Below are positions 1-64,000 of a stretch of DNA of 64,000 nucleotides, piece after piece (the first letter of the stretch is position 1; the number at the start of each line of letters is the position of its first letter). Where the stretch lies: positions 27,344,001-27,408,000 of the forward strand of contig NC_087251.1 in NCBI RefSeq assembly GCF_037042905.1. Reading direction: 5' to 3'. The notes below the pieces were generated by a model. The model made no database searches, was not told the origin of the DNA, and saw nothing but the letters and a program-made list of their open reading frames with translations. The DNA comes from Lytechinus pictus (lineage: Eukaryota). The translations under genes were made by a program, and so were the position numbers.

Positions 1-368
1 AGCACTTGGATTAGACAAATCTGCCAATGGCTGTTTTGTGTGATATGATTTCATTGTATGGCTGCTTTAGCAGAAACTTAGAGCTTAGTAATCGATGGAA
101 TATACCTTGGATAACATGCACTTTTTAATTATTGCTCCTCTTATGCATTCTTGACACAATTTACCCATGAAGCATGGAGTCGGATGTTGCCCATATATGA
201 TAAGAAGAATATTTGTAACAACAGAGCAGTTACACAGTGCAGACTGATTCATTTTTTAGAATCTTTCCAAGTGCCTTATACAGCCGCACAACTGGAGAGT
301 GTGGCTCTGTATTTTTTGATAGAAATTTATATATATATATTATAGAGTGTGGAATTTGTGAGCCAAAT

Positions 369-494
369 ATGCCTGAGAATCAGACGAAAAATGGACGGGT
401 ACCAAAGGGCGGAGAAAAGACAGGAGAAGGGGAAGGAGAAGAGCAAGCACAAGAACAGCAACAACTCAGCCCCATCGAACAACAGTCTTTAGAG
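369..494 (+). CDS. Candidate SNAP-25 N-terminal coding exon, MPENQTKNGRVPKGGEKTGEGEGEEQAQEQQQLSPIEQQSLE
   Basis: ATG with A at -3, 42 codons, phase-0 donor GAG|gtaaag, possible acceptor tatag at 345. The ending IEQQSLE loosely aligns with the exon-2 ending ADQLADE of human SNAP-25. Confidence 0.6.
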
Positions 495-1237
495 GTAAAG
501 TTAGGATCCATCTATGGGATGGGGATGGGGCTGGGGGGGGGGGCATATCAAATTTTAAAGATAGAAAAAAAAATCAGATCTGAAGGCTTGATGATCAAAA
601 TTATTCTATTTGAATTTTCCTGATTTGGAGAAGCATCAGCTTTTCACTTATACCTTGTTAGTACCAATAATGTACCACATGACTGAATATAGCAATTTGT
701 ATTATTACTGTTTCCTTTTTGCAGTGTTTTTTTAATAAGCTTGATGTCTCACAGTCAGTCAACCAGAAGAGAAAAGCCTTTAGTATTGCATTCACTAACA
801 CAGCTTGCAAATGGACTGCTCTTCAGTGACAAGTTTTATGTCAGCCATACATGCCAAAACTTATTTGGCATTCAGTCTTAATAATGTGTCAGATGTATAA
901 TAAGGAATCAGTGATGAGCAAAGGTGTTAAGGTGCTATATTAGGTATATTTATATTGTAAAATTCAGTAAGCTCTAATACAAACTCTTTTATCCTTTATT
1001 AACTGTTACTTGTCCATGTTCTCGTCCTTTCTTATGGGAATCTCCTCTTACATGTTTTCTGATAAGGTTTAATAAAACAAATTTTTAGAAAGTCTCCTAT
1101 TACTTCCATAAATGGACCATGTTAGGCATGTTTGACATTCAATATTTGTTTTTATTTTGTTGTCTTCAGTAGACTTGAACAGACCTTTTTTTTAAAAAAA
1201 AGCTTTATCCTGTTTATGAGTAATAAGGCAAATAATA

Positions 1238-1520
1238 TCAGCATGCTGAACACTGAGCATTTTTATTCATTATGTTATCTACATTTGGTGTGAGCACACC
1301 CTTTGAGAAAATTGAACTTGCGAAAAATGGGAAACAATGGCAGTTTGCCTAGCAGTGGGCATTTCATTTAGTCATTTGGTCTCTAGCAAATGTGAACACA
1401 CCTTGTGAGTAAAGTGTTATTCAGCGATGAATTTCAAGCTGAATAATGTCAGCATGCTGAACACTGAGCATTTTTATTCATTACGTTTTCTACAGTAGAT
1501 GTGAACACACCTCTTGAAAA
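1238..1520. repeat. Local direct duplication, ~211 bp apart
   Basis: tcagcatgctgaacactgagcatttttattcatta at 1238 and 1449, with a degenerate half-copy between them. Confidence 0.8.
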
Positions 1521-1729
1521 AAAAATTATCTTCTTTTTGCTCACTTGCACATTTTCAGAAATCATGAATGTAACATTATACTCTATCTTCACCCTCTCAA
1601 ATATTGGTTCATTATGCTGCTGCCGTAAATAGAATGGAGAAAAAAAATGTGGAATTCGAGTGAAAAACACAAAGTCAGATATGATACATCCAAATGTCTG
1701 AAATGTAATTCACTATTCACATTTTGGTG

Positions 1730-1822
1730 ATGATTGGATTTTTATGCAAGGAGGAAAGGGGAGAACTAGAAGTGGAGATGAAAAAAAACTGGGAAGGAAA
1801 CAGTGAAATGTCAGAGGAAATG
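1730..1822 (+). CDS. Candidate alternative N-terminal exon, MIGFLCKEERGELEVEMKKNWEGNSEMSEEM
   Basis: 31 codons, consensus phase-0 donor ATG|gtaagt. RGELEVEMKK resembles human RNELEEMQRR. Purine-rich, so chance is possible. Confidence 0.35.
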
Positions 1823-3564
1823 GTAAGTGATCAGATACGTGACCTTGAAATGTTGACAAAGTATTATGAAGGCATATATAGGGTATACTACATCTCCAAC
1901 AATGCAAGAATAATGAATATAGTAATGACCCATAAACACTTCTCCAGCAAAAAGTGAACAAATGTAATTTTTTAGTCCAGCCATTTTGATATTGCCTGTG
2001 GACCATATCGGATGATAGTTCACACCATGCACTTCCAATTTGTGGTCCCAGTTATTGTAATTGAACCAGTTCTCCCATTGTTTTGTCAAATTACCTCTCT
2101 CTCCTATAGGTGCTTTTCCCATTGATTGTTAGAGCTTGTTTATGACTTAACCACAACGAATCGAAGCTGATGTATTTGCGTGTATGTGTATTGAAGCACA
2201 CAGGTGTGAAGGCAATGATTATCATTCAGGTCCTTGGAGATCAAATTAGTGCTGCAAGAGGCTAAAGAGAATACCAGATACACACAAGTTTGATACAGAG
2301 TAAACAAAAAAATATGTGGGAATTGGTGTATAGAAAACTTCCTCTCCCATTAACCAAGTGACCTGGGTTGAACTAATTAGAATGTTTACAATTCACTCAT
2401 TTTTATTTTAATCTATTTTAGCCTTAAAGGGATGGTCCGGGCTGGAGATATTTATATCTCAAAAAATCGAGTAAAATTCACAGAGCAAAATGCTGAAAAT
2501 TTATAGGGGAAAATGGTTCTTATTTACATGTATTTGTGCTGGAAACCATACTTTTTTTTGATTGGCAGGAAACCTTAAGAAAATCTACCTATAATTTGCT
2601 GCATCCCTCATTTATGAAGGCACGGATCTACCCCTTTACCTACTGCAGTCATTAATTTATTTGGCTAACTTGCTTTCAAGCCCATTTATGCTGTTAAACT
2701 ATGGTATTCCTTCAACAAAAAGCATTTAACTCAACTGTTTAATAAAACAAAGCATCTGAGATATAATCATTTCAAGTGATAAAAAAGAATGTGAGGTATG
2801 CATTTGCAGCATTCATGAGGGTAAAAATCAGACATACTCTATCATATTGTAAGAGGTCCCATATTTCAGCAGATTATATAGAATTTACACGTCATTGTTT
2901 GTTGAGAGAGGGTACATAGAAACGTAAATCAGCTTTGCAAATGTGCTTTTCAGTACATTTTATTGTCAAGAGATCTTTCAAAAGTTATCAATAAATACCA
3001 CAGTAAGCTAGTCATTTCTTATTTGAGCTCTAATGGAAAATTTGACATTAAAAGCAGGAATTTCTGTTTTGATTTATCATGAAATTCTTCCTGTATTTAA
3101 AGAGGGGAATGATGAGGTAGTGCTGGCTTGCGCCCCTTAAAAATCTTGATATAGATGTCTTTTCTGTGCGATAATGTCATGTGGTATGTTACAGTTGTCG
3201 ACATGAAAATTGCCTGTGGGACTGCGCCTCTAGTACTTGGATGCATTAGAAATAAACATATTCCCTGCACGTATTCATTATGGAGAAAATTGTTAAAAAT
3301 ATTGCCATAGTCCCAATGGTGGTGTATATGGTCGCTTTGCATTTGATATTGGCAAGTGACACCTGGGTTGGCATTCCAGTACACTAAAGTTTAATGAGGT
3401 CTATCAAATATGGATGAGGAAAGGGATAGGGGCGCATTGTTTCACCAATAGAAAGTGGAGTTTGCCTTGTCCTTTGAGTCTCTAGACTTGTGTTAAACCT
3501 CGTAGAATCTGTATGGGTTTGCCGAAATGTGATTGCATTTGCTTATAACACATCACCTTGATTT

Positions 3565-3745
3565 GTTTTCTTCATTCGGCTTCTTCTTGTTCTTTCTCAT
3601 CATCTCTCTTTTTTTTCCATCTCAATTCTTCATCATCATCATCTTCTCCTCCTTCTTCTCCTCCGTCTCTTCGTCCTTTTTCTTCTTCTTCTTCTTCTCC
3701 TCCTCCTTATCCTTTTCCTGCTTCTCCTCTCCCTCCTCCTCCATT
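3565..3745. repeat. CTT/CCT low-complexity tract
   Basis: Pyrimidine-rich simple sequence. Similar tracts at about 30650-30800, 37130-37320, 44145-44300 and 45590-45820. Confidence 0.85.
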
Positions 3746-5985
3746 TACATTTATTTTTATTCATATATATTTAATCTCTTTTGAATCCAACTGAGAGTTT
3801 AAGTTTCCATTAATAGGTTTTCATTCAATTTCGTTCATTAATGCAATAATTGAATATTACGCAAGTAGTAATTTATTCATTTCCGATAGATATTTGTTCC
3901 TTTTTTTTGTAAAAAAAAAATCCATTGTTGTATAAGTTGAAATGTGCCTTTTTAAACTTATTAACATGGTATTAACTATACATCAAAGCAGAACATAAAC
4001 AGCTCAATGAGAATTATGTATTAAAATTGCATTTGAAATTTAATGTTTGAAATTAATTTAGAAATAATTTTGATGGAAATTATAATATTATGTCTAGCCT
4101 TATGTTGATCAAGTCAAAATATATGAAACTCTTTTTTCATCCAGTATTGCTACACCATATAGAGCTTTTTATTTAATATAGCTAGAAATGACCCTCAATG
4201 AAATTGCAAATGCTAGTAGCCACTTATTTGTAATTTAGGCAGACAATAATATACAGTAGATTTCTGAGAAGCTCATTAGAATATCGATATATGCGGGGTG
4301 TTGAAGCATTCCCATTAAACAACGTAATTCTGCAATACAGCGGTGAAATCATGTTAAATTAAGATGGCTTAATGCTCAATTAGCTTTATTGGCATGTTGA
4401 ATGAAACGAAACTCTGGTTCAAGTTTATGCTCGAATTCAGATTTTAAAGGAGAGTTGTAACTTCCTTTTCATAAAACCCTTCTATAGGAATACAAATGAG
4501 CCCATAATTTTGTTTTTATTCTTTTAACATTATTTTTGATGTGGGTAAATATGTGAACTACTTTTTTACAAATTGTAGTTTACATTAAGGGGTGGAAACA
4601 CACAAGCTTATCTGCATGCATGAACAGATCAATGGAATCAAAATGTTCCTCATTTGATAAATTCTTCTAGCCTGTAAAAGGACTGGATATGAATGTATTC
4701 AATTTTTACATCCATTAGTCATCTCAAATGTGGTCCTCTGTCTGCAATTTGATAAATGGGATTAGTTGGTATTGAAGAACATGAATTGAAGTCAAATAGG
4801 CAACATATGGTGTAACGTATGTTGACGGTGCGTACGAAGCTCTGCATGAATTCACTCTTGGATCAAATACCGCAGCAGGGATGAGGAGAAATAAATTTGG
4901 TTAGGGGTTCAAAATGGGGCTCCCCCTTTCCTTCTTTCTTCCATTCTGCTGTCCCTTTCTCTTAACTTTTTATTCCTTCTTTTTCATTGTCTGTTTTGAT
5001 GCCCCCATTTGTTTTTTCTAGCTTGGAGAGCACATTTATGTACAAAAGTAAAACATCAAGTCAATACATCAAGTTAACCCTTTTTACCTCCCCCTATAAA
5101 AAGTTAGAGGATAGATAAAGAATAAATGAAATAGAAACTTTAAGAATGAATGTATAAGGAACCAAAAATTTAAATGTCATTTTAATGTCTTTTCATGATC
5201 TTCGCAGTGTGCAGTTTGGAGAACCCCATTTCATGTTTGCACACAACATGAATTCTATTTAATCTTATTAGGCTACCATGATAACCCAGTTGCTACCAGT
5301 TGTGCTTCTAACCTTGGGGTATAAACTTGACAGGTCGTAGTGATCATCATTCCCCAGCACCCATCAGAGCATGAAGAATTGATGATGAGATCTTGCTTAT
5401 CATTGCACCCAAAAGAGAAAGAGATATTCCGACTCCATACTGCATTGATTCTGTATTTAATAACAAGTCTTAGCCTGCCAACCATCCAGCCATGCCTTTC
5501 CTGATTATCATTTTGGTGGGGTCAGGGTTATTTTTGCATGGAGGTGTCTGAACGTTTGGCCCTAGGTGCCATGGAGCTACATGTATGACACTCCGGTATT
5601 ATCTGGACGTTCTGAAGACGCATGCTATCTGTAAGTGTGAACTAGCATCCTAGGAGTGTGAACTCTTCACTGTACACGTCACGTCACGTAGCCTCACAGA
5701 GACCTTTAATTAATTAATGTTATTACAGTAATGAATCATGAAAGGTGCACTACCCCCCCCCCCCCCCCCCCGTCCCCATGTCTGCAATCTCATGATTTGG
5801 TAGAATCACATGGAATTATAAATAGCCATGAAATACGAGCAAACCCTGAAGTGGTATACAGCATTTAGAATCTCTATGAGCATCTAAGCTTTTACGAGTA
5901 GTATACAGTACTTTTTAGACAGTAATTTTTCCTCATTTTTAATTTACCCTTTCTTTTACTTTTCTTAGTTCTATCTTGCTCTCTT

Positions 5986-6055
5986 CTAAGCGCCTTGAGC
6001 ATTTAATCAAAATGGAAAAGACGCTATAATCATATGTATTATTATTATTATTATA
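5986..6055 (+). mobile_element. L2/SINE-type 3' tail remnant
   Basis: aagcgccttgagc...aagacgctataa stem followed by (TTA)n; same architecture as the tail at 55386. Confidence 0.5.
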
Positions 6056-6428
6056 TTAATTCATGCACAGTAAGGCACTGTCACACATGCATTGACAATT
6101 TAACCAGTGTATTCTGGTGACTGTTATGATAAACCATTTCATCATAAATCCTTACTCTTAATATCAAGAAATCATTTTTGTATAAGGAAATTAATTTATT
6201 GATAACAAGAAATCAAAATTCTTGATATATCAAGAAATTTATAGAAATTCATCAAGAATTGAATTCTTGATATCAAAAGATAAAATCAAATAATATTGGC
6301 TTGCAAGACATGCACAGAAAAAGCACTGTGTAGTGTGTACTGTATGAACCTTACAGTGATTGTTTAAAAAACAGTTTAAACAGCTATGCATGATTTATTG
6401 AGAATTAAATATTGAATTTTTAACTTTG

Positions 6429-7392
6429 TTTTTGTCTCACCTGCATAGCAGAGTGAGACTATAGGCGCCGCTTTTCCGACGGCGACGGCGGCGGCGGCGT
6501 CAACACCAAATCTTAACCTGAGGTTAAGTTTTTGAAATGACAGCATAACTTACATGTAGAAAGTATATGGACCTAGTTCATGAAACTTGGCCATAAGGTT
6601 AATCAAGTATTACTGAACATCCTGCCTGAGTTTCATGTCACATGACCAAGGTCAAAGGTCATTTAGGGTCAATGAACTTAGACCATGTTGGGGGAATCAA
6701 CATCAAAATCTTAACCTAAGGTTAAGTTTTTGAAATGTCATCATAACTTAGAAAATATATGGACCTAGTTCATGAAACTTATACATAAGGTTAATCAAGT
6801 ATCACTGAACATCCTGCATGAGTTTCACATCAGTTGACCAAGGTCAAAGGTCATTTAGGGTCAATGAACTTTGGCCGAATTGGGGGTATCTGTTGAATTA
6901 CCATCATAACTTTGAAAGTTTATGGATCTGATTCATGAAACTTGGACATAATAATAATCAAGTATTACTGAACATCCTGTGCAAGTTTCAGGTCACATGA
7001 TCAAGGTCAAAGGTCATTTAGGGTCAATGAACTTTGGCCAAATTGGGGTATTTGTTGAATTACAGCCATAAATTTGAAAGTGTGTTGGTCTAGTTCATAA
7101 AACTTGGACATAATAGTAATCAAGTATCACTGAACATCCTGTGCGAGTTTCAGGTCACATGATCAAGGTCAAAGGTCATGTAAGGTCAAAGAACTTTGGC
7201 CACGTTGGGGGTATTTGTTGAATTGCCATCATATCTCTATAAGTGTATTGGTCTAGTTCATAAAACGTGGAAATAAGAGTAACCAAGTATCACTGAACAT
7301 CTTGTGCGAGTTATAGTAGTTTTCAAAATCAGCACTGCTGCTATATTGAATCGCGTGATGCAGGTGAGACGGCCAGAGGCATTCCACTTGTT
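6429..7392 (+). mobile_element. Non-autonomous Helentron-associated element (HINE/DINE-1-like), subfamily A, about 5 internal 162-192 bp units
   Basis: T-run start, subterminal IR gtctcacctgcat (6434) / atgcaggtgagac (7358), 5' hairpin, (CGG)n microsatellite, tandem core, short 3' palindrome, ends acttgttt. Near-identical to 46313-47249. Confidence 0.88.
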
Positions 7393-10282
7393 TAAGATTT
7401 TAAACACTTGTTTAAACCGTTTAAAGAACTACAATGTACTGTAATGTTTCATATAGGAGGCAACATTGTATGAAATTTTAAACAGTGCTTTTACTATGTA
7501 GGTTGTCATATGTTTGCTAAATTGTCCAGGTGTAAAATTCAATTTACATAGAGTAATGTTTACTGCTTCTCGAAATATACCAAGATTTGATAATGGAAAT
7601 TTCCTCAGTGAATTCAATCTTTGACAACTTCTTTCAAGGTCTGAAGGGGGTGCATAAATAACATTGACTTTGTTTAGATATATTTACGTCTTGGTTTCCT
7701 TACAGCTATTTGGCAGCATTTGATAACAAGATTAATGTTCTAACCTTAAAATCAGTATTTTAAAGGGAATACTCCAGCCATCTCTATACATGGTAGTCCG
7801 TTAAACATCATGTAAATTCTGATATGTTTATCTTTTGATATAAAGATAGAGTTGACAGCAAATTTTGGTATGATTTCTTTGAACATAATAGTGATAAGAC
7901 ATTTTTTCATCAACAGACCAACAGAAATACATTGCATTATCATGAAACAAATTAACGTAATTTATTTATATATAATTTTAGTTAATGAATTTCAATCATT
8001 TGGTTATAATTTTGCAGGATGATTATATACATATTTATGAAAATGTTGGATTCAAAAGTATTTTTTAATACTTTTTACTCAAAATTACACACCATAAATA
8101 TAATTATGTACATTTTACTTTATTTATTTCCATTTCATTTTATTATACAATATATTCTTGATCGGGATGAGATCTTTTAAACAAAATGTATAATCTCTAT
8201 CTTTAAATCAATGAAAAGGGAGGTACTGGGGGTCAGTAAGCTAAAATCATATTTAAAATAAAGATCATAAAAAAAGAAGACAACGAGGGATATACAGGAT
8301 GTGAAGGAGGAGGAGAAAAGGAAGATTTTTGTATCATATTACTTAGACAAAATTGACAATACATTTGGTGTTACATCATCTCTTTTGCAAAACATCAATT
8401 TGGACAAGAGATGCCAAATGAAATTAGTACTAAAGGGATTTAGGATTACTTTGCCCTTTGACTTGATCTGTTTGATTTCAAAGTGGAATATTGCTTTTCT
8501 AAGGTTCAGCTTTCTACTGGCATAATAATAATTATCTTGAACATGTGTTTCATTTTTTGGTCTTTTTTTATCACAAGGAAGTCATGGCAAATGTCAACGA
8601 AATGAGAAAATGGATCAGGGGAATTGATGGAAGCTTAAGCTGAAAGCAAAACAAAAGGGAAAGAAAAAAAGAAAATGAAAATCAAGAATTATATTTAAAA
8701 AAACCAATAGAGATAAGGCAGAGGGTGAGGAGTAAATGGAAAGAGAGATAAAGGGAAAGGGGATGATTTTAATACATGACTTATGATGACATAAACTTGA
8801 TGCATATGCATGGCTGCTTGCCATTTGTATCTAGTTCAGCTGACTATTATTGAAGGTAAATCTTGCATTGTATTCTATTATTCATGGTGTTCAGTTTCGT
8901 TTACCCAATAATGGAACAGCATTATAATATTTTTGCCAACTTCAGAGGTCCAACAAAAAGATTTATCAGGAGTATTTTGTGTCATCCAACTTCTCAAAAG
9001 ATATGAGTTACCATAGTATTTGTTTCTGTACTTCTGAAAATTATAGCCATTAGGAGCATTCCCAAGTATTTTGCCAACAAAAAAAATTGCTCAGGCTATA
9101 CCATGGTTTTGCATTTTGATGAGTTTATAGTTGAAAAATTAAACCCTCTCTGTTTGTTACATTTATTTGCCATTGTTCTCGCATTAAGCGTGCAGATGTG
9201 ATAAAAACATTGATGATTGCATAATGGTATAAAACATTTTGCATTGATTGTTGCCGAACTCATTGAATCATGGTTCCTCTAATAGCATGTCATGAATATA
9301 ATGTGCGGATGTGTAGCTATTTCATTTCACACCTACCAGCTCTGGAAAAATACCTGTTAAGTTCAAGAAATTGTTCACTCCTCAAAATATCCATTGTTTC
9401 ACACATTCCAACTTGCATAAAACCAGATAAAGTTCTTGCATCATAATCGACAATGCTTTCATATTCCTATAGCAAAAATGTGCATTCTCCTTTCCTCACT
9501 TCTAAAAATCTCATAGTTCTCTTTCACATGAAATATTTCCATGACCTTTGAGAAGTCTTTCTAATATTTCTTGTGATTTTGAAAAGTACTCATTAATTTC
9601 GTTTTGGAATATACATGTATAAATTCCTTGCTTTCACATTGGTATTTAGTAGAACATGTACCTGTTGTTTTCTGATTGAATTGGAATACCTGATAAGATA
9701 ATAACATCTTATTTAGTTGAGCAGGTGGGTCTGAACACTCCTCCTATAGGAATCAGTGTCCTTGTGGGATCATAGGATTCTGAGTGGGTCTAATGAATGA
9801 TAATGATCGATGAGAGCTTTTCGATAGTTCACTACCTGTACAGACTATCGAACGTATATGGAATGACTACAAAATATCAACTTAAAGGAAATATGTCATC
9901 ATAAACCCTGCAGATAAACTGTGCATTAATAGCTTGGTAAGAATATAAGTTGGTAACAAGGTCCATATTAGTTGGTTATGAGGTACCTATAGTCTTGCCG
10001 GACTTTTTATGTGTTTTGAAGTATAGAACGATAGTCCAATTTCCATCGGTTCTCTTAACTGCAGGTTTCACAATGATGAACTACCTTTGACTGGAAAGGT
10101 GTGAATTTTCAATTTCTTATTGGCTAGGCAGAGTCCATCCCCCAAACAGGTTGATTTGAAGAAATAATAGAAAACTATAAAACAAGAGTTAAACTTAAAC
10201 TAAAGAGTTCATTAAGAGCAGATGTAAATAAGAAATTTATGACATTTCAGAGATATGCTTTTTTCATAAAATTATTAAATAT

Positions 10283-11395
10283 TTTATTTATTTATTTATT
10301 AGAAAATATTTATTCAGGATAAAAAGATCAGCTAAATTGCTGTTTTACATCAATGTCCTGATTTAACAGGGATAAAAAACTTAAAGTTACAATAATATCA
10401 TGATGCAAAATACATATAAATATTTAAACTTAGCTACTAAAATATGATCAAAAAAATACTGTACTCTTTTTTTGTAATCGTGTTAAGTGATCTCGTTCCC
10501 TTTTACCAATATAATTTCCCCAAACAGAAATGGCATAATCTAAAGTTGGCAAAACATTTGTCACATAAAGAGTGTTAAGGAGGGATTTATTCAAAAATTG
10601 TCTCAGTTTACCGAGTGAAAATATCTTGTAGGCTAATGTTTTGGATATTTGATTAACGTGCGAACTCCAATTTAAATTTTCATCAATTTCAACACCGAGG
10701 TATCTAATGGATTTCACATGTTCCACCAAATTATTATCAATAAAAATATTAATCTTATCGCATGAATAAGACCTATTTCTCAACAGCATTACCTTTGTCT
10801 TACTGACGTTTATACTTAAGTGGTTTTTATCATACCATTTTTTAACATTGTCGATATTCTTTTGCATTTTTAAAGTAGCTTCATTGACATCGGAACCATA
10901 ATCATAAATTACCACGTCATCAGCAAAAATATTACATTCACCACTGTTTAGACAAGTAGAAATATTATTAATTATTAAGAGAAAAAGAGCCAGGCCAAGC
11001 CCACTCCCTTGCGGAATTCCGATATCTACATTTTTATATGATGACATTTCACCATGGCAACAGACCATTTGCTTTCTGTTACTTAAATAACATTCAAACC
11101 ATTTCAATGAAGTACGAGTAATGCCGTATTTTTCTAATTTTAATAGTAATAGCTTGTGATCGATTGAATCGAAGAATTTAGAAATGTCAAGGAAGCATGC
11201 CCCGACAACTTAACGTTCATTGAATGCCCCATACCAATCGTCAATAACTTTATGTAAGGAGGTGACAGTTGAGTGGTTAGGAATGAAAGCAAACTGATCA
11301 ATATTGATAAGATCAAACTTTTGTAAATAAACAAGAAGTTGTTTTTGAACAGTTTTTCAATTAATTTGGAAATATGACAAACGACTGAAATACAT
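10283..11395 (-). mobile_element. Decayed non-LTR retrotransposon (CR1/L2-group) reverse transcriptase fragment with probable 3' tail
   Basis: Motifs SKLIEKL, QFAF..HST, FLDISKFFDSIDH, GIPQGSGLG, FADD and YLGV, interrupted by a stop and a frameshift. (TAAA)n tail near 10283-10300. Confidence 0.9.
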
Positions 11396-13629
11396 TCCCT
11401 AAAAAGCAAAAAAAGCGTAACAAGCATGTAGGTGAATGCAAATGAAGGAACCAAAGAAACCATCCATTCACCCATTTCTTTTCTATTAAATAACAAGGTA
11501 TATGAGATATGAAATTTAATACAAAAGAAATGTTTTGTAAAAAATAAGGGCAATTACATTGATAGTTTGGTTGTTACCTATTTATTCAAACTATCATAAT
11601 GTTTGCGTGAACGTGACCATGAAGCAGTGCATTAGCAAGATTACACACCTCGAAGCAGTAACATTCAGTATATGCGTGTGGTACAGTAGGAACTTTGAAC
11701 AAGAGCCAGGAGAAACATACTGAAGCTTTATGGTGGGCACTGAATGTTGTTGATGCACTCAGAAGCAGAACTACTTAGAATGGAGAAAGGCTTTCTATTT
11801 TTGCACCTTCTTTCTCCATCCCTTTGTTTCATTCCCAGGTTCTACTTGTTTGTATGCGTCAACGCTCTTAAGCATGTGCATCATTTATGAACTGTATGTT
11901 TCTGTTTCTCCAGCTTTGAATTTGTACTGCACAAAACAAGGTTTTGTACTGATCACTTTACAATGTGCTTTGTGTTTGAGTAATACTCATTGCAGTAGTG
12001 ATACATGTACCTCACAGAGACACAAAAAACTATTATGAAGAAAAAAAAAGTATTATGATCAATACCTTTTGTGTATTTATGGTCAGTTTTCTAGACCTCG
12101 AGATATTTGCTTATAAAAGTAATGCAAAAATAAGAATGGGTGCAAGGTGTTTTCAAGAAATGGCATATCTTTTTGAGCTCATTTCATATGCCACTATATT
12201 TTGATCAGATATTTATGGTTACATGTACTTTACTATTATCTCTCAATGGTAGACACCATAATGGCATAGTTAGCATAGTTTTATGAAACTTTTCTTTTAT
12301 GAAACTGCTTCCTACCCCCAACCCCCGACACCCTCCAGTTCCCCCAACTGCCCCCACCTCAGGAAAAAATATTTTGGTGTACGTGCTATTAGGTAGCAGT
12401 TACTCTCATTCAGAAGTTAATGTTTTTTTTCTCAACAAAATTTGACTTGCTTTATAAAGTTGATCTAAAAATTTGCAATTTGCAGATGAAACTTGAAGTA
12501 GGTTGCAAATGGGTGATTCCATAAGTGTCGTACAGGACATTTTGCAGGGACTCGGTTTTATAATTATAAGGGGAGCAATAAAAAGCTCTCCTAGAACTTT
12601 TAAGGAGAGCGGTAGAGGAGCACTTCAAAAAGCTCTTCTTCAACATACAAGGGGAGCTTTTTGCCCAATTAACAAAATGGATGGAGGAAATGTATGTACT
12701 ATAAAATTACAATCAACAACCAAAGGAAGTATTTATAATTGTTTTACAATGTATTGTAATTAGATTGTGTGTTGTAAAACCTGTTTTAGTTAGGTTTTGA
12801 CTTTGGCTAAAAGTTAAGTCACTGACAATTTTTTTTTTTTTCGGGGGCTCCATTTTAATTTTTTTGTCAAATTTCGGGGGCTCTTTTTAAATGCTACTTT
12901 TTTGTATTTTGAGGAATACCTGTTCACTTATTAAGGAATTATTACTTTTTGTTTAATATTGTATGATTTTTAAAGTTATTTATCATGTTTAGAATCTTGG
13001 ATGTGGGTGTGTGTGGATGGGTGGGTGTGTGCGTTTGTGTGTGACTGTGAGTTGGACTTGGATATAAATGAATTCAATATCTAATTTCTACTCCATTTAT
13101 TCCAGTACAATACCCTAGTCAGCCATGTACATGTAATAAAGGCCCACTTACCCTAACTTTTCCTGAAGTTCTTTGAAAACGCAGATCTCCATGAAAATTT
13201 AATTTCTCTATGGGGGAGTCTAAATTTGGTGAGAATGTATTCATTAAGAACTTAAATATACATGACAATGAAGAAATCATCAAACTTTATTGGCAGTTTT
13301 GAATAATATTCCTGAAATGTAAACTCTGTCTGAAACAGAAAATCACCATCATTGAGGCCTTTACTGAGCGAATTGTCCCCCAGAGCTCTGGCAGAGAGAC
13401 AGAGCTCCAACTGGCTAGCTAGTAAAAGCGCCAATGCGTGAGCCTGCCGCCGTCCTTGTAAAAAAGATGGAGCTTTGTTTGATGATTTACTGTCTGATAT
13501 AATACCTCATCCCCTAGAAAAAGAAAACAAATGATTTTTTAGTTATAATTGATAAATTAGATAACTTATTTTGGAAGTTAATAAGCCGTTTTGAAAAGCA
13601 AAGCCGAATGACAACTCACCAATGCTAGG

Positions 13630-14530
13630 TTACCAGACTCTGGGATTTATTTCCTGTGTAATTCGAATTATTTTATCACAGAATTGTGATATCTGTAGGG
13701 GAAACATGTGCATTCGAAATGACACACGGGGGTAGTCATAATGAACCCCTATACATGCAACTTTTTCCCGACCGTTGCGTTGATTTTTTTTTCCATACCT
13801 GGTACCATGTGTATGGAAATACGTGGTACAGAAAAAATAACGCAACTTCGGAATTTGAAACTACGCTACTCGCTACTTTTAAGGCTTATTCGTGATTTTG
13901 AGTGTGGATTTTGGATGATTTTTAAATGGTAAGCGGAGCTCGAGCATATGGCACTAGTGGGCCGTTGAGTTGTTATCACTCGGCAATAATTTCGGGGGCG
14001 ACATTCAGATTTTATGTCGCCCCCAAAAGCATGATTTTGGGTGATTTCGAGGGTGACTTTAGGCATTTTCGCGCAGGTCAGCTATCGCGAGGCGCGCTAC
14101 CAAAAATGGATTAAGGCGCGCATGTAGCGCGCGATCGCTCTCGCGCGCCTTAAAATCGAGTCCCTGATTTTGACACCAATTTCTAGTTTCCTAGCCGAAT
14201 GCTTGGGCAATAAAATATTATTTTTGTCAATGATAAAGCTATAGTGGGTAGTCATCTGAAGAACTAATAACCAACACAAAAAATTGATTATGGGTTTATT
14301 ATAGGTGAAAATTTTGTGTGTTGTACGGGACGCAGAAATGTCCCGTACGACACGCAACATTTTAAGCTCTAATTCACCTATGGACAACATATTTTGTTTG
14401 GACAGCAGGTTGAAAAATGTTGTGAAAATGGCTGATTTTTCTAGCTTGGAATCGCCCAAATATGTTTCTAGCGATACCCCCTTTGTCTGTCGTCAGAGAG
14501 GCCTCTCTGAAAAACCTACTTCATAAAAAA
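13630..14530. mobile_element. CpG-rich segment, probably the interior of a non-autonomous DNA transposon; ends not resolved
   Basis: Abrupt CpG enrichment and palindromes (aggcgcgc...gcgcgcct, tttcgggggcgaca...tgtcgcccccaaaa, tgtgttgtacgggac...gtcccgtacgacacgca). No credible protein. Confidence 0.4.
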
Positions 14531-15581
14531 TGCTCTCACACTCATTGGTTAATGATGTCTGATAGACAGAGATGACTGATGTCGACACAAAGATTGCCCT
14601 AATACAGCCACTGTAGACCACAGTAGACCAAAAAATAACTGCTATTTTATTTCTCTCGAAATGGTTGCTTGGCGGTCTAGTAGAATGTCTTCACCATTGT
14701 GGAGACAGTATAAGTGCTAGACTGTAATACAGCTGAGTACCGTCAATCAACCAACATTGAATAATGTTAGCCATTGCTCCAGAATGAGAGCACTTAAACT
14801 TGATCTACTTGGTTGGGAGGATGATTAAGAATTTAAAAAAGTGATGAATACCAAAATGACACATGTTACCATGGCTGACAAGAGAAACGATGTATTGTGG
14901 TATGGTGAAGTTGATCAATGATCCTTTTATGAAATGAGGCATACTGTCCTTGAAAATAAAGCCTGCTACCACATCCATTTTGGCTGACATTTTAGAATAT
15001 AAGTAATGCTTTGCTAAATTTTTGCTAATGATCGCCCAAGTGTTATGATTCTGGTAAGCAATGTGTAATCAGTAATGATCAAAATATGCATAGCATTCTG
15101 TCGTAATAGATGGCACACTGAACACCATGCATATTTTTCTAATTATTCAAGCAAGCTTTCACAGCGCCTTTATGGATGACAATGTATTCATTTTAACTAG
15201 GAGATATTATACATCAATATTGTGAGTGGATGTCAATGGCATTATTGATCTTTATCTGCTGTCCTACCAGTTCTTAAGTGTGTTATATGAGGCATTCATG
15301 TCTGAAGGTTACTAATATTATGTACATGGAAAATTACATGCTCTAAATTCAGACAATGGTGATTCTAATTACACATTCTTTAGCGCCATAGTGACATAAA
15401 CTTGCATTTTTTAATGTGATGCTGCTATATGACTGATTGTAAGTATTTGTTTGTTAGAGTTTTATCTAAGTCTGTCTACTCTTTTTTTAACAGCAATGAT
15501 ACTGAAACTCCTTTACCAACAGACCCTGTACATGTACATGTATAACATACATGTAATGTGTTATTATTACCCTTCTCCAAT

Positions 15582-15673
15582 CTTAATGCTGAATGCTTAA
15601 TAGCAAGAAGGCAGAAGGTCTTGTTTTTGTAAGTCATTGATATGAATCAGCTGGGGATCAAACCAACGACCTT
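15582..15673 (-). mobile_element. tRNA-derived SINE fragment (MetaSINE-like core)
   Basis: Minus strand has a degenerate B-box (ggtttgatccc) followed by gacttacaaaaa...ctgccttcttgct...cagcattaag, which resembles the Meta domain as I recall it. Confidence 0.5.
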
Positions 15674-16601
15674 CTCATCTTTCTTAAAAATCTTATGGAT
15701 TAAAGAAAGAGGAAGAAACCAATTGTATCAATAAATGCTAATGAAAAACATACATGATAATTTATCCACTGATATATCTATTTTATTTATCTTGGGGAAT
15801 TTTACACTTTGTTACCATAATATGCTTTTCATACTTTCTTGATCATAAACCACTTTAAGATTGTTTTTGTTAGTTTTATTTGTTTTTGTTTATCTTATAT
15901 TTTTTATCTGCTCTATGAAACACAACATATAATTTTATTGGATTCCTTCGAGGTTGCTGATAGATCTGCTTACATCACAACCATAACCTTGGGTATATTT
16001 TTTTTTCTTCAAAATGTTCACATTATTTATAATCAGAGTGCATGTATATATACATTGAAGGAATGTTGTATAATTAATATTAAACACAATACGAATTGAT
16101 GCAACCTCCATACGCATACTTAGTTGGAGTTAACTCTAATTGGGATAAAATTCAGCTCTTACTCTATGCAGGCCTCACATTGCATCGATTTAACAGCAAT
16201 CAAGTTATTAAGAAGTAGTTTGTCCACAGAGCTAATTAGCAGTAATTCTTGAATAGCAATTAGCAGGGTATAAAAGCCTGTATACCCTAGGGGATGATCA
16301 GAGCTTAGGAACTGACCTGTTTGATATGATGCTGTGCTCTGAGCCACATCGACCACACTGAGAAGCTTTATGTTTTGATAGACACAGATGGTTATAAAGA
16401 TGTCAATAATACCGTAGAGAAGAAATTCATGGGTCAATGAATGGTTCCATCTGCAGATGGCATCCATGTCGGCTTGTCTCCAGCAGCCAACAGCCAAAAT
16501 TTTCCAATAGTTCAGATCCAGCGAATTTGCCAAATTATCCTGATCAGAATCATGTCCAGATTACAATCCTGTCAGTATTCACTGATGATAGTTTACACTT
16601 G

Positions 16602-16901
16602 TTTTTATGCCCCCGTAGACAAAGTCCAGAGGGGGCATTAAGCGTTGCCCCTGTCCGTCCGTCCGTTCGTCCCCCCACTTGGTTTCCGTGCAATAACTCG
16701 AAAAATATTTAATGGATTAAAAAAAAAATTTGGTGTGTAGGTAGATGACACCAAAGTACAGGCTATGGCCAAATTCGTAGTCTGCAGGTCAAAGGTCAAA
16801 GCTCAGCTCATATATGTGAGTTGGTTCAATGATATTGAATGAGTTTCTGATCGCGTTAAGCGGGGGCATCTTAGTCCTTTGGACACGTCAAATTTCTAGT
16901 T
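16602..16901 (+). mobile_element. Short HINE/DINE-1-like element of a second family
   Basis: TTTTT start, subterminal IR atgcccccg / cgggggcat (16861), internal inverted copy gggggcat, (GTCC)n microsatellite, 3' hairpin gtcctttggac, ends ctagtt. Confidence 0.85.
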
Positions 16902-18084
16902 ACATTCTTTGACCAGAATAAAAGAAATGGATAAAATTTCAAGATTAGGCTGATAAGCCATTTTTGGCTGATGGAGAACCACTTGTGTTCAAGATCGCTT
17001 TTCTCAGAATTTGAACAAACTTGGTCATTTGTGGTATGCCCTCAATTTCCATTCTTTTCTCTGACAGGAAATAGTGTAAGGTTGATGAATGTTTCCCTGA
17101 TATATTTGATAGTAGAACCCATACAGACGGTTTCATAATTTGTTTTCGAAAGTAACAAATAACTTTATAACATCTGAAATATAACAAGCCAGATCATCTC
17201 TGCAAGCTTTTTTATTCAATGTCTCATCTACCCTTGTGATTATTCATCATAAGTAAAATTAGTTTTTGAGTACAGTACCTTTTGACACTTAATTTAAACA
17301 TTAGGGTGATTCCCGCTCAAGTTTTGTCTTTTAATATATTTAAAAAACGACCTTTTCTCACTGCAACTACTTTGGCTTTCATTTACTTTCGTCTTGATGA
17401 AACTGATTGACTCTACTGTACAAAGCATTTCCCTTGTGTTTTGAATCATGTGGTGAAGCTTATCTTCATGGCCTGTGAGCATGATTGTGTCATCGTCTTT
17501 GATCAGAGGATTGGGATGAAATCTAATTAACCCATTGACTCCTGGAATTGAGTGATCCCCTTGTGAGACCTATGGAAATGACAGAATCTTGTAGTCAGGT
17601 TGGTAAAGCGACATATGGAGTTCACAAACATGTTTCATGGCAAAACAAAGGTCTAGCATACATGTCTAGTTTCACTTCCATGAAACATTTTCAACATTTT
17701 ATTTTTTTTTGTAAATAAATTGTTGTGAATTGCTGCTAAAGTGTCATGCATTTTTACTTTTGGTTACATTCGCAATGTGATCGACAGTACGAAATGTGGT
17801 ATTAGTAAAAAAAATACAAAATTTTGAAGTATGTTGGATTGGTACTAGTGTAAATAAACTTGAGAAACTGCGTACACGTACTAGTAAGTTATAATAGAAT
17901 GATTTGATCTAGTATTGGCCGACATTTAATTTTGTCCCTGTTGCAATCCCGGCACCCATAATAAGTCATTCCTTTCCAGTACTCTCATGGTACACCCTGT
18001 TGATATTGTTACTTTGAAATTACATCAATAAAGAAAAAAATGTATCATTGTAATGTAGCAGGTCATGATAATTCCTTCCTACTC

Positions 18085-18302
18085 CAGGTGGGCGTTTCAC
18101 AAAGATTTAAGTATGACTTAGAGTCGCACTTAAATACCAAGTTGCGTACGGTATGAAAGGCTTGACCGCATTGGTCAGATCGTGTCATGAGGAAGCGCAC
18201 TACTGAGTGTCTATCAATAAGATCGCGCGTTCCATATCATGTACGCGTAGGCATTTAAGTGCGACTAAAGTCATGCTTAAATCTTTGTGAAACACCCCCC
18301 TG
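18085..18302. mobile_element. MITE, probably PIF/Harbinger-like
   Basis: About 54-bp terminal inverted repeats (gtttcacaaagatttaagtatgact...gtcgcacttaaat and its reverse complement), CWG flanks. Confidence 0.85.
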
Positions 18303-18411
18303 CTGACAGGTTTTCCAAAGTTTGGTCATTTAATTGTTGTCTTCTGATATAATTTGATGCATAGTTAGTGATCAAGTGGAGCATGTAGGGTATTAGCATC
18401 AGCCTGGCTAG

Positions 18412-18860
18412 CTCATGAATCCATTAATACATGAATGTTCGGATCCTCTTTTGAGCTATCTGTGTTAGATATGAATATACTTTGGACTTATATTTAAATC
18501 CTGAAGATTTATTTGTAAATTTAAAGTTACTTGAATTCAATTTTAAAAGTGTAAATCTAACTCATGAATCCATAAATGCATTAATGTTTTGATACTCTTG
18601 AGCTATCTGCATTCCATATGAATACACGCTGGATTTAGATTTAAATCCTAAAGATTTTTACTTGTAAATAAAAAATGATCTATTTTCAAAATATTTAAGA
18701 CTTAAAATCCAAATCATGAATCCATAAATACATGAATGGCCGATCTCCTTTTGAACTGTCTGTGTTAGATATGAATATACTCTGGATTTAGATTTAGATC
18801 CTGAAAATTCTTTTTCAAATCTAAAATGATTTGAATTTGAGTCTTTGAAATTCAAATTCA
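18412..18860. repeat. Three diverged tandem copies of a ~150-bp unit
   Basis: tcatgaatccat...atatgaatatac...aaatcct recurs near 18412, 18562 and 18714. Confidence 0.8.
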
Positions 18861-19086
18861 AATCCAGAGTTCAACTTGTCACTATCACAGTCAATCTGGA
18901 ATTATCTTAAAACCCTGCAGCTTAGAGTGTCCATCCATCTTGCAGATGAAGAAAGATTTTTTTCTCTGAGTCTATCTTGTTATGTGATGATTATAGCAGT
19001 ACTCCATCTGTTGGTGAGTGCTTGCCATGCATGCTCCTCCGTACAGCACGTACAGCATCTGTGATTTTGCTGTGAATGTAATACAA

Positions 19087-20380
19087 TTTTTGTCTCGCCT
19101 GCATAGCAGAGCGAGACTATATGTCAACATCAAATCTTAACCTAAGGTTAAGTAGAAAGTATATGGACCTAGTTCATGAAACTTGGACATAAGGTTAATC
19201 AAGTATTACTGAACATCCTGCCTGAGTTTCAGGTCACATGACCAAGGTCAAAGGTCATTTAGGGTCAATGAACTTAGACCATGTTGGGAAAATTATTTTC
19301 AAAATCTTAACCGAAGGTTAAGTTTTTGAAATGACATCATAACTTAGAAAGTGTATGGACCTAGTTTATGAAACTTAAGCATAAGGTTAATCAAGTATTA
19401 GTGAACATCCTGCTCGAGTTTCAGGTCACGTGACCAAGGTCAAAGGTCATTTAGGGTCAATGAACTTTGGTCAAGTTGGGGGTATTTGTTGAATTACTAT
19501 CATAACTTTGAAAATTTATGGATCTAGTCCATGAAACTTGGACATAAGGTTAATCAAGTATTAGTTAACATCCTGCCTGAGTTTCAGGTCACATGACCAA
19601 GGTCAAAGGTCATTTAGGGTCAATGAACTTTGGCCAAGTTGGGGGTATTTGTTGAATTACCATCATAACTTTGAAAATTTATGGATTTAGTTCATGAAAC
19701 TTGGACATTAGGTTAATCAAGTACCACTGAATATCCTGTGCGAGTTTCAGGTCACATGACCATGGTCAATGGTCATTTAAGGTCAATGAACTTTGGCCAT
19801 GTTGGGGGTATATGTTAAATTACCATCCTAACTCTGAAAGTTTATGGATCTAGTTCATAAAACTTGGACATAAGAGTAATCAAGTATCACTGAACATCCT
19901 GTATGAGTTTCAGGTCACATGACTTTGGTCAAAGGTCATTAAAGGTCAATGAACTTTGGCCGTGTTGGGGGTATTTGTTGAATTACCATTCTAACTCTGA
20001 AAGTTTATGGATCTAGTTCATAAAACTTGGGATATAAGAGTAATCAAGCATCACTGAACATCCCCTGTGAGTTTCAGGTCACAAAACCAAGTCAAAGGTC
20101 AGTTAAGGTCAATAAACTTAGGCCATGTTAGGGTAATTGTTGAAGCGCCATCATAACTTTGAAAGTTTATGGATAGATTGAATGAAATGTTGACATGGGT
20201 GTAGTTGACAGTCTTAAGTCTCTGTTCAATTGTCATTTATGGTCAATGAACGTGGTATTATGTCATTATATGAATGATGTTTTTGTGAATGATTATTTTA
20301 TAGTAGTTTTCAAAGTTAGCACTGCTGCTATATTAAATTGCGTAATGCAGGCGAGACTGCCAGAGGCGTTCCACTTGTTT
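19087..20380 (+). mobile_element. HINE-like element, subfamily B, about 7 units, microsatellite deleted
   Basis: Subterminal IR gtctcgcctgcat (19092) / atgcaggcgagac (20345). Same tandem core; closely similar to 54158-55341. Confidence 0.88.
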
Positions 20381-20905
20381 TTCTACACATTACTTGTGAC
20401 ATGTAAGCTATGTGACTGATATTACTTCTTTAAATAAATGGAAATGATTGAAAACATTGACTATTGGAGGAGTGAATTTGGGGTGAGATTCTTTACTTTA
20501 CTCTTTCTTGGAGTGACAGTAAAGATGACTCTTAAAGATTAAATCTGTATCTCCCTCTGTGACAACCATCTAAATGATGAGCTAGTTCATTGCCTTGTAA
20601 ATGAATAAGAATGAATCGCACCCAGGAAATGTACGTCATCAATAAGTATACGAATCTAAAGAACTTTTTATGCAACAAATTTTCTTGCATGTGGATTAGT
20701 TCACAGACCACCCGGCCATAACTCCTGTCGTTTTGTTTATCTTTATACTTACACTCATTTCCCATATAAAGACTATTGTAGGTAATAGCTTAACATAAAT
20801 TTATTCAGACCTTGCATACAGTATTGGAAAAAACAAAATCCTTGACCTGATCATCCAGAATTTACCCCAGTCATAAGGATCAATACAGCTTCTGTAAATC
20901 ATCAG

Positions 20906-21060
20906 GGTTCCATAACACAAAGGTTAGCGATTGATCGCTAATTTCAAAGGACAATTCTGATTGGTTCATAGTCAGAATACTTAACAAATGCGCATGCAAC
21001 AATGATCTTGATTGGTCATTTTATTTAGCGATTAATCGCTAACCTTTGTGTTACGGTGCC
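20906..21060. mobile_element. MITE, PIF/Harbinger-like, CAG target duplication
   Basis: TIR taacacaaaggttagcgattgatcgctaa / ttagcgattaatcgctaacctttgtgtta; cag on both sides. Confidence 0.85.
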
Positions 21061-23067
21061 CAGGTTGTGTATTTTGTTGTATACTTGTGCCTTGAACATT
21101 TAATTGTACAAGACTAGGTATAATTGCAAGAGGTCAAATTTTACCTTTGCATCGATTAAAGTGAGATTATATGAGACCAAGATCCTACAGGTAGGAGTAT
21201 GAAGATAAGATTATAATAGAGGATGGGGTATTTGACATGTATAACTAATGGGTACTTTACTCCTGTAAGCATTCATAAGTTGTAAAATTTCCCTCTTAAG
21301 TTATGTCTGACTAAAAAAAATAGGTGGAAGTTTTTTTCATTTTCATTTGAGAATTTCATGCTTTGAAATTAAGAAGTAAAGAAAAAAGTGAGGAAAAATT
21401 GGAAAAAACATGGCAATTTAATAAAATCGAATACTCTGTAGGCAAGGTACTGATCATATTTGGCTTCAGCTCAAACCAATCTACTTTAATCTGGGGATTA
21501 TAAAACAATTACCTTATTTTGTATATAAAATGTTTTTGAGAAGTATCGCAAGGGAGGATAAGATGCTGAATGAGAAAAGGAAAATTTAGGACATAAGTAA
21601 TCAAATTGATTCTTAAAAATTGTAGGTATTACAAACTGAAACTTTAGTATGTATGTCTTGTGTGTGTGTGCTCAGGAGCTGTTAAAGTTTGTATAATATG
21701 TTCTGTTGAAAATAAAAGGTGCGGGGATAGAATAGAATCAGGAAATCTACAAATTTTGTTAAATGGGCCCTTTGAGGTGAAAAGGGCATAGACATTAAAT
21801 AAAATAAAGAATAATAAACTATATTTCCTAATAATAGGGAAGACATTCAACTTTAAAATACAGTTGTCACAGAGGATATGGTAATTGCCCACAAGTCATA
21901 GATCTCTCCTTCTTACACCTTGAACCATGAGCCAATTCTTAGGGCAAGTGGTTCGTAAATCTCCAGTCACTATCAAGTCTAAAGCTTGTCTTCCTGAAGT
22001 ATGGCTTAAAGATGCTTGTGTCATTTAGCAGGCAGTTGGGTACACCCTCAAAGATGTATTGTTGTACGGTCTCCTTAATGAGGAGACAGGAGGATAAAGA
22101 TGTTACCTCAAGGAACCGAATGACGACAGTCGCTCGGCACTCCAAATCTCTGTTGCCATGGCTGCATGGCTAAGATCTTCCCTCATCAGTTCCTAAATCT
22201 CAAGACTTTTTTTCCTTCTTCCCCCTCTTTGTGGGCTTGAAGTTTCTTCGTAGCCTGGATGTAGGAAGGTAACCGTTTTTTCTATGTCTGCTCCTCTGCG
22301 TCACACCCTCTCGAGTGGCGATCAAAGAAAGGGTAGTTTACTTCAAGAGGACGAAGCTCTCTCTAGTCATTACCTTTTGATTTACTGTCATGTTCTGCTG
22401 CCTCTTATATTCAGCTTCCTATCAGGGGCTACATAGATGGAAATCAAGCTAGTTCCGTTTCCTGCATAATATGAGTGGTCTAAAAAAAAAGAACTAGAAC
22501 ATATCTCTTGGGGGGAGGTTGAGGGTGGATTTGCTTTAATAGCTTAGAAAAAGGTGCCACTACATTATAGTAGTTTTTTAATTATCTATAAGACCTTATT
22601 AAAAAAAACACTCACAAACACTTAACTGAATAAGCGATTAAAGTTTTGTAATGCTAAATGTTTATTTCTACTTCTGTTTTAGGTATGATTTGGAAGAAAT
22701 ATTCATTGTTTCCATTATTCTCTCATGGTGTAATTATATCCTTCTAGATTGTTTTCTGAATGAATAAGCAATTAAGTCTTTTTCAAGCATTAAATGTCCA
22801 ACTTCTTTTTTTTGAGGTGTGATGATCAGGATGAAAAATTCAGTGTTTCCAGTACTCTCTCATGGTGTAATTATATTATTCTAGTTTTCTGTTAATGCAT
22901 TTCATGTTTGATATTTTTGTATCATTGCATTTTGAGCTAATGGGCAGGTGTAATAATAATATAGGCTTTGGAATTAATCATTTCTAGATAGATGGTGCTT
23001 TAGGAATCCCAATTGTAATTATCATTATCATTCTCTTTTTTAATTTATTTGAAAAATTATCTACTAA

Positions 23068-23753
23068 AGGCCCCCTCACACCTAGCCAGATTGCCTGAAA
23101 TATGCCTTGCGATGGCTGGCAAAAGGCATTAAAAAAAAAATTGTTTTCAATGGTAACTAATGGTAAATCATATTTACCCTTCGTGTTTGGGTTCGTTCAT
23201 CTTCTGAAGTAACAGCTGCGATTATTCAAATTCGCGCGGAAATTTTGAACATGTTTAAAATTTCCCGACGAATTTAAAAATCGTTGGTCATCTGTTTGAA
23301 TTCGCTTCTCTTATTTAGTCTCCGGTAATCGTTCGTTTATTGTTCGTGTGTTTTTGTCGCGCATAGTCCCTCTGCACTTTTGCCAAAGTGGACCGATCTC
23401 GAAGCAACACGATGACACAACGAACAAGATTGCCTGATCTATTCCCTCGTCTTCGTTTCTAATCGCACGCCATATCAAACCATTGCTCACTGTTCCTTCG
23501 TCTTATTGTGTTATATCAACCCTTCGCTCGCCTTCGGCAGCAATTTTCTCAAAGAGATGAACTGACAAATCGATATCCTTTGCATGTCATATTTATCCTT
23601 CGCTTACCGTTCGTTGATAAAATTTGAAAATAGTTACTGATCGCATAATTTGACGGAAATTTTATTTGAATTCGTTGAATTCGCGTGTATTTCGTTCATT
23701 TTCCCATTCGTCACCCTTCGTCTGCCTACATTTGGTCAGGTGTGAGTGGGCTT
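23068..23753. mobile_element. Non-autonomous Harbinger-like DNA transposon
   Basis: TIR aggccccctcacacc / ggtgtgagtgggctt, TWA flanks, CpG-rich interior with many ttcg motifs. Confidence 0.7.
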
Positions 23754-24146
23754 TTAAGAATCATCCTTGATGGAAAAAAACCCACCTTAAATGCTCACAT
23801 TCTGTAACTATTGTGTGTCTGAGTTTTGGTTTTTGTGATTGTGATTATAGCTCAAGAAAATTGATTGAATGCACACAATAAGTAGTTTCAGGCACCGACC
23901 CAGATTGAAACTTTTATCAAGAAGTGGGTCTTTACACAAGACTGACACAAAGAAAACTTTCTCATTCAATTTCAAAAGAGGGACCACCTGTACACAAGTC
24001 ATTGGCACAGACTTTAGGCTGAATATTCAGACCACATTGCTCGATTGAAGGGATTGCTCAGCAAACTACCCTGCAACAAGCATTTCCATGGGATTTTCCT
24101 TGAACTAAGACTATTGTTGGCTCAGAAAAATGGAGCCCAGTGTCTA

Positions 24147-25366
24147 CCGTAAGTAACAGTGTATTAACCGCACCCGTGTATTAACCGCACCCCCCATTTT
24201 CGGATGGAAAAAAAAAAAAAAATCATTTAAAAAAAAATTTAATCAAACTTACTTTCTATCTCTAATATAGCGTATTTAAGAAAGAGTCAAGAACCAAAAA
24301 ATATCGATGAATTACTGGTAAAAAATTATGGGAAATCAGCGCTTCGTCACTTATCTGCAAGTTGCCGATATTATTGGCCACTTCCACACTCCGAGTCACC
24401 TCACACACACACATATGGTACCGGTGTTCATTGCAAGTACCGATACCAGCATCAACATGGGGGCTCACCCATACGAGAAGATCGTCCATATCATATTTCC
24501 TGCATCACAGCCCCACTTTTGCTTTCAGAATTCTGTCTAGCATTCAATGTCTTGACATGAGTTTTAGACAAGGGAATACGGGAAGGTTCAAGATACGAGA
24601 AATTTGCGATTTTGTTCAGATGTTTTTCTTGTCTGCTTTGAACCACTACCGGTAGTTCTCAGTACGTGTGTGGCGGTATCTTACAGACAGCAAAATAGGA
24701 AAAAAAATGCTAGTACCGGTATACTGTATTTTCAATGGGAGCTCTGGGCGGGAATAAAGTGAATAATAATTAAAAATAAAAAGTCGGAAGGAGTGAAGAT
24801 GGGGATTGAAGATTGATTTTGAGATGATGGATGATAGAGAGAAATGAAGGAAAGGCAAATGAAAGAAATTAATTGTCATATAATACCAATAATTTGTCAA
24901 ACAAAATAACTTCCACGGAAAGGTAAAGCGCCAGCTTACGTTGACGTTGCGATAAACATTACACATGCATGTCTTATTCGGCTAGCTGCACCGCGCTGTG
25001 CGATCGATTGGCGTCTGAACTTTGCCGCGATGACTAAAAAATGACAACAAAGACAGAGTCACACCATTAAAAAAAGTCAGTTTCATGAAGGTAGGTGCGT
25101 TTGTTACCGTGATATAACTTTGAGGGACATTTACGGCAGATACCGGTAGTCATAGTTGCTTCCCTTTTATACCCGCGGCTCATACCCCTCTAAACGGGAT
25201 TGCCCCAAGCGGCTACGCTCGGCCACCCGACGCGAGTTGAAAACTGGTAGTGGTATCGGGCTGAGATTGGCTTGGCTCAGACCTGTCACCGTGTATAAAC
25301 CGCACCCCCGACTTTTGATTCTGTCCCGCCGAGAAAAAGGTGCGGTTAATACACCGTTACTTACGG
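24147..25366. mobile_element. Non-autonomous Tc1/mariner-pogo-type element with TA target duplication
   Basis: 28-bp TIR ccgtaagtaac(a/g)gtgtattaaccgcacc with one mismatch, repeated subterminal gtgtat(t/a)aaccgcacc motifs, TA on both sides, no recognisable transposase. Confidence 0.88.
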
Positions 25367-28300
25367 TATTTTAACTTTCCTGCCAATCAAAGTGCCTCAT
25401 ATTAATTTTGCAATCTTCTCCACCTCAACGACATGTATCCAATGCTTGCATGAATGATACACAAACCTTTTCTCAATTTCTTATCTTTCACAGAGGCTTT
25501 TTTTACCTTTTGGAGCTTTCAAGCATAGCATGTTGCCTCCTAATCCATGTGGCTGCTTGAAGTTAACCTTTAAGCATGATTGCAACATGTATCGTTTACT
25601 CTATCCGTTCTCACCTTGTACATTCATTTATTTTTTTTACAAAAAACTCTGTCCAACGTTTTTGCTTGGAGAATTTCAAGTACATTCTTCATTTTTTTTT
25701 AGATTCTATTTTGTAGAAAAAGTTTGAATAGCACATTTATTTGGTAATACCCCTCTACTATATATAATTTTCATTGGTTGGAATAAGTTTGATTGTAATT
25801 ACACATGTGTCATCATCATACTGCTCTGAGAGTAAATAGAAAAAAAAGAAAGAATAGTAAGACTTTATTCTGTATGACATGAGATCCAAATGTCAGTTTT
25901 CTATCACACAAGATTAAATACCGAAAATTCCTAAAATAATAAATAAGGCCTTTGATAAATGTAAAAAAAAATTAAAAAAATGGAAGGTGTTTTCTACCCT
26001 AGGACCCAGAGTTGTTTGTTTCCGGGCTATCCTGAGCTTTGGACTCATCAATTTTTCTCAGCGATGAGTTTTCTTCAAGTATCTATAAAGCATTTAACAT
26101 CTCTGACGTGTCAAGTGTTTGCAGCATTTTGCATGACGTCGATCTCCTGTTGATATACACCTAAAAATACTGCAAGTTCACTCACTTTTGTGATGCTGAA
26201 TGGTGTGTTTGTGTCTCTTTTATAGCTGTTGAGAAATACCTTCCCTTTGGCTTAATTTGATAACGCTCTCCATATGATTAGGATGAGTACTCAAGTCAGC
26301 TGTGACAGACCTTAACAATCTTATTTGTTGTGGGCCCTTTTACGTCAAAACACTCTTCTAGACTTGATTATGTTTTGTCATAGATTCACAGATGTGATTT
26401 TAACTTTTTTTTCTGATTAATGATACATAGAGTTGACTCAGATGAATTACCAAGCAAATATTTATCATTCTTTTTAAAGTGGTTGTTTTCTAATCTGCTG
26501 AAAAACAGGCGTTGTTTAACTAAATTTGTTGGTAATAATATGTTGGTTTTTTCTACCCTTTTAATGGAGTTGAACTCTTCACATTTATAATTTAGAAAAG
26601 TAAACTTCATCTTTGCAGTTTGAAAAATTACCAAAGTGTTTCTGGTTGATATTAATATGATTTATTTTAAAGAAAAGAGAAGAGGAGTATTTGCTATTTC
26701 TGTATGAAAGTCTTGAATTTTTTCTTGGGGGGGGGGGGGGTTCGTTGTTTTGTTTCTCAACTGATAAGAAAGGTCGCAAAATATGAATATAATGTATGGT
26801 GTTGGGATACGAGATACACTGGAGATATTTTACAAAGAGAAAGAGATCAAGAGAGAGATATAGTGCAATAGTGTGGACATATTGATATAGAAGTTAGAGA
26901 GGCAGATTGATACATAATGAAATATTAAGCCAAAATAAAGAGAAATAGTTGGAAATAGCACAGAAGTTACATTGCAACAAAGATAGACAAATCAGGGGAA
27001 AGAAGAGACAGAAAAATAGACAGATGTGGGGAGGTGGAGAAAAATCTTCTTAACTGGAAGAATATTAGGCAGAGACACTGATGACAAAATATGGTACTTA
27101 AAAGCATATATCTCATATCATACATCCTGTTGATAACTGAAGCCCTAGAACCTATTCTCTTTTGAAAAGCTTCATGTGAGTATACAGTTGAAGCAGTTTG
27201 AATTTCCATTAGGTAAAGTGTGTGAAGAATATAACCTTTTTTAAAATGTTAACTTAATGAGTAACTAAATTCATTTAATTGTATATGAATATTAATTAGT
27301 GACACCCCTTATTGTTTATCAGGGCTAATTAATAGAATTGAAAATGGCAACAGTGTCATAATTAATTCATAATTCTGTTTTATTTTTAAAGATATGACAT
27401 AATTTAAGATGATGTTAAACACAGTTATAGATTTAAAAAAAATTATTAGAATAATTATTGGATTCAGACTTTTCTTGACCTACTTACACTCTGACTAGTG
27501 AGGATTTGAAATAAATCTAGATCTACTGTGCATAGTGACCAGACAAACATTTGATTGAGATTAAAACTTGTTGATTTAAATTTAAAGCTTAAATATTGTA
27601 ATTTGAAATCAACTATAAATGAAATCTTCATATATGAGAAGAAACTGTAGGAATTTCGTTCATATGAATCTTGAAAGCCTTTTGATGGCAAAGCAAACAT
27701 TATCAAAAATGCATTACTATTCACTACTAAAACAGGGATGCATGTTCCATTATGGTAAAATATTCACACAACGCACCCAACCTAATATTGACATTAGATT
27801 GACAAATCGGATCGCAGCAGAATTTAATAAAGTTTCAGACTTTCAAGTATTCTAGCTCTGCGGTGATTCATTCAGTGAAGCATTAGAAATGTTTCGTAAC
27901 ACATGGCGGTTTGCGGAATACCCCTTCCTTCCTATCCATTTTTGCATCTGCCCTTCTGGTTCATTTGTGTTTGGCCATATAGGGGGACTTCTGATGTGTT
28001 TGTAATGCAAGCGCTGGCATCTTTATTTGAGCTATCACTTGAGGAGTAACTAAAGACAGAGACAGAGGAGTTCAAAATAGGGACATCCCTCTTAATGTGG
28101 AAGTAAAAGAGCCAGTGGCTTGGAGAAAGAAATGAATCGAGGATAAAGATCTCACATTACAAGTAGCTGGATGCAGACTTGCTCCATTTTCTGGCTTCTG
28201 AAATGGGGTAGGATTGAGCAAAATTGAGCAAGAGAGGAAGGAAGGATGAGGGAGTGAGAGAGAGAAGGAGAGACGGAAAGAGAATGAGCTGGTAACGCAT

Positions 28301-28982
28301 CCCCCCTGGCCGTGTTCTTTTGGAGATAAACACGCTAGTTACGGAGTGCACCACCTCACTGTGTTGACGTGATTATTCTGAGACGCAGCTTGCAACCAAG
28401 CTCATCTGGCTGCACGCAGCTCTCCAAAGATTTTTTCCCTTGTTTGCAAATGGAGAAAATTCCAAGTTTGCATTTTAATGTGAAGCCATATAAGTGGGAT
28501 TTGATAGAGAAAAAGCTGTTGTTATGTCGACTGGAAGGGCTTAGGCGGTGGACGTGGATGCGCTGCAGCAGCGCATGTGTGGGTTAAAGAAGACAAGTGG
28601 GCTCCAGCCTGCAATTTTTCTTTGGATGTATCCTAAGAAGGTTTTCTTCTCTGGCCTTAATTATTTGTTACAAAGGTCGCTCTCGGAAAAACAGTGGAAC
28701 GCCGGCAAAAGGAGGACAATTGTTAGTGAGCGGCTATCGGATATCACCAAACTCTGGTGGACGGATGGAGAGAAGTTAACTCTCTTTGTTTGCATGTAGT
28801 TCAACTTGTAAATGAGCTGTCAGTGCCTTCTTACTCCAGTGCTAAGACAATTTTCTAGCTGCATCTTGGTTATGGGGATGCGGGCCATCTTACTCTTCCC
28901 TAGATGACACTGTTGCTATAGTGATTGAGATGCTTATGCTGTTGCTCTGCTAAGGCATCATCTTCTTCATTGCTCGGGAGGA

Positions 28983-29111
28983 ATGGCAACTGATTTGGCA
29001 TTCGACCTCACTTTTTACGAGAGGCGTCGGGAACACAGGTCACCTTCTTTGCCAGTGATACGCAGTGACCTGACAGTAGAAGCATGCCTTATGCGAAAGT
29101 ACTCACGGGGT
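28983..29111 (+). CDS. Candidate alternative first coding exon, MATDLAFDLTFYERRREHRSPSLPVIRSDLTVEACLMRKYSRG
   Basis: Good Kozak context (ggaATGG), 43 codons, phase-0 donor GGT|gtaagt, at the 3' end of a ~1 kb GC/CpG-elevated non-repeat island. Confidence 0.45.
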
Positions 29112-32100
29112 GTAAGTACCACTAGACGCTTCTCTTTATGATCCAATTCGTGAAGGATTGAAGCAAACAACTTCCTAGTCCATTAACCACTCTTCGCATG
29201 CAGCTGTCTCTCAGGCTGTCTCTTTAGAGCTAGAAGGCTTTTTAAACTATGTTTTAAAAGTATTTAAATTTGTTAATGCCATCTTGTTCCAAAATAGGTG
29301 TTATCTTGAATTAAGTTTGAGATCCAATCAAAGATTTAAGAATACAAAGTTTTCCCTCATTGTATGCTGTAATGACATTATATCTTATAGAGAAAATAAT
29401 TATTAACAGAGGTAGTTTTTTTAGTTCTTTATATGTTTTCATTGAATATTAATTTTTGTTCTTTTACCTTAGGATAGGATAACAAGTATGTTTATGCTCA
29501 TTATGTTGATTAATCTCTTGCTTTCCTGAACCAAGTGGTCCCTATACAGAGGCTATTCAGCTTACGAAATTCAAGAGTCGACAGATAATATAACATTAAG
29601 CAAAATTTTGAATTAAAAAAAAATCCTTATAAAATGGGGGGGGGGGGAGATTTTCCAGCAAATTGCCCAGGAAATTCCAACTTATCACTATCAAGACAAT
29701 GGGATATTTAAATTGGGTTTACTTGAATTTGAAAAAAAAATATTGGAACTGTTAATTTTGCATTACACATTTTTTTGATAACCATACTGCATGTTATTAT
29801 TTCAATAACATAGCATATATGTATATATTCAAGCACATATTCATATGTAATTTGATATTTATGAGACTCCATTGTATTTTACTCCATCTACATGGAATAC
29901 CCTTCCAGGGCACGCTTCTCCACACCTTGTATTCTGACGTTAGTTCCCTGCGAGTGCAACAAGAAGTGTAGCCCCTGACATGTCCCCAAAGGCCCAGCTG
30001 TTTCCTTTCAATGTGTGCAGCACACGCTTGCATTGCAGATCTAATTACAGCTCTGATAACTGTCAGTTCATCAATTAACTACTACAGAGCAGCTCCTCTG
30101 AGGCTACTGCGGCTTGCCCGTTGTGTAGGCCTTTATCGAGGAGTGGAAACTCTTCTTGCTAAAGTGCTAATTTTGCAATCGGCATTGTATCCAACCAAAT
30201 ATTTTTTTTTCTCAGAATGCTTTTTAATATTTTTGTATGTTCTGTAGATGGTAATGCTTCATTCTGTAGAGAGAATTGATGCCTTTCTCGAAGTACAGAA
30301 ATTAGAATGTTACAGGTGAAAAATTCTTTAATTTTGGCTTTTAATGTGAATTAATCATGTCTCTCTTTTAATTGGCCAAACAATATCAACAAGATTTAAT
30401 TATTTGAAGAGGCTGTTACCTCTCTTGTGCTGCTTTGGTTTGATAAAGTTAATAAGTGAATGTCTGGGTCTTTTATTGAAGTTATTCGATTTGACGACAT
30501 GGTATTCATATTCGATGAAAGGATTTTAATGAAACACCATGAGTAATGCACTCGTGAAAAATGATGGTTTATTGAATCGTGTATTTACACACAGAGACAG
30601 AGATTTACGCAGTGGAGGGTGATTTGAGATGGAAAAGAAAAGGATATGTAGACAGAGAGAGAGGGGGGAGGGTAGAGAGAGAGGGAGCGAGAGAAAGAGA
30701 GAGATAGAACATGAGAAGTCAAGGTTTTGAGGCGATATGTTAGAGGTAAAAGACGAGAAGCGGGGATATGTTCCAAGGGATGAGAGAGAGAGAGAAAGAG
30801 GGAACAATGCAGGAGAAAACAAGATGTAAAGGAAGAATAGGCATAAAAGAGTGGCATTCTGACTCAAGCACAACACAGCCAAGCTCGTTAGAAACGATAT
30901 CAAGGCCCTTCTACTCTGCTGCCTATCCCCACAGGTGGTTTCTTTTACTGGGAAGGCAACCTGCCCGATCTTCTCCAAGGCACAAAGATCCCATTATGAT
31001 CCTGCTCGTCCATATCTAATACTATTAATGGAGCAGCAGTCACGTACATAGTCGTATCATTCCAAAGATAGAAAATCTGTGCAGTCAGACATGTAGAGCA
31101 GATCCTTCTACTTGAAGTTAGATTGAAGCATTCATTGATTAGGGGCCCAATTTGCATTTCCTTACGGTTTCTCACTGTCTTCAAAAGTTATAGTTTTATT
31201 TTTCTAAATGGGTGGGTAATAAGATAGGTTTGACCATAACATTTGGCTCGAGTCAGAGGTCTATCGGTGCATATCATGTTCATGGTACCAGCCACCTCCC
31301 TTCTTCCTTGAAAAAATTGTGATGAATTGCATGATATCTTGAAATCTTTTGAAATTGGCCTCAAATAACTTGTCTTAATTTCTGTAAGCACAAGAGCAAA
31401 GCAATGAGTTATGTTTTAGTGCTTGCACTTAACCCAAATTGAGTTTTGATTGTGATGACCCCCTATTTTAACGGCATATGGGTAGAGTACTCTATGTTAC
31501 TAGATGGTTAATGAGAGTGCAATTTGTAATGCAATATGAAGTTATTTTTATTTATACATTAAATCTTCTTGAAATGTAAAAGTAATATTTATAGCTCAAA
31601 TTCAAACAAACTACATTGACATCAGATGTGTGAAACACAGATCAAAGTTGGGTATGTTGATTGATGTAATTTAATACAAATTCAATGACCTTCTCACTCA
31701 AAGATTAAGATATTCAGAAACCCTTTTTCTCCCCTTTTCATGTTGTTCATTGCATTTCTTAAACTTAACATTTTGAAATCTAAGGTAGATGTCAACATAT
31801 AATTTTGTCCTTGAAATCATAGTTTGTGATAAATTATACATGGAAAATAACAAAACAACATTGTTCCTCTTTGCCATGCTTATTAAATTGCATTTTATTT
31901 TTATCAATAAGAAAAAAGATGATATATCAATATCATCTTTATATGATCGGAACTATATATTCTGATATATTGAAAACATCTTCTCCCCATTTTTCATGTT
32001 TTTTATATTGCGTTATGTTGATTCTTAAAGTGTATATATGAACATTGCTCCAAATAACAGGGTATCATCAAACCAATATAACACATATTGTGAACAACTT

Positions 32101-35100
32101 ATAACTCTTGGTAATGTTTTTGTTATTGCTTTATTTTCTTATAAATTTGGTATCTAAGGTAGATGTCAATATACTGTGTAAATGATTTTCAGTTTCATTT
32201 CATTTCTTGATTTATTAAAACTTTCAGAAAATGATACACACAAAGTAAAATGACAATTTAGAGCTAGATTAGACAGCAAGTAAAGCATGATACATTCATA
32301 AAAAGGATGTATGATCAATATTATAGACACTATATACTGAATAATTCCATCAATATCAAACAATAAAATTACAATAAATACCCATCTGATACCAGAACAT
32401 TGAAAAATGTATAAAGGACCATCTTTTTTTTGTGACAATTGCAAAGGAAGATTTGTCACACGCTGCCTATTCTAGGCAGCTAACAAATATGCTTTTCACA
32501 ATCTGCTGGTTTTACCAAGGTTTTTATAAACAAACTTGCTATTAATATACAGAGTCCTAAGGATCATATATCTTCAAAGTGTTACAGAGTTTTAGTTAAA
32601 GAGTTGAATATATTCCTAAGTTATGCAAACATGTTTGCTAAAAATCATTGTTAGCGACATGTAGATAACATAAAGCTTATTTTCCGAAGGTCTTTCTTCA
32701 TGTGATAGTGATACTATTTGCGATCATTACTACAAGTAAATGAATATTAAATATTGCATCAGCCACCACCCCCCTCCCAAAATAAGATAATAGAAAATGA
32801 ATCAAGCAGCCAATCAGTCAATAATAGATTAGAAAACAAGAAAGAGAGAGATAGGTAGACAAATCAAGAGTAGAAAATGAATAAGATGATAGCTTGTACC
32901 CAATGTTTGGCTTTGTTAATTTGGTCTTGTGATCAGTCCTCCATATGTCATCCAGAGTATTTAACTCCTCAGCCCTGAAAAACGATGTGATCTCCTGATG
33001 TAATCATTTTCAGGGGATAGTGTTACATCGATGAAAGGAGATCTGAAAAAGCTTCCAATGATCGCTCAATCAGGGTTGGGTTCATAATCCCGCTAAACGC
33101 TGTGGTGGAGTCAAGCGCATGAATGTATAGTTTCCCTCTGTACTTTCAAGGCAGGGGCGTACCACTCTTGACATTACCGTCTCCAGTGGAGCGTATCGAA
33201 AAAGTAATTCTCAGTGTACTTTATCATCATGCCCATTGCTGTGATCAAAGTACTCACTGTTAAGGGAAATTGGAAAAGGATTAAATGAGGGACTGTGTAC
33301 AAATATAGATGTCTGTGGAAGAATTCCTCGCTTGCATTAAATATTAGGACTGCAGTGATGCTGACAGACATTTAAATCAAATATTGTACATGTATTTTAA
33401 TGCATGATTGCAGAGATGCCATATGAAATGAGGATATTAAACCTGTTTATTGCAAAGTTTCCTCATTTGATTAGAAAAAAAAATGTTAGGCCGCTGTCCT
33501 TGATATTTGTTATTCATTTTATTTGAATTTTAGAAATAACACATTTCACAAGAAAGTGCATTTTTACAGTAAGAAAATGAATGAAATTCTACATAGTCCA
33601 GCTTGAGCTGGTGTGAATTATCATGAGGCTTGACATACTTGAGTCATTCTTTAAGTGTTGAACCAACAGCATAGTCAATAGGCAACAGGGCTAATGTTTA
33701 CCTCTTGACAGATTAGCACAAGCACTGATATTGTAATTCCTGTCAAAGCGCTTGCCTCACAACCCTGGTACCTCAAGAGCAGGAAAATGATGGGGGTATG
33801 GCCAACTAATCCTTGTTCCCCTGTGCTACGCCTCCAGGGGTAGTGTTTGACTTCTTGATGCCGATGTTTCCAAAGATGTTTGCACAAACCGCTCCCCAGG
33901 ACTCTTGGAGCATCCACAGCCAGACCCAAAGAGTACTTAAAAGAAAGACAAGAGGCAATACCCAAGAGATGAAAGAAAAAGAAGTCTTGTCTGAGAGAAG
34001 TGCAGTGCCATATAAACCTTCCTGCTCAGCACACAGGCACGAACTTCGATTATCTCGATTACTGGTCTATCAAGGCAAAGTAGCCTCAAGCAGACCAGAA
34101 TATGGCTGTCTTTAGGAAACCTAGATTGCAACATTGGTCAGACTGACAATGATTGATAAGTCATTTTCTTGTAGTGTTTGCCCAATTAATCTGTTAACCA
34201 GTACCTCAACTTTTAGAATCAGTTATTGGATTGAGCAGTTTTGAGCGAAATCTGGTCATTGTTGGGAAGACTGCATGTACATTCGTAGCAAATACCTTGC
34301 AGTTCTTTATCTAGGGTTCGCAGTATCGAGGGTAACGGTGTAGGTTGCTTATTTGTACATGTGTATGTCGGGAGATTTCAACAGGTCCCTGGGGAAGAGA
34401 CATGTATGGGTAATCGACATATTATTACAAGATAGAGCTGATAATATAAAGAGCCCTGGTTGCCATGGTTATCCGGAAGAAATTTTACCTGGCTGGCAGG
34501 GCAAGTTCATGCCTGGACTGAGTCGTGGATGAATTGGTTATTGAAGGCTAGACACTGAAAGGCATATTCAATGCAATTTATTTTTTTTGCCAAGTGTAAA
34601 TGTATAAGAACTGATAGTTCAGATCATTATTGGCAGTTATTTGACCAATTTGGCGTGAAAATCAACCCTGATTTGTCACTTTATTGCAACTGACTTCTTT
34701 TTAGTTGAAGACTATAGCTAACTTGTGTAATTAGCATGTTATTGTGACAGCGGCAGTAATAGACAATTAAAATATGTGGCTAATGATATAATTTTGCATG
34801 CTTGTTTTTCCTTTTGACATGGGCAAGGATTAACACTAGATCAAAGGTCTATGTAGGCAAGGGCAGAATTTTTCATCTGAGCTGTTATCATTAATAATTT
34901 TATTCCAGTTATTAAACACATAGTGTTGTATGAACACACAGCTGAAAGAAAGTTACTAAGTTAAAAAATAATTTTCAATAATTCATTGCATAATATAGAC
35001 TTCTGAATTGCATAGATTGTATATGGATTGCAACATATTTTGATCTTTAGTCCTGTGCTTTATTTGTTTTGTTGATTTCTAATGTTTGGGGAGATTAAGA

Positions 35101-36492
35101 GCTTCAAAGACAATTGCCTTTGAAGCAAAGTAACAAAAGATAGCAACAATTGTAAAATGCAAGGGACTTTATAATGATGCACATTCGTTACGATGACATC
35201 ATGATGTAGCCGAACAAACAGATTACACTGTTTTTATTAAGTGACAGATGCCAGCAGTGAAAGTAAAACACCTGGAATCTTCTTTAATGCTTGGAGACTT
35301 TGTCAATTTCATGGCGTTTAGGAGCCACAGAATTGTGTTTTTTTTTGGGGGGGGGGGGAGGCTGACCATATGATAAGTTGAGGTAATTTTATCATTTTTA
35401 CATTTTTCTACATGTTCATTGGAAAAGGTAAGGAAGTTGAAGCCACTCACCCCTGCACCTCCAATTGTGATGCCCCTGCTATATATTTTGTTTTTAAATG
35501 CAAAAAAAAAATCTTGAATATAGTGGAAAAGCTTAAGTTTTACATTCCATGAACCTCCCTAGATGACCTTTATACAGGAACATTCAGATAATCAAGGGTT
35601 TCAAAGAATAGTTCCACCAAGATTGTTAACAACCCTTCAGTATTCTACATATGAATCACCTGCTACATGTATGCCAACAAACTTTTCACAGTATTTCCCC
35701 TGTTGCTTGGGCAGACCTCTGCATGGCCCGTGAATGTGCCTGCAGCGACTTTTGCCCCACGGATATGGATGAAATTGAATCATCTCACTTGGGCCAGTTT
35801 GACCAAAAAACCTAACAATCTTTTTGTTAGCATTGATGGATGATCACCGAGACTTCCTCCAGGAATACATCAAAGTCGATCCATCATTGCAGTAAAATGA
35901 GATACTATACATATTTCCTTAGTATCATGTATCATGAGGAGAAATGCTTTTGCAGTTCAATATTTATTTTTCTCTGCCCTAATTCCCACCTTGCCATCTA
36001 TTTTTTTCCTTGTCCTGTCAATTAATCTGTCTATGATTTTTTTATTTCTAAACCCTGTTTACATTGTTAGATATCAAAATAACTTTAGCAATTAAGATGT
36101 TTATTTTTAGGAAATTAATATTATTCATATAGAATTAAATGAAGTGATGAGACTGAAAGAGAGATTCAGCCCTTGAATCGTTATTTGTAAATGCAGCCTT
36201 GTTGATAATAGACCAAATTCTCCCTGAATGGAGGATTTTGTGTTTGAATTTTCTTCAGTTGCACCTCCAAGGCTTAAAGTCTTTAAAAGTCATTTCAAAG
36301 CATTCCAGACATACAATGGAAGAATTCACACATAGACTGTCCCTTCAACGCTTTCCATTATTTCAGTATATCCAGTGTGCCTGTAAGCCAGTATCGATTG
36401 ACAGAGACTGACAATGATCCTGAGTCGTACGGTTGCTGAGCCACTCAGTTTCCCCATAGCCGTCACCTCGGCAGATCAATGAACCCGCCTCC

Positions 36493-36597
36493 ATGCCAGC
36501 CCATCCCAGGGTTCCTGCCGGCTCTTCCCACGTTGCCTCAGTCTCTCTGAGGCGACATTTAGGGAGAAGGCAGTGCCTGGAAGAGATCCATTGTATG
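36493..36597 (+). CDS. Candidate alternative N-terminal or cassette exon, MPAHPRVPAGSSHVASVSLRRHLGRRQCLEEIHCM
   Basis: 35 codons in a GC-rich island, phase-0 donor ATG|gttagt. In-frame acceptor tttccccatag at 36459. LEEI resembles the exon-2 ELEE(I/M)Q motif. Confidence 0.4.
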
Positions 36598-39054
36598 GTT
36601 AGTTTGCATACATCCAGGAAATTGATACAAGTTCATTACCAAGGAGGGGTCTGTCCATGAACTGGATAAAAGAATCCGAGAGCACAACAGTGGCAGTAAA
36701 AGTAATGAAAATGCTGATGAAAATAGATGTATTTCTATTAGGTATCAATACTATCATTCCATCTTTAAGGATGTTCTGGCTCCAGCATGTGCATGTTTAT
36801 GTGTTAGCCCTGTTGACACCTAGGCAATGTAAACTTTCAATACAGGATAGAGCTACTGGCTATTTATTGTCTATCCTGTGTGGAGAATGGCAATCTGTAT
36901 TCCTTTCATGCCAAGATATGACAAGATTAATGCTAGAACCACATATCATATAAAAAAGACTATACTTCTTTGATAAGAACCAACCACTCTTAAAAAAGAA
37001 GAAGAAGCAGTATAGTGTAGCTGTGAATTGCCTATTAGACTTGCTCGGGGAATTAGGCACATTTGGGAAGAGATTTTCTGTAAACTGGAATATCCATGAT
37101 GAGACAGTGCAAGAATTATTTAATATGATAAAGAGAGACAGAGTGGGAAATGTAAGTTAGTGAAAGAGGCAAAAAATGAAAATGAAGAAGAAAAAATAAG
37201 TCGAGAAATAAAAGATAGAAAATAGAAAAAATAAAAAGAAGAACAAATAACACAAAGACAATTAAGAAAAGAAGAGGAAAAATAAATAAATGAAAAAAGA
37301 GGGGGAAAGGGAAAGAGAAAGATTTGAAAATAGTGGCAGGTATTGTTATACAGATAGATTCAATGAAATCCCCCAATTCTCTCTTTCTATGTAAGTTTAC
37401 TTCTATTCACAGATTGATTCAATTGCTACTAGCTATGTAAAAATTCAAGCTAACATTTGGACATTTGGTTCTTTGCCATCCTTGTCCAAAACAAATGTAT
37501 TACACCTTGGTGGTCAGCATTAAGTTGTCACCCAACTTCAGATTGTGTCTTCTAGGCCATGTGGTGTTTATTCATGAGCGTTTGGTTTTCTCATCTGCAT
37601 TTTGTTTCGTTCTGTCTATCCCTTATAAAATCTGATGGCTATCGGTCAACAGATTTGGTGAAGCTTTACAACTCGATAGACACCTAATATAATGAGGAAA
37701 TAAGAAAGGAAGAATGCTTGTTAGAATCACATATGTATAAATTAAAAAAACAAGTTATTCATGAGTTCCTTCTATTTGTTTACTCTTCAGTCCATATCAG
37801 ATATCAGGTGCTTTAGATGGCTTATCAATATTTTTACCTGATTCTATACCATTTGATATAAAGTACACACGTTTTTGGTAAGAAATTGAATGATGATCTG
37901 AGTGATAATCGTTTCAAACAAAGTGCATTTTAGCAAGTGTCTGACGCTTTTTGGACTGACAAATGATTTGGCATTTTTGTCCAGTTTTGAATGAAAGATA
38001 GAGGAATGGGTGAAAGAGTAAAACAAAAATCAAAATATGGGAGACAGGTAGAGAGAGAGGGAGACATTGATTGATTGTGTGCATAGGCAATAAAGAAAGT
38101 GAGAGAGGGAGAGAGAGCACACTGTATTCCCTATCCTTGAATACATTCGTTTTCCAAATATGTAACCAAAGGGAGACAACATTGTCACGTTAGTCCTACC
38201 CTTCCCTTTTCCCTGCTGATGTAATTTGATACCGCGACAATATATTTGATTTGTATGCGCAAGGCCCGGCAGTAATCAAGCACCTTCGGAATACTTGCCA
38301 TATATTTTTATGCAAAAGCGGAGGATTGGGGTGAAAAGTACAGAAGATACGTTGAGGAGATTTATGACCGATGGTAAACCCCATGCTGCAGCGGAAAAGG
38401 TGAATGGAAAACCAGGCTGTATGAATATATTCACTTCCTCTTCCTATCTACATCATGTATAATCAAATAGCACTGTGCTTAAATCGATAAGGTGCATTAG
38501 AGCATTATGCTTAGTTTTTTCTTTTTTTGCACATGGCATCATCTGAAAAACATGTACCTGTGTCACTTTATTTCTGATTTGCCAAGAGTATACTGCATTT
38601 TCATAATATCCTATGTCAAGATTTACATCCATCTTATACAGATCAAGACGGAGAATTTGGACATTTATAGAAAAATATTGGCTCGGTAATTGATTCATTT
38701 GTTACAGTATGTCATTTTCGTGGGATATCCAAACACAGAATTTTCATAATAAAATTCTTCTTTATCATAAAAAATATCAAATCGATACATTTGGAATTTC
38801 AAACAGTAACATAGTAAAGGAATTAAGTAAGTATATGACATCATCAACTTACTGAATTAAGTACAAACCATTATATCACTGTTTTGTGAAACTAACTATA
38901 AAATGTACATTTGGATGAAGATCTGTGTTACACTTGTTTGGTATTTATCTTTGTATCTAAATGAGCTTGTAGTCCAGATAGACTTCACCTTCAATAGTTC
39001 ACTTCTGAATGTAGCTTCTGAGATAAGTCAGCTTTTGGGATATAGGAACACTGT

Positions 39055-39335
39055 GGCCCGGGTTTAAAGTTGTGGTTTAAGTATGGATAGCCAATTGTTA
39101 CATAAATCACTAACAGTAGAGATATCATATTACAGCTCATTTGGCTCTCAAATCATTCATAATTGTATAGGAAGTATAAATAGATGATTGTCTTCACCAT
39201 CGATGAATCAGGAAAGAGCAAAGTAAACATAAGAAACATAAAACTTAATAAAATTTTTGACACTTTTGGCTTCCCATAATTTTAGCACAGAGTTAGACCA
39301 TGGTCTAAGTTAAACCTGACTTCAGAATACAGGCC
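39055..39335. mobile_element. Probable MITE with partly deleted left end
   Basis: Left ggcccg-ggtttaa versus right ttaaacctgacttcagaatacaggcc; internal palindrome ttagaccatggtctaa. Confidence 0.45.
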
Positions 39336-40110
39336 TATGTGTGTGTAATTACAGTAGAATTATGCCTTAGCTGTTAAGCTGTGTTTCTACATCTGACTGT
39401 GAGCTTCATTACCTATGGCAAAAAAGAACACTTATCTTGTTACACTGCTGTAAAAGGGAGCAAGGTTTGCTTTTTAATGCTAGGAAAACGGATGAGAGGG
39501 CATGGGGGTGGGGTGTTAGATGCGATAAGGTTCTTGTTAGATGAGTTTCCCCACTTGACATGTCCAAGATGTAGTGTATTGGAGTGCAATTTGTACCTGG
39601 ATGATCTTATCAGCTTAAGAAGAGAGTAAAGTAGAGATACCTGGGAGACCTTGCTTATTAAATGGGATATTTTTATCATATTGGATGGCTCAGAATGGAA
39701 TACCAGAAATGTTCCAAGAGTTTGGGCAAATATTCCATGAATCTCGGAATATTGGCTCTATATGGATGATAAAAAGGGATATCGCATAAGTATGCAACCC
39801 TTTTACCCCATTAACGTTTATACTACATGTTCATGTAGATACTATTGTTTTAAAATGCTCATTATTTTATATACATTTTCTACTGATGCCATTCTTCATG
39901 TGATTGCCATTGCAAATTTCTGAATGTTCTTAGCTTCATCAACAAGTGTTGTAAATCATTTTTCCTACAGGAATTGCAAGACACATATTGCTTAATGCTT
40001 TGACTAGTCCACTGTAAATAATGCATTACAAATGAAGTGGATGAATATTTCAATGGAGAACATAAAATTAATCGTTTTCTTTTCTATTTCCTTTCTTTTC
40101 TTTTATTCAG

Positions 40111-40152
40111 TCGCTGGAGAGCACCCGGCGTATGCTGCAGATGGCAGAAGAG
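40111..40152 (+). CDS. SNAP25: SNAP-25 coding exon (equivalent of vertebrate exon 3), SLESTRRMLQMAEE, phase 0-0
   Basis: 42 nt. Long pyrimidine tract ending ttttattcag, donor GAG|gtaaga. Peptide closely matches human SLESTRRMLQLVEE and the exon has the same length. Confidence 0.97.
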
Positions 40153-41159
40153 GTAAGATGCGTTTGATAAACTACCCCACTTTAGATGAGTAGTAATGTG
40201 AAGGTATTGCCTACTGAGCCATCCTCTCTTTCTGTTTAGACCCTTTGCAAAATTACAATTATTGACAATATAATTACAAGAAAGTTGCTGCCCTGGGCCT
40301 GGCATAACTTGTAATGCAAAGATTAACTTTCATTCACTGATTAATCTGATGGTATTGATCGGACCTCAGATTTATCATCGAAAAGGATTGCTAACATTAC
40401 TTTGGAAATAAAGCAAACATGATACACTTATTTTCTGTAGTTATAATTTCATCAATAAAATATGAAGGGGATGGGATGGTACCTGGTAATACAAAGTAAA
40501 AACTAAGAAATGTACAACTCTCTTGTAGTTGTTCACAACCCTGTGCAAAAAACAGTGATATACATTCACTGAAGCCCTACATGTCTTCTCCTTTGCTGCA
40601 GTCAATGATTGACATGGTTGCTAAAGAACCACTTGGTCGCCCAACATCGTTGCGAAAACTGAAACGTCTCGGACTTGGCAAGTAACTGCATTCGCTTTAT
40701 TGGACTTGCAGCAAGGCCCTGGAAATGCACAAGGCTTGCATACTAATAGCAACAAGCCGGAGATCGTTATTGCTAAATGCTGTGAAATAGACCGCCTCGG
40801 GGCTGAGTAGCATGCGCTCAAAGACAGCCGGGGATCATGGGAGAGAGGGTCAAATGCCTCGTAAGACGAGAAGTCGATCAAGAAAGATGTGGTCATTTTA
40901 TTCCCTGGATTTGAGCCGATGAGGTTGAAGGGCCAAATAAAGAGCGGCAGATTGTGACTCCCCAGATTGTAGCATATGGAGATGCCATGCAGGGCTTGTA
41001 TTTCTATCGTACCTGGGACCCGCGTAACTCCACTTCAGTCACAATCCCAAATTACCATATTAAAGTTTCAATTGGTTTTCTAGGCAGATTGACTAGGATG
41101 GCTAATATACAGTAGGTTTGTTGGTATTTAATCTTATCTATTGCTCATTTCAATGCTCA

Positions 41160-41478
41160 GGACCTTGTTTCACAGAAAATTACAATGAGTTGATATAACT
41201 AGGTATGGAAGGCCATCCAAGTCACTGGGTTCTCCAATGCTTCTCAAGGAATATCATTGATCTAAGACAACCAAAACTGTCAATGGAAATGCAGTTAATC
41301 AAGGAGTAACAATATTTAAAAAAATGTTTTCTTGAATGTAATGAGAACTATCAAATCTGATTATTCTGTTGGCTTCACTTCAAATGATACCTTTTCCTCA
41401 CCACAACCAATGACTTGTATGGATTTTTATACATATGTGTGAACTTCGGTTAATTTCTCAGTCTTTGTGAAACACAAG
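41160..41478. mobile_element. Degenerate MITE
   Basis: Imperfect IR tgtttcaca...ccatccaagtcactgg / ccaatgacttgtatgg...tgtgaaaca. Confidence 0.4.
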
Positions 41479-43596
41479 AATATTGCCTCCCATGCCACAC
41501 ACAGATACCACCCTTCTGTTCTAAGCAGGTGTACCTATGTTTTGACACTTGTGTTGTTTCCTAACTATTGATGTGGTGGATGTATGATGAGATTGTGTTG
41601 TGAAATGAGTTGATGATGATGTAGTCTTTTGATATTATACCTATTTCTTCTCGTCTGTGTGTGTAATGATTTTTTCATTTTGTACTGTCTACCCAGTTCA
41701 TATATGCCAACTACCTGCAGAAATGACACAAATCGTGGAAATTTTATAGATATGCTCCTTTTAATGGCATTTGGGGTCGTGGTGGTGATACATAGATGAA
41801 TAATGCTCCATCTTTTTTGTAGATGACTTGCATTGGATGTATATCACAGCTTTCTGTCTGACCTTGGCCATAATCTTGTCAAAATCTACAATTTTGCAAC
41901 ACTGTTCCTCTTTGTAGGCCTATATGAACCAGGGTTGGAAGGTACTTACTAGGGTCTGCTGTTGGTGTGTTTTTGTATTTGATGTGATTCTTTTCGTTCT
42001 CTTGTCTTCTCTTCCCATTCTACCTGTCTTCACATCTCCCCAAAATGACGGTTCAAGCTTCAAAAGCTGCTATGAATATTAAGAGTAATAAAAAAAAAGG
42101 TCATACCAAACCAGAATCATGCATCACTTTCCTTAAATTTTGGTATTTTGATAAAATAAAACATTCTTACATTTACCAAAACATTATGTAACACCATATG
42201 TTTTGTTTGATTGATAGGTATAATGATCATGTTTTTTTTTTCTGATTCCACTTCCCTTAGCACTTTAGTACATGACCAAAACTATCTGTATCTGTACAAA
42301 TATTGAGCATAGTCAAACTTCACAGCTTTTAATACATTAAAATACATTAAAGTCTGAAGTACTTTATAGCAGAAAATTAGTTAGCTACTGTTGACAAAAT
42401 AGCTCCGCATCTTTTTTTATTGTTACATATGTTTACCTGTTATAGATTTATCATGAAAATCAAATCAATCAATGAAGGTTTCCTTAATTCCTCCTTTCCA
42501 TCCATTACCTTTCCTACAATACATCCTGTATTTCCAGGTTACATCTCAGGTTCGGGAGGAGGAGTCAATAATTTCATCTTGTATTATTCTAACCTAGATG
42601 AATATAACATCAGGGATGCATTCCACCTACCATCTCAACATCATATGCCTCCTCCTCATCATCACCCTCTCTCCTCTTTTCATACCCCCTTCTTATCCAG
42701 CGTTGGTAATGACAATTTGTTCTGAGATGAAGAAATGTCAGAGCAAATCGTTTTCATACAAGCAGCAGGTTTTTATCCAAGATGATCCCCATATGAATAT
42801 GCATATAGAAGTAAGGGGCAAAAGAGACAAGAAGTCAAAAACATATTTGAAAGTTATTTCCCTTTGAAGCAGTTTTGGTCTCATATGTATTGAATATGGT
42901 GTCAAATCTTCAGTTAATATAAAGATTCATGGGAACAAAATCACTATTACTGAAAGGAGCACAGTTAATTCCAACACCATGACAAATTGGCTCGAGCTTT
43001 TTCTCCCATGCAAACTACTCTGATTCATTCATTTTTTGCTATTAAAAAATCTCTCATTGATTATAATAAGTGTATTGAATAAACTTTTATTCAAGGTGAA
43101 CAATTTGCCACTCTTAATTAGTTTCAGAATTTAGAACAAAAACTTAAACTAGATACATATACTTGCTTCCATCATAGATTGGATACAGCATACAAGCAAA
43201 CAAATTCCTACTTCCAAATTGTTCAGATCAGATGATTCAGTTGTCAATGAGCTACTATCAAAATAATCTTGTTCATAGAATGTGTTAAAAATACACAAGG
43301 CATCTGGAAACGTACCCCAAAATTTTGAAAATAGCTCTTGCAAAGAGGCCTTATTGCCCCTTAAAAATGCTAACAAAAGATGTAACTTTGAATTACCAGA
43401 AGGAGGAAAAGTACATGTAGAGGTAGAGAAGGCAAAAAATCTCTTGTTTGAATATGTTCTGTGCTATATAAATATTGATAATAATGAATATGAGCAATAC
43501 ACACTAAAACTTGAAAAAAAAGATATGGTAGGAGGGGGAAATAATCTCACCCCCTTCCTTACATCTACAGTAGATATGAACATAGCACATATCTAG

Positions 43597-43743
43597 ACCC
43601 TGTTTCTTACTACTTGTTATAATAACAAATAAGCAGTAACAGTTAAAAACTACTAAAATCATTCAATTTGATTGGCTGATAGTGAACTTGTTATAGAATT
43701 TGTTTGATTATTATTATTATAGCAAGTCTTTTTAAAACAGGAC
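43597..43743. mobile_element. Degenerate MITE
   Basis: Imperfect IR cctgtttc...acttgttataataa / ttattatagcaagt...aaaacagg. Confidence 0.55.
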
Positions 43744-45822
43744 GCTTTTGGGTTCAAAACAAACCATACCCTCCCCCTAAAGAATAAGTGGCTCAAATTT
43801 TGAGGTGGATAAGCAAAAAAAAAATACCTTGGATAAGCCACAGGATTGGTGTCAATATTTTGCTGATTTCTCGCTGCAATCCATGTTAAGATTTTCATTT
43901 CAGTGTATATCTCTTTATGATAATGAATAAAAAACCTCAATATTCAGCTCTTGCTAACAAATCTTTCCTCCTTGTGTAAATAATACAATTGGAAAATTGA
44001 TCGTGAAGCTTATAATAAGATACATGTAAATTGTTTGCCCTGCTCCTGAACCCAGAATGGTTTATGAATGCTGTATTGAACGGAACATTCTTGATGCACC
44101 TAATATATAGTAAAAAAATATCACAGCTTAACCTGCTTCCATAACAAGTCTCCCTCTCTGTCTCTCTCTGATTCTCTCTTTCTGTTTTCCTATCCGTGTC
44201 TCTCTGTATCTCTGTCTCTTTTACTCTCAGTCTCTCTGTTTGTGTCTCACTGTCTCTGTGTTCCTTCCCCGTCTTTCTCTGTCTCTCTCTCTCTCTCACG
44301 AACCCTGGCTTTCATTGTAAATCAAGCCCCTTGCACTCTCGCCAATCGCCGTCGCAGGTCGGGATAAATACTCCTTGATTCTCCACGGATATCAATATTT
44401 CACACCGGCTGTAATGACACGGGACTCGTGTGAATAGAAGTGTCAACATTAAAGTTGCACAGGGGAGGCTAGACATCTTAATACAGGCCTGGAATTCATG
44501 GGGCATCTGAAAAGGGGACATGAAAAGCCAGCAAGTCCAGCTTTATTCATTGAGCAAAGATAATTTCATCCTTAGCTTTGGGTAACCCTTGTAAGATTAT
44601 ATGCATTTAAAGTGCTTAATTGATTAATTTGTCATCTGCAAGTTAGTGATTGTGTTACCTGCAATCCCAAATTTTGCATTATTGGTTAAAAAATGTTCAT
44701 TTTCATGAAAAAAAAAATCATTATTTGAAAGATGATTAAGCCTGAATGAAGCACAATTTTAGAAATATTTAGTACTCCTCTCGATCATAAACCTATGTAT
44801 TACCCTATATCACATGTATGTCAAGCATTTATAGACATTTAAACAGAGACAGTTCATTATCAGTATTATAGAAATTGTAAACTATAAACCTATTCAAAAT
44901 ATGTGCAACCTCTTCCCCCCCCCCCCACACCAAAATTTATAAATAATAATAGATGAATAACGAAAAGTAATAATATAACCTAAGAGAAAGGTAATAAGAT
45001 GAGCTTTGTAGTATTTAGATTTAACATGTAAGTTCAACAAACGGAAAATGCACAAGGGCAAGCAAAAAAAGATTATTTGGTAGTTATTTGTAGTTATTCA
45101 ATTACAATGCATATCACACGTATATTAGTGTATTAGTAATTGATAATGGAGAAAAAAAAATTATTAAAGTTAAACAATATAAAAAGATGAGATAATAATT
45201 GCAAAGATGATGATGATTATACAAAATGCATATAGCCATTGTTCTGTTAATGTGAGCATTTGCTCCATCATTTCTGCATTGTCGAGACCTTGTACTCAAA
45301 ATGAACTGTCCCCTGTCAAGATGTCGCTAGCTAGCATAAAGATTCAATTTTACTATTTGTGCATGAGTAGGGAGTAATTTCCACCAGCTTGACACACCAG
45401 CATCAATGTTTGCTAGGAGCATTCAAACACTAACCCTGGCTAAGCAGGCATAGGTAAATTTGAGAAGATGTCCAAACAACGTTCACTCTTCGATTGAACC
45501 AGGCTCTCTGGACATGAAGCTGCTGCTTGTATTACTCTCATTTTCTTCTCCGATCTCGTAATCATTTTTATTTTTGCTCATTTTTTTCATTTTCACTCTT
45601 TACTTTGAATAAAATATTCCTCTTTTTTTTCTTCTCTTTTTAAACTTTCTTTTCCCTCTCTTTCAATCTTTTTTTTGGTTTTTGTTTATATTGCCCTCCT
45701 GACACCCATTTTCTTCCCTAGCTACCTCTATTTTTTCATCTCTTCTCTCTTTCTACTTTTGCCCCTCCCCCCGACTCTCACTTTCTCTCTTGCTTTCCTC
45801 CCTTCTCTCTCCCTTTCTTTCC

Positions 45823-45996
45823 TAATACCTTGGTCACATTTGTTCTAAGGCGGCCGTACGGCGAGTCGAAAACAGCCGTTTTAACATTTTGTGTACCAAC
45901 TACATATACATGTAGGTGGTTTGAATTAAAATTAATCAAACGGCTGTTTTCGACTCGCCGTACGGCCGCCGTAGATCAAATGTGACCAAGGTATTA
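45823..45996. mobile_element. MITE with long, near-perfect inverted repeats
   Basis: About 59-bp arms (taccttggtcacatttg...ggcggccgtacggcgagtcgaaaacagccgttt), TWA flanks. Confidence 0.88.
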
Positions 45997-46312
45997 ACGC
46001 TCCCGCTACCTTTCTTTCCATTCTTCTCCCTAGCCCTCTCTCCAAGGCTTTGTCATCAGGTCATAATGCTGATGTTCCTTTGAATTAATTTTCTCCTAGA
46101 GATGTTTGAATAAGGTGTATAGCTAGCTAGCTTGAGTCAGGCAAAATGAATAGCAAAGCATTCCCATAGGCATTATCCTCATGAACTTGATTTTTTTCAC
46201 ACACACTTTTTTCCCCTGTAAGACAGTGATGATACAGTCCTTTCATTCAGAGCCATTCATTTTTCATTTTTTTGTGTTCTCATCATGTTGAATGTGTTTT
46301 GTATTCATTTCA

Positions 46313-47249
46313 TTTTTGTCTCACCTGCATAGCAGAGTGAGACTATAGGCGCCGCTTTTCCGACGGCGGCGGCGGCGTCAACACCAAATCTTAACCTGAG
46401 GTTAAGTTTTTGAAATGACAGCATAACTTAGAAAGTATATGGACCTAGTTCATGAAACTTGGCCATAAGGTTAATCAAGTATTACTGAACATCTTGCCTG
46501 AGTTTCATGTCACATGACCAAGGTCAAAGGTCATTTAGGGTCAATGAACTTAGACCATGTTGGGGGAATCAACATCAAAATCTTAACCTAAGGTTAAGTT
46601 TTTGAAATGTCATCATAACTTAGAAAATATATGGACCTAGTTCATGAAACTTATACATAAGGTTAATCAAGTATCACTGAACATCCTGCATGAGTTTCAC
46701 GTCACATGACCAAGGTCAAAGGTCATTTAGGGTCAATGAACTTTGGCCGAATTGGGGGTATCTGTTGAATTACCATCATAACTTTGAAAGTTTATGGATC
46801 TGATTCATGAAACTTGGACATAATAGTAATCAAGTATTACTGAACATCCTGTGCAAGTTTCAGGTCACATGATCAAGGTCAAAGGTCATTTAGGGTCAAT
46901 GAACTTTGGCCAAATTGGGGTATTTGTTGAATTACAGCCATAAATTTGAAAGTGTGTTGGTCTAGTTCATAAAACTTGGACATAATAGTAATCAAGTATC
47001 ACTGAACATCCTGTGCGAGTTTCAGGTCACATGATCAAGGTCAAAGAACTTTGGCCACGTTGGGGGTATTTGTTGAATTGCCATCATATCTCTATAAGTG
47101 TATTGGTCTAGTTCATAAAACGTGGAAATAAGAGTAACCAAGTATCACTGAACATCTTGTGCGAGTTATAGTAGTTTTCAAAATCAGCACTGCTGCTATA
47201 TTGAATCGCGTGATGCAGGTGAGACGGCCAGAGGCATTCCACTTGTTTT
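46313..47249 (+). mobile_element. HINE-like element, subfamily A, about 5 units
   Basis: Same termini and core as 6429-7392. Small deletion between ggtcaaag direct repeats near 47040. Confidence 0.88.
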
Positions 47250-47438
47250 CTAATAGAGCGCAGGAGGAAAGAATAGATTTGTTTATTTAATTTGTGTGTG
47301 TGAAGGGTGCATGCGTGTTTGGGTGCGGCTTTGCTCTAATAATCATGACAAAAGAAATTGAGAATTTTTTTAAAAATTTGTTGATATCTTTTTTATATAT
47401 AGTGAGATAGGATATTCCATTTATGGTAACAATTCATC

Positions 47439-47658
47439 AGCGTTCATCCAAACTGTCGTTTCAGTCAATTTTGAGATTTTTGCAGAAAATGAGAATACAA
47501 GTTCTACTCTATTCATATATAAGTAAATTTCTAGGCAGCAATTTATTTTAGTTTTCGAGATATGAGGGGATTTTCAAATTATAGTAAATTTGAAGTCGAT
47601 TTTCTCTGAAATTGGTTACGCACTGTCGTATTGCGATACAACGGTTCAGATGACTGCC
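47439..47658. mobile_element. Degenerate MITE, same terminal motif as 58941-59164
   Basis: gcgttcatccaaactgt at left, acggttcagatgactgcc at right. Confidence 0.45.
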
Positions 47659-48107
47659 AATGAATTGTGTGGTTAGGTAATCTTTGATATTAATAGGCTT
47701 TTCTTGACAAATAATACCCATGTTGATATTATTTTAGATCTCGAGTCATTCATATCTAGGCAAAAAAAATGAAAGCAAATGGCAAGATTGTTAGAGCAAG
47801 AAAAGACATGACATTTTATTTATTGAACCTGCCACCAAATTGATTTTACAAAAGTATAAAAAAGCTGAAATGAGTTCAAGATATTCAGCACAAAAAAAAG
47901 AGGAATACTCCAATGATGAATATTCCCGCCTTGTCACGCTTTCTCTATTTGCCTGTGATGATTTCATGTCTTGGTTGGAGTGCTTGCATTTATCCCTTGA
48001 AGCCCTTTCTATGTATGTTACGTGCTAGCTTTTTCCACTCAGTCCCATAGGTGTGTTTCTGTGTGTGGTGGTATTATTCTTGATGTGACATCTTATTTCC
48101 ATCTTAG

Positions 48108-48156
48108 AGTCAAGATATGGGCATCAAGACATTAGTAATGCTGGATGAGCAAGGAG
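48108..48156 (+). CDS. SNAP25: SNAP-25 exon 4a, SQDMGIKTLVMLDEQG(E), phase 0-1
   Basis: 49 nt, acceptor tttccatcttag, donor GAG|gtaaga. Homologous to human SKDAGIRTLVMLDEQG; includes the zero-layer Gln. Confidence 0.96.
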
Positions 48157-49676
48157 GTAAGAGAAAGAAAAGGGGGCTCAAGGGCTCCGTTTAGAGGGAT
48201 GCAGTCTGCTTTTCAACATTTTATCACCATGTTTATCCACTTATTCTTCACTGGGTTTTTTTTTCCCCAACTCTTATTCATTCTTGTTTGCATGATGTGG
48301 TGAAATGCATTGTTTTCAATCTTTGATCAATTTTGTTACAATATATTTCACTATACGAGTGAAGTAAATGTAATGGTTTGAAGCAATTTGGTGACTGGAC
48401 ATGCACTGTACCTGATTTATCGAGAAAAGGCATACCCTTTTCATATCAACCACAAGCCGATGATGTATTACACCACAAAGTGCTCAATATCATGAAATGT
48501 GTCCCATAATCAATTTTTTACAGTGTGTTTTCAGCTCACTTTCTTGCATCACAACCTACATTTACTTAACAGGGATTGGATGGTTAGTTGGTTTACCGCT
48601 GCGGAGAATGATTCAGACAGTCCTCTTTCTAAGAAATTTAATAAACCAACACAAAAGATTGTGATTATAGAGCGATTATAATTATGAATAAAATATCACG
48701 AAATGTTCCATGAGAATGATAATAAATATATGTCCTTGCCATTCACTTGTTCCAAGTTTTATTGATTAAAGATTGCAAACATGCTGTTTGATGCTTGTTC
48801 CTTTGAAGTTCAGTGCTTCCATAATTTTCTCAATATATTTATCAGGAAGAGGACTGCCTCATTCATTGTGTAGCAATAATAAAAGCTAATCAATCAAAAA
48901 GCAATCCTGAAAGCATGCTTAATGGTATGAGGAAGATTTGTTTTTCAGTGAGATACTTTTTAAACAGACTGCAACATTAGGCAATGATGAAAATCATGCT
49001 GATGCTAAGAAAAGATCTAAAAGTCGAATAATGAACATTTATTGCAATTGTAATTTCTGTGTTTACTTCCTTTTTAAGGACATCTCACATTGTTATTTGT
49101 AACCAATTTTCTGAGAAATTTTTCCCCATTTGTATTCATGCATTTTGGAAACATTGTGCAGTGGTACACTAGCATGAGATCCATTGCCTGACATTGCAGT
49201 TTGCTGGAAAGATTGAAAAGATTCTGTGCGGAAGAAAACAAATCGTGTCAAATCTCAAAAGATAACCCATTAACATGACAATGCTCAGCAAAAAAAAAAA
49301 CATAACAGCTTTATTCCAAGAATTAACTGTGTTATATTGCACAAAAGCGAGAACCTTTGTCATGTAATATGCTCTGCATTCATGTGAATGTAACCAATAC
49401 TAATATCTATTTATGAAATGCTGTGTTTTAAACCACTAAATCTTGACACATTCCATTTTCCTTTTTGCCTGTAGCAAGTAGATTCATGGTAACAGGGTTT
49501 ATTCTATTCAAATCAGTTGTATTTTATTCATTTTTTGTTCTTCGTTCTTTCTTCACTTCTCTTTCGTCCCTTCTCCCACTCTCTCTCTCTCTCTTACTCT
49601 TTCTCTCTGTCTTTCATTTCTTTGTTCCATTACATTGTTCTTTTTATTGACGTGATTGCTACCATCATCAATGTAG

Positions 49677-49725
49677 AGCAAGGAAGCGGGTATCAAGACA
49701 TTGGTTCTCCTGGATGAACAAGGAG
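49677..49725 (+). CDS. SNAP25: SNAP-25 exon 4b (duplicated alternative exon), SKEAGIKTLVLLDEQG(E), phase 0-1
   Basis: 49 nt, acceptor atgtag, donor GAG|gtgata. Same length and phases as 4a, 12 of 16 residues identical, five synonymous differences at conserved codons. Confidence 0.9.
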
Positions 49726-49752
49726 GTGATAAAATAGTGACTGTGCTTGTCC

Positions 49753-49850
49753 CCATGCCCCCATCACACCACTCCTTGCATCTCATCCTTATCTCCATCA
49801 TTAACCCCACCCTTACCCCATCATTAACCTATACCCAACTCCTAAATCAT
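49753..49850 (+). promoter_or_regulatory. Candidate intronic splicing enhancer: YCAY cluster downstream of exon 4b
   Basis: 10 YCAY tetramers in 49753-49824 and an 11th at 49847, starting 28 nt after the exon end. Confidence 0.6.
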
Positions 49851-50557
49851 AGTTGTGATTGCGTAGTCTATAACATAACCTGTACAGTTACAACCATTCC
49901 CAAATGTAGTGTAGTGTAGCTTAACATGTACTCTGCAATCATTGCTAATCAAAGTGTTGTTAATTGAAGTTTAGTGTTAGTGCTTAGTGCTCAGAGTGTG
50001 TATTTATTAACACGTGTGTGTTGCTGTGGAGTTTAAATAACACTTGTCCAGCTGAAATAATTTTTTTTTATTTTCTTCAATAATAGGCATGTTTTAAGAT
50101 GATAGAAAATTATAGGTGATTTTAGAGAAGGGAATTTTGTGAAACAATTGAGGAACAATAAAAATATTTTCCTTTTGATGTTATAAAAGTAGAATATGTG
50201 CATATTCAAAGAAATATGAGGCAATTGAAATGTCCTTATATCACATACAAAATGTAGGTGTAATAGTTACGCATGCATGTATGTAGTATATTGAGAATAT
50301 AGACTATATCATAACCGTATTTCCCTTGAAGTTTTAATACATGACACAATTATGAAATTTTATTTTTCCAATGTTTGCTTTAATATGGAATCAGTTTAAT
50401 TCCCCAGTTGTTTGTTCAAAGAAAAAAAAACATATTTCAAAGTTTTATTAATGTTTTTTTAACTTGAATTATAAAAAAAATCAATAAGTAATATTTTTGG
50501 AATTCAGGTTGATATATTGAAATAAGATGACAAGAATTTATTATTTAAACAAGGCAA

Positions 50558-50619
50558 AAGAATCAACAACATATCTATTGGGTATTCAAAGAATCAACAA
50601 CGTATCTATTGGGTATTCA
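50558..50619. repeat. 31-bp tandem duplication
   Basis: aagaatcaacaac(a/g)tatctattgggtattca twice, one mismatch. Confidence 0.9.
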
Positions 50620-53600
50620 AGTTGAAAAACTTTGGAAAACATTGTTATGTTTCTAAGTAGAATATATTTTTGTTGTGTTTGAGACAGTTCATTATACTTT
50701 ACATGTATAGAATTTTGAAAGAATAATGAAGCTCCCACATCATTTTTCCAAGAAACACTATGTTTCTTATAAAAACAAAATGTTTATTATTCTTCTATAG
50801 CCTCTTTCAAATATAGTAAAATTGAGCTCAGCAACTCACAATCACCTCACTTATGCTAATCAATAAACACTGCATGCATCAGATCCCCGAAATTGTCTTA
50901 AGTTGAGTAGACAAATGTGTGTACGTTAATATTATGATTTGTCCCCAAAACCTGCACAACTCAAAGTTTACTGACGCTAACTTTCGTTCTAAGTATGATT
51001 GGGTAACAACTTTTTTTTTGCCTTGCTACCAATAAAATCTTTCAGTCTAATTTTAATGCATTGTTTTTCCAGAAAATGTTACTCAACCTTGTTGCTAAAG
51101 CATTGCACCATGTCAGAATGAAGCTTAATTGAACTGATAGTAATATGTAACATTCACTGAGCCGACTAAATGCAACATCCAACCTTATTCTAATCCATCC
51201 CTGCAACCAACTTCCATTTGATATTAATAAGTTCTCTTTTTTTAAATATTTCTGTAAAGATGTCATGTTGTTTTTACATAATTGAGTTATCACAAAGTTA
51301 TCGTCCATAAATTGCGAAGTCATATGAATGCTATATGAAGTTTTTGAAAGACATCAATTATTAGCATTTTCAGTCATGTCTATTTTCTTCTTTCTATAAT
51401 TGTTTTGAAAATTTATAGAATTGCCAAGTGCTCACAAATATGTTTTTCTCTTAATAGTATTCCTATTTGGAAATAAAGATATTCAGTATGGTACAAGAGC
51501 AATTGGTCCGTTTAATGGACAGTATATGCTATTCAGAGAAACTTTCTAATGTTATTGATTATAAAGCTAAGATGCAGTTTGGAAACTAAAATGCTTTCTT
51601 AGGGAGAACATTTGAAATGTTGAAACCACAAAATAAAAACTTACAAGTTATGTTCAGACATCCCAAATCACCAAATTCTTCCCATCAAACTCACGACATC
51701 CATAATGTTTCCTACTTGTTAAAACCCTGGTGACAATGATTTTGTTTCCACTTGAGAATTCACTCACTGTCATTGCCAATAAACATGCATGTCTTTGAGG
51801 TGTAGCTGGAATTATCGATTTCAAGATCACTATGTAAGATATACTTTGGTGTTTTCACACGAGGGTGAGAATTCTTCATTGCAATGAAGAAGTATAGTCG
51901 TTATATTTGATTGAATACCAAGCATCACCTAAGACCACAGTTGGTTGAAATTTGCCATTTAGTATTCCGGTGCATGGCTTGTGTCTGGGTATCTACCCAA
52001 TCAAACATGTATGGAGTAATAAAGCAGAGATAGACAAGCCCATGGGTTTATGGGAGTATGTGGAAAGAATGTTGGTCCCACTAATGTTAGGGTGTATGTG
52101 TGCTTCCCATTTTCAGGCCAAAGTTTAGTTTAAAATACGATGGCTCCTTTTCATTTGAATGCTTATAAAAAAAGGTGCATTTATGATCAATGTTTCTTTC
52201 TAAAGACTGTCTCTTGGGAAGCATTAACAAACACTTCTGTGCTAATTTTGTTAAAGACTGTTCCAATTCATTATGATTGCTTCCAGAGCTGGAATTTACA
52301 CTTGCATATATAAACGTTGATAGAAAAATAAAGTATTCTTATTTTACATTTGCTCTGGTGTGAACAAGCGCAGAGTCCTATTCATCCCCAAAATGGATAC
52401 CTTGGCCTTGCATCATACTAGGTGCGCAGCTTCTCACATCAGGAGTCTATGGGGGAAACGTTTGGGGGGAAATCAAGGGATGTGCAAAAAAACAGGTTAT
52501 CAGATTAAAGCCTTTCAAAGTTTTGGTAAATCCCCCCCAAAGTGCATGTCACTATTCTGATTGATTACTAGATGCTCCTGCCCTACAACAGTTATGTTGT
52601 GAAGTTTGAAAAATGAGAAAACTTGTTTTATTTGATAAAATTTGTGAATTACATGTAAATGAATTCATTTATTTTGAGAATTCTGTCTCTAATTTGCCGT
52701 ACATTTACTTAATGAATAAGTTGATTTGGTGATAACTTTAACAAAAATATTAAAGCCTTTTTATTTATTTGTCTCAGAAAGACAATTTCTGAAGAATCAC
52801 AGGAAATTGTCAACATAGTATAGACTTTCTTAATCATAACAGGAAATGCGATACAGCGATAATGATCAATTGATAATTATACACTTCAGGCTTGAAGACA
52901 AGCAGCCTGACTGAGACTGATAAACAATGCAAGGAAAAATTCTCGGCCTGGTTCAAGTGAGATAGTATTTCTGACATGCGTTACCCTCAATTCATACTAC
53001 AAGGCTCTCATTTTTGTGATGCCAAATTGGTGAATCAATATGATGTGTTTTGAGGATGCATTCTCATTCATTCTATTCTGAGATAATCAATAATATTTTT
53101 GTCTTCCTGTATCTTGGCTTCAATCAATGTATTGATATGATTATTATTAGATTTAATACTTACACAATAGTATTAGTAATGACAGTCGTACATGTGAGTA
53201 AAAGGGTACAATGATTATTTATACACTTATTTTTTTAAAGAATATTATAGCTTGAAATAGTTTTGGCATAGAGCTTCTATTTTAACAGGTAATGTCTAAT
53301 TCAGTATGTATCTAAAAATAGGTTCACTTGAAAAGTACATTTTCCTAATGTAGGATAGAGCGTCTTTGTTATTTATCATAGTTTTGCTATTTAATTTTCC
53401 CATGAACTCTTTCACAATTATTTTTTTTTACGACAGGTGCACTGTTGTGCAACTGATTGTCAAGTATTTATGAAATATATTATGAAATCAGTTGCCTATG
53501 ATAGAAAATTTGGAGATAAGTGCTGAATATAGAAGAACTGCATCTTAAAATGTCAAGAACCAATGTAATAACCAAGTAGAAGGCATAAACACAATCTTTA

Positions 53601-54157
53601 TTTCTTTCATTTTGATATAATACTATAGCCTAATTTCATCTTTGATAATGATTGCTAATTGTCCTCCATCAAGATGAATTAAAGTTTGAATAATTCATTT
53701 GCTAAATGCCTTGCCCAAGCTAGAAAGGTAAAAAAAACAAATTGTATATTAATGTTAACTGGATGCTACTTTGGTTATTTCTTGCAGACATTATTTTACA
53801 TCTAAAACCCACCCAGTTAATTTAATGAGTTGATATGGAAAATAAAAGGTAGAAGGGAAAAGGAAAAGGTTTATCAAATTATAAACAAATGCTGATTTCA
53901 AAATGGTCATATAATTCTTTAATTGTGATTGATAAAACATATAATGTTGGCAATTCTATGACATATTCATGGGTGTTTACATGTAAAGAGGTGTCTGGGG
54001 TTCAGGGAAAAACAAATTCAAACCATATATATTTTCTTCTTACAAATTTAGGATTATCATGTGTCAAACCATTTGCATTTATAGGGAAGATTCCAAACTT
54101 GACCTGATGGGATTGTACACAGTTATATATTCAAATAAATTGTTTTGATTTTCAGGG

Positions 54158-55341
54158 TTTTTGTCTCGCCTGCATAGCAGAGCGAGACTATATAGGCGCC
54201 GCTTTTCCGACGGCGACGGCGGCGGCATCAACATCAAATCTTAACCTAAGGTTAAGTTTTTGAAATGACATCATAACTTAAAATGTATATGGACCTAGTT
54301 CATGAAACTTGGACATAAGGTTAATCAAGTATTACTGAACATCCTGCCTGAGTTTCAGGTCACATGACCAAGGTCAAAGGTCATTTAGGGTCAATGAACT
54401 TAGACCATGTTGGGAAAATTATTTTCAAAATCTTAACCGAAGGTTAAGTTTTTGAAATGACATCATAACTTAGAAAGTATATGGACCTAGTTCATGAAAC
54501 TTGGGCATAAGGTTAATCAAGTATTAGTAAACATCCTGCTTGAGTTTCAGGTCACGTGACCAAGGTCAAAGGTCATTTAGGGTCAATGAACTTTGGTCAA
54601 GTTGGGGGTATTTGTTGAATTACTATCATAACTTTGAAAATTTATGGATCTAGTCCTTGAAACTTGGACATAGGTTAATCAAGTATTAGTGAACATTTTG
54701 CCTGAGTTTCAGGTCACATGACCAAGGTCAAAGGTCATTTAGGGTCAATGAACTTTGGCCAAGTTGGGGGTATTTGTTGAATTACCATCATAACTTTGAA
54801 AATTTATGGATCTAGTTCATGAAACTTGGACATTAGGTAAATTAAGTACCACTGAATATCCTGTGGGAGTTTCAGGTCACATGACCATGGTCAATGGTCA
54901 TTTAAGGTCAATGAACTTTGGCCGTGTTGGGGGTATTTGTTAAATTACCATCCTAACTCTGAAAGTTTATGGATCTAGTTCATAAAACTTGGACATAAGA
55001 GTAATCAAGTATCACTGAACATCCTGTACGAGTTTCAGGTCACATGACCATGGTCAAAGGTCATTAAAGGTCAATGAACTTTGGCCGTGTTGGGGGTATT
55101 TGTTGAATTACCATCATAACTTTGAAAGTTTATGGATAGAGTGAATGAAATGTGGACATGGGTGTAGTTGACAGTCTTAAGTCTCCGTTCAAATGTCATT
55201 TATGGTCAATGAACGTGGTATTATGTCATTATATGAATGATGTTTTTGTGAATAATTATTTTATAGTAGTTTTCAAAGTTAGCACTGCTGCTATATTTAA
55301 TTGCGTAATGCAGGCGAGACTGCCAGAGGCGTTCCACTTGT
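54158..55341 (+). mobile_element. HINE-like element, subfamily B, about 6 units
   Basis: Subterminal IR at 54163 and 55308, CGG microsatellite, tandem core. Confidence 0.88.
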
Positions 55342-55385
55342 AATAGTAAGTTATTATGGTTGTCAGTGTCACTCTTTTCAACACG

Positions 55386-55685
55386 ATAATAATAATAAAA
55401 CATTGCTTATATAGCGCATATAACGATGATATAATCATGTCTCTATGCGCTTTAGAAAGAATGGAGAAGAAAGAAAAGCCTGTTCACAGAGGAGCAAATA
55501 TATAATCAATTAATAGGTACATGTATATCTTATTTTCCATAAGGAATGTCTTCAAAAGGGATTTAAATGATTTTACATTATTAGCTTGTTTAACAATATC
55601 GGGTAATTTATTCCAAAGTTCAGCAGAGGACATTTTGAATGAACGAGCGCCGTAGAATTGAGTGTTAATTTCTGATGTCATCGAT
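55386..55685 (-). mobile_element. L2-like LINE 3' end
   Basis: ORF2 C-terminal motif RSF....LWNKLP.......SFKSLLKTFL, followed by an agcgcata...tatgcgct stem and a (TTA)n tail. Confidence 0.8.
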
Positions 55686-57555
55686 TATAGCAAGAACTTT
55701 AAAATGGTGCCATTTTCTGATTTTCAATTTCCTTGAGCTATTGCAGTCGCAATGGATCCTGACATAACAGAATGTGATATTTCCATATGTTGTGTATAGG
55801 CTGTCCATTGACAAATAGTTCATTCATCTCATTGTTCACTTGTTCTGATATTGTCTTAAGTAGTCCAGATTAATTATTGGCTTATTATTAATATCCTTCA
55901 ATCAATTCATTTAGAATTATGATTGTGATTTAATCTATCCAGGTTTAATTTTAGCAATACATTGTTTAACCTTTTTTTACTTCCCACATTTTAATACATC
56001 CATTGTTTCATATGCATGTATACAGCTTTTCTCAAAGTTAGAAATCCATTTATCATGAATTTAACACAATCACTGCATGCAATTTTGAATTTTATTTTCA
56101 CAATATTTCTTAATGCATGTTTTACTGATCTTTATATTTGTCTATTTTGCCAAGTCTGCTCCCCATCAAGTTGATTAATAGAAAAGCTTTTACAATTGAA
56201 TAAAAATCAGATATAAAAAGAGAAATTACATAATTTGGTAATATTTTATTTTGCATATAATTAATTTAATAATGCATATGAGGGAGTGGATAATGTCACA
56301 CAATTTCCAACTCAGTTTTAGTTTATATAGAATATTTATTTGTATGAAATGCAAAATATTTTAATGTTTTTGTTTCAATAATGAAACTAATTTGACACCT
56401 CATTGGCATTGTACAGTGTCAGGAGAGTTGAGAGTTTTACTATCAAATAAAAAAAATATTTTAATTGAAATATAGTTTATGCAACTTAGATTTTTAACAA
56501 AATAGAAGGGAACATGATGATATTACATCATGTTTTATATTTCTATGTTTTGATGGATCTAGTTATCATTTTGAATAGGTATTTTGGTTTGCTCTTTTTT
56601 GGATTTTAACATATCATTATTTTGATAAAAAGTTATTTATGCATGTAATGGCAAGAGTAAAATTTATATAGAAATAACATGCTATAGATAATGAGATTTC
56701 TTGGCATTTTAATAGTATGCAGTGTATTTTAGGTAAAATGTGTATAATGTTAATTGTTATATATACTTTTCATAAACTGTTATTTTGTTTTTACATTTAT
56801 TCTTTGTATTTTTGTTTATTATTTTTACTGTTGTTTGTGTGTTTTTTATAATTTCTTAATTTTTATTTTTTTCTCATCTTTTGTAATATTAATAAATTTT
56901 ATGTGTTTTTTGTTAATTCACTTCTTACTTTTTTATATTTTAGTTACTTATTTTTATTTCTTCAATTCTTCTTTCGGGGTGGGGGTAGAAAATATGCACT
57001 TGGCCCATTATGGCTATTAAAAGGCTCTAAAAGGGCCACTCTACAATGTAGAATTTTGAATTATATATTATTGCCAATCAAATGCTGTGTTATAATGATA
57101 ATAACTTCAATAGTCTTGAATAATAGAATAATCATGAATGTGATTTAAGCTGTCCCCCCAACAAAAAATAAGAAGAATACTTGTCTTGGGGAAAGGGGAT
57201 TTTTCAGACTGGCTGCAATGTTTCTTATGCAAGTTGTAAAATTTGGGTACAGGAAGCTGAAATGAATTTAACAATATTCAAAATTATTATAGCAAATTAA
57301 ATAATGAAATCGCACTTCAAAAAAAATATGACTTTAATGAATGCATAATATGAAAACTTGAATATGAAGAAAATAGATCCGAAGAAGAATTGCAACCCTG
57401 GTAGCAATTATACCCCTCGAATTAATTGTTATTCTCATAAAATCAATTGAACAATCAAACAATGTTTATAGCCATAGATTGTCTCTATTTGAAATTATGG
57501 ATACATGCTTAATACTTTGTGTGCTTTTTTTTTAATTACAATTGTCGAATAATAG

Positions 57556-57673
57556 AGCAACTTGATCGGATTGAAGAGGGTATGGACCAGATCAATACAG
57601 ACATGAGAGAAGCTGAGAAGAATCTCACTGGATTAGAGAAATGCTGTGGAATCTGCGTCTGTCCCTGGAAAAA
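57556..57673 (+). CDS. SNAP25: SNAP-25 exon 5, (E)[38 protein letters not shown], phase 1-2
   Basis: 118 nt as in vertebrates, acceptor aatag, donor AA|gtaagt. Encodes the C-terminal half of SNARE helix 1 and the cysteine palmitoylation cluster. Confidence 0.98.
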
Positions 57674-58940
57674 GTAAGTTCTCATTTATAGAACCACCCA
57701 TTCACTATGACAACGCAGTGAAATGCTGTGGGTGAAGTGGCAATATTTCCGACCTTGAAATTTCTCCCAACATTAAGAAGATGCAGCCAACACAGACACT
57801 TTTTCATTTAATATATCTGTGGATGAATTGCTATTTTGACTGGACTTCAACAACGAATAAAAGGCCCATAAAATAAAAGACTCCCCGTGCCAAGCATCTC
57901 CCGCTTATCCTGAAAAACATCCTGTTCCGTAAATCCGCATCCTCCAGAGTCAGGGTGGGGGATCAGGCAGTGACATGATCTTAACCTCAGATGCACTTTG
58001 GCAGACAAGGCCGAGCCACTACAAACTCTCATTCAATGAGGGGCTCGGTCCGTCATATTGCATCGCCAAAGCTGAAGATTTGTTCACAATATTATTGTCC
58101 TCTCTTCTCAGGCAGTGGTACATCTTTGTGACGCCCATCTCGTACTGTCGCACATCATTGTGCTGCGTGATAAACCTATACTGACATATTGTGCTCTTAG
58201 CCTAAATTGGTTTGATATTGGCGTTTATGATCAAGGGAAACGGGTAGAGTGATAGCTACGACCCTTTCAAAGACAACCCCTCCCCCCTCATACCCACATA
58301 CAATCTTTTTGTTTGGCAGATAAGTACATGGAGGTATTTTACCCACTCTTATTTGCATTTTGATTGAATTTTGTTTACGTATATGGGTGGTATTGCCAAT
58401 CTGTGCTCTGAGCATTGAAATAAATTGAAAGATGTTTCTTGTTAGATTTTTTTCTGTTTTGCGGGTCAAGGAGTATGAGCCAGCTTGATTGCTAATACAA
58501 ATTTATATCCAAAGATATAAAGATATACATTAGCCTTTTCAGCATGTTCAAATCATAATCAGATATGGAGCTCAGTTGATACATATTCAATTTGTACGCC
58601 ACATGTATATCTCTCTGAGGCAAATAGCTGCTCTCTTTTTTCTCACTTTGTTATCTACCCCCCCCCCCCCTTCTCTCTTTCTTCTGTCTGTATTAGCTGT
58701 CTTTCTTAATTTTTCTTTGTATTTCATCCTTTCCTTTTTATTGCTTTCATTTTTCTTCTTTTCTCCTGTTCTTCTTTTCCACCATCTGCTAAGTGTTTAT
58801 GCTTTTGTTGCCAAATCTTGAACAATGCAGACTTTTCAAATGCCTACATTTCTTTAACAGTACATCAATACATACTGTAAATGTAGTAGGCCTACAATTG
58901 TGGAAAATTATAATACTTTTCCTTATGATGCCAACTTGTA

Positions 58941-59164
58941 GCCATTCATCCAAACTGTTATATCTATCAGTTGGTGTAAAAATATAGATATTTAGATTTA
59001 TGCAAAAATTCAAGGTGTGAGACTTATTCTGTATGTGGAAAAAATTGTAATTTTCTCGCAATAAGGAAAATTTTCAATGCAATTACATATGAATTTTGTA
59101 CAATTGGGCTTGCCCCATTTTGCACCAAACTGTCATATCACAAGCGTTAGTTTGGATGAACGCC
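58941..59164. mobile_element. Degenerate MITE
   Basis: IR ttcatccaaact (58945) / agtttggatgaa (59149). Confidence 0.45.
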
Positions 59165-60910
59165 AACAGAGTATGCATGAAAATTATTGTGAAATTAAGC
59201 TTAGCCACTCCTTTACGAATTCCACAATTTCTTGTGAAAATAATCTTAAATGCTGACTGATCCTCGAAAGATTTGATACATTTTCAAAAAACACATCTTG
59301 GTGGCCATGGTAGATGAAAGAAGCAAAGTCCTTGACATCAGGTCTTCAATTCTTTCTCTCACAGAGAAAAGAAATATTTATTAAGCATTTTTTTTTTCAT
59401 TTCATATGAATGATTTATTGCACTTCTTGGAAGGAATTTATTATAAGCATCTAAACAAAAATGTGTTGTTTGCTTACCAATGATTTTATAGATTTGCATT
59501 CTCTCCACCAAAAATAAATTTGTCAGATATGAGTTATTAATTTTACTCCTAGATCATAGTGAGATAATAAGCCCCCCCCCCCTCCAAGTTATTTTGATAA
59601 TTTTATCCCTCTTCATATATGATACTGTAGAATTATACAACATAAAGTCAATTTCTATGAGAAATACTATTCTTATGTAGTTGTATTTTAACCATATTGA
59701 CTACTTTAATAGCTCAAGATTAAAAAGGGAAACTCCTGAAGCAGCCCTCGCAGCTTGATATCCCCCCCCCCATCTCTAATTCTTTCTTCTCTTTCTTTCT
59801 TGTCCCTTGGTACTTAATCATATAAGGTATTATTTTTTCTCCAATTTAGCTGTGAACCGCCTGACATTTTTCAAAGAGTTTGATAGAGTGCACTCACTTT
59901 GTCTCTGCGAAAATGTTATTGGAATTCCCAGTGCGTAGATCAAGTTTCCAAATGGATATATATAATTCCATTTTAATACTTCAGTCAAACTTATCCTCAG
60001 ACAGCATTTTAATGAAGATTTATTTACCATGCATTTCTCGCTCTTTCACTCATTTTGTTTCTGTCTTTCTGTCATGTCTTTTTGTCAGGTGGAGTTAAAT
60101 AAGATTGCTCAGTTTTGTCAACAGTCTGGAATATGTATTGTGTGCATTTGAATGTCATACAATATTTGAATATTCCATTGCAAACTACTCCAAAAGAATA
60201 AGGAATGGAAATCACTTAGGAATTAAACTAGCAGTATTTCTACTTTATTTTTAACAGTTTAATTTATACAATGAAAAAGGAATAATGTTGTATCATTTAT
60301 ATACCTTGATATATATAAAAAAAAAATTGAGTGTGAATCTATTCTTTTGATAGATATTTATTATGAAGCCTGATTGCCTGATTTAAAAAAGTAGAAAAGG
60401 GGATTTTAAAGAATGGGCTGTGTCAGGAATACATTTTTTTTTTACAATTTAATGAAGAAAACTTTATAAAAAGTCTCATTGCGATAATTGCCAAATTTAT
60501 CAAGGCAGAAAAAAGATTGTATTAAGACCGTTTGGATCACCAGGGATGCATGTATAGGAGAAGACTCATGCAAGGCCATCAATTATTTAAAGCATCTGCA
60601 TTGTTGTCGGTGTAAAGCCTGCAACAATTAGAATATTCTCTTTCTCTCATAGTTTGCTCATAGGCATGTAGCCATATCTGAATTAATTTTAGAATTGACC
60701 AGAACGTGTTGTTGGTCAAAACTAAACGTCTGAATAATGCTGAATGGCCCAATTGCCTGAAGGTTTAAAAAGAAGAAACGTGTAGAACTTGGTTCTATGG
60801 GTGAATTCATACAGTGAGTATGAAAAAAGATGAGTAAGTAGAGTAAGTAAAAAAAAGGTGAGATGTATGATTTGGGAATTTAGGATACTAGGACTAAAAT
60901 AAGTGAGACA

Positions 60911-61331
60911 TAGACACCGTTCTCATTTTACTTTCTAAAACTGTTTTACTGGAAACCAGTTAAGAAAACCAGTTTAGAAGATCGCTTTGCTAGCGTTCCC
61001 ATTTGATCACCCAAAAGTGGTTTTCAAAACCACTTCATATAAAGCGGTCTTGTTGCTATGGGAACACTCTCAGTGGGGTGACATATTTTCGCACGAAATT
61101 TGTAACCGCAGTGTAGGCATTCCACATACAGTGTGTGGAGTAGTGTGCCCGGTTTTGTCCTCACGCTAAAATCAGTTTAACGAGGCTAAAGCGATCTTCA
61201 AAACGACATCACGAGGTGGTTTTCTGAACCAGCTTGGAAGATCGCTTCCAAGACTGCTTCGACCATTCTCATTACACGTTAAACTAGTTACCACTAAACT
61301 AGTTTTATGATGGTAGTGAGAATGGTGTCTA
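60911..61331. mobile_element. MITE / non-autonomous DNA transposon
   Basis: TIR tagacaccgttctca / tgagaatggtgtcta, internal repeated gaagatcgctt and aaactagtt motifs. Confidence 0.75.
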
Positions 61332-61599
61332 AGACAATATGAGAGTGAGTAGGAGGTGAAGAAGAGGAAGATTTTAAGAGAGGAAAGAAAAGGAAATTTC
61401 AGATATTGCAGTAGATGAGCAAAAGAAAGTGGAGGAGGACTAGGAGAATAAGTTCCATACTCGGTGTTTTGCCACTATTAGTGATCAACAGTAGCAATGT
61501 GCCCCTTGAAAATCATGGTTTTTCTTTTTTAACGTGAAGTTGTGAACGCAGTTTGTGTAATTTTTTCAGAGTCCTGTAGTCAGGATCCCTTCTAAACCC

Positions 61600-62230
61600 T
61601 TAAAGGAGTTCTGAATTTTACTTGTCCTTTCTGTAATCTGTTTCAGCGAGGCTTCACACAGGGAATATTCCCAGAGCATCGGAAGACTGTATCTGTCATT
61701 CAAGTACACAAGAGAATCTCAAGGGGTATTCCAACAAACTATGAGCCAATCTCTCTATTTAGCATAATCAGTGTGGTTATAGAAGCAGTTGTCAACATCC
61801 AACTATACTTTCTGATTTCAGGTTAACATTTTGAATTTAGGTTGGTTCATAGCACTACTGACCTGCCCACTATGATTTCCTTGACAGATATGGAGAGGTT
61901 GGAATCATGGCTCAAGACATCAAAGAAGCCGTGGTAAATCATGGTACAGTGGACTATGTGCCAAGCTCAGATTCTAGCTGCTCACATGGCTTCAGAGTTA
62001 TTTTTATGTAAATCTATGAAGGTTGTATTCTCTGTAGTAGTCATCTGAAACATCACTTGTCATTAACCCAAGGTTCCCTTCTTGGTCCTCTCCTCTTCTA
62101 TGTATTAATGGTCTAGTGGTTTGTAGTAATGAGCTATGCCTGTAAGCTGACAACTCTACTCTTTTTGCACAAATAAGATACAAGTGAACACTCTTGTGTC
62201 ATTGCCAGGTTGAACAGATAAGATTATGGG
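61600..62230 (+). mobile_element. Highly decayed CR1/Jockey-group LINE reverse transcriptase fragment (not in the ORF track)
   Basis: Manual translation gives GIFPEHRK..VIQVHK...NYEPISLFSIIS, FEFR..HSTTDL, AQDIKEA, WLQSY, QGSLLGPLLF and L*ADNSTL, with stops and frameshifts. Confidence 0.8.
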
Positions 62231-64000
62231 CAGCTAAAAGGAAAATCAAAGAAACAGTTTACAAGACCCAATGTGAATTCTGTGTTTGTGGCTCGGAATT
62301 TCATGAACACTGCCCGAAACAATACTTTCTGGAAACAAACTGAATGGTTATTAAGGATGTCCATCCATAGTAATTCGAGGAGTGTTCAGCCCTGTACGAT
62401 AAGTTTCTTTCTTTGTTGAAGTCACAACTCCCCTCTTTCTCTTTGTTTCTGTAAGCAATATGGGACAATATTGAATTATACTGCTCCAAGGCAATTGGCA
62501 TTTTGCATTTTGAAGGACACATGGACTGTACTCTATGCACATATTCTGCTGTTGTGGAGTACCTGCGGTCACTGCTCTGTTGATGTGTAGGGGGACATTG
62601 GACTGGTTCACATGATTACCATTTGTGTCAAGGTTTCGTATCAGGCCCTGTTTACAAACCAAACTTGTGTCCTGTAGCAAGATGCTAATCTGCATAAAGC
62701 ACTTTACTGACAATTTTTTGTATGCGTTGTTTAGAGGCAGTTACTTTTTTGTTTTGATGACTAGATAGATAATCCATCACACGATGTCCTCTTTGAATCC
62801 CAGCTCTATTTCTATTAAGAAAATAATAGGAGTTATGTCACCATGTCAAAGAGATCCCACTTGATACAGTGGCAGTCATGCCCAACTCAGGGCCTTTCTC
62901 ACCTTGACCTATCAATTATGCTAGTTGCCATATACTCCTGCACATAAAAATCAAGTGAGGTCACACCAGTTTGACACATCTGAGAGACCTCAGGTACTTG
63001 GCGATACCCAGGTCTCAGAAGTCACTGCAACTTTGCTGAATGGTTGTTTGATTTGGAATGATGTCTCTGCAATATCTTTTCACTTTCCTGCAGGTTTAAC
63101 AGCAGTTTCTTTGACTGTTTCTCAAGTCAACTCTGTAATTGATAAAGGATGTTGCAGGGATGTCGCCAAACCCGCTGAAGGCTTTCCCTCAGAATGTGAT
63201 GATTTTCAAAATGTGATGACTGTGATGATAATGGCAATAAAAGAACCAAGTATATTTCGTTTCCCTTCCCCCCCCCCCCCCCTGACCAGTCAGAAACCCA
63301 GCTGGTCAGGCCCGAAGATTCTACAGTCTATGTAGTACATTACCAGTTACCAACCAGTCCCCAGACCAGTAAACCACCTATTTACCAATTATAGGTAGTG
63401 TGTCATGAAACCTGCTTAATAGCATGGACACAGGAGCCGGCACTATTCTACTTGACACTATCACCTGATTTGTTCATGTGTTTGGACCTAGAATTGTATT
63501 ATCCAGTCCTCTCAACATGTTCCATGAAGGTCCATGCACTTCCTTTTAAAAATTAGGAATATTCCATGAAAACATAGCTGTTCTGAGTAGAAAGCAGTGG
63601 AGAGTACTGTCTTATTAACCATGTAAATTCAAGCTCCCCGCTTATTGAGAAAATTTGCTTGCATTTGGTGCAGTTGTTTGTGTTGAGTAATGCCACATTT
63701 TATTGACTGGCTATTATGTTCAGTGAGCACCAGAGTTCATTCTATCTTCTTAGCTTGTTAGCTGCTACATTTATACAGGAGTCACCTAGTTCCAGTGTAC
63801 AAAGACTATGGTCTTCTCTGCTGTATCTTGGGATAATGAATGCAAGAAAGTGGGATTATGCATAACAAGTTAACACCTTCCAGCATCTATGTCACCCAGT
63901 AATTTTCCCTAATATACAAAAAGTAAAGATGATTAATTATTTCATAAACAGTGTATTTTATGAAATCCAGAAGATCTTTAGAATTAATCCTTTGAGGAAA

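Follow-up and report, generated by a model that had tools for sequence, protein, structure and literature searches.

Exons 4a and 4b of the sea urchin Lytechinus are, with high probability in our judgement, a tandem-duplicated and mutually exclusive pair within a single SNAP-25 gene, and represent in this gene an ancient exon-4 cluster of bilaterians, in which a Q-type and a K-type version of the same 16 codons alternate. The pair is real, it is conserved, and it is already deposited for Strongylocentrotus and annotated for Lytechinus and Diadema. The duplication is older and wider than was first proposed, yet already present in the databases for the same animal group. Below we describe the two exons, their use in RNA and in deposited proteins, their spread across phyla, their position in the SNARE complex, and their relation to the exon 5 duplication in vertebrate SNAP-25.

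The exon pair and its use in sea urchins

The window, by which we mean the whole stretch of 64,000 nucleotides that was analysed, carries the 5' half of the gene for SNAP-25, a Qbc-SNARE, on its plus strand (Table 1). Membership in the SNAP-25 family (Qbc-SNARE, Pfam PF00835) follows from homology over the N-terminal SNARE motif and the start of the cysteine-rich linker. The translation of exon 5 matches 554 proteins at E<=0.001, and among the 120 matches listed the full-length ones belong mostly to PF00835 and are mostly named SNAP-25, next to short unnamed fragments that carry no Pfam entry. By tblastn, exons 3, 4a, 4b and 5 agree with SNAP-25 proteins of sea urchins at every residue (100%), and P0129, which has the 4a form, hits SNAP-25 chains of solved structure with E values down to 9.8e-70. 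Upstream of these exons, residues 1-50 of P0007 and P0123 align to 28983-29129 with 92% identity, and residues 1-43 of the L. pictus and L. variegatus RefSeq isoforms are matched exactly up to 29111 (both by tblastn). The canonical first coding exon of S. purpuratus is absent from the window in the same type of search.

Table 1. Features of the SNAP-25 gene within the window (positions counted from the first letter of the window)
Feature	Positions	Strand	Evidence or remark
Alternative first coding exon (MATDLAF...KYSRG)	28983..29111	+	Lytechinus SNAP-25-like RefSeq isoforms; donor GGT/GTAAGT
Exon 3, 42 nt, SLESTRRMLQMAEE	40111..40152	+	100% to P0007 (tblastn)
Exon 4a, 49 nt, Q-type, SQDMGIKTLVMLDEQG	48108..48156	+	AG acceptor, GT donor, protein match, 3-to-4a joint
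Intron between 4a and 4b, 1520 nt	48157..49676	+	Unlike the other flanks; repeats only short and of chance size
AG-free CU-rich zone, 158 nt, 81% pyrimidine	49517..49674	+	Upstream of the 4b acceptor
Exon 4b, 49 nt, K-type, SKEAGIKTLVLLDEQG	49677..49725	+	AG acceptor, GT donor, protein match, 3-to-4b and 4b-to-5 joints
TGA met when 4a and 4b are both included	49715..49717	+	Translation of 3+4a+4b+5
Exon 5, 118 nt, CCGICVC cluster, single copy in the window	57556..57673	+	Sequence, tblastn, X2 contig coverage

The original prediction described two 49-nt exons, flanked by AG and GT and lying some 1.5 kb apart, and all of these particulars hold. Each copy is preceded by its own AG and followed by its own donor (GAG/GTAAGA in 4a, GAG/GTGATA in 4b). 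The predicted 12 differences in 49 nt, five of them synonymous, were recovered by counting: the 16 codons divide into 7 identical ones, 5 with a synonymous and 4 with a non-synonymous difference. Equal length, the same phase on entry and on exit, separate splice sites and 75% identity over the exon mark the two as tandem-duplicated exons. The sole long direct repeat in 47300-50600 pairs 48105-48165 with 49674-49734 (61 nt, 75% identity) and comprises the exon with 3 nt upstream and 9 nt downstream. Since the repeat reaches no further than these few flanking nucleotides, the introns are unalike, and the likeness of 4a and 4b ends at the splice sites, as had been claimed.

Both exon-4 peptides match SNAP-25 proteins at 16 of 16 residues, which excludes chance as the origin of the two exons. 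A profile built from 93 exon-4 peptides, the window's own two among them, was run against all six frames of the whole window and found two copies only (E 1.2e-11 and 1.3e-9). There was no third copy or relic in this search, in which the next-best score had an E of 7.9 and the lowest other E was 1.8.

The reading frame provides a simple logic for exclusive use. Because each exon has 49 nt (3n+1), an mRNA with both copies, or with none, falls out of frame and soon meets a stop codon. Translation agreed with the prediction on both counts, as the join of exons 3, 4a, 4b and 5 runs into the TGA given in Table 1 and the direct join of exon 3 to exon 5 also stops early. The frames of 3+4a+5 and 3+4b+5 are both open. 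A productive mRNA would accordingly be one that takes exactly one of the two copies, and mRNAs with both or with neither would presumably be degraded by nonsense-mediated decay (NMD).

In order to follow use in RNA, the raw RNA-seq runs X19 and X20, which bear the same species label, and the contig sets X2 and X1 were mapped to 40000-57800. All joints listed have GT..AG ends, and exon 3, whose borders both fall between codons, is the donor side of the joints to 4a and to 4b alike. The joint from 3 to 4a is found in one X2 contig with a depth of 99.7, and exon 5 is covered by a 781-nt X2 contig of equal depth (99.7). The joint from 3 to 4b occurs in 4 reads from 3 starts in X19 and in one X1 contig, and that from 4b to 5 in 5 reads from 3 starts in X19, in 1 read of X20 and in one X1 contig. 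The X1 contig with the 4b joints has a depth of 277.6 and extends past 57673 into exon-6 coding sequence. First mates map to the minus strand, which in usual stranded libraries corresponds to RNA of the plus strand.

A joint from 4a to 4b is absent among the 15 joints listed, beside which 344 weaker ones exist, and so is a joint from 4a to 5; the raw depth on the exons is below 1.5x, where rare forms with both exons or with neither lie below detection. Use of 4a in Lytechinus is documented by the 3-to-4a contig, the exon 5 contig of equal depth and the database proteins. The joints listed and all 20 of 20 deposited echinoid proteins hold exactly one copy per transcript, at low read depth and with the 4a-to-5 joint outside those listed. 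The proposed mutually exclusive use is thereby supported from both sides, by the 3-4a joint in X2 and by the 4b joints in X19, X20 and X1.

The deposited proteins carry the same alternation. The 4a peptide is identical to that of P0129 (GenBank AAC35867) and of the L. variegatus isoform P0126, and the 4b peptide to that of P0122 (NP_999754, the 'ovarian' SNAP-25 homolog) and of P0123. Among the cDNA-derived proteins of S. purpuratus, AAC35867/O44419 has 4a and the 'ovarian' homolog AAC83577/NP_999754/O76338 has 4b. Between P0122 and P0129 the only differences are K42Q, E43D, A44M, L51M and G161S, and isoforms X1 and X2 of L. variegatus differ at just the four exon-4 residues. The Lytechinus/Strongylocentrotus cluster (n=11) has 4a in 6 proteins and 4b in 5; the Diadema cluster (n=9) has 4a in 5 and 4b in 4. 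RefSeq lists isoforms of a 'synaptosomal-associated protein 25-like' with either exon for L. variegatus, L. pictus, Diadema setosum and D. antillarum, these XP isoforms being model predictions. A simple split between neurons and other cells is not indicated, because the 'ovarian' cDNA carries the K-type.

Public echinoid records therefore contain the same two peptides in otherwise identical proteins (the S. purpuratus pair has G161S in addition), and the difference is not labelled there as a mutually exclusive pair of exons 4. The original prediction was made unaware of any prior description; in this respect it has to be corrected, as both forms were already in GenBank and RefSeq and a fly counterpart is catalogued in the supplement of PMC9741552. 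In print the pair is apparently little discussed. We found no paper in the full-text literature on an exon-4 pair in the SNAP-25 of echinoderms or other invertebrates, or linking the phyla, apart from that fly supplement; the original sea urchin cDNA papers may mention the pair.

Age and spread of the two exon types

For comparison across phyla, the exon-4 peptide was taken as the 16 residues before EQLDR in all stored homologues. Two types recur: the Q-type reads SQD[VMIL]G[IV]KT... and the K-type SKEAGI[KRN]TLV.... Two or three exon-4 variants are present among the isoforms of one gene in 27 species from 5 phyla. Both types occur in 10 echinoderms, which cover all five classes, in 3 hemichordates and 9 molluscs, and also in the nemertean Tubulanus, in Limulus, in two barnacles and in the fly Condylostylus. 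In Amphiura, Haliotis, oysters and Condylostylus the number of variants rises to three. Alternative splicing of the ancient cluster would thus persist in all the groups named, from echinoderms and hemichordates to molluscs, the nemertean and arthropods.

The resemblance is by type rather than by species. Among 422 unlabelled inter-phylum quartets, the variants group across species in 358 and within a species in 29, with ties in 35; each quartet has 16 residues and the quartets share ancestry, hence they are non-independent and the count is not a probability. The 29 within-species cases comprise 16 echinoderm-arthropod, 7 echinoderm-mollusc and 5 mollusc-arthropod quartets and 1 of a mollusc with the vertebrate gene pair. 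The 27 species in the quartets were chosen for having two variants already seen; amphioxus, tunicates, a rotifer, Owenia, a nematomorph, a tardigrade, a coral, Trichoplax and Drosophila Snap24, each with one variant seen, did not enter the comparison. Single exons are equally close over long distances: starfish 4a equals the amphioxus exon at 16 of 16 residues, with Limulus 4a one residue off, and starfish 4b equals the lamprey SNAP-25 exon at 16 of 16.

The window pair falls into the two types as defined in this analysis, 4a agreeing with the starfish and amphioxus Q-type at 15 of 16 residues and 4b with the limpet K-type at 15 of 16. Of its 12 conserved codons 5 differ synonymously and its introns are unalike, as expected of an old pair. 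The claim of an old, conserved duplication is thus borne out, with an age far beyond that of the echinoderms (358 of 422 quartets by type). The best reading of these comparisons is that one ancient duplication would have given rise to two copies, both held under selection, with occasional extra copies added since.

Three other explanations deserve to be weighed against this reading. The duplications might have been independent in echinoderms, molluscs, arthropods and others, and the Q/K pattern might reflect convergence on two favoured surfaces of the helix. The exon has just 16 codons and the types are defined by 4-5 positions, some quartets do pair within species (29 of 422) or tie (35), lineage-specific extra copies do arise, as the species with three variants illustrate, and PMC9741552 reports that tandem exon duplications of human and fly have often converged. 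Against this speak the 358 quartets that pair across species, the fact that both types are identical or one residue apart across phyla, and the old appearance of the window pair itself in its synonymous changes and its unalike introns. We therefore regard convergence as improbable.

The remaining two explanations concern the function of the copies. In one, a single copy is functional, and annotation or contigs have merely caught a second exon that is in decay or spliced at noise level; the raw RNA depth is indeed very low, the 4b joints alone are present there, and 4a comes from one X2 contig. However, both peptides are unchanged in Lytechinus, Strongylocentrotus and Diadema, both forms exist as full-length GenBank proteins, both copies have intact AG/GT sites and open frames, and the depth of the X2 contig with 4a is comparable to that of the X1 contig with 4b (99.7 and 277.6), all of which makes a defunct copy very hard to credit. 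In the other, the pair serves to control quantity rather than to make two proteins, in that frame-shifted mRNAs with both exons or with neither would lower SNAP-25 output via NMD. Both aberrant combinations do lead to premature stops, but the 4a-to-4b joint is absent among the joints listed and the strict conservation of both peptides across phyla argues for selection at the level of the protein, so that we attach next to no credence to this explanation.

Position in the SNARE complex and exon choice

The primary interface of SNAP-25A with the C2B domain of synaptotagmin-1 is formed by K40, D51, E52, E55, Q56 and D166, and in the available part of that source only K40Q, L47I and V48T distinguish SNAP-25A from SNAP-23 at or near this interface (PMC8967716). 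These three exchanges correspond to positions 2, 9 and 10 of the exon-4 peptides of gar SNAP-25 and gecko SNAP-23, and exon 4 therefore encodes residues 39-54 of SNARE helix 1. The stretch includes three of the six primary-interface residues of SNAP-25 (K40, D51 and E52). Urchin 4a and 4b share G43, D51, E52 and Q53 and differ at 40 (K in 4b, Q in 4a), 41, 42 and 49. Q53 is the glutamine that helix 1 contributes to the zero layer, and G43 belongs to a core layer. As judged from these residue positions, the changes between 4a and 4b lie on the solvent-exposed face, beside and partly within the docking site of the calcium sensor. The switch of isoform would then likely tune the coupling of the SNARE complex to the calcium sensor, or to other partners of helix 1, by cell or by stage, and leave the core layers untouched.

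The 4b exon also stands out in its splice sites. Its donor is weaker (GTGATA) than that of 4a (GTAAGA), and the AG-free zone upstream spans 158 nt in 4b versus 55 nt in 4a, the 99th percentile for random intronic positions of the same gene being 139 nt. A long AG-exclusion zone that is rich in CU is a mark of a distant branch point and of a regulated exon bound by PTB-type proteins. The zone in front of 4b offers a lead in this direction, and predicts that the branch point lies far upstream and that the 3' splice site is regulated. From the weaker donor and the 158-nt zone together, it is probably at 4b that the choice between the two exons is controlled.

As to how the two exons exclude one another, steric exclusion is an unlikely mechanism with 1520 nt of intron between them. 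A search for competing RNA pairing gave no convincing candidate: the 3.3 kb searched in this single genome contain 32 inverted pairs, all of them short, AT-rich and of chance size, and none distinctive. Examples are 48213-48228, which is complementary to 49725-49740 at the 4b donor, and 48086-48102 with 50516-50532.

Relation to vertebrate and arthropod SNAP-25 genes

The urchin alternation has a counterpart in the vertebrate paralogues. Vertebrate SNAP-25 and SNAP-23 show the same contrast of K-type and Q-type (K40Q) as urchin 4b and 4a, but in vertebrates it lies between two genes and in the urchin between two exons of one gene. Among 120 vertebrate SNAP-23 proteins, SQDAGIKTITMLDEQG is found in 66, and position 2 is Q in 114 and K in none. 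The exon 4 of lamprey and gar SNAP-25 reads SK[ED]AGIRTLVMLDEQG. We tentatively suggest, as a possibility we would not yet favour, that the gene had both exons up to its duplication and that the vertebrate duplicates each kept one alternative, SNAP-25 fixing the K-type and SNAP-23 the Q-type. In that case K40Q, which sets 'neuronal' SNAP-25 apart from 'ubiquitous' SNAP-23 at the synaptotagmin primary interface, would have begun long ago as a difference between splice forms and ended as one between genes.

A tree of 32 full-length proteins minus the exon-4 columns places SNAP-23, lamprey SNAP-25, tunicates and Trichoplax in one weakly supported group (82/81); it would be compatible with a duplication in the chordate lineage, which it does not resolve. 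The deposited proteins of amphioxus (3 species) are of the Q-type only, and in those of tunicates (5 species) the one form present is intermediate, TQDAGI[RK]TLVMLD[ED]QG. Because these proteins show one variant each, a live alternative to such a partition is that early chordates lost an exon type which later arose again by convergence. If the partition is true, invertebrates would obtain both a SNAP-23-like and a SNAP-25-like protein by alternative splicing of one gene.

The pair matters beyond this question. Half of what SNAP-25 contributes to the surface where synaptotagmin docks comes from an exon of 16 codons, and this exon appears to have existed in two versions throughout bilaterian history. 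Sea urchin eggs, embryos and larvae are classic models of exocytosis and have a single SNAP-25 gene; if the exon pair and the contrast of SNAP-25 with SNAP-23 are historically linked, they would be a simple system for the effect of K40 or Q40. The case also illustrates that short, real mutually exclusive exons are recognisable from raw sequence alone.

A related arrangement is the SNAP-25a/b pair of vertebrates, which likewise consists of tandem homologous 3n+1 exons in SNARE helix 1 that are spliced mutually exclusively (PMC2581893, available part). That event concerns the neighbouring 118-nt exon, which includes the cysteine cluster, and is a separate duplication of the vertebrate lineage. 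The original prediction had set the two apart, and rightly so, as the duplicated exon in the urchin has 49 nt and the vertebrate pair 118 nt, and the window holds one exon 5. Over the whole window, tblastn at E<=50 gave no match above chance level for a second exon 5 of the vertebrate 5a/5b kind. The exon 5 duplication is described as absent from Drosophila and Torpedo, and exon 4 is unmentioned in the part of that paper available (PMC2581893).

Fly Snap25 is among the genes with tandem duplicated exon substitutions in a 2022 catalogue (PMC9741552, supplementary table S4), and the human and fly SNAP-25 events are classed there as 'different region, convergent' (table S5); in the available part of these tables the fly exon involved is unnamed. 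Differential splicing of SNAP25 is also reported for a butterfly, again with the exon unnamed in the text available (PMC12857021). In the arthropod SNAP-25 proteins that we compared, it is the same 16-codon exon that alternates as in the urchin: the K-type SKEAGIRTLVALDDQG stands beside Q-type or other variants in Limulus, two barnacles and Condylostylus, and the alternative copies are more diverged than the urchin ones, for example SQDVGAKTMVNLQAQG and STEVGMRSIVMLDEQG.

Sequence elements around exons 3 and 4b

The AG-free pyrimidine zone that precedes exon 4b of SNAP-25 (Table) exceeds, at 158 nt, the 99th percentile for random intronic positions, and its sequence suggests that the branch point of this exon may be distant and the use of 4b regulated. 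Further upstream, positions 1-40110 of the window gave no tblastn match to the canonical first coding exon that SNAP-25 has in S. purpuratus and Diadema (MED.NDMNMRSELEEIQM...). In Lytechinus this exon is either missing or located more than 40 kb upstream.

Table. Sequence features of the SNAP-25 region (window positions)
Feature	Position	Description
Lytechinus-specific first coding exon	28983-29111	sole first coding exon found within positions 1-40110
Tandem repeat block 1	45940-47720	SNAP-25 intron; units of 163-192 nt
AG-free zone	49517-49674	upstream of exon 4b; 158 nt, 81% pyrimidines, (CT)n core
Tandem repeat block 2	53660-55440	SNAP-25 intron; units of 163-192 nt

Transcription of the intronic tandem repeats

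Both tandem repeat blocks are covered approximately 400-2200x by the raw RNA runs, whereas coverage of the neighboring SNAP-25 introns is near zero, and on both blocks the first mate of the reads lies nearly always on the minus strand. The same runs display loose read ends at 46312, 47247 and 55341 within the blocks, which indicates that the tandem-repeat reads derive from many genomic copies. The intronic repeat is a repeat family with high, strand-specific transcription.

Homologous substitution and SNAP-25 relatives in other animals

Exchange of homologous sequence also affects SNARE helix 2, for which the Lytechinus RefSeq proteins possess three alternative C-terminal ends that are homologous to each other. 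This C-terminal variation, which involves the last ~22 residues of isoforms P0121, P0123, P0125 and P0127 and is encoded outside the window, adds a second case of homologous-exon substitution to the SNAP-25 gene, beside exon 4a/4b. Substitution of the helix-2 end probably accounts for the high isoform numbers, reaching 13, seen in records from brittle star and acorn worm.

A second, more divergent SNAP-25-like protein, with SQEVGIKTLTELDQQG followed by EKLDRIEGG, occurs beside the main gene in two records, P0211 and P0222, one from the sea cucumber Apostichopus and one without a name; a separate SNAP-25 paralogue is therefore present in at least sea cucumbers.

In arthropods, alternative exons are read through in two deposited gene models: the barnacle model P0421 (Amphibalanus) carries a K-type exon 4 and then an additional exon-4-like stretch, and the stick-insect model P0035 (Timema) contains the end of exon 5 twice. 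Both are likely to be annotation artefacts that expose additional tandem exon copies.

Follow-up and report, generated by a model that had tools for sequence, protein, structure and literature searches.

The SNAP-25 gene of the sea urchin Lytechinus pictus carries two consecutive versions of exon 4, here called 4a and 4b, and the splicing of one or the other between exons 3 and 5 exchanges four residues of the protein, Q/K40, D/E41, M/A42 and M/L49 (4a/4b, human numbering). Comparison of these exons across animal genomes indicates that the splice switch is real and ancient, and that it likely has a function. The K40 form (4b) could well couple more tightly to synaptotagmin-1 than the Q40 form (4a), a reading that we hold at about even confidence and weigh below against other explanations of the same pair.

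Two exon-4 copies in one SNAP-25 gene

The window, the whole 64,000-nucleotide stretch that was analysed (G000:C7:27344001-27408000), contains part of one SNAP-25 gene on the plus strand (Table 1). Exon 7 is 100% identical to the record named Lytechinus pictus SNAP-25-like, and membership of the family is indicated by a match above the cut-off to PF00835 (two SNARE motifs and a cysteine-rich linker), by the cysteine-rich CCGICVCPW encoded by exon 5, and by the match of P0129, the full-length S. purpuratus orthologue, to PDB SNAP-25 at 1e-69. The family search and the exon-7 search of the genome each turned up a single SNAP-25/23 locus, and both give lower bounds.

Exons 4a and 4b are homologous, lie in tandem and agree in length, phase and AG/GT ends; they are identical at 37 of 49 nucleotides, with four replacement codons (40, 41, 42 and 49) and six silent ones. 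The codon comparison of both exons, with residue numbers 39-55 checked against the PDB SNAP-25 chains 1sfc_C and 1jth_A, confirmed the four differences that had been described from the sequence, together with the identity in both copies of S39, G43, T46, L50 and Q53, the residues of SNARE layers -4 to 0. No third copy of exon 4 was found between exons 3 and 5, where the next-best score was 4.3 against 38.9 and 37.7 for the pair, and the maximum of 10 shuffles was 2.7.

Table 1. Features of the exon-4 region of the SNAP-25 gene (window coordinates)
Feature	Position	Strand	Description
Exon 3	40111..40152	+	42 nt; upstream splice partner of 4a/4b; RNA loose ends
Exon 4a, Q40/M42 type	48108..48156	+	49 nt, GTAAG donor; reads SQDMGIKTLVMLDEQG; RefSeq model P0001
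Exon 4b, K40/A42 type	49677..49725	+	49 nt, AG/GT-flanked, GTGA donor; reads SKEAGIKTLVLLDEQG; RefSeq model P0127
Exon 5	57556..57673	+	118 nt; downstream splice partner; one copy; RNA loose ends
K40 codon of 4b, AAG	49680..49682	+	counterpart in 4a: CAA (Q), 48111-48113
A42 codon of 4b	49686..49688	+	counterpart in 4a: M, 48117-48119; second conserved discriminator of exon types
CU-rich, AG-free zone before 4b	49517..49674	+	158 nt; putative distant-branch-point or regulated-acceptor architecture

Splicing of 4a and 4b in RNA

Four RNA runs, which carry no tissue labels, were examined over 47900-49900. In X1, one contig joins exon 3-4a-exon 5 at a depth of 167 and a second joins exon 3-4b-exon 5 at a depth of 169. 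Among the reads, drawn from roughly 6% of each raw run, all five in X19 follow exon 3-4b-exon 5 and none lies on 4a, X20 gave one read, and four of the six in X21, with two starts, join 4a directly to 4b. Each copy is thus spliced singly between exons 3 and 5 (both in the X1 contigs, 4b also in the X19 reads), and the original prediction that one gene makes both isoforms by splicing is supported by the presence of both exons in RNA and by the single SNAP-25/23 locus, a count that is a lower bound.

The exclusivity of the two copies is leaky in RNA. Inclusion of both shifts the frame and brings a stop within 4b, skipping of both brings a stop within exon 5, and the proteins from 4a and 4b transcripts are of equal length; given the 4a-4b joints and these frameshift stops, exclusivity is likely enforced by frame and transcript decay. 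Steric exclusion was ruled out, since the exons lie 1520 nt apart and are joinable (X21), and no convincing RNA pairing structure across 4a/4b was found among the 10 inverted pairs listed.

The acceptors of the two copies differ, with an AG-free zone of 55 nt before 4a versus 158 nt before 4b. The same direction is seen in two echinoderm-like loci when the K exon is compared with the Q exon (110 vs 39 nt in L036, 163 vs 45 nt in L084); the single-copy exons 3, 5, 6 and 7 have zones of 41-76 nt, and only one of 63 other exon-4 acceptors reaches at least 110 nt. By analogy with distant-branch-point exons, the long AG-free CU tract and the weaker donor of 4b suggest that 4b could be the regulated exon and 4a the default. 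UGC near an acceptor is a signature of neural microexons; the UGC motif before 4b was dropped as evidence, because it is also present before Q exons and is absent from the K exon of L036.

Conservation and origin of the exon pair

Annotated isoforms were examined in 35 invertebrate taxa, with Pieris dropped (both of its rows carry the same exon) and Patiria and Mytilus not entered. At least two exon-4 variants are annotated in 34 taxa, and a K40 exon is paired with a non-K40 exon in 30 of these 34, counts that are not independent because the taxa are related. They comprise echinoderms of five classes, three hemichordates and, among protostomes, gastropods, bivalves, a brachiopod, a nemertean, horseshoe crabs and insects. 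Residue 40 in the non-K rows is Q in 25, H in five, E in three and R in one. The exceptions to the pairing are Pecten, Argopecten and Haliotis, for which the variants read give two K40 exons, and Helicoverpa, with no K row among those listed.

Within echinoids, the peptides of 4a and 4b are both unchanged in five of five species. When an exon is compared with those of the other superphylum, the nearer type is its own in 64 of 64 cases, and in 60 of 64 when column 40 is left out. Residue 42 is small in 36 of 38 K40 exons (A in 33, S in two, D in one) and V, M, L or I in 32 of 34 non-K exons, so that, in the exons compared, position 42 tells the two types apart no less well than position 40; in Pecten and Argopecten V and A are swapped at 42 while K40 stays in both exons. 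Among protostomes, the acidic residue 52 is lost in seven of 18 non-K exons versus none of 23 K exons. Third exon-4 variants occur in bees, moths, oysters and Amphiura (P0380, P0404, P0412, P0415 and P0179), and in the insect third variant the acidic residue 51 or 52 is also lost. Apostichopus has an apparent second SNAP-25-like gene (P0244, P0306 and P0307) with a Q40 exon that lacks E52, which may mean that the Q form moved separately to a gene of its own.

Four cnidarian genera carry Q40, which makes Q probably the older state. Metagenome loci with at least two tandem exon-4 copies numbered six of 86, and their lineage labels are assigned from peptide likeness. A DNA tree of 15 exons, which included the trait columns and left out the degenerate copy of L018 and the second Q copy of L030, placed the K exons on one side with support 84/82 (unstarred), and a clade of ambulacrarian exons only was rejected (p-AU 0.007; 0.033 without third positions). 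The order is Q then K in the window, L036 and L084, and K then Q in the protostome-like loci L018, L022, L030 and L073 and in two insect gene models. Triplets of exon 4 in insects, oysters, Amphiura and L030 show a turnover of copies through gain and loss, by which Q and K could change places. On balance, these sequences lean towards a single origin of the exon-4 pair; if there was one origin, the four-residue swap has been retained for more than half a billion years. Two of the loci also hold extra copies: L018 has an additional, decayed exon 4 of K type (minus strand, 594), and in L030 the Q-type exon has recently been duplicated in tandem (minus strand, 3186 and 3403).

Residue 40 in chordates and SNAP-23

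The paralogues SNAP-25 and SNAP-23 share with 4b and 4a the K40/Q40 difference at the synaptotagmin primary interface, which in the paralogues is divided between genes whereas in the urchin it is a splice choice within one gene. The original prediction had assigned Q40 to vertebrate SNAP-23 as a whole, and this stands for tetrapods, in which proteins named SNAP-23 have Q in 22 and H in two of 24 readable rows (one of 25 was unreadable), but not for non-tetrapods, in which Q40 occurs in none of four and the fish residue is K or R. In a tree built without exon 4, the elephant shark (K40) and teleosts (R/K40) lie inside the SNAP-23 clade (96/89*), so that the Q40 of tetrapods may be convergent.

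The interface of SNAP-23 is reported to differ from that of SNAP-25 by K40Q, L47I and V48T (PMC8967716, PMC9258623). Exon 4a has K40Q but keeps L47 and V48, and it matches the gnathostome SNAP-25 exon at 13 of 16 residues, as many as 4b does; the likening of 4a to SNAP-23 and of 4b to SNAP-25 therefore holds at residue 40 but does not extend to L47I/V48T or to overall distance from SNAP-25.

Only a Q40 exon was found in the amphioxus records and in the tunicate records and loci, where no K40 exon was detected, and none of the chordate records or loci examined has both exon types. When exon profiles were scored without column 40, all 12 SNAP-23-named or SNAP-23-like exons were Q-type (+1.3 to +11.7), vertebrate SNAP-25 exons were K-type in four of five, amphioxus was Q-type (+6.9) and four tunicates were K-type (-1.1 to -4.6), scores that must be read with the invertebrate Q profile being the broader one, which rewards divergence. 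Separation of isoforms after gene duplication has been reported for other genes in PMC4494069, whose model of an exon pair divided between paralogues resembles the present case and whose main text, as available, does not include SNAP25. Its extension to SNAP-25/SNAP-23 is a hypothesis with evidence against it: a chordate ancestor with both exons, later divided between the paralogues, would fit the profile scores, but the lack of a two-exon chordate among those examined, the K/R40 of fish SNAP-23 and the breadth of the Q profile weaken it, and we consider it unlikely.

Proposed synaptotagmin coupling and alternative explanations

Residue K40 belongs, with D51, E52, E55, Q56 and D166, to the SNAP-25 side of the primary interface according to PMC8967716, which bears out the earlier placing of K40 there beside D51/E52/E55. 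In urchin SNAP-25 the equivalents of D51, E52, E55, Q56 and D166 are all kept. In one C2B exon of the urchin Syt1-like gene (G000:C19), 36 of 38 aligned residues are those of mammalian Syt1, and the gene also keeps the NPYY and PRRP motifs, which map to R281, E295, Y338 and R398/R399. The intact C2B exon is followed, some 180 nt downstream, by a short degenerate duplicate of part of it (L099 in G000:C19, minus strand near 7696).

Splicing of 4a or 4b between exons 3 and 5 yields two proteins of the same length with the same layer residues, and nonsense-mediated decay would remove the frameshifted products with both exons or neither, leaving one exon per protein. Q40 would take a single charged contact away from the primary interface and leave D51, E52, E55, Q56 and D166 in place, so that 4a would be expected to weaken rather than abolish coupling to synaptotagmin-1, for slower or more general secretion. 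The swap is thus best read as graded tuning and not as a full mimic of SNAP-23.

That some protostome non-K exons lack the acidic residue 52 fits a looser contact of non-K forms with synaptotagmin. The review PMC10102358 reports that K40E disturbs evoked release and that the SNARE complex is not destabilised, a result limited as an analogue of K40Q since K40E reverses the charge. Replacement of SNAP-25 by SNAP-23 leads to asynchronous, Syt7-driven release (PMC4244210), and in the text of that paper examined K40 has no occurrence and the phenotype is not mapped to residue 40. Several points count against the K40 reading: amphioxus and tunicates, for which only a Q40 exon was found, have synapses, the scallops and Haliotis (three of 34 taxa) have two K40 exons among their variants, the 'ovarian' cDNA described below is the K form, the 4a-4b joints make the choice of exon leaky, and SNAP-23, which bears Q40, still supports Ca2+-triggered fusion with Syt2 via the primary interface (PMC9258623, PMC8967716).

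Selection might instead have acted on helix packing at residues 42 and 49, with effects on N-terminal zippering, priming or the choice of syntaxin and none on synaptotagmin binding. Both are heptad g positions flanking the core, which heptad geometry would turn towards syntaxin, and the effects would come from residue 42 being bulky in one exon and small in the other; the division of the exon types at residue 42 given above agrees with this, as do Pecten and Argopecten, which change 42 alone at constant K40. Tetrapod SNAP-23, however, mostly has A42 as SNAP-25 does (15 of 25 rows, one unreadable), and the missing acidic residue 52 of some protostome non-K exons points to the synaptotagmin face; we regard packing as a somewhat unlikely cause of the difference. 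That the surface formed by residues 40 and 41 tunes a partner other than synaptotagmin-1, such as alpha-SNAP/NSF, Munc13, CAPS, tomosyn or a different synaptotagmin, for example Syt7, is quite unlikely: SNAP-23 is functionally paired with Syt7 in PMC4244210 and the nearby changes V48F and D166Y are predicted to alter alpha-SNAP binding in PMC10102358, but the material examined ties residues 40-42 to none of these partners and names K40 for Syt1.

It is very unlikely that the two proteins are near-equivalent and the pair is kept for regulation, for example to set the SNAP-25 level through frameshifted transcripts bound for decay. The double inclusion of 4a and 4b with its early stop would suit such a role, as would the many lineages with one exon 4 only: of 32 metagenome loci that cover exons 3-5, 31 hold a single copy, although this set is redundant and its search pattern passes over many non-K exons. 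Yet the residue signature that each exon keeps across phyla would be left unexplained. 

The exon pair is in itself a natural exchange of four residues at the SNARE-synaptotagmin interface, free of the many other differences between SNAP-25 and SNAP-23, with which the contribution of K40 to synchronous release can be examined. It also hints at how invertebrates with a single SNAP-25 gene may cover both fast and general secretion.

Eggs, sperm and known isoform systems

Of the S. purpuratus cDNA entries, AAC83577.1, whose title calls the SNAP-25 'ovarian', has the K form, and AAC35867.1, reportedly from sperm work, has the Q form. The review PMC8446563 assigns Syt1 to sea urchin cortical granules and SNAP-23 to mouse eggs. 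An 'ovarian' cDNA of the K form argues against a Q form for cortical granules, and, together with the Syt1 of the cortical granules, it suggests that the tissue split proposed earlier, with 4b for neuronal release and 4a for cortical-granule or constitutive exocytosis, may be wrong. Work on egg and on sperm exocytosis in urchins may have handled different SNAP-25 splice forms.

The urchin pair resembles vertebrate SNAP-25a/25b, in which the mutually exclusive exons 5a/5b are dated to bony fish (PMC2581893), in that a tandem duplicated exon of the first SNARE helix of SNAP-25 is used once per transcript; it differs in that the urchin pair is exon 4 (residues 39-55) and is found in protostomes and ambulacrarians, whereas the vertebrate pair is exon 5. 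A second exon 5 was not found in the window and its 50 kb flank, which hold one copy only. The accessible text of PMC2581893 treats exon 5 alone, with no occurrence of 'exon 4' or 'invertebrate', and in that of PMC8373072 SNAP25 is named once, within a list of human events. No published description of the invertebrate exon-4 pair was found in the literature searched, in which few subscription journals are represented; the 4a and 4b isoforms are already deposited in RefSeq and GenBank as database entries.

Other features of the gene and window

Neither the window nor the 20 kb upstream of it yielded the canonical exon 2 of P0122. Candidate alternative N-terminal exons lie at 28983-29111 and about 369-494 of the window, one of which matches RefSeq P0001 exactly while the other resembles the N-terminus of Amphiura. 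The gene also has alternative last coding exons 8a, 8b and 8c (L007:3994, L007:9488 and G000:C7 near 27434416, beyond the window), which recode the C-terminal end of the second SNARE helix. RNA contigs contain the joints 7-8a and 7-8b (104 and 71 in X5; 72 for 8b in X1), the AG-free zones of 8a and 8b are 249 and 358 nt long, and several last exons are annotated too in starfish, hemichordates, molluscs and insects. An interspersed element that contains tandem units of 146-192 nt occurs twice in the window, at 46313-47246 and 54158-55341, and an inverted repeat of 84 nt, 85% complementary with a loop of 6 nt, lies at 45823-45996.
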